From positions 37,262,001 through 37,326,000 of the forward strand of contig NC_059426.1 of the NCBI RefSeq assembly GCF_021028975.2: DNA of 64,000 nt, in the 5' to 3' direction. The stretch comes from Sphaerodactylus townsendi. Its lineage: Eukaryota. Position 1 is the first letter of the stretch. Each line of letters starts with the position of its first letter. The position numbers and the translations under genes were made by a program. This document shows, piece after piece, positions 1 to 64,000 of the stretch. The notes beneath the pieces are model-generated. The model made no database searches, was not told the DNA's origin, and saw only the letters and a list, made by a program, of their open reading frames with translations.

Positions 1-79
1 CAGTAAAGTTAAAATTAGATCTTGTAGCACAGAAAAAAATTGCTAAAACAATCATTTTAGAAACGCTGACTAAAAGAAA

Positions 80-900
80 TCATGTTAAGGTTAGATTTTA
101 AAAGCCTGCAAGTTGGGAATGGTTTCCGCTTATAACTGGCAGCGAGTTCCAAAGCAGAATGCGAAGCTACTAAATCTTTGCCATGCAACCTTAAAAATGT
201 TTCAAAATGGGAAAGGGACTAGCATCTGCTGAATTCGGAGAACAGCCAGGTTCATATGGTGAGAGCAGATCTATTAAATAGGATGGAACAAATGACTTAG
301 AGGTCAAAAGAACATTCCTCAGTGGAGTGCCCCTGATGTGACAGCAAAACAGGAAGAAGGTGATAAGATAACCTGTAAGTTTTAAGCAACTGCAGAGAAG
401 TCAGAAAGTGGGATTGTAATGACAGATCCATACAACAAAAAGAGAAGAGACTATAATTTTTCTGTAGGTGGCTAAACCCTGTGAAACCTGCTTAAGGTAT
501 AACAGGGCAGATATTTGCAGAAATATTATAGTTCTGTTAAGTTTTAGATAAGCTATCAAATGGTTTGCTTGTTTTTACATAAATTTAAGCTGGTCTTCAA
601 GGAATGTTCATGATTGTTACCATTAGTATGATCCCACATTACAGCATCAACTCTTGTTGTTTGGAAATGAACTGGAAATGGTGAGCTCCAACTTTAGGCC
701 TGTACAACTAGCAATATACTGAGCTGAACAACAACCTACCTGCCATATACGGTATCTCACCAGGATCTTGATAAACATTCAGTTTGTGTTGCTGCCTGGG
801 AATGTCAAAGTGAGAAAGATGGCATGCATCTCACAGGCAACAATACCTGGCTCAGGGGCAGCCCCTCAGTTGGTGGGTTAATCTTGCTGACCTATAGTAT
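80..900 (-). mobile_element. Highly decayed L2-like LINE fragment
   Basis: Weak resemblance to reverse-complemented L2 3' ORF2 sequence (e.g. GGCAGCGAGTTCCAAAG); boundaries approximate. Confidence 0.3.
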
Positions 901-935
901 TCTAAGATGGGTGGAATGAAAAGTTTACACTAACC

Positions 936-1326
936 CAGAGGTGGGATCCAGCAGGTTCTCACAGGTTCCCGAGAGTAGGTTACTAATTATTTGTGTGTGC
1001 CGAGAGGGGGTTACTAATTGGTGATTTTGCCACGTGAATTTTGCCTTCGTTACGTCCCTCCTCTCAGCAGTAGTGTGCAGAACTTGAAGCAGTCTAGCAG
1101 GAGGTGCACCGGTGTGCGTGGCAGCCTGCGCCTGCGTGCATTCGTTTCCCGCCCAAGGACCGGCGCAGCGGCTGCGTCCTTGCCACAACCCCGCCCAGGA
1201 ATGCCCCGCCCAGGAATGCCCGACCACGCCCCAGTCGTGCCCCGCCCAGCCCCATTGGAGCTACGGCACAGTTTGAATCCCACCACCATGGGAACCTGTT
1301 ACTAAAATTTTTGGATCCCACCACTG
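936..1326. mobile_element. Non-autonomous hAT DNA transposon (391 bp)
   Basis: TIRs CAGAGGTGGGATCCA...TGGATCCCACCACTG; 8-bp TSD CACTAACC at 928-935 and 1327-1334; near-identical inverted copy at 34851-35241. Confidence 0.92.
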
Positions 1327-1399
1327 CACTAACCCTGTCAATAGTGTACCATACCCTTACTTCAGTTTTTTTTTTGTAATACATGAATGTAAGAGAACT

Positions 1400-2500
1400 G
1401 GAACAGCTACAATTCAGCGTGGGAGAACAGACATTACCCCTGACATTGTTTGACCTTGTCCAAGGGACCATTTGGACCAAGTGGAGTTTCTGCTGTTTCC
1501 AAAGGCAGCTCCGCATAGAACAAATTCCAATAAGGTCTCTTCAATGGAATAAGAGCATAGATTGCTGTGACCAGATCACAGTTTCTAAAATACAGCAGAA
1601 GCTGAAGAACTAGCTGAAGCTGATACAAGGCTTTGATTGCTACAGAGGAGACCTGAGCCTTCAACCATAGGCCCAGATCTAGTAGAACCCCTAACTTATG
1701 AACCTGGTCCTTCAGAGGGTCTTTAATCTCCCTCAGGACAGGCTGACTCCACAGCTTCTCCATTGACCAACAACAAGTCAATAGTATCTGGATTGAGCTT
1801 CAGTTTACCAACTGTCATCCATCCCATTACCTTCCCTGGGCACCTATTCAGGACTTCACTGAGAACACAGGAGAAATAGAGCTAGATGCCATCATGCTTC
1901 AGATCCCTAGATGACCTCCCCCAGTGGTTTCATGTAGATGTTAAACAGCATAGGTAACAAGATGGAATCCTTCAGGACCTCATAACATAAATGCCATGTG
2001 GCTGAGCAGCCACCCCACATCACCATCTCCTGGAATTGTTTGGTCAAGTAAGAACTGAACCACCAAAGCATAATACCCCATTCTCACTGTCCAACCAGAC
2101 TTTCCAGAAAGATACCAAGCTGCTGAGAGGTCCAGGAGAATCAACAGGAACACACTCCCCCATCTCTCACACAGCGAAGGTCAGCAGTCAGGGTAACAGG
2201 GCTATTTTCATTCAAAGCCAGACCTGAATCCATATTGTTAAAAATGATCTAAGTAAATAATCCATCTCCTTTAAAACCAGTTGAAGTTGTATATCCACCA
2301 CTGCCTGAGGCACCTTGCCCAAGAATGGAATAGTAGTCACCACCAAGCCCGTAGTTCTTTAGGTTACTTGGGTCCAGGGATATTTTCTTCAGAAGAGGTT
2401 TCACAAGTGCCTTTTCCAAAGTGGTTGGAATTATAACCTTCTGCAGAGAGAGGCTTTTTCAACCTCCTGGACTGACCAACATCCTGGCATGATACTATTA
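1400..2500 (-). mobile_element. Decayed L2 LINE reverse-transcriptase region
   Basis: Minus-strand remnants of L2/CR1-type RT motifs: 'SILLPMLFNIYM' (~1930-1975), 'GSVFLLILLDLSA' (~2120-2160), 'LVKPLLKKISLDP' (~2370-2410). Confidence 0.75.
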
Positions 2501-4002
2501 GCCATAAGGGGCAAGAGTGGATGTGGTGGGTTGCACACTCTGAAGCCCCCTTGTCTTAACTTTTCTTATCATATTGCTGTGAGGAGAGAACAATGTAAGC
2601 TACTTTCAACTCCTTGGAGGGAGAATAGGATAATAATGTGATTGACTAATCTGTCATAGAACTGCCATGGCATAATTTATGCAACATACCCCAACCCCTA
2701 GGTAAGTACTATTTTCTGTTATGCCTAATCAGGGTTATTTTCCAGGACTGCCACACCTCATAGTGACAACTTTATTGTGAGCATGTTGTTTTTAATTAGT
2801 ATGTTGAATTCTAGAGCCTGAAAAAATCCTTTGCTATTCAGTTGCTTCAACCTGACTGACCGACATCCACATGAGCGTTGCAGAGGATAGGAGAAGGTCA
2901 TATGGCCCATAGACTACCTCTGTGTTACTTGCTAGCTCTGTTTTCCTTCTCTTAAATTGTGAGACACAAATTACAGCTTTGCAAGAGAGGAAGTAGGCAT
3001 TCTCAACTGCCCCACCTCAACATGACTTATTACCTTTAGGTGATGTTATTCAGTAGAATCATATAGATGTGTCATAAATTTTATTCATTCCTAACCTAAT
3101 ACTATCGACCTATCAATTTGAAAAATATGTATGTTTGTGTATGTGCATGCAACACATGGACCACAACTCTGACTCTTGATATTTTGAATGTCAGGGTATG
3201 GTTGTTGGAAGACCTTTAAGTCTTAAAATTAAATTACTACCTCAAAATCTTGGCAGTCCTTTTGAATTTTTTGTCATTAGTCATTTAAATACCCCCAAAT
3301 TATGGCTCTCTTCATTCACTGAAGGGGTATGACTCATGATCCTCTGGTTATATAGAGTGTTTCAAACTCAGCTTGAAACCACAAATTTCGGTTTAATATG
3401 CTGAAATATTGTGGAAACACAGTTATTTTTTTACACACAGTTGAGAAAGGAAACTAAAAATTCTCTGCTTTGAATATGTTCAGCACCTGCAGGTTTAATT
3501 AAACCTTTGCTTCGATATAATAACAATAATTATAACTGAGAAACCTAAAAGAATAAGATCTCTACACACCGTTTTAAGTGTTTGCAATAAGTAAAACTGT
3601 TTAAAATGGAAGGCAAGAAGTAATTACACATCTCAAGACTATTTTTAAAGGAAAGTAGTTTTTCAAAACATACATGCAGATTAAAAAGAGACAAATATTA
3701 AAGTTGAAGTACTGCAAATGAATATGGAGTTGCTAGGAGTTTGTAATTCAGAGACTCATTTGCTGACAAATCAGCAGTAAAGATTAAGTAAAATCTGCAT
3801 TGTGTGACTGAAGAATACAGATTAGGTCGAGGAGAAAATTGGCAATGGAGAATGAAACCAGTTTTGCGAAGAGAAAATATGTTGTATAGAGAAACTATTA
3901 GGTTCTCCTTTCTTTTTGCTTACTTATATCAGACTTGAAGTTTAAAGATAGGCGGCTTATGTTTTATAAGGCTATTCCACTAATGATATTAAAAAATTAA
4001 TT

Positions 4003-4192
4003 ACTGTCAAGTTTCATCTGATTTATGGTGACCCATCATGGGGAATTTAAGGCAAGAGATGAGCAGAGGGGTTTGCCATTGAGCGTGTAGCAACCACGAA
4101 CTTCCTTGGTAGTTTCCCATCCAAGTACTAGCCAGTGCTAACCCTGATTAGCTTCCGAGCTCTGACAAGCTTGGGTTAGTCTGGTACTTCCA
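4003..4192 (-). mobile_element. 5S rRNA-derived SINE with RTE/BovB-type tail
   Basis: Reverse complement of ~4115-4175 matches the 5S rRNA internal promoter region (CTCGGAAGCTAAtCAGGG...TAGTACTTGGATGGGA); tail is shared with other SINEs in the window. Confidence 0.75.
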
Positions 4193-4353
4193 AAGTAAGA
4201 CAAAATTCCAGCGATGAAAAATAAGAGCAAATTGTTTGTGTTTTATGTACAACTGTGAAAATGAAAGGTGAACATTGAGGAACATCGTTTCGAATGTACT
4301 GTTTTCAGGATGAGCTGTAATTCAGAGGCGGAACACTTGCTTTCCATGAACAA

Positions 4354-4558
4354 CAGGTTACCAAGGAAGGCTCTTCCAGAATTACAACTGATCTCCAAAC
4401 TGCAGAGATTAGTGTCCCTAGAGGGAAATGGCAGCTTTGGACAGTGACCACTACGGCATCACCTCCCCACTGAGCTTCCTCTGCTCCCCAGATTCTGCCC
4501 ACCCTAGCCATCACCCCAAAATTGCAGGGAATTTCCTAAGCTGGTGTTGGCAACCATG
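4354..4558. mobile_element. AGGGTTGCCA-terminus hAT-type MITE (~200 bp family)
   Basis: Family body (GAATTACAACTGATCTCC...GAAATGGCAGCTTTGG...TTGGCAACC) shared with copies at 9757, 12669, 13587, 41392 and 45569. Confidence 0.75.
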
Positions 4559-4702
4559 CAGGAAAGGTCTCCTAGCTCAGTCCCTGCAGTCTACAGATTT
4601 CACAGGCACTGGAGATCTCCGGTTGTCGTTAGGTGACTGTAGGCAGATTGATTCTGAGACAATTTTTTCAAAAATCAAACTTTTCCAGATAGTGTTCGTG
4701 TA

Positions 4703-5208
4703 CAGTGGAACCTCGGTTTTCGTTGGTAATCCGTCCGAAAAGAATCGATGAAAACCGAAACCGATGAAAACCGAGGCAAACTTTTCCATAGGAATCAATG
4801 TTAATGCAATTAATCCGTTCTAGGCGCTCCAAAAAACATACCAAAAACACATTTTTTGGTGAATAAACATAGTGTTTAATGCTGAAAACAGTAACAAACA
4901 ATAACACTAGGACCAGCTTCAGAGCCAGTGGACCAATGTCGCACCAGAAAGCTGTCCAAAGAGGTCTGTTTCTGATGTCTCTTTAAGATTTGTCTGAAAT
5001 GGGGCAAGACATTGTCATTAAACCAGTTGCAGAAATGGCCTGCAACAGCTTTGTCTGGGTGATTTTTCTCCACAAACCCCTGCACCTTACTGCAAATTGA
5101 TGAAAACCGAGGCAAATCAATGAAAACGGAGACAAATTTTTCACTGAAAGAATAGATGAAAACCAAAACCGATGAAAACCAAAGGCAATGAAAACCGAGG
5201 TTCCACTG
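4703..5208 (-). mobile_element. Tigger/pogo (Tc1-mariner) internally deleted transposon
   Basis: TIRs CAGTGGAACCTCGGTTTTC...GAAAACCGAGGTTCCACTG with TA on both sides; GATGAAAACCGA subterminal repeats; minus-strand peptide 'FVEKNHPDKAVAGHFCNWFNDNVLPHFRQILKRHQKQTSLDSFL' resembles Tigger transposase C-termini. Confidence 0.9.
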
Positions 5209-6329
5209 TATTTAGGTTATTCAATTTGGCACCCAAACGGTCACTTTTTATCGAAGCTATTCTAAAGAAGAGACCAGAGAGAAGAGATCATGAAACAGTA
5301 GCCTATGTGCTTAGCGACCAACAGCCTCATATTACAGAGATAGTGGCCAGATTTTTATTTAAGGCTTTTAGCTCTCCTGAGTAATTTTACCATCTTCAGA
5401 ATTTGCTTTGATTTTTCTGAATATGTTTTATTTTGCGTATTGATGCTGTTAAAGGTCTTGTTATTTGTTATTTGTTTGTATTTAGGTTATTGTCAAATCT
5501 TCTTTATATTATAGGAGTCCATAATGGATAAAAATAAATTTAAAAAAAATTAAAGCAAAGACAGTGTGACTGGTAGGAGGAGGTTTGATATTACATACCT
5601 AGAATTATGTTCTGTTATAACCATTGGTTGAAATGTCTATATAAAGGAAGTTAATATGAATGTGTTGCAATAATGTTAGACATATGTGCTTTTATAGTAA
5701 GATATTGTATATTTCTGGTGGGTGAGCAAATTATTTGAAAGTAATGACAGAAAATAATAATAAAGCCGACTTCTCAAGCGCAGTTATTTCTAGATAGGTT
5801 GGTTTCCTATTAATGTATCAATTTCCCTAAAAGGGTTAAAGAACAGATTTTGATTACGTATTGTCAGACAATGATTAGCATCTGTTAGGAGGAGTAAGTA
5901 GTTTATTAAGCTTTACTGTACAGATGGCAATTGGAAGGATTCTGATATAAACTGAATTTTCTGTAGTGTCATTTTATTATTAAGACCAGCTGGTTTTATC
6001 AGTTAAATAGCAGTAATGTTTGAATAAAACCTTAAGAATTCACGCTAGCTGCTATTACTTAGCAAAAGTGGGAATCTTCTAAAGCAAGCTTCTAAAGCTT
6101 GTTTAAGGGATAAATATGTTAAATACAATTATAAATAGCAGAAGACATTTTTTAAAAAAGTTAATTTAGAAGCAACTGGAATGTTTTTTCTGCTATATTT
6201 TTAGACCAAGTAACCACAATATCAATTCTTAAGGATACCTTTCCGGGGGTGGGGTGGTGGGGGGTAGTGGTGTTTGTTTGCTAGTGAATCACACACTGAA
6301 AGTTATTGCTAAAGAGAAGTTTTATTTGT

Positions 6330-7155
6330 ATCTGGAGCAGAATATCTGAACGGAAACAAATTTAAAAGTAATCAAAGAAACACGGTTGCCAGGAAATGCC
6401 TAGCAAGTGATGGGAGGATTGAGGGAGGACAGTATCTGCTGCCACATAGTTCCTATTGGGTTTGCACCGCCAGAGTGGGCTGGGTTTTGCTGGGCTTCTG
6501 CACAGTGCATATTGCCTTTGGTTCTGCTGGGCTTTCAAAAGTGGCCCCCCTGTGCTTAAGTTTGCTGTGATGTGTTTCCATACATTGGTTGTAACAAAAG
6601 AAAAGCCCCCCGCCCAACAACAAAGTTCTGGGATTCTCTGGCCTGACATTGGTTCTCTTGGGCTTGGATTGTCACTTTGGTCCGGGGCTCTGCCGGGCTT
6701 CTCTTTTGCGCAGTGGTTTTGTGGACCTTGCAACAGTGTGTGTCCCCCACCCCTAACTTGATTTTGTTCTGCTGGGATTTTCTGTCTTAACTTTTGTTCT
6801 GTTGGGCTTGCAACATTGGCTTGTAGTTCTGCTGGATTACTGGATTCTGCTTTGGTTCTGTTGGGCTTGTGCTGGTTCTTGGGATGGGGGGCACTGACCT
6901 GTGGTTGTTCACAAGCATGCTTCTGCTTTTTTCCCTGCAGAAAAAAAGCTTTCCCGCCTCAATTGGAAACAATGGAGAACAGAGGGGGCACCTGCTTTGG
7001 GGGGCTGTAAAATTAGACCCCCTCATTCTTGGTGGTTCTTCTCTGGAGAGAAGAGAAGCTGTGTTTCAAATCTGATGCCTCTAGATGCCCCCAGATAATT
7101 TTCTCATAGGTTATAATGGAGCTGAATAAATTCAGATTCTGGTCAGCGCGCTACC
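6330..7155. repeat. Unclassified dispersed repeat, probably a DNA transposon derivative
   Basis: GC-richer block; module at ~6950-7120 resembles internal modules of the 45739-46690 element; ends not resolved. Confidence 0.35.
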
Positions 7156-7794
7156 ATGACTAATACAGTTATGTTAGCATTATGAAAAATCTAGGGGTAT
7201 TACATTGTAACAAAAACTGGCACAACTGTGGCTGGGAGAAGTCCCACAATCACAACTTAATAGCTAAGTTAAAACTGGTTTGGCTTAACTACTCAACATC
7301 GTAATGGCATTTTGATCTCTGTTAGCACAATTCTTTATACCTCTAGGGACATTCGCCTGCCTGTTCACCTGCTTTACCATTGCCTTCTGCCTCCTGAAGA
7401 CACTTTCCTTGCTCCTAAGCTGGTAGAATGATGGCATAAAATATTTTAAATAAAATAAAAATGAATACATCTTTCAAGAGCAGGTGTCGAGGATGTTGTT
7501 GCAACTATACTGATGTATGCTGCTGCGTATTCTTTTTCACCCAGCTGCAAAACATGCCTTAAGATTTTGCTGATAGTAATATTTTCAGAGTTTGCTTTAC
7601 CGTCTTGAAGGGCATAAATGCACCAAAGCTTTCAAGGTGATTAAAGAGAGGCTAACGCTTAGCATGTAGCACTTCCATTGTTTCAAGTGCCTTTCATCCA
7701 TTACTTTATTTATTTTTATCTATGTGCAATATTATGTTTGTTTATATGCTTACCTTTTTTTCTGTGCACCCCAGACTGAAACCAGGTTCACCTA

Positions 7795-8000
7795 GCACTT
7801 CCAACATTGCTAGTTGCTCTCATCCGTTACTTTATTGGAATCCTTACAACAGCCCTGTTAGGTAATTCAGTTTAAAGGCTAACGATCTGAGAGAGGGGCT
7901 TTCTGGAGGCTATCTGATGAGGTTATGGTTATGAGATTAGAACCCTCAGCCTAGTTATGATAAGATTTGAACCCTCAGAGCTCCTGCCTTTTAGCTGCTT
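7795..8000 (-). mobile_element. Old CORE-SINE remnant
   Basis: ATCCTTACAACAGCCCTGTTAGGTA and GATTTGAACCC motifs typical of reverse-oriented CORE-SINEs. Confidence 0.45.
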
Positions 8001-8291
8001 TGTTGAACCTATTCTGTGTTTTTTTTTTAAAAAAAAAAAACCATAACAACAATACAAATAAATCCAGAACATCCATTCCTGAACCAGCTGAATCGCCTAG
8101 AGTGGTACCAAAATTAATTAATTTTTAATTTTAATTACATTTTCAATAATTAGTAATTAATTCATTACTAGCTTCTGCTCTGCTAATTCGTGTGAATTCT
8201 GTTTTCGAGCTGGTGTAGGCATTCAGGTAAATCAGGGGCAGAGTTCCTGTAACTGTACCCATTACATATGCTGAAATTGCATGTTTGAATT

Positions 8292-8460
8292 AAAAAGATA
8301 AAGGTATTCCCCTGTGCAAGCACTGGGTCATTACATATCCATTGGGTGACGTCATATCACAATGTTTATAGGGTGGTTTGCCGTTGCCTTTCCCAGTCAT
8401 CTACACGTTACCCCCAGCAAGCTGGGTACTCATTTTACCCCGCCTTGGACGAATGGGAGG
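8292..8460 (-). mobile_element. Sauria (Squam1)-type SINE, 3' part
   Basis: AAAGGT tail motif and CCCCAGCAAGCTGGGTACTCATTTTACC body typical of squamate Sauria SINEs. Confidence 0.7.
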
Positions 8461-9756
8461 TTCTTTTATATAACAAAGACCCTCAATTTACATAGCACAT
8501 TAAACTATTGTAAAAGAAGGTTTTGCTAGAGTACTTTCCCTGAAAGGCTGGTATTCCAAAAAGCATGTTTGTAACTGGGATCTTCCACCTTCAACCTGAA
8601 CTGGCTCAGTCCTAGAATGTCTGTTCTGTTTGATTTTTCTGCATGGGAAAGTGTCTTCATTATTAAAACATATTTGCCTTTTCTCACCATCTGATGCTAA
8701 TGTAGCACTGTGCTTTTAGTCAAGTCAATCTGGCTTTATTTGTACTAAATGCTATTCCATAGTTTTGGAACTATTAATTGAAAGTTGTGTTTGCAGATGC
8801 CAAACATAGCCCCATCTGGGTGTCCGTGGCTTCTGATATGAGGTAGGTCCCCACCAGAGACAAGCTTTTATGTGGTGACTAGGGATGAATATAACGTCTT
8901 GTGCTTGATAAATTTCGGGTTCAGGTTTTTTTAAGCCAGAAATTTAACTCATCGGCTTTATTCTGCTGTTGCTGAAAATTATGGGGTTAAAAACCCCATA
9001 CTCGAACAGCCTGCCACTGAAGCTATGCCAGCTTAGGACAGCATGCTGGCACCGTGGGGGCAGGCTGGGGGCATTCCTGTGGGTGGAGCCAAACTTTGTC
9101 AGCTTCCACCAAGCTTCCAGCCTGGGAACACCTTCCTTCCTGGCCACCGAGTTACACAACCAGAAACCATGGCATAAACCTGTCTGGTCTATGGGGCTAT
9201 TCAGGCTTCAGGAGAGTTTTTGAATTCCCCTCCTGTTTTCGCCGCCCGAAACTGCTTTGGAGGCAGTGTGGTGGCATCTTCACTGTGCTGTACCCAACTG
9301 TCACAGAGCTTCCCTCTTATCTGGGTTGGGCAGTTAAAATTATGAGCAGCAACAGCCAGAATAGCAACAACAAAACATTGGCAGAAGTGACAAGGCATTA
9401 CAAAAGCTTTCATCAAAGGTAGGATAACTATAATCTTGTCCACAATCCACATAAAGCCTTTTATTAGGACCAACCACATGAAACATAACTGTGCAGTTCC
9501 CCAGAAATCTTCTTCAGGTTGAATGTTTCTTTCAACAACGTGGCATGGGGCAGTAGTATAGTGAATTCTACACAAAAATTTGTTAGGGCCACAATTTCAA
9601 TGGAGACCTTGCCTATTTTGGAGCACAGATTTCTGCACATATTGCAGCTCCACACAAGACAACACGTTGTTTACTTTTCAGTAAGCAGTCTTAATTTTGA
9701 GGGTCCCATTGTCTTCCAAGCATTAGCATCACATAAAACAGATATCTGGATATTTA

Positions 9757-9975
9757 TAGGGTTGCCAATTCCAGTATGGGAAATTTGTGATCATTTGTGG
9801 GCAGTGCCTGGGGAGGCCAGAGCTTGGGGAGATAAGGAAGCTCAGCCAGAATGTGATGACATAACTATCCGTCCTCCAAAGCTGCTGCTCCTTCTAGGGA
9901 ACTGATCTCTGTAGTTTTAATATCAGTTGTAATTCTGGGACAACTCCAGGTCTTACCTGGAGATTATGAACCTTA
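9757..9975. mobile_element. AGGGTTGCCA-terminus MITE (reverse orientation)
   Basis: TAGGGTTGCCA start; reverse-complement family body (GGAACTGATCTCTGTAG...TCAGTTGTAATTC). Confidence 0.7.
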
Positions 9976-10173
9976 GATAGGGTCTGACTTGCATGTTCAG
10001 GCCTGAGCTTTGCTCTGAGTTTTTTAAAAATCCATTTTAATAATCTGGGTTTGTATTATCTTGCCATGGTTTGAGAGTTACTGGAGAAACTGGTGTGGAT
10101 AATTTCCTTTCTCAGTGTGCATTGCTAGGTATCTGGAAGGGGTATGACAGCAGAATTGCTCCTTGAGCTAGCT

Positions 10174-10321
10174 CAGGGGTAGGGAACCTGCGGCTCTCCA
10201 GATGTTCAGGAACTACAATTCCCATCAGCCCCTACCAGCATGGCCAATTGGCCATGCTGACAGAGGCTGATGGAAATTTTAGTTCCTGAACATCTGGAGA
10301 GCCGCAGGTTCCCTACCCCTG
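10174..10321. mobile_element. Palindromic hAT MITE (148 bp)
   Basis: Near-perfect fold-back CAGGGGTAGGGAACCTGCGGCTCTCCAGATG...CATCTGGAGAGCCGCAGGTTCCCTACCCCTG; TSD AGCTAGCT on both sides. Confidence 0.92.
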
Positions 10322-10452
10322 AGCTAGCTCAAAAAGGAGACCAGGTAATGTTGGTGCTTTTTCTGGGGCAAGGTGGCCCGAGACAGAGAAGTGGACAGAC
10401 TCAGGGTTAGCAGTGAGCCTATAATGTGGATAGAGTTAGACAAGCCATAGGC

Positions 10453-10949
10453 CAGTGATGGCAAACCTATGGCACGGGTGCCAGAGGTGGCACTCAGAGC
10501 CCTCTCTGTGGGCACGCACAAACAGACATCTAGGCTGGCCTGGGCCACTGGGCTCAATTATTAGCATTAAACCTAAGACCTAGTTTTGGGGAAGCAGTAT
10601 AGGTAACCCTGTTAAGTGCTGTTAAACCCCACTGATTTTCATGCAAAGAACTAAAGTGTGATCCTTTACCTGGGAGTAAGCTCAGTTGCTGGCAATGTGG
10701 CTTGCTTCTGAGTAAACCCTCCTAGGGTCGTGATTTACCCGTCCAAAGAGTTGCATGGTTGCTTCAAAGCAAAGCCACCTTCTACCACCAAGCTTACTCC
10801 CAAGTAATGCACACCTCAGAGCCAACCATTTTTTTCTAAACTAAAACCTCAGTATTCAGGTTAAATTGCCGTGTTGGCACTTTGCGATAAATAAGTGGGT
10901 TTTGGGTTGCAGTTTGGGCATTCGGTCTCAAAAAGGTTCGCCATCACTG
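10453..10949. mobile_element. hAT MITE with CAGTGATGGCGAACCT termini (497 bp)
   Basis: TIRs plus TSD CCATAGGC at 10445-10452 and 10950-10957; one of five copies in the window. Confidence 0.92.
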
Positions 10950-11665
10950 CCATAGGCTGAATTCTAGATGGGTACTCACTCCAAAGGTGACTCGGTAATT
11001 CTGGAAACCTAGATGGGAAAGTCAAAATATAGGGACATGCATGTCCCAGTTTTCCATTAAATTACAAAAGAAGGTGCTACTCTGAGAGATAAGTTGGGTT
11101 CGATTCTGAATTTCTTCCAGTTCATGGACTGATTTGCACCAAATCCTCCCGCCAATAGCAGCCCCCAAAGCCTCCTCCAGTGGGTGTCAAGAGTAGAAAG
11201 GAACTGGGGAAATTTACCATCTACCAAGGGATAATCAGCAAAAATCAAACACACACACACACACACTCTGCTTGCATAAAAATTCTAGTCAGGATCCAAG
11301 CCATTGTTTGCAGTTTTTATTATAACTCTACTGGTTATGAATGGTAATGGCAAGGCTTTCTCTAATCTGGTATGCAGGGTACAAAGTGAAATGTACCCAT
11401 TGCAGACTGGCATATGACCTGAAAGCGTCGCATGCACCAAATGGGCTTATCACTGCATCCTCCAGATTTTGTGAATATACCTTAAATATATGTGGGAACA
11501 GAGGCACTTAATGCACTTAGTGTCCTAATTGTGTGTCCATTTTATTTAATTGCTTTTAGATATGTATTTCAAAAGCATGTTTTAATGTTTTCCATTTTTG
11601 CTTCCCTGGAAACTCTAAGCTGAGTGAAAGACTGCATGAAAATGTGTTAAATAAAATTTAAAATC

Positions 11666-11780
11666 TATTGTCAAAGGCTTTCACAGCTGGAAAACTGGCT
11701 GTTGTGGGTTTTCTGGGCTGTGTGGGCCACGGTCTGGTAGTTTTAGCTCCTAACGTTTCACCCAGATCTATGGCTGGTAT
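11666..11780 (-). mobile_element. Penelope-like element terminal (pLTR) fragment
   Basis: TATTGTCAAAGGCTTTCAC...GGCTGTTGTGGGTTTTC...CCTAACGTTTCACCC; minus strand retains the GAAACGTTAGG half of a minimal hammerhead motif. Confidence 0.7.
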
Positions 11781-11963
11781 GTGTTTGCAGTTAGTATTTT
11801 GAAATACCATATCATGTATGTTTTCATGTTTCCAAAAGTAAGTAACTTCCCCTTTTATAAAGCACAGAGGCAAAACATCGAAGCAGAAACATTTCCAGTT
11901 TTTAAGCTTGGATCTTTTCCCACTTGGCAAGAATAAAAATGGTTAATTGCAAGTGGCTTAAAT

Positions 11964-12064
11964 CAGTGGTGGGATTCAGCAGGTTCGCACCACTTCGGCA
12001 GAACCGGTTGTTAAAATGGTGCTTGTAAACAACCGGTTGTTAAATTATTTGAATCCCACCACTG
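11964..12064. mobile_element. Minimal hAT MITE (101 bp), same TIR family as 936-1326
   Basis: TIRs CAGTGGTGGGATTCA...TGAATCCCACCACTG; TSD GCTTAAAT on both sides. Confidence 0.9.
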
Positions 12065-12668
12065 GCTTAAATGCCTATCAGCTACATAAAGCTTGGGTGG
12101 GGATCTTGTGCTAGGGATGTGTGTATCGTCTGTTTTTAGATGTATTACAGAGGTGATGTCAAGGTGAAAGCAGACTTGCAGAATGGTTGAAAATCATTGA
12201 TATTCTGACTCTGAGACTGTAAATGGCTCTGTGGCAGATGGAGTCTTTGTCGAGGAAGAAAAATGGCAGCTCTGGAGCATCAGAGATGTGGTTTTTTTTT
12301 CTCCTTTGCTAGCAGCTCAGCTCACAGGCTATGACCTTCCAGTGTTCAGGAGTTATGCTCTCGCTTTAATAAATTGTCCTCGCTTTTATTCCTTTTAAAA
12401 GTAGATAAATAGTAGTCATCATAATTCAGGACAAATTGAGTTGTTTCATTATAAAAGAAACATAAGCTTGTTTTATTACCTAAATGTTTAAAAGGACAGC
12501 TTTTAGCTACGCTTGCTTCCCTGATGGGGAGGAGGGGGAAATTACTAGAAATTATTTTTTGTGGGTGTTCTCATGATTGAAACTAAGAGACCTGGCAATC
12601 TATAACAAGTGAATTTGTGCAAAAAACTGTGAGACACCCAAATCCCAGAAAAATGTGGGTGAAAGATG

Positions 12669-12884
12669 TAGGGTTGCCAGCTTCAAGATGTGGTCTGGAG
12701 ATCTCCTGGAATTACATCAGATTTACAAAAGATTCATTGTCCTGGAGAAAATAGTTGCTTTGGAAAGTGGATTCTCGGGGTTATAACCCATTGAGGCCCT
12801 TCCCTTCCCCTCCCCAAACCCTTCTCTTCTCAGCCTTCCCCTTCAAATCCATAGGAATTTCTCAACCTGGAGCTGGCAACCTTA
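12669..12884. mobile_element. AGGGTTGCCA-terminus MITE
   Basis: TAGGGTTGCCAGCT...AGCTGGCAACCTTA TIRs and family body. Confidence 0.8.
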
Positions 12885-12940
12885 AGATACTTTAGAGAAA
12901 AATAATTGAATAAATATGTGCCCACCATTGACACTGACCG

Positions 12941-13166
12941 NNNNNNNNNNNNNNNNNNNNNNNNNNNNNNNNNNNNNNNNNNNNNNNNNNNNNNNNNNNN
13001 NNNNNNNNNNNNNNNNNNNNNNNNNNNNNNNNNNNNNNNNNNNNNNNNNNNNNNNNNNNNNNNNNNNNNNNNNNNNNNNNNNNNNNNNNNNNNNNNNNNN
13101 NNNNNNNNNNNNNNNNNNNNNNNNNNNNNNNNNNNNNNNNNNNNNNNNNNNNNNNNNNNNNNNNNN
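12941..13166. other. Assembly gap (226 N)
   Basis: N run adjoining the 3' tail end of a minus-strand L2. Confidence 0.98.
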
Positions 13167-13478
13167 ATCTCCGAAGGGCTCGAGGCGGCTCACAACATAC
13201 TGTGCACCAACAATCCATAAAATGCATAATAACAATCTCATTAAAACAATTAATTAAAATAATCAATTAATTTAAGAACAGCAGCAAATTACTTTAAAAC
13301 TAAACAAGATTAAGGCAAGCAAATTAACAACAGGCGCCCGATCTAAAGGCCGGGAGGGGAAAAGTGTCAGGGCCCAAGATGGAACCAAGGCCCTGCCAAG
13401 ATAGAAATAGGTAGCTTCAGCGGGGAGCGGCAAATCCGTGGCCAGCCTCCCCAAAAGCCCGGTGGAACAGCTCAGTTA
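13167..13478 (-). mobile_element. L2 LINE 3' end
   Basis: Reverse of TGTTGTGAGCCGCCTCGAGCCCTTCGGAGAT and GAGCTGTTCCACCGGGCTTTTGGGG, typical of lizard L2 3' ends. Confidence 0.7.
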
Positions 13479-13586
13479 CCATGGACATTCTCAGATGGGG
13501 TTGCCATATAGCCTAGAGGGAAAAAAAAGTTGTGTTAAACAGATGCTTAATGGGATGTTGTTTACTACAAGCTATCTACCTCTATG

Positions 13587-13790
13587 TAGGTTGCCAGCTC
13601 CTAGTTCAGAACTACCTGGAGATTTGGGGGGTGGAGCCTGAGGGAATGGGGCATGGGGAGGGGAGGCTCTCCAGTGCAGTATATTGTCTACCTTCTAAAG
13701 CGGCCATTTTCTCTAGGTGAACTGATCTCTGTTGCCTGGAGATCAGCTGTAATCCTAAGAGATCTCCAACTGCCACCTGGAAGTTGTGCC
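13587..13790. mobile_element. AGGGTTGCCA-terminus MITE (reverse orientation)
   Basis: TAGGTTGCCAGCTCC start; GCGGCCATTTTCTCTAGGTGAACTGATCTCTG body. Confidence 0.75.
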
Positions 13791-14493
13791 AAAAAAGGGC
13801 ATCTGAATAGAATTGTCTCGTAAGTCACCTTTATGTGTTTTATTTCTTGATAATTTTCACTAACTAATTCTTAGTATACATGCATAATCTCTAAACAATA
13901 TTCTCTAAGCATACAAATATATCATATGATAAGAATGATTCAAGGAATTGAAAGCAGACCTTTTCTCCAGGTAATGATCTTTTGCTCTGATGTTACCCTG
14001 GTACGTTATGTTGGTTTTTCACCATTTTTAATTTAAGTTGAAAGTCTTGAGGCCACTGAGAGTGGCCTGTTGTCTAAAGATCATATAACATAATGTAAAG
14101 GATGTTCAATTGGACAGTTGACCTATATTGCAGGGCAATAAATAATTGTTAAAATTGAAATGGCAAGCATTTCAGGACTATAACCTGCCCATGTTACTGT
14201 TTCTTCTACTTGACAATTGTTAGAATTATAGAAAGCAATCACAGTTCATCACTAAGGATAGTGAACCTATGCTTTCCAGGGTCAAGGTTGTCGCGTTAAA
14301 ATCTGTTCACTCTCAAACCCGTATGCTTGTGGCCTTTGCTGTAGAAAGTGAACTTGGTACATTTAACTGCCTCTGTTTCTTACCATTCTTTGTCAATGCA
14401 ATGGCAGCTGGTTTCTAGAGGGGAAAATCTAGATGTCTCGGAATTATTTGTAAATAATGATCTGCCTCATATTGGCCTTTTTTTGTTTTCCAG

Positions 14494-14625
14494 AGTGCTG
14501 CATTTCAATAGAAAGACTGGCCTTACAATAGCTATTTGGAAGCTTCTTAGTTCTTGTAGTAGTTCAGCCTTGAAAATGACAAAAACAGGACTGATACTAA
14601 AAATTTGCGAATGCCCAAACCTTTT
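14494..14625 (+). other. Candidate internal exon (132 nt), host gene unknown
   Basis: Acceptor TTTTTTTGTTTTCCAG, donor GTGAGT, length divisible by 3, one open frame (VLHFNRKTGLTIAIWKLL...); no protein recognised. Confidence 0.22.
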
Positions 14626-14649
14626 GTGAGTTTGGTAAGAAATTTTGAA

Positions 14650-14871
14650 TGGCTGTTGTGGGTTTTCCAGGCTGTGTGGCTGTAGTCTAGTGACTTTTGC
14701 TTGTAATGTTTTGCCCGCGTCTTTACAGGTATGTCATAGTAAGATGTGTTTCACTCTGTGCATCTTACCATGACATGCCTCTGAAGATGTCTGCCATAGA
14801 TACGGGTGAACAGTAACATCTACCAGGTTACGGCCACACAGCCCAGAAAACCCACAATGGCCAGTGAAAGC
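14650..14871. mobile_element. Palindromic Penelope-derived element (two inverted pLTR arms)
   Basis: Left arm TGGCTGTTGTGGGTTTTCCAGGCTGTGTGGC mirrors right arm GCCACACAGCCCAGAAAACCCACAATGGCCA; CCTCTGAAGATG at 14778-14789; same centre as 61913-62190. Confidence 0.75.
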
Positions 14872-15425
14872 TGGAACACATGAATTATAAGAAGTGTGAC
14901 TCATGGTGTTTCATGGAATTCTTTGTCACATGTCTGAATTAGTTTCCTGATCAACAAAATTTGAGAAAGCTTCAGAAACTTATACCTGCTGAACTTGTGC
15001 AGTCCAGTTACCAACATAACTCAGAATCTGCTGGTACTTTAATCTAATGACTACTTTGGCATGAAGGGTTGAAAACCAATGAAATCTTCCACAAATTGAA
15101 TGGGAGGTATAATTTTTGCCAGTTCCCTGTGACTGCTGCAGACCACCAATTTGCCCTTCATGCCATTCCTGAAGGTCTCCTGTCCCCCAGAAGCAGCATT
15201 TCAGGGAGATCAGTGGGCTGTAATAGAATGGGGGTGGGGCATGGAAGTTCTGTTCTGCTGATAGAAGTGCCCTCTGTTAGCAGAAACTTGGTCTGGATCC
15301 AACCCAGATTGTATTGCAAGTTGAGAAGAGTTGTCTTGCAGCTGAGTAAACAATTGTCATCAGAATTATTCCTTACTTAACTCTAGTTGAAATAAAAGTA
15401 ATCGGGTATGGCGAATCCTTTAATT

Positions 15426-15736
15426 CAGTGTTTCCCAACCTTTTTGAGGTCAGGGTACCCTTGACCTCTTCATATTTCACGGCACCCCTGCCATCCCACC
15501 CACCTTCCCCTCCCAATGCCCCTGCTAGCCACCCCCCTTCCCCTCCCAGGGTGAAGGGATGCACTGGGGGAGGGGGGAAGTGGCTGCTGACCTTGCGGCA
15601 GGCCCTGCCCCTGGGCCAGCTCCATGTCTTTGCTGGCACTGGTGGGAGACACCACAAAAATGAGGGGGGCTGCGGTACCCCTGGGACATTCTCACGGCAC
15701 CCCAGGGTACCACGGAACCCTGGTTGGGAATGGCTG
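15426..15736. mobile_element. hAT-Charlie-type MITE (311 bp)
   Basis: CAGTGTTTCCCAACC...GGTTGGGAATGGCTG; TSD CTTTAATT on both sides. Confidence 0.88.
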
Positions 15737-16399
15737 CTTTAATTATATCAGCCACATTCTGAAGAGCTATCATACTAATATTGTGTTAGCAATTAGAATT
15801 TACAATTTCTAAGCATTTTAATAGCTAACACCCAGGCTGCTTTACAAACTACTTTAGGGCCTTTTGCACACAAGCCACCTAGAATGTTTCCAGAATGTTT
15901 TAGATATCTCCCTTTTACCATGATGGGAATGGGGCGGTATATTTAATCTGATATATAAATAAACAAATGATTTGTGTCTGCACTCATCTCCTCCAAATGT
16001 TTCATGGTTGCCATGAAGGATTTAATTTTTTTCCTTATTCACTGAAATGATGCTTCATTGATTCATTACTTCAATACTCTGTTACTCCATTTAATCAATG
16101 CTTTGATTAAACGAGAACAAAACAACAACAAACAAAAAACCCACACAGAATAATGAAAATAAAAAGACAAAGGGACAAAGAGTTCAGGGATGCAAGAAAA
16201 ATAGTGCCAGAGTTGGGTGATGGCACAGAGGTATGGAAAATGGCAGCGGGAAAGATAAAACATCTTAAATATGACTGTACAGTGAGGGAAACTGGCTTTG
16301 GAAATGTTTGATTTGCATACACAGTTGTAAAAATGTTTTCGGAAACCATGGAGAAGAAGCTGGGCTCCATAGGGCAGCAAGGCACCACTGACCTGCCAG

Positions 16400-16760
16400 G
16401 CCAGCTTGCTTTGGAGGGATGGGAGAGAGTGGGCAGGGGGATGGACAGGCTGGTGGTGGGCTCAACAGAGCAGTGGGCAGCAAGGTACCACTGCCTAACT
16501 GGTTGGAGTTGTCTTTGGAGGTGATTGTGGGTGGGAGAATAGAGGGGCTTCTGATGAGCCCTAGCTTCGTGGGGGGGTTGGGGGGTGGGAGAGGGCAGAT
16601 GGTGGAATGGGGAGGTTTGGGCCTGGTGAGGCAGCCCATCACTGCCCCAGCAGGCCAGCTTGTTGTTTGGGGTGGGGGAGGTTCCTGGGTTGGGGGAAGG
16701 CAGCCGGAGATGGGTAGAATGTTGCCCATTGGTTGGGGGTTCATCAAGGGGCCCTTCCAT
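16400..16760 (+). repeat. G-rich tract with G-quadruplex-forming potential
   Basis: Multiple G3-G7 runs, e.g. GGGGGGGTTGGGGGTGGGAGAGGG at ~16571-16594. Confidence 0.5.
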
Positions 16761-17470
16761 CCCTTAATGAATTGTGTATAAGAATTGGCCACTGAGGTTC
16801 ATATAAAGCTAGATTATCAACTCTTAATTTTTCTTGAATGACTTTCCCATTCATACTACTCTATAATTCATATTTTATGGAAACATTAAATATTAATCAT
16901 TAATGTTTAGTTCTCTGAAAATTAAATGTTCATTCTCTGGTTTACTGTGGCAGCTCATTTTGCAGAAATGCTCAAGTGCAGTGTTAATATAGTAAATAGG
17001 AAAACTACAATACAGTAGGGAGGAACAAGCCAATAGTGTCCACCACTGAATGACCTCACCTCACAAAAGGAATGGCCTTAGTGATTCTGGGGCTCTGGGC
17101 AAAAGTCCAGGATGGGCCCCCAGAATAATTGCTACTTGCCCTCCTTGCTGAAGCCAAGCAAGAGGTTGTCTTGATCCCACTCAAGGTGGGCAAAAGCTGC
17201 TACCACAACCCACCTTCCCAAACAGGGTAGGCACAAATGATGGTAGAAAACTGCTTTCCTCCTCTTCCCTTTCAAGGTAGTGGAGCCATGAGGGAAAGGG
17301 GCCCCTTGAACAAAGGGCACATGGCAGATACATCTGTTGCTCATTGGCTAAGACTGCCCATACCTGACTTTACTACATTTCTTTTTTGTGTGCATGCAAA
17401 GGGAAGGCATGAGGCATAGCAACTGTACCCTGCTGTCTGTCCAAAAGGCTGCAAAACAAACAACAATAAT

Positions 17471-17701
17471 AACATAAGAACTAGCCTGCTGGATCAGACC
17501 AGAGTCCATCTAGTCAAGCACTCTGCTATTTGCAGTGGCCCACCAGGTGTCTTTGGGAGCTCACATGCAGGATGTGAAAGCAATGGCCTGCTGCTGCTGC
17601 TGCTCCTGAGCACCTGGTCTGCTAAGGCATTTGCAATCTGAGATCAAGGAGGATCAAGATTGGTAGCCATAGATCGACTTCTCCTCCATAAATCTGTCCA
17701 A
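17471..17701 (-). mobile_element. CR1 LINE 3' end
   Basis: AACATAAGAA tail, GCCTGCTGGATCAGACC...CCATCTAGTC, and CCATAAATCTGTC (ORF2 end) in reverse. Confidence 0.8.
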
Positions 17702-18960
17702 TAAAAAATAGCTCTGCCAGGCTCTTGCACTGATCAGCTTCATGATCTACCTGCAGGCCCTATGACTTATCCTGGGGTTAAAGACCACTATAGTAAGCAA
17801 CTGGTGGATCCCCGCCACAAAAAACATGTTGCGCTATCTGTGTGGTCAAATACTCCCGGACAAATGTTTACAGCAGGAATGCCAGGCTACAAAGTGCATG
17901 CCAGTGAAATCAGAAGGATATGTTTTTCATTTGTGTAAATGTAAAACCTAATTGAATGATAGTTGCAATGTGGTTATTGTTGCCTTCCAAAATTAGGAAA
18001 TAGATTAAAGTGTGAATTAGTAGCAGTGGAATTAATGGCAGAGCTACTCAATCCATTTCAATGGAGCTGGTGCAGGTCTCCTACACAAGCTGTAATAGTA
18101 TGAATTAGGGGTGTGCTAGACCAGTGTTTGGTGAGTTACTCCTTTAGTTAGTAGCATACAGCTATCTAAGAAATTATTGGTGCCATGAATTAGGATTAAT
18201 TACATCAACAGAAGGACGTGCTGATAATTTTCTTAGTTGTGCAGGTTAATTAAACCCAATTTATGCACTGCGGTAATATATTTCAGAAAACTGAAACACG
18301 CATTGTTATATATTTGAAATAAGTAGCTTCATCTCAGACTGAATGGCAAAAGCATTTTAACAAAGCCTTTGGAATTTCATTTTTCAGGTACACAGCTGTA
18401 TAATTACACAGTGTGCAGACTATATTCTGCATTTGCTACAGGGTTTTAGGATTATTTAACAATTATTTAACAACATTTTGTATGATGACGGTGGTCTTGC
18501 ATACCAATTCAGTAGCATTTTAATGAATGTTCAGCTGGCCATTATAACCATTAGTAACAGTTGGAGGAACTGGAAAGGCTGAATTAAACGGGGATGGAAG
18601 AAGTGAGGTGCTCCTTGTGTACGGTCTTGTATATTCATAAATGTTTGTACACCATCACAATCTAAACGGCAAACAGTTTTGATGAGAAATACTCCCAACT
18701 GTTTTCCAGAGAAATAACCTCCTTTGTCTCCTTAGCACCCATTGATTTTTCCTTCAAGGGTACATTAACAATGCTGATAAAAGCTATGCAGTTAGCATCT
18801 ACATTTAGCAGGGGAAAGTGCTAAAGTCAAAAGCGATGCGCCTCTAATATCTACACAATATTTTGCAGTAGTGCCATATTTGAAGCTGGGAAAACTGAAG
18901 AGTACAAAATACTGAAAAATGTAGGGGGTTTGGGGGGAAACAAAGAACAAACGATGCAAA

Positions 18961-19093
18961 NNNNNNNNNNNNNNNNNNNNNNNNNNNNNNNNNNNNNNNN
19001 NNNNNNNNNNNNNNNNNNNNNNNNNNNNNNNNNNNNNNNNNNNNNNNNNNNNNNNNNNNNNNNNNNNNNNNNNNNNNNNNNNNNNNNNNNNNN
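18961..19093. other. Assembly gap (133 N)
   Basis: N run. Confidence 0.98.
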
Positions 19094-20431
19094 TTTTCTG
19101 TTGATAGATAAATGAAAGGCTATATATTTATGGCTTTTTGTGGTTTTTTATTTATGTCTTTTCTAGGGGAAAAAAAGCATGGCTTCTGAAACAGTGTTTT
19201 TAGTTTCCTTTTTTGGTACTTAAGGCTTTTAAAAGCTGTGTATTAATGAATATTTTACTGCATACTACCAAGTACAAAATAACTGGCAGTACATTGGGGA
19301 TAGTAAATGTGCATTAAATTATTTTTTTCCTGCATACTGTGGGAAGATTTTAGGTTAAAAACTTGAGGGATGCCAATCTGAACAAGCCAAGCTTTATTAA
19401 TGCTACATTATAGCAAATAGTCAGATACGATCTTTTCCTACCATCTTGGTACAGAGCTGATGCAGCAGTGTCATTTCCTTCTATCTAGTAAAATAAGCAA
19501 AAATAAAATGCCCTCAATTATAACAAACTACAAACCCGAATGTTTCTAGTGATAAGGTAAGTAATGACAATACTGAGGAGGAAATGTAATTTTAGAAGCC
19601 TGTGTTAAATTGTTTACACTGCCATGCCTTGATTTTGTTATGGGATATAGCCAACAATGTATGCCGCTGGAGGTGAGCTTAGAAAATTCAGTGTTACATC
19701 CTGAGTTCCTAGTTCCGATCCACCCTAAAGGATGTGCAGTAGCAAGCTAGAACAGATATCACGTGAAGTCAGTAGAAGACTGGCTTGGTGCTGCTAATTT
19801 CCCTCCTGCCCGCTCACCCCAAGATATTGTCTGATTACGAATACCGTAGCTTTGTACTTATTAAGATGAGGCAATATTTTTGTTGACTGTTATTAAAAAC
19901 CATCTCAGCATTTTAAAAAAGTGTTTGCTATAAACTGCCTTGGAATATTGGCCAATCTACTGCACCCTTGATGATTGGCCAAGATAAATAATTCCATGTG
20001 GCAGCTCATGTCCCAAGGTTCATGCATAGCAGCTCATCAGCTGATTCAGTACAGCTACAAATGCCACACAGTTATAGTAACCTCATGGAACAATTTAACG
20101 TGTCCTCCACATGGTGGCACTAATGTGTATGACTAGCATAAAAGTGCTATATTTGGGATTCCCATTTTCTTGATAGCATGTTAAAGGTCAACGCAAGCTG
20201 TATCAAATAATTAGCATTTGATTAAAATCAGATTTTAATTGCTCTAACCACCATTCCATAACGCTAGAATAGAGAAGAACAATAATGTTAGTCACCAAGC
20301 CAAATTAATAAAACTTTCCTTAGGTGATGTTCATAAATAAAGCCTAAAATAAAGTTTTAGAACAGGCTTAAAGCAAGCTTAAAACAACATCCTGTGTGAG
20401 AATCAAACTCCTTTAAGACTTGACAATAGAC

Positions 20432-20864
20432 CAGTGATAGCGAACCTTTTCGAGACCGAGTGCCCAAATTGCAACTCAAAACCCACTTATTTATCACAAA
20501 GTGCCAACATGACAATTTAACCTGAATACTGAGGTTTTCGTTTAAAAAAAAAAACTGTTGACTCAGAGGCATGCATTACTTGGGAGTAAGCTTGGTGGTA
20601 GTTGGTGGCTTTGCTTTGAAGCAACTCCCAGGTAAAAGATCGTGCTTTAGTTCTTCGCATGAAAATCAGTGGGGTTTAACAGTGCTTAACAGGGTTACCT
20701 ACACTGCTTCCCCAAAACTAGGTCTTAGATTTAATGCTTATAATCGAGCCCAGTGGCCCAGGCCAGCCTAGATGTGTGGGGGGTGGGTGTGTGGGTAGGT
20801 GGGGGCGACTCTGTTTGCATGTGCCCACAGAGAGGGCTCTGAGTGCCACCTCTGGCACCCGTGC
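20432..20864. mobile_element. hAT MITE (CAGTGATGGCGAACCT family), one terminus lost
   Basis: Left TIR CAGTGATAGCGAACCT; body matches other copies; last ~20 bp and TSD missing. Confidence 0.85.
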
Positions 20865-21309
20865 TGGCATCCCTAGAATAAAAGCATCATATTGACCAGA
20901 AAGCATTCTTGCACCTTTACAACAGGAAATATACAAAAGAGGCATTAGACAATAATGGGGATAAGACTACTGTAACCTTTGAACTCTAGTTATAGGGTTG
21001 ATCAGGAATATTAAAACTCTGAGCATTCCAGGCCATTATTGGCATGATCTTGCAAGCCATAAACTCTCTCCTGCTTTGACTGTCATCTAGGTCAGTCAGA
21101 TAGTTAGCAAAAGAAGACTGGTTTTTACAATGGGAACCATAGAGAAAAGTTAGTGAGTTTCTACTGTAAGAAAATTCTAATATAAGAAAAATACTTTCTG
21201 ATACTAATGTCGAATTGAGATTTGGCTTCAGAAGGATTAAGCAAACATTAAAATATCCAGAAAGACAATATTGAACTAGGCTAAAGATTTAACTGAAGTA
21301 TTTTGAAGG

Positions 21310-21440
21310 GAGATGTATTTGGAAGGAATACCAAGATTGTGACACAAAGGCAGGCAATGGGAAACCACCTCTGAATGTCTCTTGGCTTGAAAACCCTACA
21401 GGATTGCCATAAATCATCTGTGACTTGACGGCAAAAAACA
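21310..21440 (+). mobile_element. SINE 3' part with RTE-type tail
   Basis: GGCAGGCAATGGGAAACCACCTCTG...TTGAAAACCCT...GCCATAAATCATCTGTGACTTGACGGCA. Confidence 0.65.
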
Positions 21441-21750
21441 CAAAAGAAACTAGGTAGCACAGTTCCCAGGTGCCCGTTAATGGCAGGCAATCACAGATTC
21501 CTGCCGTTGCCTCCCTTCACTTACCTGATTTGTAGGTGGAAGCATGCTGTCTGAAAGGGGAGGAGCAATTGGCACTCTAGAAACCATAGTTTTAGGTCAA
21601 GTGCTGGAGAGTCCCCCAGTGCGATGCCAGAGCTTCCGCTTCACACTGGAAGTGGCATAATCATATGCATGTCCTAATCACCACCCCCTGTATCCCCTGC
21701 CAATCTCCCACTAATTGCTAGGAAGTACATATATACATATGCATGTATGT

Positions 21751-21906
21751 AACAATCAGGACATATGAAAGTGCTGTAATACACACACACTCTTTATCTA
21801 TATACACACATGCCTACTTATATGTGTATCATATATAAGTAGGCATATGTGTATATAGATATGTGTGAGTGTATATATTACAGCACTTTCATATGTCCTG
21901 ATTGTT
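21751..21906. repeat. 156-bp fold-back inverted repeat
   Basis: Perfect 30-bp outer arms (AACAATCAGGACATATGAAAGTGCTGTAAT at 21751-21780, reverse complement at 21877-21906) plus imperfect inner arms. Confidence 0.9.
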
Positions 21907-23299
21907 CTACAAGCTAGTATCAAGGGGCATGAAAGAGGAAGTCCTCTTAGTCACTATGACAGATATGTGTTTGGGGACCCCAGATGGTAAAGTGCCACCT
22001 CTCTGTGTGCATTTACACATATAGACAGTGTCCAGATCTGGAAACTGGGCCCTTGGTGACTGGCTGCTGCTACAAGTGCCCATGCTGGTATGGAGGGGGG
22101 CATTCCAGGGGTGTTTCCTGGGGGCGGAGCTGACTTTAGTCAGCTGCTAAGGGACTTTCAACTCAGAAACACACACCCCTTCAGTAGCACAGACTTAAGT
22201 CACCAAAAAAGGTGGCATAAGTTATTTTTTACTATGGGCTTTCCTGGGGCTGCCAATTGCTTCTTTGGAGGAAGCGGGGTGGCAACGTCCCCAGTGGCCA
22301 CTGTACCACCTCCTGCTTCGGATTGGGCTTTCCAGGTAGAAAACAAATTTTGTAGTAAACAGAACAAAATGTATTATTTGGACAGAAACTCATACAGTCA
22401 CGACATATTTACACATTAAGTTTATAACACTGAAAACACTGAATTCTTTAGTAATATAATTGTTTAGTGTTTAATTACATATTATAACATATTTTTTTAA
22501 CTAAAAACCCAGAAAAAAAGAACAAGGGGGAAAAAATTAAAATCTAGCAACTAAATAAGCTTTAACAACAGCACAAAGACAAAAGGAAAGACAAAATAAT
22601 ATGACAACAGTGGTGGCCCATCTACACATACAGTTCTTTAAACAGTTTCTGAATATTTAAAAATAAGTCGATACACAATTTCTGTCTGTATGCCATACAG
22701 TATAGCTTCTACCTCCATGTAGAATGCTAAAATTATTTACATTTAAAGATTAAAAGTATTGAAAATGTTATATGTGTCTACAGTGTATATTGGCATTATT
22801 ATATAATATTTTCTTATATCTCTTACTAAAAAATGTCAACATATTCATTTTGAGTAAAACCTTATCTTCAGTTTCACACATTCCCAAGGCACTCCTCCCC
22901 AAAAAACCCCAAAAGCTTTTTTCTGTGTTCCACAATTTTTCCACAGGAAAACCCCCTGAAAAAGTCCTCAGACATCTTCATGCGGTACATTTTGGGTATT
23001 TAGAGAATGTACATAAGGAGTGTTCCACTTATTCTAAAAGAAAGAAAAATTATAGCAATTTTTTTTCAGTCTTCCCCCAAATTTCTCAATTTTTCCATTG
23101 AAAAACTGGGGGAAGGAGCTTAGGAAAAATGTGAAGAAACATTTCCCCATTTTTTTCTGGGCATTCACATCTCTAGTTCAGCATTCTGCTTAATATAGCA
23201 TCCATCTAACTAACAGGATAAAGAGGCCAAGACAAACCCTTGATGGTGCCTCATAGTGAATTTTGTTGCCTCTGTATAGGGATGTTTTCTTTCCTTACC

Positions 23300-23551
23300 A
23301 GTGGTTAAGAGCAGGTGGATTCTAATCTGGAGAATCGGGTTTGATTCCCCACTCCTCCACCTGAGTGGCAGAAGGTTATCTAGTGAACCACATGTGTTTC
23401 CGCACTCCTACATTCCTGCTGGCTGACCTTGGGCTAGTCACAGTTCTTCAGAACTCTCTCAGCCCCACCTACTTCACAAGGTGTCTGTTGTGGGGAGAGA
23501 AAGGGAAAGGAGCTTGTAAGTCACCTTGAGTCTCCTTACAGGAGAGAAAGG
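23300..23551 (+). mobile_element. Squam3-like tRNA/CORE SINE
   Basis: AGTGGTTAAGAGCAGG head, GGTTTGATTCCC B-box, TGACCTTGGGCTAGTCAC core; tail runs into an N gap. Confidence 0.85.
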
Positions 23552-23681
23552 NNNNNNNNNNNNNNNNNNNNNNNNNNNNNNNNNNNNNNNNNNNNNNNNN
23601 NNNNNNNNNNNNNNNNNNNNNNNNNNNNNNNNNNNNNNNNNNNNNNNNNNNNNNNNNNNNNNNNNNNNNNNNNNNNNNNNN
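23552..23681. other. Assembly gap (130 N)
   Basis: N run at the expected position of the SINE tail. Confidence 0.98.
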
Positions 23682-23699
23682 TCCATGAATCTAATACCC

Positions 23700-24260
23700 T
23701 CTTCTGAATGAGTCTTTCCTTGATAACCCTACAGAGTTGCTGAAAGTCGGCTTCGACAATGACCAAAAAAAGAGAGTAATATTGGTTCTTCTAGTAACCT
23801 TAAAACATCTTGGAAGATGATTTCATCCATATGCTTTTTAGTAAAATTGTTGTGTCTAATATTTATATCTTGAGAGTGGGAGTAGGGAGGATGGAAAAAG
23901 TGGTAACAGGTACTGCTTAGTTTAGATGGTAAAAACTTTCCAGTCAAATGTTGATGATTTTGTGCCCTTTTTCATTGGTGCCAGTCTATGAGGCACTTTT
24001 ACTTGTGTTTCTTCTCTGTATGACCAACAGCTGATTGTTATACTGAAACATTCCTTTAATTGGCAAGCATCTCTGTTTATGGAACAGCCTTGAAATCTGT
24101 TTCCTCCCTTCTGCACAAAGTAACTGGAATCTACTGGACTGGAGTTACATTTAGGAAGTTTTTGTATGGTTCTTTGTAATAGGGATGGATGTCCAGGAAG
24201 GGTTGGACCTGGTAATCTTCGGCTACTCCTCAAACCAGTGTTTGAATATTTTGTTTGTTT
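23700..24260 (-). mobile_element. Possible decayed L1 ORF1 C-terminal fragment
   Basis: Frameshifted minus-strand peptides loosely resembling L1 ORF1 motifs ('VDSSYFVQK', 'W..KFLPSKL'). Confidence 0.35.
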
Positions 24261-24759
24261 ATTTTACTTTGCCCTTTGAGATGATTTGTTCCAGCTTCAT
24301 GTCATCTTTGGGAATACTTTTTAAAATAGCTGATGGACCGGTTTCTCCAGAAAAATAAAAGATGCAACTTTTTATAATGATTTAGATAGAACTGTTAAGC
24401 ATTTTTTTTGTTAAGTTTTCTTCCCCAAGAACAATATATAATTATGTCCTTTGATTTTATCTTAACTTGATACAGCTTCCTGGTTCTCAGAGAATTTTGG
24501 CAGCTGTTTCTTTTTATTGCAGGTGAACATTTATACTTAATTTGAATGTACTTAGAGGAAAATATGATGCAACCCAAACATTTCCAGCGATCTGATTATC
24601 CAAAAAGGAGAAAAATGTCTTTTGCTTGCTAGAGTGTATTTTATTGCTTCAGGTAGGGTGTTGCCACATTTCAGGTAGAACAATTTCTGCCTTGTATTTT
24701 GCAAGTCACATACTTCACCTGGGTTGGTTTTGGTCACGTGAACAGGCATGTTTACTGGT

Positions 24760-24915
24760 NNNNNNNNNNNNNNNNNNNNNNNNNNNNNNNNNNNNNNNNN
24801 NNNNNNNNNNNNNNNNNNNNNNNNNNNNNNNNNNNNNNNNNNNNNNNNNNNNNNNNNNNNNNNNNNNNNNNNNNNNNNNNNNNNNNNNNNNNNNNNNNNN
24901 NNNNNNNNNNNNNNN
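24760..24915. other. Assembly gap (156 N)
   Basis: N run. Confidence 0.98.
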
Positions 24916-26035
24916 GAGAGGTTGTGTTAGAGAGATTTTTAGGTGTTTCCACAAACAGAGCGTTTCGAATACTTGCCTTGGATTATGCTTCCTTGATAGC
25001 TTTTGATAATAGACATCTGCTGACCTCTGAGGTCACTAAAGCTGGGACGCAGTAATATGTGTTCTTTCATTCCTCTTAACTGAGAGAAAGAAATATCACG
25101 GCTGCTTGTTTTGGAGTGCTGTCACTGTGCTGTATCGACAGGATAATGGCTACTTCCTGATTAAACCACTATCCACAGTAAGCTCTTCATATTACATCTC
25201 TGTTTGCCTTTGAAAGGAAGAGTGCTTAGTGTTTTTCTTTTAATTTTTTTAAAAAATGTTTATGGGATATGGGTTAAAGGCTTACATATAACAAGAGATT
25301 TCCTCTGTTTTAATTTCTTCTTTTTCAAGTAAGGGAATTGTGTGCATGTCTGGCTGTTCCTTTATGTTTAATGTTTAAAATCCGTCTGTCTTTCAACTTG
25401 TGTGTAAACTACATGAGCATTTGAACCATGTATTTTTCACATTTTGTGAGCAGAGTAAACATGAATTTTTAGGCAGTAAGTTCTGTCATCATCCATGGAA
25501 AAAATATTGATCCATTACAATTCTGGGCTAAAAGCACTTTCAGGTGTAAAATTACATTCTAATTTGTATTTTATTCATATTTTTTATATTGTTGTGTTCT
25601 GTAAGTATAGAATTTGGAAAAATTAGGGTGGATTGAATATAAGATTTAACTTTTGTCACCAGAATGCCATACTACTCTCTGAACATCAGTCTAGCTATGA
25701 TCTAGCCGAAGTGTTAATTTTAATTTAACATATTAGAATTAAAAATTCAGGTTCATTAAAAAGGACGCCTGCTTTAGTAGGATTGTACCCATAATTGTAC
25801 ACAAATTTGTTAACAGTTTGACATTTTTAAACATATATGTGAAGTCTGATGGTTGAATGTCAGTTCTTTTATACCAACTTTAAGCCAAACTAACTTGATA
25901 GAATTGCTAGAATAAAAAGGGTACATTGTACTAAATGGGACAGACTTTGTCACTGAAGATAATAAACATGATTTTCATCAGATAAAAACTGATAACATTT
26001 TCTTATTGATTTATTGATTACACTTGACTAAAGGT

Positions 26036-26117
26036 GTAATCCTAACAACTCTTTCCTGGAAGTAAGCCATACTGTATAACATGGGACATACTTCTGAGTA
26101 GACCTGCTTAGGATTGC
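26036..26117. repeat. Short (~80 bp) palindromic dispersed repeat
   Basis: AATCCTAA...GGAAGTAAG...TACTTCTGAGTAGACCTGCTTAGGATTG; related copies at 27909-27994, 29366-29447 and ~51125-51180. Confidence 0.7.
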
Positions 26118-27288
26118 TCCCAGAGAATGTCATTCATTGTATGCATATTAAGAAGTAAATGGCATTAAACTCAGTGGAACAAACTTCTCCATACTCATGA
26201 CTGTAAGTTTTTACAGGATAAGACTGTAAGTCCTTTGGGACGCCATCCTAAGAGCATTTTGCTGTGAAGAAGACCTATTGAATAAATTGTTTAGGATTGC
26301 TTGTATCAATTACCAGTTCTGGTGTATCAGAAGTAATTAGAACCATGCTGGGTGTTTTTCAACTGATGATTTTGTAAGATGAGCAAAAGACAAATTTGAA
26401 GAGGTGCTGAGGGACAGTTTATATCATGGGGAGGTTCTGAGATTAAATATGTCCAGTGGATTTTGAGATGCATTTCTTGTTTCCTACAAGAAACATGTTG
26501 TTTACAAATAGAAGATGGTAATTATTATACCATAGTGCCATCCACAATCAATTAAATTGTGAATGAGGAAAAAAGAAAATTGTATAATATTCTGTATGGA
26601 TTCAAAGTCCACGTTGCTGACCATTATACCATGGAGCCTAGATATAGGAGTTATAGGAATAGGATTATGACTTGAATCCAATGCACTGTGAGTAGATTTC
26701 TGCTCCTAGGAATGGCTTTCCTGCTTCTCCTTTCATGTGTCCACTGAGAAGGCAGCCTTGAGGACTGCACAATCTTTTTGAATGGTAGGGAACATTATTC
26801 TAGGGGAGGCCAGGCGATGGAGAAATAGCATACATTTTCAGCCCCCCCCCCCCACTATATGATATAAATGTTATTTCTTCTCTCACACATCTAGATATTG
26901 AAGGATGTTAATTTCTTTTAAAGTTTCCATTGTTTTTTCAACTGTGGTGGTTTTCCAATGCTACCGTGAACTTCACATTAAATTTTGATTGCTACCAAAT
27001 TTGTGTAGGAAAATAAGAAGATACTGCACCAATGAAATCTAATCCCCATGTCATATTAATTGCTGTATTTATATTTTCATGTTAATTATGATCTGGATTT
27101 AAAAGGAGGGCTTAATAAAGATGTCTGACAATTTCTTGCAATAGCAATCTTTGATAAGTGGATAAATATTGTTGGTTGTAACTAGCTTGAAAGAAGAAAC
27201 TTTTACAGTAGCCTGGGAAAGCTGTTCTAGTTTGAGATTGAGCTCCACCTGTGGCAGCACCTGCAAAGCGCTTCTCTTGTCATCCATT

Positions 27289-27413
27289 CACAGGTGTCAA
27301 ACTCGCAGCCCTCCAGATGTTATGGACTACAGCTCCCATCATCCCCTGCCAGCATGATGCTGGCAGGGGATGATGGGAACTGTAGTCCATAACATCTGGA
27401 GCTTGACACCTAT
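27289..27413. mobile_element. Palindromic hAT-type MITE
   Basis: CTCCAGATGTTATGGACTACAG...CCAGCATGATGCTGG...CTGTAGTCCATAACATCTGGAG fold-back. Confidence 0.8.
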
Positions 27414-27908
27414 CGTTCGGTGGTGGTTAAAAGTTCTGTCAAGTTGCATATGGCTTATGGGGTTTTAAAGGCAAGAGACATTCAGAGGTGGTTTGCCATT
27501 GCCTGTCTTCATCTGAACAGAAAGAAAAATAGTTTAAAAATCAGAATGCTGACTCTCAGGTGGATTGCCAAGACGGGTGACCAGGGAAATAATATTCCTG
27601 GGTGCCCACTGTCAAGCAAATCATGTGATTTGTTTTCTCGTGTTGACTTGGTGGTATGAGGGGAACTCATGATAGCTCTCAGCAACCTTGGACAGGGATG
27701 GACCAAAAGCCCCACTCTGTATTTCCCCCAAAGTGTTTAGATGTATTGTCTTAAAATATGTTGTGACCCTGTTCTTTGTTTGAACTATTTGACCCTTAAG
27801 TAAGGACAGGCATGAATACTGCAGGGGAAACCCTCCCCTCCTCTCCCAGTTCTGTTACACTATGGATACTTGGGCAGCTATATTCTTCATATGATGTAAG
27901 GTACTGGC

Positions 27909-27994
27909 AGTATAATCCTAAATAGAATTATATCCTTCTAAAACCATTAATTTCTTTAGATTTAAAAGGGCATAACTCTGCTTAGGATTGCACT
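27909..27994. repeat. Short palindromic dispersed repeat
   Basis: AGTATAATCCTAA...TAACTCTGCTTAGGATTGCACT termini. Confidence 0.6.
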
Positions 27995-28890
27995 AGGACA
28001 AGATTTAAAAACCTGTAACCTGTGGCAGTCTTTCCCAAATGCTAGGTCATGACATCTCTCTGGGTGGTTCGTCAGGCCCTTGGAAGTGGGCTTATAAATC
28101 AACGTGGCAAAAAAAGTTAAAGTTGGATGTGAGATTTCCGGGCTTATGAATGAAGCCAATAAATGGCTCTTGAACAGCAGCAACATTCAATAGATGGGTC
28201 CTCTCAATCAACCATTTCAGGACTAGTGACGAGGATATTTGAAGCTGCTCTCACAGCTTTTGAACAATAAAGAACAGGGGAGAATATTCACTGGAATTAA
28301 TCCTAGTAACCCTTGGACTGGTGAAGTGGACTACCAAAGAAACTGAACTATTGAACCATTTGCTTTAGATAACAAAATTCAGGAGATTGGAATGCCTAAT
28401 AAGCAGATTAATTAGTTTACTACATACCTCCACCCAACACTTTTAGTATTTCTTCTGAAAAGAACAGAGGTATATTGGTATATTGTGTGAGTATAGTCTT
28501 GGAATGGCCTTGACTATTAAATCTGTCTGAATTCCTGTGACTCAGATTATTTAAAATTTAAGCCTCACCCCCAAAAGCAGAATTCATCTTTTCCATACCT
28601 GTGTGGTTGGATTGCATTTAATGTATACATCCACCAATCCTACCTGTGTTACGATATATACCCAGCGTTGTTCGGCTGAATCTTGGATCATGTGTAACTT
28701 TTCTGATGCTCAAGGCACAAGACTTGTATTTAGAAGCTCCCCAGTACAAAGCAGTTAGTAACAACAATTTGCCTGTTCAGATGAAGCAGCAAACTAGAGT
28801 TATTTCCTAACTCAGTAAATAAGCAATTGATTCTAAGCTTCAGGAAAAAGAAAAAAAGGATAGGGGAATGAGTGATGGATGCAGTACACA

Positions 28891-29020
28891 NNNNNNNNNN
28901 NNNNNNNNNNNNNNNNNNNNNNNNNNNNNNNNNNNNNNNNNNNNNNNNNNNNNNNNNNNNNNNNNNNNNNNNNNNNNNNNNNNNNNNNNNNNNNNNNNNN
29001 NNNNNNNNNNNNNNNNNNNN
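28891..29020. other. Assembly gap (130 N)
   Basis: N run adjoining the tail of a minus-strand L2. Confidence 0.98.
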
Positions 29021-29310
29021 TGCCCTGCTTTTCCCGTCATGGGCTCAGGAGGCTAACAACGTTTAAAATACAGAATCAATTTAAAATCAGTAAACCAACA
29101 CACAATTTACTAAAATCTACAGCACTAATTACTATAACCTACCAAGGGGAAGAGGAGAGATGATGTCCAATAAAATATGGAAAATATTGGAGAATGGCGG
29201 AGGGGGAGACTTAAGATGGAAAACCATATCTGCCTCAACCATATGCCTGGTGGAACAGCTGTGTCTTACAGGCCCTGCGGAACTGTGTTAAGTTCCATAG
29301 GGCCCCGTCT
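29021..29310 (-). mobile_element. L2 LINE 3' end
   Basis: GCCTGGTGGAACAGCTGTGTCTTACAGGCCCTGCGGAAC is the reverse of a typical L2 ORF2 end; similar to 13167-13478. Confidence 0.7.
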
Positions 29311-29365
29311 CACCAGGTAGAACAGTCTAAGTCTCAGTAGGTAGAGCTGGTCTCACGTTATGACT

Positions 29366-29447
29366 GCAATCCTACGAGCACTTTTCCTGGAGTAAGCCCC
29401 ATTGAATAAAATGGGAGTTACTTCTGAGGAGACCTGTTTAGGATTGT
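29366..29447. repeat. Short palindromic dispersed repeat
   Basis: GCAATCCTA...GGAGTAAGCCCCATTGAATAAAATGGGAGTTACTTC...TAGGATTGT. Confidence 0.75.
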
Positions 29448-29920
29448 TCTATATGTCTGTCTTCTTGTCATCATTAAAGGTTGGATCCAAAGAACTGTCC
29501 ATGGAGTTCTACTGACAGTACTGACCTTTCTTGCCCTTTTTGCAGCTCCTCATTCCCCTAGAAAAGCTGCTTCTGAGGGCCCAACTATACATTTGGCAAC
29601 CACGGGATGCTGACACCATTTTAGAGCCGAACTCTCGTGGCCATTTAAAAATGCCACAAGAGCCCAACCCTGCACAGGTCTTCACTGCAGCAGGACCTCG
29701 CGATCTTGGGAACCCCCCCCCCACACACACACCCCTTTTCAAGAGTTTCGGAACTTGAAAAGGTGCAGGGGAGGAGGATGACAGTGTAGCTTAGTTTTGC
29801 TATGCTGTGAACCTGATCAGATTAGGGCCCTTGCAGCAATTTTTTAATGACCATTTGGATATCCTGTTTGGCCCAGAGAGTCTGTAGATCCTTGAAAATG
29901 GGGAATGTAGCACAACCATG

Positions 29921-30150
29921 CAGTGGTGTAGCTGACATGGGGCGGGGTGTATGTGTGTGTGCCGTGTGGGGGTTGAAAATCACACCACTCCCCCTTCCTC
30001 TGCCCCGCCAAGCCTGGCAGAAGCCTGGCACAGCCTGGAGTTCAACTGGCTGCTGTTTGCAGCCTGGAGTTCAGTTGGCTACAAAAAGCAGCCTGCTAAA
30101 CTAAGGCAAGTTTGCCCCGGGTGCCATTTCTCCACTCCTCCACGCCACTG
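29921..30150. mobile_element. hAT MITE (230 bp)
   Basis: CAGTGGTGTAG...CCACGCCACTG TIRs; TSD CAACCATG/CATCCATG (1 mismatch). Confidence 0.8.
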
Positions 30151-30489
30151 CATCCATGGGTGGGAGACGATTTGCAACCCAAGTGAGAAATTCACATTCT
30201 GGGGCCCAATGGTAGATGAGCAAAAGTGTGTTATAATAATATAAAATCACTTTTTGATTCATTCTTATGTTAGCAAGTAATGTCTAGGTCCCATAAAGCA
30301 TTTCTGCTGATGAAAGAATAAGTGAGTTTTTATCAAACTTTCCTCCCAGATCAGAAGTGTGAGCTGCCGTGGAGGTGGTAAAGCCAGATAGTCATGCTCC
30401 ACTGACAGAAATCTTTTTGTCAGATGAAATGTTTAGCAGGATCCAAGCCAATAACATTTTTCACCATACATTTGACTATACTATAGTGT

Positions 30490-32880
30490 ACCGTAAGTGC
30501 TGTCCAGTCACTTTCGACTTCATGGTGACCCTAGGAATCAATGTTCTATCATTTTACAGCCTTTCTCAGGTATTGCAAACTGAGGGCTATGGCTTCCTTT
30601 GTAGAGTCAATCCATCACATGTTGGGTCTTCCTCTTTTCTGGTTGTCTTCAACTTTTCCTAGTCTTTTCCAGTAACTTTTATCTTCTCATAACGTGACCA
30701 AAGTATGATGGCCTCAGTTGAGTCATTTTTGCTTCTAGGGAATGTTCAAGCTTAATTTGATCAAGAACCTGCTTTTGTGAGGGGGGGGGCAGTCCATGGT
30801 ATCCAAAACACTCCCCTACAACACAACTTTTCAAAGGAATCTACTTTTTATCATTTTTTGGGAAATGGAATGTAAATTGCCAATTCCAGTCTGTCGGACA
30901 TTGTTATGTTTTTTATATTTGTTGGCATAATCTTGTCAAGATTTTCATGGATTCTGTTTCTATAGTTTAGAATAGCAATATTAATAGCTGCTGGTGATTT
31001 GTTTCTTCCAATTGGTCTCAGTGCAGCTTTCACTTCACTTTGTAAACCTGTCGGTTCTTCTTCAAAGGATTCTTCTTGGAAATAATCTGTCATCTCTTCT
31101 ATATATAGTTCTTCAGTGTATTGTTCCAACCTTTTCTTTATTTTGTCCAGTTAATGTATTTGTAAATCTTTCAACATGCCTTAAATTTCCCTTTGATTTC
31201 TTGGATTTTGTGGAACAGATCTTTTGTTCTTCCTTTTTTGTTGCCCTTCTCTATTATTTTAACACTGGTTTATTATGATAGTTCTCTTTGTCTCTACCTG
31301 TGAGTCACTTCAGTGCTCCATTTAGACTTTGGTTTTGTTTCTGTTACCTTTTACTTTTGCTTCATGTCTATCTTTAGCAATTTTAAGAGTTTCCTCAATC
31401 ATCCATGAAAGTTTTTCATTTCTGTTGGCGACAGGAATAGTTTTTGCACATTCTTCCTTAATAATGTCTCTAGTTTCAACCCATAGTTCTTCTGGTTTAC
31501 ATTCACTTGAACTTAGTAATGCAAGTCTGTTCTTTACTTGATCTTTAAAATCCTTAGGAATGTTGCATCAATCATATTTTGATCACTATGAATTTTCTGG
31601 GGGTTTTCTTCAGCTCTATTCTAATTTTTTATATTAACAATTCATAGTCTATACCACAGTCAATTACTGGTCTTTTCTAAGCAGAAAGAATAGAGCTTCT
31701 CCATCTTCTGGTTCCAATTATGTAATCTACTTGATTTCTATGCTGGTTACCCAGTGATGTCCTTGTATGAAACCATCTGTTTGGTTGCCTGAAACATGTG
31801 TTTGCAACAAACAAATTGTTATGTTCACAGTAGTCTATGAGTCCCTCTCCTTCTTTATTTTGTGCTCCTAGCCCAAATCTGTCAACAATATTTGGCTCAT
31901 TCCGCACATGCAGAATAATGCACTTTCAAACTGCTTTCAGTGCTCTTTGAAGCTGTGCGGAATAGCAAAATCCACTTGCAAACAGTTGTGAAAGTGGTTT
32001 GAAAACGCATTATTTTGCGTGTGCGGAAGGGGCCTTTGATTCTGCTTTATTTTCTACTTTTGCATTCCAGTTCACCAATAATTATCAGTACACCTTGTTT
32101 AGATGTGTGATCAGTTTCTTCTTGAACACTTGCATAAAAGCTTTCAATTTCTTCCTCATCAGCATCTGTAGTTGGTTCATAAACTTGAATGATGGTTATA
32201 TTGATAGGCTTTCCCTGAAATCTGATTGATATTATTTGCATTATAGCCCCTGGTTGCCTGTGCTACATCCCACCTCAATATTAAAGCAACTCCATTTCTC
32301 CTTTTTTTGTGATCCCCTGAGTAAAATATTTTGTAATTTTCTGACTGAAAATGTCCTTATCCAGTCCACTTTAGTTCACTTACTCCCAGGATTGAAATCT
32401 TTAAACGTTCTATTTCTTGTTGTACAGTTTCGAGCTTACCTTGATTCATGCTCCTCACATTTCATGTTCCTATTATATGGGCCATACAACTTTGGACTTT
32501 CCTTTTGCATTCATTCATGTCAACAACTAAACATCTTTTCAGCTTTATAGTGCTACTCATACTTGTCTTCCATTTTCCCCCAGTAGCTGATTGAGTGCCA
32601 TTCCACCTGGGAGTACCATTTTCCAGCACTATATTTTTTTCATTTTGGCTTGTCTCTTCATATAGTTTTCTAGGAAAGGATTGATCAGTAGAAGTAGTTT
32701 ATCATTGCCTTCTTCTGCATAGTACTAACCAGGTTAGCTACAGTGCCAGTGCCATTGTCTATCAAAGATCCTCCACCATTGTCACCTTCATTACTGCTGC
32801 TTCCCAGTGGCTAGCCTTCAAGAATTCCTTTGCCCACATCACCATTGGAACTGTATGTTCTCTTTTGGTGATGTGGCCGT
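30490..32880 (-). mobile_element. RTE-BovB-like LINE, endonuclease retained, RT core deleted
   Basis: Minus-strand peptides 'IISIRFQGKPINITIIQVYEPT', 'RFGLG..N.EGEGLIDYC..NNLFVANTCF', 'NQVDYII', 'YTEELY', 'IYIPFPKK', followed directly by C-terminal 'KVDSFE..C.R....IPWT' and an RTE-type 3' tail; 5' boundary approximate. Confidence 0.9.
31894..32034. mobile_element. PIF/Harbinger-like MITE (141 bp) nested in the RTE
   Basis: TIRs GGCTCATTCCGCACATGCA...TGCGTGTGCGGAAGGGGCC; 3-bp TSD TTT; removing it restores the RTE peptide 'NKAESNIVDRFGLG'. Confidence 0.85.
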
Positions 32881-32893
32881 TGATCATTTATAC

Positions 32894-33306
32894 CAGTGAT
32901 GGCGAACCTTTTCGAGAACGAGTGCCCAAATTCCAACCCAAAACTCACTTATTTATCGCAAAGTGCCAACACGGCAATTTAACCTGAATACTGAGGTTTT
33001 AGTTTAGAAAAAACGGTTGGCTCCAAGGCATGCGTTACTCAGGAGTAAGCTTAGTGAAGCAACCGTGCAGCGCTTCAAATGGGTGAATCACGATCCTAGG
33101 AGGGTTTACTCAGAAGCAAGCCCCATTGCCAGCAACCGAGCTTACTCCCAGGTAAAGGATCATGCCCAGGCCAGCCTAGGTGTGTGTGTGTGTGGGGGGG
33201 GGGTAATTTTCCACCCCTCCCACATGATGAACTCTGTGTGCAAGTGCCCACAGAGAGGGCTCTGAGTGCCACCTCTGGCATCTGTGCCATAGGTTCGCTA
33301 CCACTG
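32894..33306. mobile_element. hAT MITE (CAGTGATGGCGAACCT family, 413 bp)
   Basis: TIRs; TSD ATTTATAC/ATTTATAT. Confidence 0.9.
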
Positions 33307-34739
33307 ATTTATATTCAGGACCAGCATGCAAGCAGTGACACAGTTCTTCCTGTTTCTGTCCATACTTTGTTTCCTTGAATACGTTAATTAAGGGTTTCTT
33401 TTAAAATTTGAATTTTGTATAACCCTGTCCTAAATAATCATTGTAGCTGAACAACATGGCACTCATTTAATGATCAAAATAAGGAAAGCTTGTTTAGTCC
33501 CTAGGGAAATAGAATGATATATAGCTTTGCTTATTATAAGCTCCAACATTTGAAGAAAATAAAAGGCATTCGGCTTGGATTAGTTGCAACAGATTCAGAG
33601 CACTACCATTGAATGCAGGAAACTAAACTTGTAGAAAAAGGAAAACAGAACTAAGTTGTTAGCACATCATTTTTGTTGAAACATTTCACAATTTAAATTA
33701 CAGTTAAACAGATATAGACCACAGTCTGCTGACTCTGGAAGTATTCCAGTAAAGTCACCGTGGCTACTTCATAGTAAGTGGTTTTGAGAGTCAAATCTTG
33801 CTGTCTGTTTACTTGTTTGTTGTGCCTTATTTAAAACAGTGTTGCTTGATGAGAAGAGGTAGATTATCACTAATTTTGATTTGTAACCGAGTTTGTGTCA
33901 TGCAGTTAAACAAGCCCTGAAAAATCATGGTGTGCTATTTGTGTTTCTCTTAACATTTTATCACTGGCTTTGATTGTAACTCAAGCTGGCATATGCTAAA
34001 TAAATAGTGCTGCAAGAACCACCCTTAGGTTGCTTCACAAGCAACCAGACTCTCTGAACCAAAGAGTCTTTAACACTTGATATTATTCTTAAGCTACACG
34101 TTTATTTCTTAAGGACTGGATGCTGTTATATGCTTTAGAGCTGAGGGCTATGCTAATAGGCCATAAAGACCTAGTGTGTTTTGAGGGACGGGCGGTAGAT
34201 AGGTGAGTTCTTTACTGAAGTGTAATAACATTAGGCAACAGATGGAAATATGTGATCAGTTGTCTGTATAGTGGTGGGAGACCTTTTCAGAAGCAACTGG
34301 GAATCACTTTTGCTGTGTAGAAACAATATATTGTGTATTCTGTCTCCTTCAAAAAAAAAAAGATGTTTGCAAATAATAATGGGGGAGTTGCTTTATATTT
34401 CCAACATCTCCAGTTAAAAGGATCAGGTAATGAGTGATGTGAGGGGAGGTTGTGGGCACCGTATGTTGTGGGGCAATGTGCTGATATGGCTTCCTGTGTG
34501 AATAGAAGTGATGACGTTCTAGCATTTGGCTAAGAATTTTGACCAAATGCTGAAGCGCCGCTGGCAATGTGTTAATTGCACAGAAAGTGATGTCAGCGCA
34601 TCAGGATGCTGGCAATCACCACTCCGACCCATTACACCTCCATTTTTTTTGGCCTTCCAATTGAATGATGGTGAGCTGGAGATCCCCCACCTTCAGCAGG
34701 AAAATGGTAATCCTGCGTGAAAAACCTTAGCCTAAGATC

Positions 34740-34826
34740 ATAAGAGAGCCACTGATAGTCGTATTAGGCAATATTGGCCTTGATAGACCAGTGTTTTTAT
34801 TCAGTATAAGGCAGCATTATATGTTC
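34740..34826 (+). mobile_element. CR1 3' end remnant
   Basis: CAATATTGGCCTTGATAGACCAG...TCAGTATAAGGCAGC...ATGTTC. Confidence 0.55.
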
Positions 34827-34850
34827 AGCTCAGAAACATTTAGTTGTAGC

Positions 34851-35241
34851 CAGTGGTGGGATCCAAAAATTTTAGTAACAGGTTCCCATGGTGGTGGGAT
34901 TCAAACTGTGGCGTAGCGCCAATGGGGCTGGGCGGGGCATGACGGGGGCATGGCCGGGCGTTCCGGGGGCGGGGCATTCCTGGGCAGGGCTGTGGCAAGG
35001 ACACAGCTGCTGTGCCGGTCCTTGGGCGGAAAACGAATGCACGCAGGCGCAGGCTGCCACGCACGCCAGTGCACCTCCTGCTAGACTGCTTCAAGTTCTG
35101 CGTGCTACTGCTGAGAGGAGGGCGTAACTAAGGCAAAAATCACATGGCAAAATCACCAATTAGTAACCCCCTCTCGGCACACACAAATAATTAGTAACCT
35201 ACTCTCGGGAACCTGTGAGAACCTGCTGGATCCCACCTCTG
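34851..35241. mobile_element. Non-autonomous hAT transposon (391 bp), inverted relative to 936-1326
   Basis: TIRs; TSD GTTGTAGC at 34843-34850 and 35242-35249. Confidence 0.92.
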
Positions 35242-35315
35242 GTTGTAGCTGGTCTGTCTGAATTTACTGTTCACAAATGGCAATTTTTTTTTCAACTCTT
35301 TAAATCCCCATTTTT

Positions 35316-36348
35316 GCAGCTGCTACCATCAGTTATTCTGCCATTGCATGTTTCTTTTATGGAAAGGGCCACTCCCTTGTCCCAGCAGCACTAAAAATCT
35401 TTAACTCTAAGATAGAAGCGCAGTTACTTTATGGAGTACCTATCTGGCTCCAAGCAGTTGACGACTCCTTGAATACTGTCCAATCCAAATATTTCCGAAA
35501 AATTATGGGCCTGCCAAATTGTGTACCCATTGAGCGCGGCCCTCTGATTTGAGAACTGGGCCAAAAATTCATTAGTTTATAGGGCTTGGTTGAGAGCTTT
35601 TAAATTCCTTTGGCTTCTCGGCCTGCATTTCATGCAGAGATGATGAGCACTTTCGCTGATTCACCTTACTTTTGTCTGATACTCAGGCTAATCCATGGTT
35701 CTTCTCTGACTCGAAAGAAAGATTGAATCAATTTTGGAAGGTATTTCTCTCGACTACTTTTCCCGCTATCTAGTTCAGAATCCTACAACTTGTTAAAACA
35801 AAAATGCTGTTGGAAAGTTTAATGGATTAATTTATTTAGGGCTGCTATAAAAACTTGTTCACCCTTACATCTTTGCAATAGCCCTATATCAACACAGGAT
35901 GGCTTCCTATTTGTATTTTTTTTTGATCTAATCCAATGCAGAGAAGAGCCCTCACACTTGCTCGCTTCAATGTTTTCCCCTCCACTTTATTGCGTGGTAG
36001 ATTTAACAACTTGGAAATGAGCGAAAGGGTATGCTCTTGTGGTGAACAACAAATTGAAACATTGGCACATCAACTGCTTTGCTGCCCTAAATCTGCTAAT
36101 ATCAGATCAAAATATTCCAATATTCTTTCTAGGATACCTAGTGAAATGGGAGAATCAGGTAGACTTCCTTTCCTTCTGGACAATTCTGACAATGAAACTT
36201 GTGAATTGGTAGCACAATTTTTACTGGAGGTGATGCACAATCAATAATTTATATTCTATCTTAAACCTTTATATTTGTATACCTTTTATCTCAGGTTTTT
36301 TATTGTGTTATGATTATTGTTATGCCAAATAAAGGCTTATTATTATTA
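35316..36348 (+). mobile_element. 5'-truncated LINE 3' end (RTE-X-like)
   Basis: Peptides 'KIFNSKIEAQLLYGVPIW' and 'RRALTLARFNVFPS...ERVCSCG..IETLAHQLLCCP' (CCHC motif); AATAAA plus (TTA)n tail; 15-bp TSD TAAATCCCCATTTTT at 35301-35315 and 36349-36363. Confidence 0.85.
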
Positions 36349-38449
36349 TAAATCCCCATTTTTAAAAAATATTGCAGTGGGGAATTCCATCTTTGTGGAT
36401 CTGTAACCATGATCTCATAATCATATGAAACTGCCTTGTACTGGCCAGTACACCACCCATCTTGCCTATTTCCTGGCTTTTCAAATTGGCAGCAGATCCT
36501 CATAGTTGCTAGGCAGACATTTTGCCCAGCTCTATTATTTGAGAGTCTTTTTAGAACTGAAGATGCCAGAGATTGCCTAGGAGTTGTAACCCCTGTCAGA
36601 GAGGATATGAGCTCCTGGCCACAGTGGCTGCAATTATCACTTAAACTACTGTTGCCACTGCTGTGCTAGGTAAGAAAAAGACATATTTAGAGATTAGAGC
36701 GCAGGGTGTGTATGTAAAAGGGATTAAAAACAACCTCTTGACCAGAAGTATTTCCAATGGACAAGAATATTTGTATTAAAACTAGAAATTTAATCCATCC
36801 TGGCAAATTGTGTCATTGGAATTGGTCTTAATGGCAGAAATGGTGAAAAGATAGACAGTCTGGCTTGATTGCATGAATGAAAATAACTAAAAAGACTTGC
36901 TTTTAAAAAAATACAACTTCATATCACTGGTTCAAAATTTGCCGTAGTTATGGAACCATGCCCTTGAACAGTGCATGAGCTCTATTTTTATGTGAACTAT
37001 CAAGGGAAGTGACTTCTTCCCTCATCTTGTCTGAAAAACCCAGCCTCTAAACTGTCTACAAAATGACATGTTTGTCATTTATTTCTTTCACTTGTCAACA
37101 GACTTTCAGACTGTTTTTGGAGTAAGTTTGTTCATATGCTTCTGTCTGCATGCAGAATGCGGTGTGCTTGTGGCGGGTGTCTTCAACTGAAATGCTTTTT
37201 CACTAATCTTTATGCAAAGCATCTATTAGTTCGATGCCTTTATTTAAAACCCTCAGGGCATTTAACAGTGAACTGTTTAGGCAATTCTGGGATAGATTCT
37301 GTTTCAGAATTTCCACCTTTATCCTTGCCACCATTTACTAATGCTTTTGCAAGTTCCTTTGCATGGATTATCTGTTTCTTATAATGCATCAATCTAATGA
37401 CCACAGTTTGTGAAATGCTGGTCCAAGGTTTAATGATAGGTGATACCATGGTTCTGTGATTTTTTTATTTCATTTGAATTGTTGTTACATATATAAAGGA
37501 GTTTTCTTCACTGGGTGTTTTTTTGTTTCTGAACTGTGTTGTTTTTTCCTCTCCTACACACAGTATTGTTTGCAGCTTTTAAAAAAAAATATGGGAATTA
37601 AAAAACAACGAGAGCAATGATGTTGTGTGTACAGGGGGGGCGGTGCGGGGAACCGATGCTGTTAAGAAGCCAAACTGGAGCAAACACCTAGTGATAGAAA
37701 AGCTCAGATTTAGTCTTCAAGAAAATATATATGATGGAAATATTAAGTCCTGCCTCTTTCTAGCAGCAGCCAATGGGAACTGATGGAATATTAATGAGGA
37801 CAGCTGGAAATCAACAGTTAAAAGGATTACAGTCATTAGTTAGGGAGTTGTGAGAGTGTCAGGCTGAGTGAAGCTGTGGCAAAGAGCTACTTAAAGCTCA
37901 CTGGAGAAAAGGTCAATTTGTAACCCAAGATCCCAAATGCTGGAATAGGGAACAGTTAAAAAGTTCAATGGCAAAGGAACTTTGTAACCTCAACCTGAGT
38001 TTATTCAGTGTTATCTTCAAACCATAAATAACCATGCATAAACCATACAAACTAATTCTTTGTTTAACTCTGTGAGCTGGTTGTCTCAGGGAAATAAGCG
38101 CCCTGACCACACAAGCTAAGATCTTGGTCTCTTTATATGTTAGGATACAAATAAATTGTGTCAGCATGTGAATGAAACAGCGTTTGAGTTCCTAATATCT
38201 ATAGCTCTGTGTGGTGTTTGAGTGCAGGACAATTATTAAAGGGGGCTGGGCTACCTGTCTGTTGATATCTCTGTGAGTGAGATAGAGGTGTGAAATGGTC
38301 ACAGAACTCTATAGAATTCAAAAGATGCAAGAAGCGTAGTGATTGGTGGTGGCCTGACCTAACTGTAAGCTTGACCCTGTGGGAGAGTGGTGGTAGAGAG
38401 TGGTAGATACTCTGTGTAAGTGAAAAATGTGTGCTACAAGATAATTCAG

Positions 38450-38960
38450 TTCATCTTTACACCAAGAGCAACGAATATATGACACAGTCTTATCCTGGCT
38501 GTTACGTATGGAAGACCACATTTGGGGCGATCTTTCCAGGTCTTGTTCATTGTGTAGATGATGCAGCTGACCTTTGGCTTCCAGAGAGCCATGATGTGAC
38601 TACAGTGTCTTCTTTGTTGCATTCACAGGATCCCAAACTATATGAAACAGAGCTGAAAGGATTCTACTTTCAAGGGGATTTCTATAGTGGTTCTATAACA
38701 TGTTTCCCAATTCCTTAAGTTCCTGACTTGTACCCAGATGGCAATGTTATTCTTTTCTTATTTACCTCTTGATTTGCCCTGATATCCCTTTTGAATATCT
38801 TTTGACTGGCTAATATGGTGTTCTTCATCTGACTGCTATATCTACTTGTGTGGCACGTACAGATCCTTCTGTTGAGTCCTGCCATAATGACTGCTGCCTT
38901 TTGAGCATAGTAGTGAATGATTGTTTCTTGGACTGCATGTTCAAAAGCCTGGATCATGTC
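38450..38960 (-). mobile_element. Possible ancient RTE-type LINE fragment
   Basis: 'IHYYAQKAAVIMAGLNRRI' resembles the RTE post-RT motif 'RI.KA...M..L.KRVW'. Confidence 0.3.
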
Positions 38961-39550
38961 CATAGATGGAGAACATGAACTTCAGTGTGCTCTTTTGTAA
39001 TGGGGGTAACATTAAAAGTTTCTATAGAAATGATGTGATCATCTGAACCTAGCAAACAGACAAAAAAAAGTTTAGAAATTTAGGTAACAATCACTAGAAA
39101 GCATTATCAAAACTGTCAGGGTTAAATTTTTTATTTCAACCCTTCAAGAAATAAACTTTCGAATCTGAACAATTTAATGTGTTTCTTGCGTAAGGAGAAA
39201 TTCTGTGAATGTCTCTGTGGTAAACTGATTTGCTGCTCCAGAGGGCTACTCCGGATGTTGAAATGGAACATGTTAAAAGGTCCCATGAACAGAAGTGGCT
39301 CTTCCCTGCCTTCCCCTTTCCACAGCTGTCCCCTGTGACCCCTGAAAAGCAGCTGTAAAGAGGCTGAGGGGACCACTTGGACTCCATGTCAAACAGGAGC
39401 TTCAATGAGGCCGAATCAGGCAAAACTGTCCCTCTTATGCTGCAGGGGCAGAAAACATGGTCCACTGAACTTCCTCTGCAGAAGAGGGTGCCCTTTTCCT
39501 CTGCATCCTTCTGAACTACATGGTATTTTGACAATACCCGGGGAGGGTGG

Positions 39551-39771
39551 NNNNNNNNNNNNNNNNNNNNNNNNNNNNNNNNNNNNNNNNNNNNNNNNNN
39601 NNNNNNNNNNNNNNNNNNNNNNNNNNNNNNNNNNNNNNNNNNNNNNNNNNNNNNNNNNNNNNNNNNNNNNNNNNNNNNNNNNNNNNNNNNNNNNNNNNNN
39701 NNNNNNNNNNNNNNNNNNNNNNNNNNNNNNNNNNNNNNNNNNNNNNNNNNNNNNNNNNNNNNNNNNNNNNN
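39551..39771. other. Assembly gap (221 N)
   Basis: N run. Confidence 0.98.
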
Positions 39772-39867
39772 NTTTTTTTGGCTGCTGCAATGGGAAGGGT
39801 GTGTGTATGAATAACATAGTATCCAACTCTAGTGTGTCCCGTATCGAGTGAGCTTCCATTGACTTAC

Positions 39868-39909
39868 CTCTGAAAAGGACACACAATCACCACATATTTT
39901 CATACAATT
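39868..39909 (-). other. Candidate 42-nt exon
   Basis: Minus-strand acceptor TGTCCCTTTTGTCTGTAATATAG and donor GAG|GTAAGT; phase-0 frame open (NCMKICGDCVSFSE). Confidence 0.2.
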
Positions 39910-40885
39910 CTATATTACAGACAAAAGGGACACTGTAATGTGAGAGATGGCCCGTGTAAATAAATTGTTACCTAATAAATAAAAGTGGTCACTAAAAATG
40001 CATCTGTAAGGCTTTTCTGGGGTGTGCATTTTAAAATCTGATGTGGTCCTTTTCATACTTCCATGTTTTTAGACGTATAGGGTTAATGCAGATGCAAAAC
40101 TGCTCATAGTTACCTGGAACATGTGGTACTGCTCTCCTGTGTGTTATTCTCTCCTCTGTTCCAACTTTGGAGATGACTATAGTTGGCAATATGTCTGTTC
40201 TTACATTTTCACTTAACTGTGTGTGTTGTATGTGTAAAGTGCCATCAAATCATAGCTGACTTATAGTGACCTCAACAAGGGCGTTCAAGGCAAGTGGCGT
40301 TATGCTATGCCTTCCTCTAACCATAGTTAGCACCACATCACAAACTGAAATAGAGGCCACAAACAGGTTTGCAAACTATGGTTTGGACTAATTGTGATGA
40401 CTGAATACATCAACAAACAAAAATTACAAGAGGATGTGGAATTCCCATCAGAGAGACAGGAGCGGCAGGGGGGAAGTCTGTAGTCTTATAATGCCCTCCC
40501 AGTTGTCAAGCCATGGGCAGCATACTCCAAAGCAAAGATAGCTTTGTCATTTTACCAATATCTTGTCAAAAGTTCTGAGCTGTGCAAAATGAACTGACCA
40601 CCTAATAGTATCCATGCTATAGTCTAGAATCTACATATCAAGAGATAACAGAGAGGAACACTTTATGGTTGCTTCCCTCTGAAAACTGCCAAAAAAAGTA
40701 CATTTCTCAGATTATCTGGAAAACCTTTTTCATTTATATTTGAAAGCTAATTTTTTGAACAATTTTATGGATTACTATTGCTGAAGGAGTTGTACCCAGT
40801 TCTGGTTGCTCATGAAGGTGAAGATAAAATAATACATATGTAAATTGGGACCATGATTTTTGTTGATTAATCGGTTAGTTTAATT

Positions 40886-41071
40886 CAGTGGTTCTCAACC
40901 TGTGGGTTCTGACCCCTTTGGGGGTTGAACGACCCTTTCACAGGGGTCGCCTACAACTCTCTATATCAGTATTCTCCATCTGTAAAATGGATAAATATTA
41001 GGGTTGGGGGTCACCACAACATGAGGAGCTGTATTAAAGGGTCGCAGCATTAGGAAGGTTGAGAACCACTG
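40886..41071 (+). mobile_element. SPIN (hAT) non-autonomous MITE, 186 bp
   Basis: TIR CAGTGGTTCTCAACCT; SPIN/URR1-type ends (ACCCCTTTGGGGGTTGAACGACCCTTTCACAGGGGTCGCC; GGGGGTCACCACAACATGAGG); TSD GTTTAATT/ATTTAATT. Confidence 0.9.
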
Positions 41072-41119
41072 ATTTAATTGATAAAACCATTTGTGATTGA
41101 CTGAAAAGTCATTCTAGAT

Positions 41120-41250
41120 CCGAGGTGGCGAACCTTTGGCACTCCAGATGTTATGGACTACAATTCCCTTCGCCCCCTGCCAGCATGGCCGATTGGCTGA
41201 TGTGAATTTTGGACCATAACATCTGGAGTGCCAAAGGTTCGCCACCACGG
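41120..41250. mobile_element. Palindromic hAT MITE
   Basis: GGTGGCGAACCTTTGGCACTCCAGATG...CATCTGGAGTGCCAAAGGTTCGCCACC; TSD TTCTAGAT/ATCTAGAT. Confidence 0.85.
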
Positions 41251-41391
41251 ATCTAGATAAATTGAGTAATGCATTGAAGCAATTATTTTAATACTTCATC
41301 AAAATTGTAGGTGACCAGTGCCATCTTAGAGTTGCTGACACACTTAGTGTCATGTTCAGTGTCCAAATGGTTTCCTGCAGTGGCCATTCAG

Positions 41392-41571
41392 TGGATTGCT
41401 AGTCTCTAGATAGGGGCTGGAGACTTCTCAGAATTACAACAGAAATTCCCTTGGATCAAATGGTGGACCATATGGCATAATACTCTGCTGTGGTCTTTCC
41501 CCAAACCCTCCTCTTACAAGGCTTCACCTCCAGTTCTTTAGGAGATTCCCAACAGGGAGCAGACAACCCTA
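41392..41571. mobile_element. Decayed AGGGTTGCCA-terminus MITE
   Basis: Family body; ends GACAACCCTA. Confidence 0.55.
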
Positions 41572-41904
41572 ATTCTATCACATAGCATCACTGAGAGAGA
41601 TGGGACAATGAGGCATCTGTCAGAGACCCATCAAGGACCAACTACCATTTGACTCCTCTCCTCCCAAACTACCTCCCTCACTAGCCATGCCACCTGACAG
41701 AAAGAAAATTGAGACAGTTGACCCTTTCCATCAACGTGCCTTGGGCACAAGACTAAATTCCGTTTGTCTCCTTCCCTCTTCAACAACTTCTGTGTAAACT
41801 CCTTCCTCAGCAATTGTGTCCCACAGCGACTTCCACCTGCTGATTTTGGAACAGTCACCAAAGTGACTGCTTCAATTTTCTTTTCTTTTTTTCATTTCCT
41901 GTTG

Positions 41905-42115
41905 TGTCAGTATTGTGTAGTAGTTAGAGTGCTGGATTAGAATCTGGAAGGTTGAAATCATTATTTGAATCAACCCATGGAAGCTTGCTAACTTACTTTG
42001 GGCAAGTCACTCTCTCAGTCTAATGAGAATTGTTATGCGAATAAAATAGAGACTGGAAAAACAATGTTGTAAGCTGCTTGGAGAGGAAGAAGAGTATAAA
42101 TATCTAAATAAGTAA
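41905..42115 (+). mobile_element. Old CORE-SINE
   Basis: GTGTAGTAGTTAGAGTGCTGGA head, TTGGGCAAGTCAC core, TAAATAA tail. Confidence 0.55.
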
Positions 42116-43013
42116 ATATTGTATTGTGGACAGTTCTTAGTTTTGATTGCCTTTGATTCAGTTTCAAAAAGGTGACATACCAGATTATTTATGTGAAGAA
42201 TCAAATTAACAGTGCTGAAAGGTTAATGCAGGAGTATATTGGAGAAAAAACTTCTCTGACTCCAGAAACTTTGAAAGAATTGTATGATTCTCAGCCCAAT
42301 TTGTAACACATTGTCAGAGATGATGTATTTCTTCAGTGATGATACAGAGGGAAAATTCGTCTATTCGCAAGCTGAACATTTCTGTCATGGAAACTATTTA
42401 TTAAAATGAAATGTGCTTATGATTAATGTTTAATATTGATACTGACTTAATTGAAGCAAAAAAATCTCTTATGAATATTAAGCTATTATTGTTAGTAAGA
42501 ATTTCAACACAAGAGCTGATTTAAGTGATACAATTGTCGCTGAAGAATAATTCACCCGATCATCCTGGCAGTCATCATAAATTCTATATTATAGCACACC
42601 TTAATATTTTATTGTGTTTACATCTGTTACACATAATTGTTTTTGTATTACAAACTCTCATTCTAGTAAGCTGGTCATGGTATGCAAAAATTCCAATTCT
42701 GCATGTGGTATTTGTGCAACATAAAGGATCACTAGGAGCTGAGAGCCTTTGTGCCAGGGAATTTAAATCCTTCTTGAGGTCATTGCTTCTGAATAGTAGG
42801 TAAAAGTCTATCAAAATAATAGAATAAAAGGCTGTGTGCTATCTGATCTATTGGAGAATATGATTATGTTGACAGGACCAAGGAATTCTATACATGTAAA
42901 CCTTTTTTTGATTCTGATTCACTTAAGGCTTATATTAAGAACCAAGTTTGCCCTCTCAACGCATGAACTATAATATCTGAGACCATTTTACATTTTACAT
43001 CTCTCTTTCCAAT

Positions 43014-43153
43014 NNNNNNNNNNNNNNNNNNNNNNNNNNNNNNNNNNNNNNNNNNNNNNNNNNNNNNNNNNNNNNNNNNNNNNNNNNNNNNNNNNNNNNN
43101 NNNNNNNNNNNNNNNNNNNNNNNNNNNNNNNNNNNNNNNNNNNNNNNNNNNNN
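43014..43153. other. Assembly gap (140 N)
   Basis: N run. Confidence 0.98.
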
Positions 43154-43337
43154 TTAGATTCATGTATGAATTCACGCATATGTGCGCACACACACATCCT
43201 TGATTTTAAGTTTACATGTGATTGTTAAAATGAGACCAATATGTTTCTGGTTAAAGTTAGGTTATCAAGGTGTTTAGAAGAAGACCTCATTTCAGTTTAT
43301 CCTAGATTAGTGATGGCTAAATGTAATGCATATCCCA

Positions 43338-43611
43338 GGAGCAGCAGTGGCGTAGTGGTTAAGAGCAGGTGCACTCCAATCTGGAGACTGGGTTTGATTC
43401 CCCACTCTGCCACTTGAGCTGTGAAGGCTTATCTGGGGAACTAGATTAGCTGGATGACCTTGGGCTAGTCACAGCTCTATGAAGCTCTCTTAGCCCCACC
43501 CACCTCACAGGATGTTTGTTGTGGGGAGGGGGAAGGGAAAGGAGATTGTAAGCCCCTTTGAGTCTCCTAAAGGAGAGAAAGGGAGATATAAATCCAAACT
43601 CTTCTTCTTCT
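43338..43611 (+). mobile_element. Full-length Squam3-like SINE
   Basis: A-box TGGCGTAGTGG, B-box GGTTTGATTCCC, CORE domain, ATATAAATCCAAACT(CTT)n tail. Confidence 0.9.
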
Positions 43612-45568
43612 AAGTCTGTTATCCTCAGGTGGATCTCAACAGGGCCACACATGTAATATTAATGGAACAAATAATTGTTGCACTTGAGTACATTTTATTG
43701 AATTGTGCAAACTGTAAACACTGCATCTTTTAGATTTTTTACAGGAATCAATACAGATGCTTGATCTTGGTAATATTTTGAAACATTTTGTAAGGTTGAT
43801 ATGAATAGGTAATTAGCCATAACAGAGAAATCTTTAGTATAAAACCAATGTCAAATTAAAGCTTCCCATAACAAAATGCCTAGTTGCCGTTTATTATCCA
43901 ATAAGTGATTTCAGAATTGTGTTCTCTGTTATTTGAGAAACAAAAGGGTAGTGATCTCAGTGGCATACAATGCCACAGAATCCACCCACCAGAGGAGCCA
44001 TTTTCTCCAAGGAAACTGCTGTCTGTGGTCTGGAGATCAGTTGTAGTTCCAAGATTTCTCCAGGCCGCACCTGGACTGTAGGCTATGCTGGGGATTATGG
44101 GACAGGTGTACAGGAACTGGATAAGTGCAGATAAGCAAAAAATCTGGTTGGATCCAACCTGTATTTTTCAGTATTACGACGTCCAAGTTAGCTAAGTAAG
44201 ATAGCTTGTGGTATATAATGATATATTTATTCTTTCTTTAAAAAAGCAGTTGTGTTAAAATGTCAAATTTTAATGAAAGTCCTTGTTGGAAGAATGAGCA
44301 CTGGCAGTAACACTTCAGAATCTTTGACAGATGCTACATCGCAACATGAAGACTGTCAAATATATGTATGTATATACGGGTGGGGGGAGAGCTATGAGAA
44401 AAACATTGACAAATGTTTAGTGATTTCTTTATCAAAGCAATGTTCTTGGCTAAAAGTCTGTAGTTTCAGTGATAACCTTTGCCACAAAATAAATTGACTA
44501 GCAGCAAAGTTAAACATTTTTAAGTCTCATTATGAAAAAGTAAGTACAGGAGAAAGTAAGCATTTCCAACTTGAACTGGCGATAAATTCTTTCACTGAAA
44601 TTAATTGGACTTTGAGACTGTGATCTAAATAGCAAAAAAAGTATATACTGTACGTGTTCGTTTGATTTGTTTGAAAGGGCCTCAACACAAATCTCCGAAA
44701 ACATTGGTAAAATGTTTTCAAACTCTTCCTTTACCACAATGTATGACTGCACTCACCTCCTCCAAATGATACTCGGCTGCTATTTTGTGATTTCTCCCTT
44801 TTTTCTCCCTTTTTGTTTGAGAAGGCTGCTTCTGTGCTTCACAGCAGAGTTCTGCAATTCTCTGCACCTTCTGCAGTCTATCCTTCAATGATTAGTCTCG
44901 CAAAAATAAAGAAACCTCCAGGGAAAACTTGCAGGTAAAGCAGGCGAGTGGCAAGGTGTGAGCTGAGAAAATGGCACCAACGAGGAAGTGCGGGGAAGGC
45001 AGAGAGGCTTGGGAAACATTTTAAAGGGATCACACAGGCAAAGGAGCCATTTTGAAAATATTTCAACTATATAATAATTTTTAAAAGGCATCCATTTAAA
45101 ACATTTGGAGGCTGCAAAAAACATTTTGAGGTAAAAACAATGCAGAACTCCAAGGAGGAAACATTTTATTTCCTGCAGAAAGTGTTTGTGTGGAAAGGGC
45201 CATAGACTCACTAAGTGTCAAAGGGGATTACACAGTGCAAGTCAGTACAATCAATGTAAAGTCTTACAAGCAGTGTATTAGAACTAGGCTTGCAGAAGTC
45301 TGAATAAGCATCATATATTAGCCACAATACAGGGTGACTCCATGTAGCCCATGTAGAGGAACAATGGGAAGAAATCCCAGATCTGAGAAAGATAATGACG
45401 AACTTTTAATAGCTGCAACATCAAGGAATAGTAACTTATCCTAAAAATATTTATATTTCTATTTGCTAGATACATCTGTTGTGTCACATTAAATTCTGTT
45501 CTGGTTGGAGCTCTGATCTTGGTGACAAATGCAAATGCAGGGGTGCAAAAGGCTAAATGAGAAGGGAG

Positions 45569-46719
45569 TAGGGCTGCCAATCTTCATGTGGCACCTGGAG
45601 AACTCCCTCTATTACAACTGATCTCCAAATTCCAGGGATCATTTCCCCTGGAGAAAATAGCTGCTTTGGAGGGTGGGTTCTATGGCATTAGACCCTCCCC
45701 TCCCCAAGCTCTACCTGCAAAAGCTTCAGGTATTTTCCCACTGGCGTAATGCCCATTGGGCAAGGTGGGCAGCTGCCCAGGGCATCACCTTGTGGGAGGC
45801 ATCAAAATGCTGGGTTCGTTTTTGGATATTTTAGTGGTTTTCCATTTTTGGCCTGCAGGGGGCGCAGTTTTTAGGCTAGCGGCACCAAAATTTCAGCAAA
45901 TCATCAGGGGACTGTCCTTATATACCCCCAGGTTTGGTGTGAGGAGTTTGGTTCAGGGAGTCCAAAGTTATGGACTCCCAAAGGGGGTGCCCCTATCCCC
46001 CATTGTTACCAATGGGAGCTAATAGGAGATTGGGGGCCATAGTTTTGAGGGTCCATAATTTTGGCCCCCCGTTCAACCAAATTGCAAATTTGGGGGGGGT
46101 ATCATTAGGAGCAGTCTCCTGAGTTTAGCATGACTGTGTCTTCAGAAATGTGCCCCCACAGGCCCTGCAACCCCCATTGACAGCAATGCAGAAAACTCAA
46201 TGGCAGAACAAAGATTCTTGGGCAAACTTCTAGGAGGATAGTTCCTGCAGGGGGTGCATTTTTGTATGTATCAGCACCAAAATTTCAGGGTATCATCTGG
46301 AGATGATGGCACTCCCAAGTTTGGTGCAGTTTGGTTCAGGGGGGCCAAAGTTATGGACCCCTCAAACTGTGAGCCCCCATCTCCTATTTTCAGCTCCCAT
46401 TGGAAGTCACAATGGGGATGCAACTCCTTTGGGGAGTCCATATAACTTTGGACTCCTTGAACCAAACCTCACCAAACTTGGGGGGTAGCATAAGGACAGT
46501 CTCTTGATGATATGCTAAAATTTTGGTGCTGATATGTCTAAAAATGCACCCCCTGCAGGCACCAATGTCCTGGTGCAAAAAGAAATTTGGTCGTGGTGGA
46601 GTGGCCGCCCATGGCGGGGGGGGGGGGGGCATCCAACTCAGGTTTTGCCCAGGGCTACAGTTTGCCCAGGGCTGCCTTGTTACGCCCCTGTATTTTCCAA
46701 TCCAGAGCTGGCAACCCTA
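45569..46719. mobile_element. AGGGTTGCCA-terminus hAT MITE split by a nested element
   Basis: TAGGGCTGCCA...TGGCAACCCTA; perfect 8-bp TSD GAAGGGAG at 45561-45568 and 46720-46727. Confidence 0.88.
45739..46690. mobile_element. Nested non-autonomous hAT element (952 bp) with long internal inverted repeats
   Basis: TIRs CACTGGCGTAA...TTACGCCCCTG; TSD TATTTTCC at 45731-45738 and 46691-46698; arms ~45850-46110 and ~46250-46560 are inverted. Confidence 0.85.
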
Positions 46720-47205
46720 GAAGGGAGCCCATAAGTATCCTGGCTCATCATACAGCACTGTATATAGCCATTTTGATGTTTAACAGGTTCGTGTTCAAAG
46801 TCATTGCCCATTAAATTAGCTCTAATCAAAATTAGGCTAATATGTATTCAAATTATATTTATGGACGTATTCACATTCTAGAAGAGTTATTTTATGTATG
46901 GCAAATGTTAAGATTTTGTGTTAGTTATGTTTTTAACATAATCATTTTGCAAAATCTGGACAACACCTATTTAACAAGCTTTGAGATATACTTCCCTGCA
47001 ATTAAAAGAAAAGAAAATGTCTTCCTCATAAAAGAACAATAGGCATGGGTAATCATCACTAATCCAGATGTAAGAACATTATAATAATAGGCTTTATGGG
47101 AAATGTGTAGTATCTGGTATGTTGTACATTTACTTTGAACTTTGTAATTATGCTAGCTTAAATAAAAACAAATAATTCACTTCAGCTATTTGGAGCATGG
47201 AAGGG

Positions 47206-47395
47206 AAGGTGGTATAGTATAGCCCAATCTCATCAGCTCGGGAGCTAAGTAGGGTCCATACTTGAAAAGGAGACCAAGAATGGCTCTGAAGAGGAAGGCA
47301 ATGGCAACCTACCTCTACTTCTCTTTTGTCTTGAAAAACTCTTGCATGGGTGGCCATAAGTCTATTGTAACTTGACAGCACTTTATACACACACA
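47206..47395 (+). mobile_element. 5S-derived SINE with RTE-type tail
   Basis: CCCAATCTCATCAGCTCGGGAGCTAAGTAGGG head; GGCAATGGCAACC...GCCATAAGTC...ACTTGACAGCAC tail. Confidence 0.65.
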
Positions 47396-47408
47396 TTTGG
47401 AGCATATT

Positions 47409-47714
47409 AGAAGAAGAGAAGAAGAAGAGTTTGGATTTATACCCCCATCTTTCTCTCCTTCAAGGAGATTCAAGTTGGCTTACAAGCTCCTTTCCCTTCC
47501 TCTCTCCACAACAGACACCTTGTGAGGTAGGTGGGGCTGAGAGAATTCTGAAGAATTGTGACTAGCTCAGGGTCACCTAGCAGGAATGTAGGAGTGGAAA
47601 CACATCTGGTTCACCATATGAGCCTCAGTCACTCAGGTGGAGGAATGGGGAATCAAACCCGGTTCTCCAGATTAGAATCCACCTGCTCTTAACCACTACA
47701 CCATGCCGGTTCTC
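47409..47714 (-). mobile_element. Full-length Squam3-like SINE
   Basis: (AAG)n tail, reverse CORE domain and reverse tRNA head (CTCTTAACCACTACACCA). Confidence 0.9.
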
Positions 47715-48463
47715 AGTTAGAAAAGTTAATAGCTGAATGATTTGATACTATAAATCTGCAGGTTCAACTCAGTAATCCTTTTTGTTCCTTTTCTTTGTGT
47801 GTGTGTGTGTGTGTGTAAGTTTTTTTGTTTGTTCTTTAGGTAAGATTTATGGTGATCAATGTGACAGAAATAAATGATTATGATTCAGCTGATGAAGGTG
47901 TTTTAAAGTCTGTTATTATGGTGGTCTTGTTTTTAAAAACAGAATGCTTCACTCCTCTTTTCTGAGAACTGCAACTGTGACAATGGAAAAATGGTATAAT
48001 ACTAAAAAAAACTTGATTCCCCACATACTGAGACTTGGATTGAGGATCTTCTTGGTTCAGCAGTAAATGAACAAATAACTTTTAATAGGCGGGAAACAGT
48101 GCCAAATTTATCTGGTCAGGGTACATGAAACATACAGTAAGCAGAGTTCACACTCTTCTACAGCTCATCAACTTCAACAGAGTCGGAAAGGTTAACTTTC
48201 AGTCTTGTATTGATAAATATCTAATGCATAGCACTGCTGGCATTCACCTTCCACTTTTAAGTATATTATGTTTAAGAGGACCATGTCTCCTGGCAGTTGC
48301 CCCTTTCCCCCACCAGTGCTTTATAGGTCAGTGGGGAGAAAAGGTGGGGGTTGGGGGTACAGTGTTATTACGCTGGTGTGCAATGTCATTTCTAGCAAAA
48401 AAAAATCAGGGGCGATGTCCTCCCTTTGGGTTGATGTGATCGAGTAGGACGAGTATTCAGGAT

Positions 48464-48637
48464 ACCTATGGCACTCCAGATGTTCATTGACTTCAGGACT
48501 CGCCAGGACCTGGTGATCGATGAACATGGATTTGGTTTCCATCCAAGTTCCCGGCCATGCTTAATTTCGGTGCAGGTGCTGGCAGATGGGAATTGTAGTT
48601 CATGAACATCTGGAGTGCCATAGGTTCACCACCACTG
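48464..48637. mobile_element. Palindromic hAT MITE with disrupted centre and left end
   Basis: ACCTATGGCACTCCAGATGTTCAT...ATGAACATCTGGAGTGCCATAGGTTCACCACCACTG. Confidence 0.7.
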
Positions 48638-49829
48638 CTCTAAGATTTGCCCAGTGACAAATCCTATATAGTCACCCCAAACCAAAGTGCAAAACTGGCA
48701 GCCAAGTCGCATCGTGGCATAACACTGACGTGCCCATCAATGGCCTTGAATTCGTCCTTGTATGTGTATACGAGAGTGATATGTCTGTGGATTAATTGGA
48801 ACCCTATAATTTTAAATAATTATATCCATATTTATGTATATGTATCTTATTGTTCCCATTTGAGAGCCGGATTTGATAGCGGGAGACCATTAAAAAGAAT
48901 GCAGGCTGAATTGTGCATTAGATCTTGGGGCGCCATTTGGTATTTTGGATTTTGAGAATGGGTAGTTGGCACCGTCATAAAATGGTGGAAGACTGCAGCC
49001 AACCCCTATAGGGTCTGCATCCAGTCACAAAATGTTGGTAAGTTTCAAGTAAATCATCTTCCTATGATGGAGACATTTATTTCCAAATGGATACTCCCTG
49101 TAATTGATGCCTTCTGGACTCTTTTGAAGAAATTCCTGCTCAGTCAGGTAGAAGGATTGTCTCCTTCCTTTAGGGAAGAAATACTCTGGGAAGAAGGAAG
49201 TGCAACAGTGGGTGTCATGGACAGGAAATGCAACAGTGGATGTCATGGACCTTACAGGTACTCCATTGGGAGTTACTGCAAGAATGCTATTTGGTTGCTT
49301 GCTTTTCTTGTTTTTCAAAATTTTCATACTGAAAAACAAATAGAAGAGTGTGTCAAACAGATAAAAATTAGACTACATTAAAGGGCAGCAAGTCCTATGA
49401 CACTAAATTATTTTTTTTTCAAATGCATTAACATTTTAATCACAAGGTCTGGCAGAATTTTGGAACAATTGCTTTTTGTTTTGTTTTGTTTTGAACTCTG
49501 TGGGTAAAGATAGTTAGAGTGTGTGTGCTAACTGGTGGTGCTTGAAGAGGCCACTGTGCTACAAACCCATTTTCCAGCAGATTTTCTATAGAAAAGAGAA
49601 TTGCAGCTGTTATTTTTAGGATAATGTATTGTTTTGTATGCATGTCTATTTTTTAAGCACATCTTTCTCCACTAGAGCCTGGATGCCCTCTGGGAAATAG
49701 CAATATAACTGCAACTGGAAAGGTATAAGATGATAGAACTCATTTGCTGAAGTTGTCCTTGCCCCACCTTATGCACTTTTTGTTGCAAGTTCTACACAAC
49801 ATTAATGTGCCAGGTATATAATTGCATGA

Positions 49830-50045
49830 TACAAATCATGAGAGGGAGGGCAGGATGGGAAGAGTCAGCACTCAGCTCTTATGTCTCTTTTTTACATGCC
49901 CAAAGAAATGCTGATCGCCAGTTTGGAGTCAGGGAGGAATTGTCTCCAGGGTAGATTGGCCAGGGATCCTGGGTTTTTTCGCCATCCTCTGGACATAGAA
50001 CAGGGGTCACTGGGGGTTGTAAATTTCCTGCATTGTGCATAGATC
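49830..50045 (+). mobile_element. CR1 3' UTR remnant
   Basis: GGAGTCAGGGAGGAATT...GGCCAGGGATCCTGG...AATTTCCTGCATTGTGCA motif typical of squamate CR1 3' UTRs. Confidence 0.55.
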
Positions 50046-50160
50046 ACCCCTTAACAGAATCACCCCTTAACAGAATAAAATACAATCTTTAGAATTGTCC
50101 TTTTAAAGGATATCTTTTATATACATTGTTAAATACTGTTACTCCTAAATAGTTACAGCT

Positions 50161-51111
50161 ATGGTTGCCAACCAGCGGCTGGCAAACATTGGGAGTCTTG
50201 AGAGACATAGGGGGGTGCTGTAGACATCATAGGATCTGTCACTTTTGGAAAAAAACTGACAGTGATGGCAAGCCTATTTACGAAATTGCTGGAAACTCTA
50301 TAGCAGTGATGGCAAACCTTTTCGAGACCGAGTGCCCAAACTGCAACCCAAAACCCACTTATTTATCGCAAAGTGCCTACATGGCAATTTAACCTGAATA
50401 CTGAGGTTTTAGTTTAGAAAAAATGGTTGGCTCTGAGGCTTGCGTTACTCAGGAGTAAGCTTGGTGGTAGTTGTTGGCTTTGCTTTGAAGCAACCATGCA
50501 ACTCTTCGAACGGGTGAATCACGACCCTAGGAGGGTTTATTCAGAAGCAAGCCACATTGCCAGCAACCGAGCTTACTCCCAGGTAAAGGATCGCGCTTTA
50601 GTACTTTGCATGAAAATCATTGGGGTTTAACAGTGCTTAACAGGGTTACCTACACTGCTTCCCCAAAACTAGGTCTTAGGTTTAATGCTGATAATCGAGC
50701 CCAGCGGCCCAGGCCAGCCTAGATATGTGTGTGGGGGGGCGATTCCCCCCCCCCCATGATGAACTCTGTGCGTGCCCACAGAGAGGGCTCTGAGTGCCAC
50801 CTCTGGCACCCATGCCATAGGTTCGCCATTACTGCTCTATAGTGAGATGATAGTGACATAATGCCTCTCTAGGAACTGCCTATCTAGGAATCATGCCTGT
50901 CTAGTAATTGTTGGGAACTCTGTGGTTTTATGATGTCCCTTCCAGGTTTTTTCCTCTGGTAGCGATGTAATGCTATTGTACCTATAGCGATTTTTTAACT
51001 TTATTTTTTATTTTATACTTTATTTTTTTCTGGCTGGCCCCTGAGACAGCAGCTGGCAACAGGAGCTGGGGGAGGATGTTCTCCTGCCCACAGTGGGTAT
51101 CTTGTAGCCCT
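50161..51111. mobile_element. Older GGTTGCCA-terminus element interrupted by a hAT MITE
   Basis: GGTTGCCAACC start, GTAGCCCT end; the CTCTATAG target site inside is duplicated by the 50304 insertion. Confidence 0.5.
50304..50834. mobile_element. hAT MITE (CAGTGATGGCGAACCT family, longest copy, 531 bp)
   Basis: TIRs; TSD CTCTATAG on both sides. Confidence 0.92.
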
Positions 51112-52040
51112 AATTATATTTTAGTAACTCCACTGAAATTGATGGGCCTAAAGCAGTGTAATTCTGCTTAGGATTGCACTGTAAATATTTCACAGGATTT
51201 TCTTGTTCACTACAAACATTTCATATCCTGTCAGTGATAACACACAGCATTGGATTTCTTTGGAGAATGAGATAAAACCTTAGTAAAACATTTAGTGCTG
51301 AATGTTTGTTTCTCACCTGAGGGAGTTTTGTTAGGATGTATTCTACAGAGTTCTGCAATTAAGTTAAGTTGTTGAAATATTATGTTTCACATTATTCTGA
51401 CACTTTCCTATATTCAGTGATGTGAAGAGAAAAATAGTGTATGCAGTCCTGGGAATTAGCTGATAACCCTTTAAATATTACTTAAGCTCTTGAAAAAGCT
51501 GCAAGGTACCCATGGTACTGGTACAATACAAAATAGCTACTTACCTTCTAAATGTTTCAAAAAACATATGATTTGATTCTCTTTTCATTGTCCTCTGGAC
51601 ACGCCAGACATTCATCAGAAAAAGACATTCATCAGAAGAATCCTCAGTGAGATTTCTCACATTTTTCCCTTTTGCATTTGGGGATGCAGAAATAAGTGGC
51701 CACAAATATAAAAAAGGGAAATCAATGTTATTTTTCATATTTTATGATATTATTCAATTGTTGGAGAAGCAGTAATAGGAGAATGCTAAGCTTAAATCTT
51801 ATTTACCCATTACAAAGGAGCAAATTGCTCCGAATTCACTAGGATTTGCTGCCAGTTAAACATGGTTAGGATCAGGCAGTGCAGGGCATGAGAGATCAAT
51901 GAGCCAAAAATGGTTAAAGCCTTTGTCACTGGAAATTGCTATAGAAATAATAATAATGAATGCTTTGCATAATTGAAAAAGTACTCTTTTCGTATCTTGT
52001 ATAACATATCAGTCTTAAGTAGGTGATTTGGAAAAAAAAA

Positions 52041-52320
52041 GAAGAGAAGAGTTTGAATTTATATCCCCCCTTTCTCTCCTGTAAGGATACTCAAAGGGGC
52101 TTACAATCTCCTTTCCCTTCCCCCCTCACAACAAACACCCTGTGAGGTAAGTGGGGCTGAGAGAGCTCTGAGGAACTGTGACTAACCCAAGGCCACCCAG
52201 CTGGCATGTGTTGGAGTGCACAAGCTAATCTGGTTCACCAGATAAGCCTTCACAGCTCAAGTGGCAGAGCGGGGAATCAAACCCAGTTATCCAGATTAGA
52301 GTGCACCTGCTCTTAACCAC
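52041..52320 (-). mobile_element. Squam3-like SINE
   Basis: Reverse complement of the 43338-43611 family. Confidence 0.9.
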
Positions 52321-52344
52321 ATTGATTTTATTGTTGCTTTAATC

Positions 52345-53605
52345 AGATAGGTTTGCATGCATTTTTTCTGCCCCTTCCACTTTTACAATCCTATGCTACA
52401 TCAAGGACCCATCCTACACCCCAATCTGGAGTGGCTACACTTGACAGGACGGCTATTGAACGGGGCAAATTAACATCACTATGTTATTCTTGTAGAGTAA
52501 CCGACACCCTTCTGGCTTACAGGCATCCTGCAACAAACAGAATGAAACATGCAGAGATTGGTGTTAACTGATTGTGCTCTTAATTCAGATATCCGCCTGG
52601 CTGATGTTATTGTGATGAGGAATAGAACCTTCATTCTGAGCCACTTTAAATGGATAGTCTGCATTGGTTCGAATGGCAATCGAGTGAGTGCCAACAGGAC
52701 TGAGTACAACCTCCAAGAGCGGAATCAATGAATCACTGGGGGTTGGAGTTGGCTTTAAGGAAACGACAAATATCCAGATATCTGGATGGTAGGCTGTGGA
52801 ACAGAGGGCATACTGTAGTTAAGGCTGAGATCTGCAATTTTAACATGGAACAGTGCAGGCCTGTGTCGAGGCCATCCTGTAGAAAGTTAAGAACATCTGG
52901 CCGGGATGGACATTCCAGCTGTACCTTCCTCATCTTAGCCCACCAGACAAAAGCCTTCCATGTACAGCTGTGAATTCCGACAGGGTCATTCTGCACACTG
53001 ACCCAACCTTCCTTCCCAAGGTGGCCTCACACTTCCATCTCCAGTAGGAGATTGTTATTCCAAATTTCTGTCGAAAACCACATCCAAAAGAATGTTTATG
53101 GTACAATTTGGACATGAGATGTGCGCTCAAAGCATTTATCATTCGAACTGAGAGCATACGCCTGACTGAGAGCCTATTTATTAATGTGGCACCTCCAAAT
53201 GTGGGCCATCGGATGTCAACTGCTGCCACCAGTTCGACATTGAAAGCATGCATTGTCGAAATGGATAAAGCTTTAAACCTAACAGTTCCTACAGGCATCA
53301 TGGCCCACTATATTCGTAGCCTCACCACCAATATGGCACTCCACAAAAATATGTTTCAGTAGAGGAACTATTAGTGCAGCAATCTGGTCTTCCCCATCCT
53401 CATTCATCACCCGTTATAGGTTACATTCCTGGGCAGCTGCTCAAAAGGCCTTCGGCCAGGGGGTCTTGGAGCATGTCCTTGGGGACTGTTGATGACCCAC
53501 CCAACCTTTGGGACACTGCTCTGGGAGGTCCCATGCAAGATGGCCTCCACCTCCAGGAGAACGGTCCATTGGATACTTACTGTGAAGGGCCTTTCCCCTG
53601 GTAGT
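52345..53605 (+). mobile_element. DIRS (tyrosine-recombinase) retrotransposon 3' part, with internal inversion
   Basis: 'LHAFF.PLPLL' (methyltransferase-like motif), 'DTLLAYRHPATNR', YR motifs 'PFEP...KVLFLITITSARRISEL' (inverted), 'FLPKV', 'LDMRCALK', 'AHYIR', 'TFITRY', and a DIRS-type 3' end (GGAGAACGG...GATACTTAC...CCTTTC). Confidence 0.88.
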
Positions 53606-53620
53606 AGCATCAATGATAGT

Positions 53621-53726
53621 CAGTGGCGTAGTGTCAAGGGGCTGTTCTGGGCGCACGCCAGTGTGGGGCCATTCTGGGGTCGGGCAGGGGTGTGACAGGG
53701 CGCAGTTCCCCCTCTCTCCGGCCCTG
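53621..53726. mobile_element. Short GC-rich hAT MITE (106 bp)
   Basis: CAGTGGCG...CGGCCCTG; TSD ATGATAGT/ATGATGGT. Confidence 0.7.
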
Positions 53727-54313
53727 ATGATGGTAGAAGCCTTTTTTTTACCATAGAGTTTGCCCAAATACCAGCGCAGACCCAGAATCAGTGGTGATGT
53801 GATGATGTCATTGAATCAATATCAACCTCTCTCTGGCCTCAGGTAAGTCATCATTGACTAATTGAATGGTATCCGGAGAGGGGACTTGGAGCAGAAAGTC
53901 CTGCGGCCCCAGCAGGGAATGACAACCTTATGTTATTAATGACAGCCTTAAATGTTATTATGTCTTGTAATGCTCTCACTAGTTGCCTGATATCGTCACA
54001 TTCTGTAATTCGACTGGCTGAAAGTTTTTGTCATACTTATCATTTATCTTGGGTCCCAGCAAGAAGACACATTGTAAATGAATACAATAATATATCCATT
54101 TGCAACAGGGGATCTCCCACCGCTGTGCTTTCTTTTCCACAGCCACTAACATTTACAGCGGGAGAAAAAAGTGCAGAGAAATGGCGTCTCGCCGATAAGC
54201 AATACACCTTTTGATTTCCACACTAGGAATTTATCAAAGGAGATTTGAAGTATTCCTGGAGCAACATGCAGAAGTTACACCACTTTTAGGTCAGACATGA
54301 TAATCCTCTAAGG

Positions 54314-54499
54314 CAGTGGTTCTCAACCTTCCTAATTCCGTGACCCTTTAATATAGTTCCTCATGTTGTGGTGACCCCCAACCCTAACATTTATCCATTT
54401 TACAGATGGAGAACACTGATGCAGAGAGTCTTAGACGACCCCTGTGAAAGGGTCGTTCGACCCCCAAAGGGGTCCCAACCCCCAGGTTGAGAACCACTG
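54314..54499 (-). mobile_element. SPIN (hAT) non-autonomous MITE, 186 bp
   Basis: Inverted copy of 40886-41071; perfect TSD CTCTAAGG. Confidence 0.92.
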
Positions 54500-56209
54500 C
54501 TCTAAGGGGTTGTGGGGAGAGGCCTGGCACCCCTAGCATGCAGATTCCGTAGAAGGACTTCGGAAAAGCAGGGCAGAACAAGCCTAGACCTAGGAAGAGA
54601 TGGTCACATGTACCTGAAAATGCAGCAGGCTGAAGGATGTGAAAAGGTTTGGAAAAACGGGGTGTAAGTGTATTTTAATAAAGCAGTCCTGTAAACTATC
54701 AGTTTTTAATCATCTCAATAGCAACACTCACAGTCTGTCTATTCGACAGCACTGCTACTGATTTTTGTAAAGAAAAATTAACATATCAGCAGCTTCAATG
54801 TCAATTCTGTGTGCAGATAATAATCAGTAAGGCCAGTTTTGGAAAATTCATATTCTGTAGGCATGGACAATCCTGGAATTGAGTGCCAGTTTTCCTAGCT
54901 GAAAATGTTCAAACATTTACATTAATATAAAAATGGGAAATGAATCCATATGTTTGGAACTTCTAAAAGGGAATAATCCTATGGAATATGGACACAGAAG
55001 AGTTGTTTAGAGATATAAATGCTTAAAACCACCACTTCCTCGTTTTCTGAGGCAAAGATTGGACATAAAATGGAATATGCAGGTGAAAGCTTTGCTAATA
55101 TATTTTGGTTATAGCTATTTTTAATGTGTGGAATTTTTTGCACATTTCAAACAGTTGGTTACACTGAGATAACATCCCTATTGCTCCGTTCAGCCAGTGA
55201 TTTGATTGCATAAATAAATGAGGGAAAAGACACATGCGACCTTTTTTTTTTTTTTTTTGAGCAGTGCGGCTGATTTTGAAGTGTCCTCACCTCATTTGGT
55301 CCAAACATCCATTTCCTCTCCAAGGTTGAGCTAAAAAAAATCATAAGAAACATGAATCTGCTGCCTAAAATAGAAGCCCTCTGCTTGTTTCCTTCTGTAA
55401 TGAGTTACAATATACCCTATATTCAGAGGTCTCGATGTAGAGGGTTTTCCCTTCCCCTGCAAGCATCAGCCAATGAAAAGGAAAGAAGGAGAAGGACAGC
55501 ACAGTTATATTAGGGCATGAGGTAAATTGTACTGTGTGTCATTGGAGAAAGAAAACAGGAAATCAAGATGTAGTTGCCATTCTTGGCTGCTTCATTCCTC
55601 AACCGGTGTCTGTTAAATGATTGAAGTTATAAACTGCAATTGAATCCAGAGAATTGGAGGATCATTTTTGCAGGGAGATGAGATATTTTGTGGTGTGGGG
55701 TCACTGTTGTGTGGGGAGATAATTCTTGATCCAGTAGGTTTTGGAGAAACAGGTGATAGCAGTGGTGCTTTCCACGAGTTACATCTTTATATCTAATAGT
55801 GACATCCTATGTGCAGATATCTGAATCCATGGATTGGGGCAACATTGACACTGAACTGAGATTTCCCTGTAAACTTGGGGGACCCTTCAGGTTTGAAGAA
55901 AAACTGTGTGCCAAGCACCATTAACAGATTACTCCCAGTCTTTTAACAGCAACAAGTTTTACCACCCCAGGGACAGCTTGTCCTAAGTTATCTGTGGTCT
56001 TGCAGTATCTAGATTGGATTATTGTAGCAAGGTTTACATGAGGTTAACCTTGAAAACTGTTCAGAAACTTCAGCTGTTTCAAGATAAAGAAGCTAGATTA
56101 ATATCTGGGGCACACTGATTTCAGAATATTTTTCCTGTTCTAAAAGATTGGCGGGATGTTGTTTTTGACCTTTAGGGCCTTAAATGGTTAGGAATCAGAA
56201 TAACTAATG

Positions 56210-56383
56210 TAGTGGTGTCGGACCCACAGGGCAGGGGGGCACGATGCCTCAGGTGGAGCAGCGGCAGAAGTGTGGTCGGGCCATCAAGGGGGCATGGTGG
56301 GGCGTTCCGGGGTGGGCGACACTGCGGCAGGGGGCGCAGCGTGCACGAAGGCCCGGGCGCAGTTTCCCCTTGCTCCACCTCTG
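56210..56383. mobile_element. GC-rich hAT MITE (174 bp)
   Basis: Shares GGGCGCAGTT(T)CCCC end with 53621-53726; TSD AACTAATG/AACTGATG. Confidence 0.7.
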
Positions 56384-56571
56384 AACTGATGCACTTCCTA
56401 ACTGTCCAAACTTTCGCATCTGTGTTAAAGGTCAGGGCAGGCCCCTCCCTTCAGAGGTAAAGATAATACTGATGTGAGAGTTTCTTTTAAGTAAGAGCTC
56501 TCTATATATTTTAAGTAAGTTTCTTTTAAGTAAAAGCTCCCTATTCCTAGACAGATGTTGCCTCAGCTACT

Positions 56572-56750
56572 GAGTTTGATTCCCCACTCCTTCACATGAA
56601 GCCTTCTGGGTGACTTTGGGCCAGTCACAGGTCTCTCTGAACTATCTCAACTCATGTGGAGGCAGGCAACGGCAAACCATCTCTGCGTGTCTCTTGCCTT
56701 GAAAACCCTATGGGGTCGGCATAAGTCAGCTGGGACTTGGTGGACCTTTC
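56572..56750 (+). mobile_element. tRNA/CORE SINE with RTE-type tail
   Basis: GTTTGATTCCCCACTCC B-box and TGGGTGACTTTGGGCCAGTCAC core, then GGCAGGCAACGGCAAACC...TTGAAAACCC...CATAAGTCAGCTG tail. Confidence 0.7.
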
Positions 56751-58244
56751 CACTGCTACACATTATTTTAATTTTAGCACCAGTTTAAGACTTTAATTAA
56801 GGCTTTTGGTGTGGGCTGATGTTTTATTGGATTGTATCTGATTTTTATATAATAAACATTTTAATCAAAATCCAAAGGCACAAGCATGAAAAATATTCCA
56901 TGTAATTATAAAAGTACATCAAAGAACTCTTTACTTTCAATGGGGCTACCCCAAAGTGAGCAATTGAATTTCAGGTATTCAGTTGCATTGTTGTAATTAT
57001 AGTAACTTCAGCTGCCTTGAACAGTTAAGCAAATCATCTTTTGAACTATTCTGACTTTAAATTATTGACTGGCCTAAAGGCCATAATAATAATAAACAAA
57101 CTAAACTAAGCTTTTGAACTATAGCTACAAGCATTTTTTTCCTATATGACAGATTTCCCCAAATAGTTTTAATTTCTATTTATTTATATTTATACACTTT
57201 TTTTGTTGCATTGGGAACCCCAAGTGGGTTACAAAATTGGTCCTCCCTCTTCCATTTCATACATGAGATAAGTAAGATCTGGAGAGAGTGACTGGCCCGG
57301 GGTCACCTAGCAAGCTTCTCTGGTCGAGTGGGAACTGGGTGTGCCAGATTCTCTAGCCTGACACTCTAACTCCTGCCTCACACTGGCTGTCAGATTCCTA
57401 TGAGGTTGTTCAGTTGTTTGATTAACAAGATGATGGTACAGTAGTAGATGGTCCTTCCTACGCCACTGTACTATTAGTTCGCTGGGCAAAGCTAGTAGGC
57501 TGTTCAGTCTACAAAATATGTGGGAATATTCAATGGCATGTCACCTGCCATCTTCTCTGAACGGACATCCCATGTTATTTTCATGGTCCTTCAGTTTTCT
57601 ACCAGGCTATCAAAATGTGAAGGAAAGTGCTCAACTGTGAAAAGATTATTAGGTTCTTCCTTGCCATGATATCTTTTTCTGATTTCAGGTTTTAAACACC
57701 CACATATTTCACACAATGATGGTGCTTTCCGTGGCAGTCTCTAGCTCAAAGGGATGGAATAGAAGTAAAATATGAATAGCCAGATCACCCTATATAATAG
57801 CCAGATCACCCTACATAAGAGTAAGCATACTCTTCAACTCTTTGGCAAACTTGAAATGTAATATGTTTTACTAAAACTTCATTAAATATCTTCCAGTCGC
57901 TTTTATGCATTTCATTTCCCATTATGCCAATTATGAAGACACCGTGTCAAGGAATAAAATTAATTACCTGTAATTCTTGTTCTCAGAAGACAGCCACATG
58001 AGCCTCAGAGTCAGGGTCTATTGTGCAAGGGTAGAGATGTGTTGTGACATTTAGCTCATATTTCTCCAGAGGTTTCGCCTTTCTAATCATCCTGCACCTC
58101 CCGCCCTATTCTTCTAGCAACGAAGAAAAAAAAAATACACGGTTGCATCACGATTTACAATAAGAGAAGTAGCCATGATACGAAAGCACTGCTAATGCTT
58201 GGTCCAACCATTCTCTTGTGTCTCAAGCCCTCGTGAATTCTTAC

Positions 58245-58292
58245 AGAGCGGAAGGACTGGTTCCTAATGTTGGTACTGTTGAACATACTTGC
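58245..58292 (-). other. Candidate 48-nt exon
   Basis: Minus-strand acceptor TTCTTTGTTTTATCTGCTTGTTCCTTCAG, donor GTAAGA, 48 nt; open frames ASMFNSTNIRNQSFRS or QVCSTVPTLGTSPSA; non-repeat context. Confidence 0.3.
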
Positions 58293-58874
58293 CTGAAGGA
58301 ACAAGCAGATAAAACAAAGAACCTGATGCTACACCTTTGTAATAAGTACAGATATGTGACACACTGGAAAACTAGGACAGTTTTTTTAAAAAAAGAATTA
58401 TTACTAAGAGTTCATCATAGGAATCCACAATTCTACAGTGAAAACTGGGTGGGGTTTTTTCATTTGTTTTTGCAAAAATAAAAAAATGTTCAGAGTTTTC
58501 AGAGTTATCTTACTGTGAGTGTATATATGTGTGGGTCATTTTCAATGAAACAATCTTTATTTTAATTCAAATCACATGGCGGCGGCTGCTAAGTATGCCA
58601 AGGGCAGGCAGGCAAGCTGTTTCTTTAAAGTAACTTTTCAGAATAAATGCAGAATTCATAACACATCTTTAATGCCTGTGCAATCCTGGAAATAAGCTTG
58701 GCTTACTACTAAAATGATGGCAGAGGACTGGGCAATATTTCAACAAATTTAAATAGAAAGGCATAAGGTTAGATTGTTCATGTTCCTTTTAATCAGCTAC
58801 TTGAGCAAAGAAGGGTATTTGAAAAAGAGACTTCTTTGAGATAAGTACTAGTATCTATAGCTGCAAATAATGTT

Positions 58875-58906
<32 letters not shown>

Positions 58907-60099
58907 TTTGGTATACCGCCCAATCCCCGGAGGGCTCTAATGTTGGTAGCAGCATGCATCAATTCCCAAAACTTTTAACCATCCAAAGACAGAGCCTTAC
59001 ACCTTTCTATTTTTATTTTATTTTTATTTATTTTGTTTACTTCATTTTAGTTATTTTTTGTTTTCTTTTTCTTTTTTCTTTCAAAAACATTAAAATTATT
59101 TTAAAAAACGCTCAAAATTCAACACCTAATAAAAAAAGAAAAAAGTATATATTAAGTAATATAATAGTGGTGGCAGATTTACATCTAAGTTTCTATTTAA
59201 AATTTCCAAATGTCTAAAAATAAGTCCACATGTAGTTGTACTCGATACACTATGTGTTCAAATGTTGATAAAGTTGTACGGTTCTCAATCCATTGATTTG
59301 TGGAGGTGAGCATTTATCTTTTCAGTGCTGCAATATGAGTCGTCTGCTATTGCAAGGGCATTTTTGTTGACCATCAGTTCACTTCCAAGAGGCAGACAGA
59401 TGGTTTGAAAGGACCTAGTTTCTTGAGCTATCTGGAATTGTACCTTCTCAAATCTTGGAATTCTTTTGTCATACCAAGTAAAACATAATACTGGCCTGTG
59501 ATCAGGTCTAGGCAGCTCGTCAGAGGCCTAGGATACTCCTCTTACCTCAACAGAGTATGAACCAGAGTTGTCAAACAATGCCTGACATCCAGCAGAAGGG
59601 TTGCAGGCAGGGATGTGGGGTATGTTATCCGCAGTCACTTCCAGGTTGCACCCAGAAGTAACATTTCAGCACAGAGGACAATGGTGTGTTTTTTTCCTTC
59701 CTCGTAATTCAGAGTGCCATTGAATAATGGCAGTGATTGGTGGGAGGTTTCCCAATATAGTGGGAGTTCTGGCAACCATAGTATGAACTGATCTCTGGAC
59801 AGATCAGGTCTACATGACTGTTCTTGCTACATTTCAGCCCGTTTCCATCTGATACCAATTCCTTGTGTTTCCAGTTATCCTGTTTTGGTAGGACTAGATT
59901 CAGTTATGGCTACTCAAAGACCTCTGGGTCTTGATATATGGATTCAAATCAGCAAAGGAATTTTAATTTATATCTTGCCACTCATATAAGGAGATAAGGT
60001 ACCAGACAAATATTTTAAACAAATACACAATTGCTATGTATATGGTTTGTTTCACTGAAATTAAGTGTGGCTTATGACCTTAGTTATAGGACCTTGGTT

Positions 60100-60250
60100 G
60101 ACTAATGTTCTTTGACAGTCAGTTGATGGGTAGTGTGTCCCTGTTGGTACTTTTGAATTTGTCAGTGGCTTTTAATACTTTCACCGTTGCATCATTCTGG
60201 GCTGTTTAGCTGTGAGGATTTGGGGTGTGTAAGTGCATTGTTTTCCAGTG
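60100..60250 (+). mobile_element. L2 RT fragment
   Basis: 'GSVSLLVLLNLSVAFNT' motif. Confidence 0.55.
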
Positions 60251-60340
60251 ACTCCTATCCTGCCTAGCAATGATGCTAGAGACCAGAGTTGTTTTTATTG
60301 ACTAGTTGTGTGTGTATCCTTTGGAACTATTCATATTTTG

Positions 60341-61478
60341 TCGAAGGCTTTCACTGCCGGATTCAACTGGTTCTGGTGGTTTTTCCGGGCTGTGTGGCCA
60401 TGGTCTGGTGGGTTTTGTTCCTCTGCCTCTTCTTGCTTTTCCCACTACAGATCTCACACCGTCCTCTGCAGTGAACATCGTCAGCTGCCACTCTTGGCTT
60501 CCCTCTCTGGTGCCACTGGCAAACTCACTAGGCCTCTGAGGGCTAACTGCGGGCAACTTACCAGTTATGATGGATATCTAGTCCCTTCTTTACCTGAGGT
60601 GCTGTGCCTCTTTCTATCAATTGCCGGGGAGCGTGGGTCAGAGACTGTTCCTGCAATCTTCCTGCTTCTGGTAGCCATTGATAGACTCCCACAAGCCACA
60701 CTTGCAGTGAATCCCCACTGCCACCAAGCTCAACATTGTTTTGTCTCAGTTCCCCTCCCCTCAGAACTGCGACATCCTTGTCGCAGTTATGAACTACACT
60801 TTTCTGCCGGAACAAGGTCGATACCGCTTCGAGGCTTCGAAGTGGGGAAGCATCGAAACGACACCTCATCCGTTCAACCAATCACGAGCCGCTTTTGTGG
60901 CATACGCAGAACGGGAGGAGAGTGCGTGTGGGTGGGCAGAAAGCGCATGTAACTGTAAACTGTAAAAACTGTAAAAAAAAAAAGAACGCTCCCGTTTCCC
61001 GCCGTAACACAAGCTCCAATCACGATCGAGGAGCGAAACAGGCACCAAGATGATCCTGCCCACTTAGCTCGGTTCCAGGGGGCCAACTCAGTTGCTGTGG
61101 GGACAGCCTGGAATCGTCCTCCACTGAAGGGAACCGAGTCGACCTTAGCTCCCTTCTGTAGTGGGGAAAGCCCCTATAGCTTGCACAGTCCACTGGATGA
61201 GCCGCTGCAGAAAATTAGCCTCCCCTGCTTCTCAACCCTGTGGAGTAAGTGCAACTCCCCCAATCCTTGGGAAAGGTAAGGGAAATGAGAGAGGCATCAG
61301 TTGTGTCCAATGCCTCTGCCAATAAGGACAGAAAAAGAGCCCAGGTACTATCCGGGCCCGCCTTCGGGTTTTAGCTGTGCCCAGCTGCAGCCTACTGGGA
61401 AGTTTGCAGAATGGCAGGAAGTTGCCCGCAGTTAGCCCTCAGAGGCCTAGTGAGTTTGCCTACCAGAACCAGAACCAG
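60341..61478. mobile_element. Composite insertion with Penelope-like ends, bounded by a TSD
   Basis: Direct repeat TATTCATATTTTG at 60328-60340 and 61479-61491; PLE pLTR end at ~60338-60422; perfect 42-bp inverted repeat at 60518-60559/61419-61460. Confidence 0.75.
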
Positions 61479-61912
61479 TATTCATATTTTGATTTTAATG
61501 CCTTTATATTGTTGTCTTTCGGTGCAAACCAAAAAGGGGTGTGTGGGTAAAATCACCCAGAAGGCAGCGCGATTCTGGCACTGGCCTAAATTCCACTTAT
61601 GCCAGCATAGGTGCCTTTATGCTAGGGTTGAGGAGCTGCGCGGTAATGCGATGTCCCCGTGCAGCCGCAGCACTTCTTTGGCACAGAGGCCTGTGCTGAT
61701 ACTGGAAGGGGTGTTCCTAGGGCCAGCTTTAGTTGGCTTCCTGAGCCCTTCAGCCCAGAAATGCCCCCATTTGCTGGCATGAACTTGTTTGGCAAAACAG
61801 TGGGGTTAGCTGCCTTGAGTAATTCTGTAGAACAAGATGCAAAAGCATTAATTGGGACAGCATATAAATGGGACAGAACAGATTAACAGTGCCATTCTGA
61901 GCAGAGTTGTGG

Positions 61913-62190
61913 CTGGCTGTTGTGGGGTTTCTGAGCTGTGTGGCCGTGGTCTGATAGTTTTGTTTCCTAATGTTTGTCCACATCTATGGCTGGCATCTTC
62001 AGAGGCATGTAAGATGTGTTTCTCTATGTGGCACAGTGAGAGAAACACATTTTACTGTGACATGCATTTGAACATGCCAGCCGTAGATGTGAGTGAAATG
62101 TTAGCAGCAAGAATTACCAGACCACAGCCACACAGCTCAGAAAACCCACAACAGCCAGTTGATTCCTGCCATGAAAACCTTTGCCAATAC
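61913..62190. mobile_element. Palindromic Penelope-derived element (second copy)
   Basis: Inverted pLTR arms; centre GTAAGATGTGTTTCTCT...AGAGAAACACATTTTAC; CATCTTCAGAGG gives CCTCTGAAGATG on the minus strand; PLE terminus GAAAACCTTTGCCAATAC. Confidence 0.8.
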
Positions 62191-62399
62191 AGTAAGATGT
62201 ATTTCTTTTTCAATAGATTTAGAAAGGTGTAACTCTGATTTTGAATACATTGGTTAGGAATACATTGTTAAATTTGTTTAGATTGTGCTCTGTTAAGAAC
62301 ATTTCTAGATTGAGACGACTTAGCTTACTTAAATTTAAACTGTGTTCTTCTGTATGTATCTATTTTGACTCTAAATTAAAGTTAATCTGACCCTGTCCT

Positions 62400-62578
62400 G
62401 CCCTGGATAGCCCAGGCTAGCCTAATCTCATCAGATCTTGGAAGCTAACTAGGGTCAAATATTCCAAGGAACGCTGGGGTCATGATGCAGAGACAGGCAA
62501 TGACAAACCACTTCTACACATCTCTTGCTTTGAAAACTCCACCAGGGGTCGCCATAAGTCAGATGTGACTTGGCAAAA
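62400..62578 (+). mobile_element. 5S-derived SINE with RTE-type tail
   Basis: CCTAATCTCATCAGATCTTGGAAGCTAACTAGGG head; GGGGTCGCCATAAGTCAGATGTGACTTG tail. Confidence 0.7.
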
Positions 62579-63324
62579 TAATATATATATATGGCAGAAT
62601 CCTCCCTATTTTCCCCCTTGGGAATATGGACACCCTTTTTGTGAGATAGAAAATGACACAGGATGCCCAAAGGCATAGCAAAAATCCTCTCAGTGTCATC
62701 CCAATCTGGAATAGATTCAGAATCACTGAAGCTGAACTACATCATTATAGGTTGCATTTGGAATACAAAATAATATAGATCTGGTAATCCCATGCTCCAG
62801 TGGCCTAAGATGTTTTGAGTGTGTACAAAGCAACCAAACAGACATTTTATCCCATCTAAATTGCATATTTAGTATGTTTAATTTGACAAAGAATCATGGG
62901 ACAAATTTTAAGTGGAACAGGCAAACAATATAAAATAATCTTGGACAAATATGCATAATGACTGCCATCGTTCTCCTCAGCAAATGCAGAGATAGTGTTT
63001 GACATCTTTCTTTGTATTTTGAGATTTTTTTTGTAGCACATTCTTTGAAACAATGTTAGTAAAATTATAATAAAGCTTCATACCCAAGTGAGTTCTTTGC
63101 ACATTTGAAATTCAAAGTGTTAGAACTGTGTGTCTTCTCCCATTTAATGCTGGATTTTCTCACTGACAGGATGCATGAGTCACATTTCCCACTCACCTGT
63201 AGTGTTAGAATTGACATAGAAGAGCATATTAAAAAGTGGGTGATCTAAAAATACCAAATGTTTAAAATTCAGTAGAATGACAAAAACAATAAAAGTCTAT
63301 GGCCACCAAGCATATTGTCTATTG

Positions 63325-63659
63325 CAGTGGTGGCGAACCTATGGCACGCGTGCCGGAGGTGGCACTCAGAGCCCTCTCTGTGGGCACGCGCGCACAGAGT
63401 TCGTCATGTGGTGGGCAGAAAATCAGCCCCTCCCCCCCACGCACATATAGGTTGGCCTGGGCCACTGGGCACGACCCGTTCAAAGTGTTGCATGGTTGCT
63501 TCACCAAGCTTACTCCCGAGTAACACGCGCCTCGGAGCCAACCATTTTTTCTAAACTAAAACCTCAGTATTCAGATTAAATTGTCGGCACTTTGCAATAA
63601 ATAAGTGGGTTTTGGGTTGCTATTTGGGCACTTGATCTCAAAAAGGTTTGCCATCACTG
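63325..63659. mobile_element. hAT MITE (CAGTGATGGCGAACCT family, 335 bp)
   Basis: TIRs; TSD GTCTATTG on both sides. Confidence 0.9.
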
Positions 63660-64000
63660 GTCTATTGACTGTGGCACTTTGGCATCCCAGGTAAAGATCT
63701 GTCACATCATCAGTTACCTGCTCCTTTTAACAGGTGATCCTAGGGCTTTCTGCATGCAAAGGGCTTTCCTAGGGCTTTCTGCATCTGGACTTTCTGCATG
63801 CAAAGCAGATGAGAGAGAGCATTGACCCACCGCCCCTCCATTGTGGCCAGTGCAACACTGGGGCACCACTATACTGTTCCCTAAAAGAAGACTGCACAGG
63901 TTGGGGACTCTACAAATGGCCCTGCAGCAGGGCCAGAGGGATTGCACTCCCCCAGAACCCCATAGCAACCAAACCATCTTGCCCACAAGACATAGCAGAG

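Follow-up and report, generated by a model that had tools for sequence, protein, structure and literature searches.

The closest described counterpart of the locus analysed here is the canonical unit of EN+ Penelope-like elements (PLEs), which according to the available part of PMC8557442 consists of an inverted, 5'-truncated pLTR and a one-sided tail of 30-40 bp. Inverted copies with a one-sided tail are also described in the accessible portions of PMC3846280, PMC2377424 and PMC8969392, where both Pen2a_Av (PMC3846280) and the 34-bp repeat of D. virilis (PMC2377424) are the same kind of unit. PMC8557442 describes the origin of the inverted repeats and of the one-sided tail as an open question, and the cited papers, as far as their accessible text goes, propose antisense self-priming or endonuclease resolution, or leave the step undefined. 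The sole reconstituted PLE that we found in print is PAc, the Poseidon element of Anolis carolinensis. According to the available excerpts of PMC11167929, PAc, a predicted dimer, cleaves and extends both strands of its target; its reverse transcription starts map to +111-118 and the tail sits between two start sites, the bulk data place the start sites at the same positions on both strands, and the reaction in vitro needs the stretch from +119 to +172. The same excerpts are silent on inverted arms and use the word 'inverted' once, of a blocking base.

Within the window, by which we mean the whole stretch of 64,000 nucleotides that was analysed, positions 61913-62158 form one hairpin, trailed by 33 unpaired bases that run to 62191. 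The minimum free energy computed for the RNA of 61913-62191 is -158.1 kcal/mol (z -16), and 0 of 200 shuffled sequences equalled it. The left part (61913-62038, minus strand) is an inverted, tail-less arm that contains a PLE 5' UTR and the first 28 codons, from ORF coordinate +85 back to -48, where the inner limit would correspond to the 5' end of the RNA. The right part (62038-62191, plus strand) is a direct arm from -36 to +118, with its ATG at 62074 and the first 39 codons in decayed form. As read from the printed sequence, the junction base 62038 is compatible with both arms. Divergence from the family consensus is 6.7% at non-CpG positions for the left arm (104 sites) and 9.1% for the right arm (143 sites). 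The copy is asymmetric, as only the right arm bears the 33-nt PLE tail (62159-62191, plus strand, +86 to +118; tail as defined in the available parts of PMC11167929 and PMC8557442). A sequence-only reading of this DNA had proposed a ~245-bp hairpin with inverted arms of Penelope origin, and the folding and the content of the arms bear out both points; it had also regarded the element as ORF-less, which does not hold, since the arms derive from the start of a PLE ORF. Both outer junctions are spanned by contigs of two related organisms, and the copy is therefore older than their split. No target duplication flanks 61913-62191, and no empty allele was present at the locus in the four runs compared. 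Read depth points to a high-copy SINE-like repeat at 62397-62580, ~200 bp downstream. We regard the hairpin as a decayed stub made of two front-end copies of a Penelope/Poseidon retroelement, probably placed head to head by twin priming in an individual insertion.

Immediately past the tail lies an element-derived piece of 15 nt (62192-62206, minus strand, about -21 to -35), recognised by sequence match and also spanned in two relatives. It agrees with the antisense centre at 14 of 15 bases, a match equalled by 1 of 63,021 other 15-mers in the window. The template jump at the terminus that had been suggested earlier stands to the extent that the templated piece is real, but it is a one-off: such a piece lies beside the tail in 1 of the 81 family copies examined, one nested insertion not counted. 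It is likely a short templated insertion, made for example if the first cDNA served as template for extension of target DNA prior to priming at +118; alternatively, the window copy possibly landed in a scrap of an older copy.

The window holds further copies. At 14650-14865 the same subfamily is represented by another fold-back, whose centre differs (+84 to -40 inverted, -26 to +86 direct), and by eye the direct arm of this copy is followed by a short deletion and an apparent tail remnant. Two solo tail arms lie on the minus strand, one of the same subfamily at 11666-11780 (+1 to +116), which has neither an inverted partner nor a CUGANGA box, and one of sister subfamily B at 60333-60422 (+30 to +119). 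The arms at 14650 and 11666 had earlier been merged with those of the hairpin into one consensus; the former copy is indeed a fold-back, but the latter is a solo arm without CUGANGA. Elsewhere in the window we noticed a palindrome at 10163-10332 with a MITE-type look (85-nt arms, 94% complementary, no loop), and a ~390-bp repeat in two copies (1056-1326 and 34851-35242) that is 93% alike to one inside another fold-back (L160). A short hairpin at 27315-27397 matches the mir-5408 model below gathering score on both strands, and with a similar mir-5408-like hairpin at 4254-4338 of locus L309 it likely represents a small repeat. In twenty evenly spaced 10-kb stretches from four contigs (199,902 bases) we counted 12 fold-backs, four of them of subfamily C, that of the window copy, as well as 7 solo arms, and a rough estimate for subfamily C is of the order of 10,000 copies.

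From its sequence, the source appears to be an EN+ PLE of the Penelope/Poseidon type. The frame opened by the ATG within the hammerhead motif spans 39 codons in the right arm and 28 in the left, and the N-terminal peptide can be aligned, gap-free, with the PAc RNA as printed in the available part of PMC11167929, where 23 of 39 residues are identical by eye. This gapless alignment with the ORF start of the anole Poseidon makes the ORF coordinates comparable, and the colinearity, judged by eye, is the basis of the Poseidon link. The homology also suggests a lizard host. As in the PAc excerpts (PMC11167929), the ATG lies at the start of hammerhead stem II, and the tail end at +118 falls inside the reported +111-118 start region; unlike PAc, the subfamily here is decayed, its arms lying about 10% from their own consensus at non-CpG sites. 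The fixed arm ends described below fit the PAc tail ends, with the +111-118 site as the only one that has a coordinate for comparison in those excerpts. Since a stub that ends at +118 is without the +119 to +172 stretch needed by PAc, it would not move again.

The pLTR overlaps the ORF start and carries a minimal hammerhead, as expected of an EN+ PLE. Upstream of it, subfamily C contains a TATA-like box and decayed remnants of PLE C-terminal coding sequence (tblastn, 20 of 30 loci) that match the thumb and C-terminal part of the ORF of sister family A; no intact family C ORF occurred among the loci examined. Family A itself gave RVT_1 at E 1.5e-12 and E 7.4e-8. Pfam GIY-YIG had no match in the ORFs scanned, and by eye the PLE C-terminal sequences show a motif with Cys/His residues that we take to be GIY-YIG-like. 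Used as a query for the ORF continuation, the printed PAc RNA hit 246 places in the genome, and a guessed continuation hit 0. The survey of full-length copies covered 14 of 20 loci. An insertion of 2,887 bp at locus L309 retains the whole ORF region, in four frames, together with a tail-less arm in inverted orientation and a pLTR with tail, all within a 13-bp duplication. At four loci (L304, L306, L315, L317) the ORF start extends past +124 and then joins a downstream pLTR, by either internal deletion or template jump; two of them, L315 and L317, also carry a duplication and an inverted arm.

The minimal hammerheads of PLEs were described by Cervera and de la Pena 2014 (PMC4209133, available in part), and the layout of a minimal type I hammerhead is present on each strand of 61913-62191, as the sequence-only reading had claimed. 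The consensus of subfamily C, with CpG restored from counts, reads CCT-CTGAAGA, stem II, GAAAC-GTT-AGG, and is a complete minimal hammerhead. In common with the motifs in the accessible text of PMC4209133, it has CUGANGA and GAAA boxes, a 6-bp stem II and palindromic positions 15.2-16.2 in place of a stable helix III; in contrast to them, the motifs at this locus are mutated and lie on opposite strands, so that a same-strand hammerhead dimer is impossible here. Each is broken. The plus-strand motif (62065-62105) is changed at C3 and G8, and in the excerpts of PMC11167929 the change G8C abolishes cleavage by the PAc ribozyme; the minus-strand motif (61966-62005) has an intact CUGANGA box and has lost G12 of GAAA. 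These changes agree with the earlier expectation that such copies are probably inactive. The core is broken or absent in all five window arms of this subfamily, and its letters are intact in 19 of 73 sampled arms. Rfam hammerhead models had no match in the window or in four better-preserved loci, a silence we take as uninformative for minimal motifs, and the hammerhead call consequently rests on reading of the letters and on colinearity with the PAc ribozyme. In RNA folding, stem II forms in the sense unit alone, whereas in a fold-back RNA, whichever strand is folded, the pair probability of the hammerhead stems is 0. At 8.5% against an expected 11.2%, the core letters change slightly less than their neighbours, perhaps because the source elements themselves varied. 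The ribozyme motifs of the stub are thus predicted to be inherited, mutated, locked in the hairpin and inactive, and there are two of them, one per strand, because the inversion duplicates them as a side effect.

In the available part of bioRxiv 10.64898/2026.07.22.740005, non-LTR retrozymes (see also PMC7229834) are likewise short, ORF-free, pLTR-related and hammerhead-bearing, but they are head-to-tail tandems with same-strand ribozymes that move as a family, whereas the arms here are head to head with variable junctions. Same-strand repeats of pLTR and ORF start, spaced 162-330 nt apart, occur at C4:158576350-158576738, C7:17910211-17910397 and C6:21329664-21330018, and these are possibly retrozyme-like tandems with same-strand hammerheads.

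Whether the asymmetry of the window copy is general can be read from the outer ends of other copies. The arm 22-mer has 1,421 exact occurrences in the genome, of which 100 were listed; our unbiased sample took 90 of these, all from one contig, and comprised 89 loci after one duplicate was dropped. An inverted partner was present at 60 of these anchor loci and 29 were solo arms, so twin products are not obligatory. Among the outer ends of 149 arms, 47 lay at +116..+118 and 41 at +83..+87. Where both ends of a pair could be classified, 41 of 42 pairs combined a tail with a tail-less end, none had two tails and one had none (binomial p 2e-11). A second set, of 69 tail-anchored loci, gave the same picture, the partner being tail-less at 47, tailed at 2, unclassified at 10 and missing (solo) at 10. 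Duplicate rows were dropped for L014, L021 and L025 (same places), L122 and L083, and for L082 in the junction count; L078 and L082 are one duplicated insertion, and both are counted in the tail-anchored and duplication tallies. With a 33-nt tail on one end, the 41 of 42 mixed pairs and the full-length L309, these units show the 30-40 bp one-end tail and the inverted 5'-truncated copy of the canonical unit. Folding of the tail region gave weak structures that differ across the three subfamilies.

Among 44 young pairs, 39 are surrounded as a whole by a single target duplication of at least 7 nt, where 1.5 would be expected; among 81 pairs of family C the figure is 35 (2.6 expected). The duplications measured are mostly 9-14 nt long. 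One end-product thus corresponds to one insertion, which makes it scarcely credible that the two arms stem from successive insertions, the second copy landing in or beside the first through an endonuclease that favours its own pLTR: PAc does cut its own ORF-pLTR junction in vitro (PMC11167929, available part) and nested cases exist, with copies of one subfamily inserted into or beside those of another at L093 and L115, but the single duplication, the strict pairing of tail with no tail, and the rare variants common to both arms argue against it.

The inner ends are far more variable than the outer ones, as the meeting point of the arms ranges from about +85 to a position several hundred bases upstream, a layout common to all three subfamilies. 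They do show a preferred limit, at -11..-13 in 14 of 55 family A arms and at -42..-48 in 24 of 149 family C arms, with a TATA-like box 31 nt (family A) and 28 nt (family C) upstream. Judging from this motif, the limit presumably marks the 5' end of the RNA. For Penelope of D. virilis, an internal TATA-less promoter is described in the accessible literature.

Our preferred reading, which we hold to be probable, is that each fold-back arises from two cDNAs, one per target nick, that start at two fixed sites and are joined by their 3' ends. In this scheme the PLE protein, a predicted dimer in print, would nick the two target strands about 10-13 nt apart; one nick would prime at +118 and the other at +85, probably on one RNA, and use of the two sites on opposite nicks would account for the pairing of tail with no tail. 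Most cDNAs would be short, because the start sites lie near the 5' end of the mRNA, and would reach the RNA start, 28-31 nt past the TATA-like box, or stop short of it. Joining of the cDNA 3' ends by microhomology or with inserted bases would then complete both second strands. The evidence for this mechanism consists of genomic end-products, and the bulk PAc data, with no strand difference in start site, speak against it. A similar course is known from LINE-1 twin priming, where both target nicks prime, a 5' inversion results and the junction carries microhomology. The difference is that LINE-1 primes two parts of its RNA, one at a variable internal site, whereas here the two priming sites would be fixed, with 33 nt between them, and both arms copy the same region.

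The strict pairing and the variants shared by the arms point to one RNA that was read twice. In family C, the variant at site -21 was in both arms of 11 copies, in neither of 33 and discordant in 5, and in family A the discordant copies were 0 of 21 at site 73 and 0 of 22 at site 78; L069 is the only copy flanked by a target duplication that is discordant at a recurring variant (+58). The same observations also fit an alternative in which one cDNA, or an antisense RNA, primes itself, an endonuclease resolves the resulting hairpin and so confines the tail to one side, and the centre is scrambled by deletions that follow. A self-primed antisense template has been proposed (PMC3846280), as has a tail that results from EN-mediated resolution (PMC8557442; both as far as available), and in some family A copies (L282, L293) the junction is a perfect palindrome built on a GATC overlap of 4 nt, as would be expected of this course. 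We nevertheless consider it unlikely, on four counts.

If a sense-primed cDNA had snapped back, the arm with the tail should be the deeper one. Two caveats apply here: in the old family C the limits of an arm can be placed only to within several bases, and trimming of a palindrome centre once it is inserted could obscure which arm had reached deeper and mimic part of the pattern. With these in mind, the tail arm was deeper in 39 of 81 pairs, the tail-less arm in 33 and the two were within 7 nt in 9, and in the unbiased set of 41 pairs the tail-less arm was deeper in 24, the tail arm in 14 and 3 were ties. The difference can be large: in the young L069, within a 12-bp duplication, the tail-less arm extends to -436 and the tail arm stops at +42, which puts the former ahead by up to about 480 nt. 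The junctions are a third point, for among 73 pairs with adjacent arms, 26 overlap by at least 2 nt, 8 are blunt, 15 have 1-4 extra bases and 24 have at least 5, the last class being hard to reconcile with self-priming. At L070, L274 and L286 the junctions hold extra templated repeats of the arm 5' end, and such repeats resemble polymerase theta joins. Lastly, the overlap between target and tail-less end is of the kind left by priming: in 22 of 39 duplications, between 1 and 5 nt of the tail-less arm are included. Overlap at the tail end is partly selected, since the tail-anchored search pattern ended in TTG. Overall, the counts favour two primed cDNAs over self-priming.

The sequence-only reading had instead seen a palindromic, non-autonomous PLE family with one ribozyme motif per strand; such a family, amplified from a single master or a small set of them, we now judge very improbable. 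Used as a genome query, the window copy returned 6,275 first-look candidates, and the top matches that were scored (40 of 40) match on both strands, with both arms and a similar length, although this set was selected by the query. A few junction types do recur, and non-autonomous, hammerhead-bearing PLE derivatives, the retrozymes, exist (bioRxiv 10.64898/2026.07.22.740005, available part). On the other side, the shared palindromic centre on which that proposal was built is not there, and a centre that varies from copy to copy is what that reading had itself named as grounds for refutation: the centres at 62k and 14k differ, 39 fold-backs show varied centres, about 51 junction types occur among 75 copies, with 6 of 75 in the largest clusters, and the exact 31-nt majority centre has 0 matches genome-wide. 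Nor did we find arm-fixed differences that would mark a master (2 sites at p<0.01, uncorrected over all positions tested), and the CpG states of the two arms are mutually independent. The layout is common to three subfamilies and to a full-length coding copy, the stretch from +119 to +172 required by PAc is missing, and the hammerhead stems cannot form in the hairpin RNA. A recurring microhomology junction (-45/-28) is seen in both orientations relative to the tail; a flip/flop of one centre, which we considered, was apparent only and reduces to variable junctions and CpG decay. Gene conversion from arm to arm was not seen, the arm divergence being 0.177 within vs 0.189 between copies. The fold-backs are thus very probably products of individual insertions rather than members of a master family.

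Set beside the canonical EN+ PLE unit, as given in the accessible literature, the copies described here share the head-to-head inverted copy, the one-end tail, a pLTR that includes the first codons, a target duplication of about 9-13 bp and palindrome-like junctions, and differ in that most consist of two short arms with no ORF body between them. The shape is thus already in print, and what we would add is that both target nicks prime separate cDNAs that are later joined; in the largely open-access literature searched, we found no twin-priming model for PLEs. The broader proposal, that asymmetric twin priming is built into PLEs, with a dimer on one RNA that primes at +118 on one strand and at +85 on the other, seems to us evenly balanced.

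The sequence itself is ordinary, being one of many thousands of decayed stubs, and its value is as a record of mechanism. For annotation, such stubs could be mistaken for MITEs, pre-miRNAs or new ribozyme families, and young copies indeed match miRNA models below threshold. Colinearity with PAc means that the genomic ends of this family predict, to the base, what the PAc assay should show, and the pairing, the arm depth, the single duplication and the inner limit behind the TATA-like box are all directly testable there. If twin priming is true, the inverted pLTR, the one-sided tail and second-strand synthesis of these elements would all come from one step.
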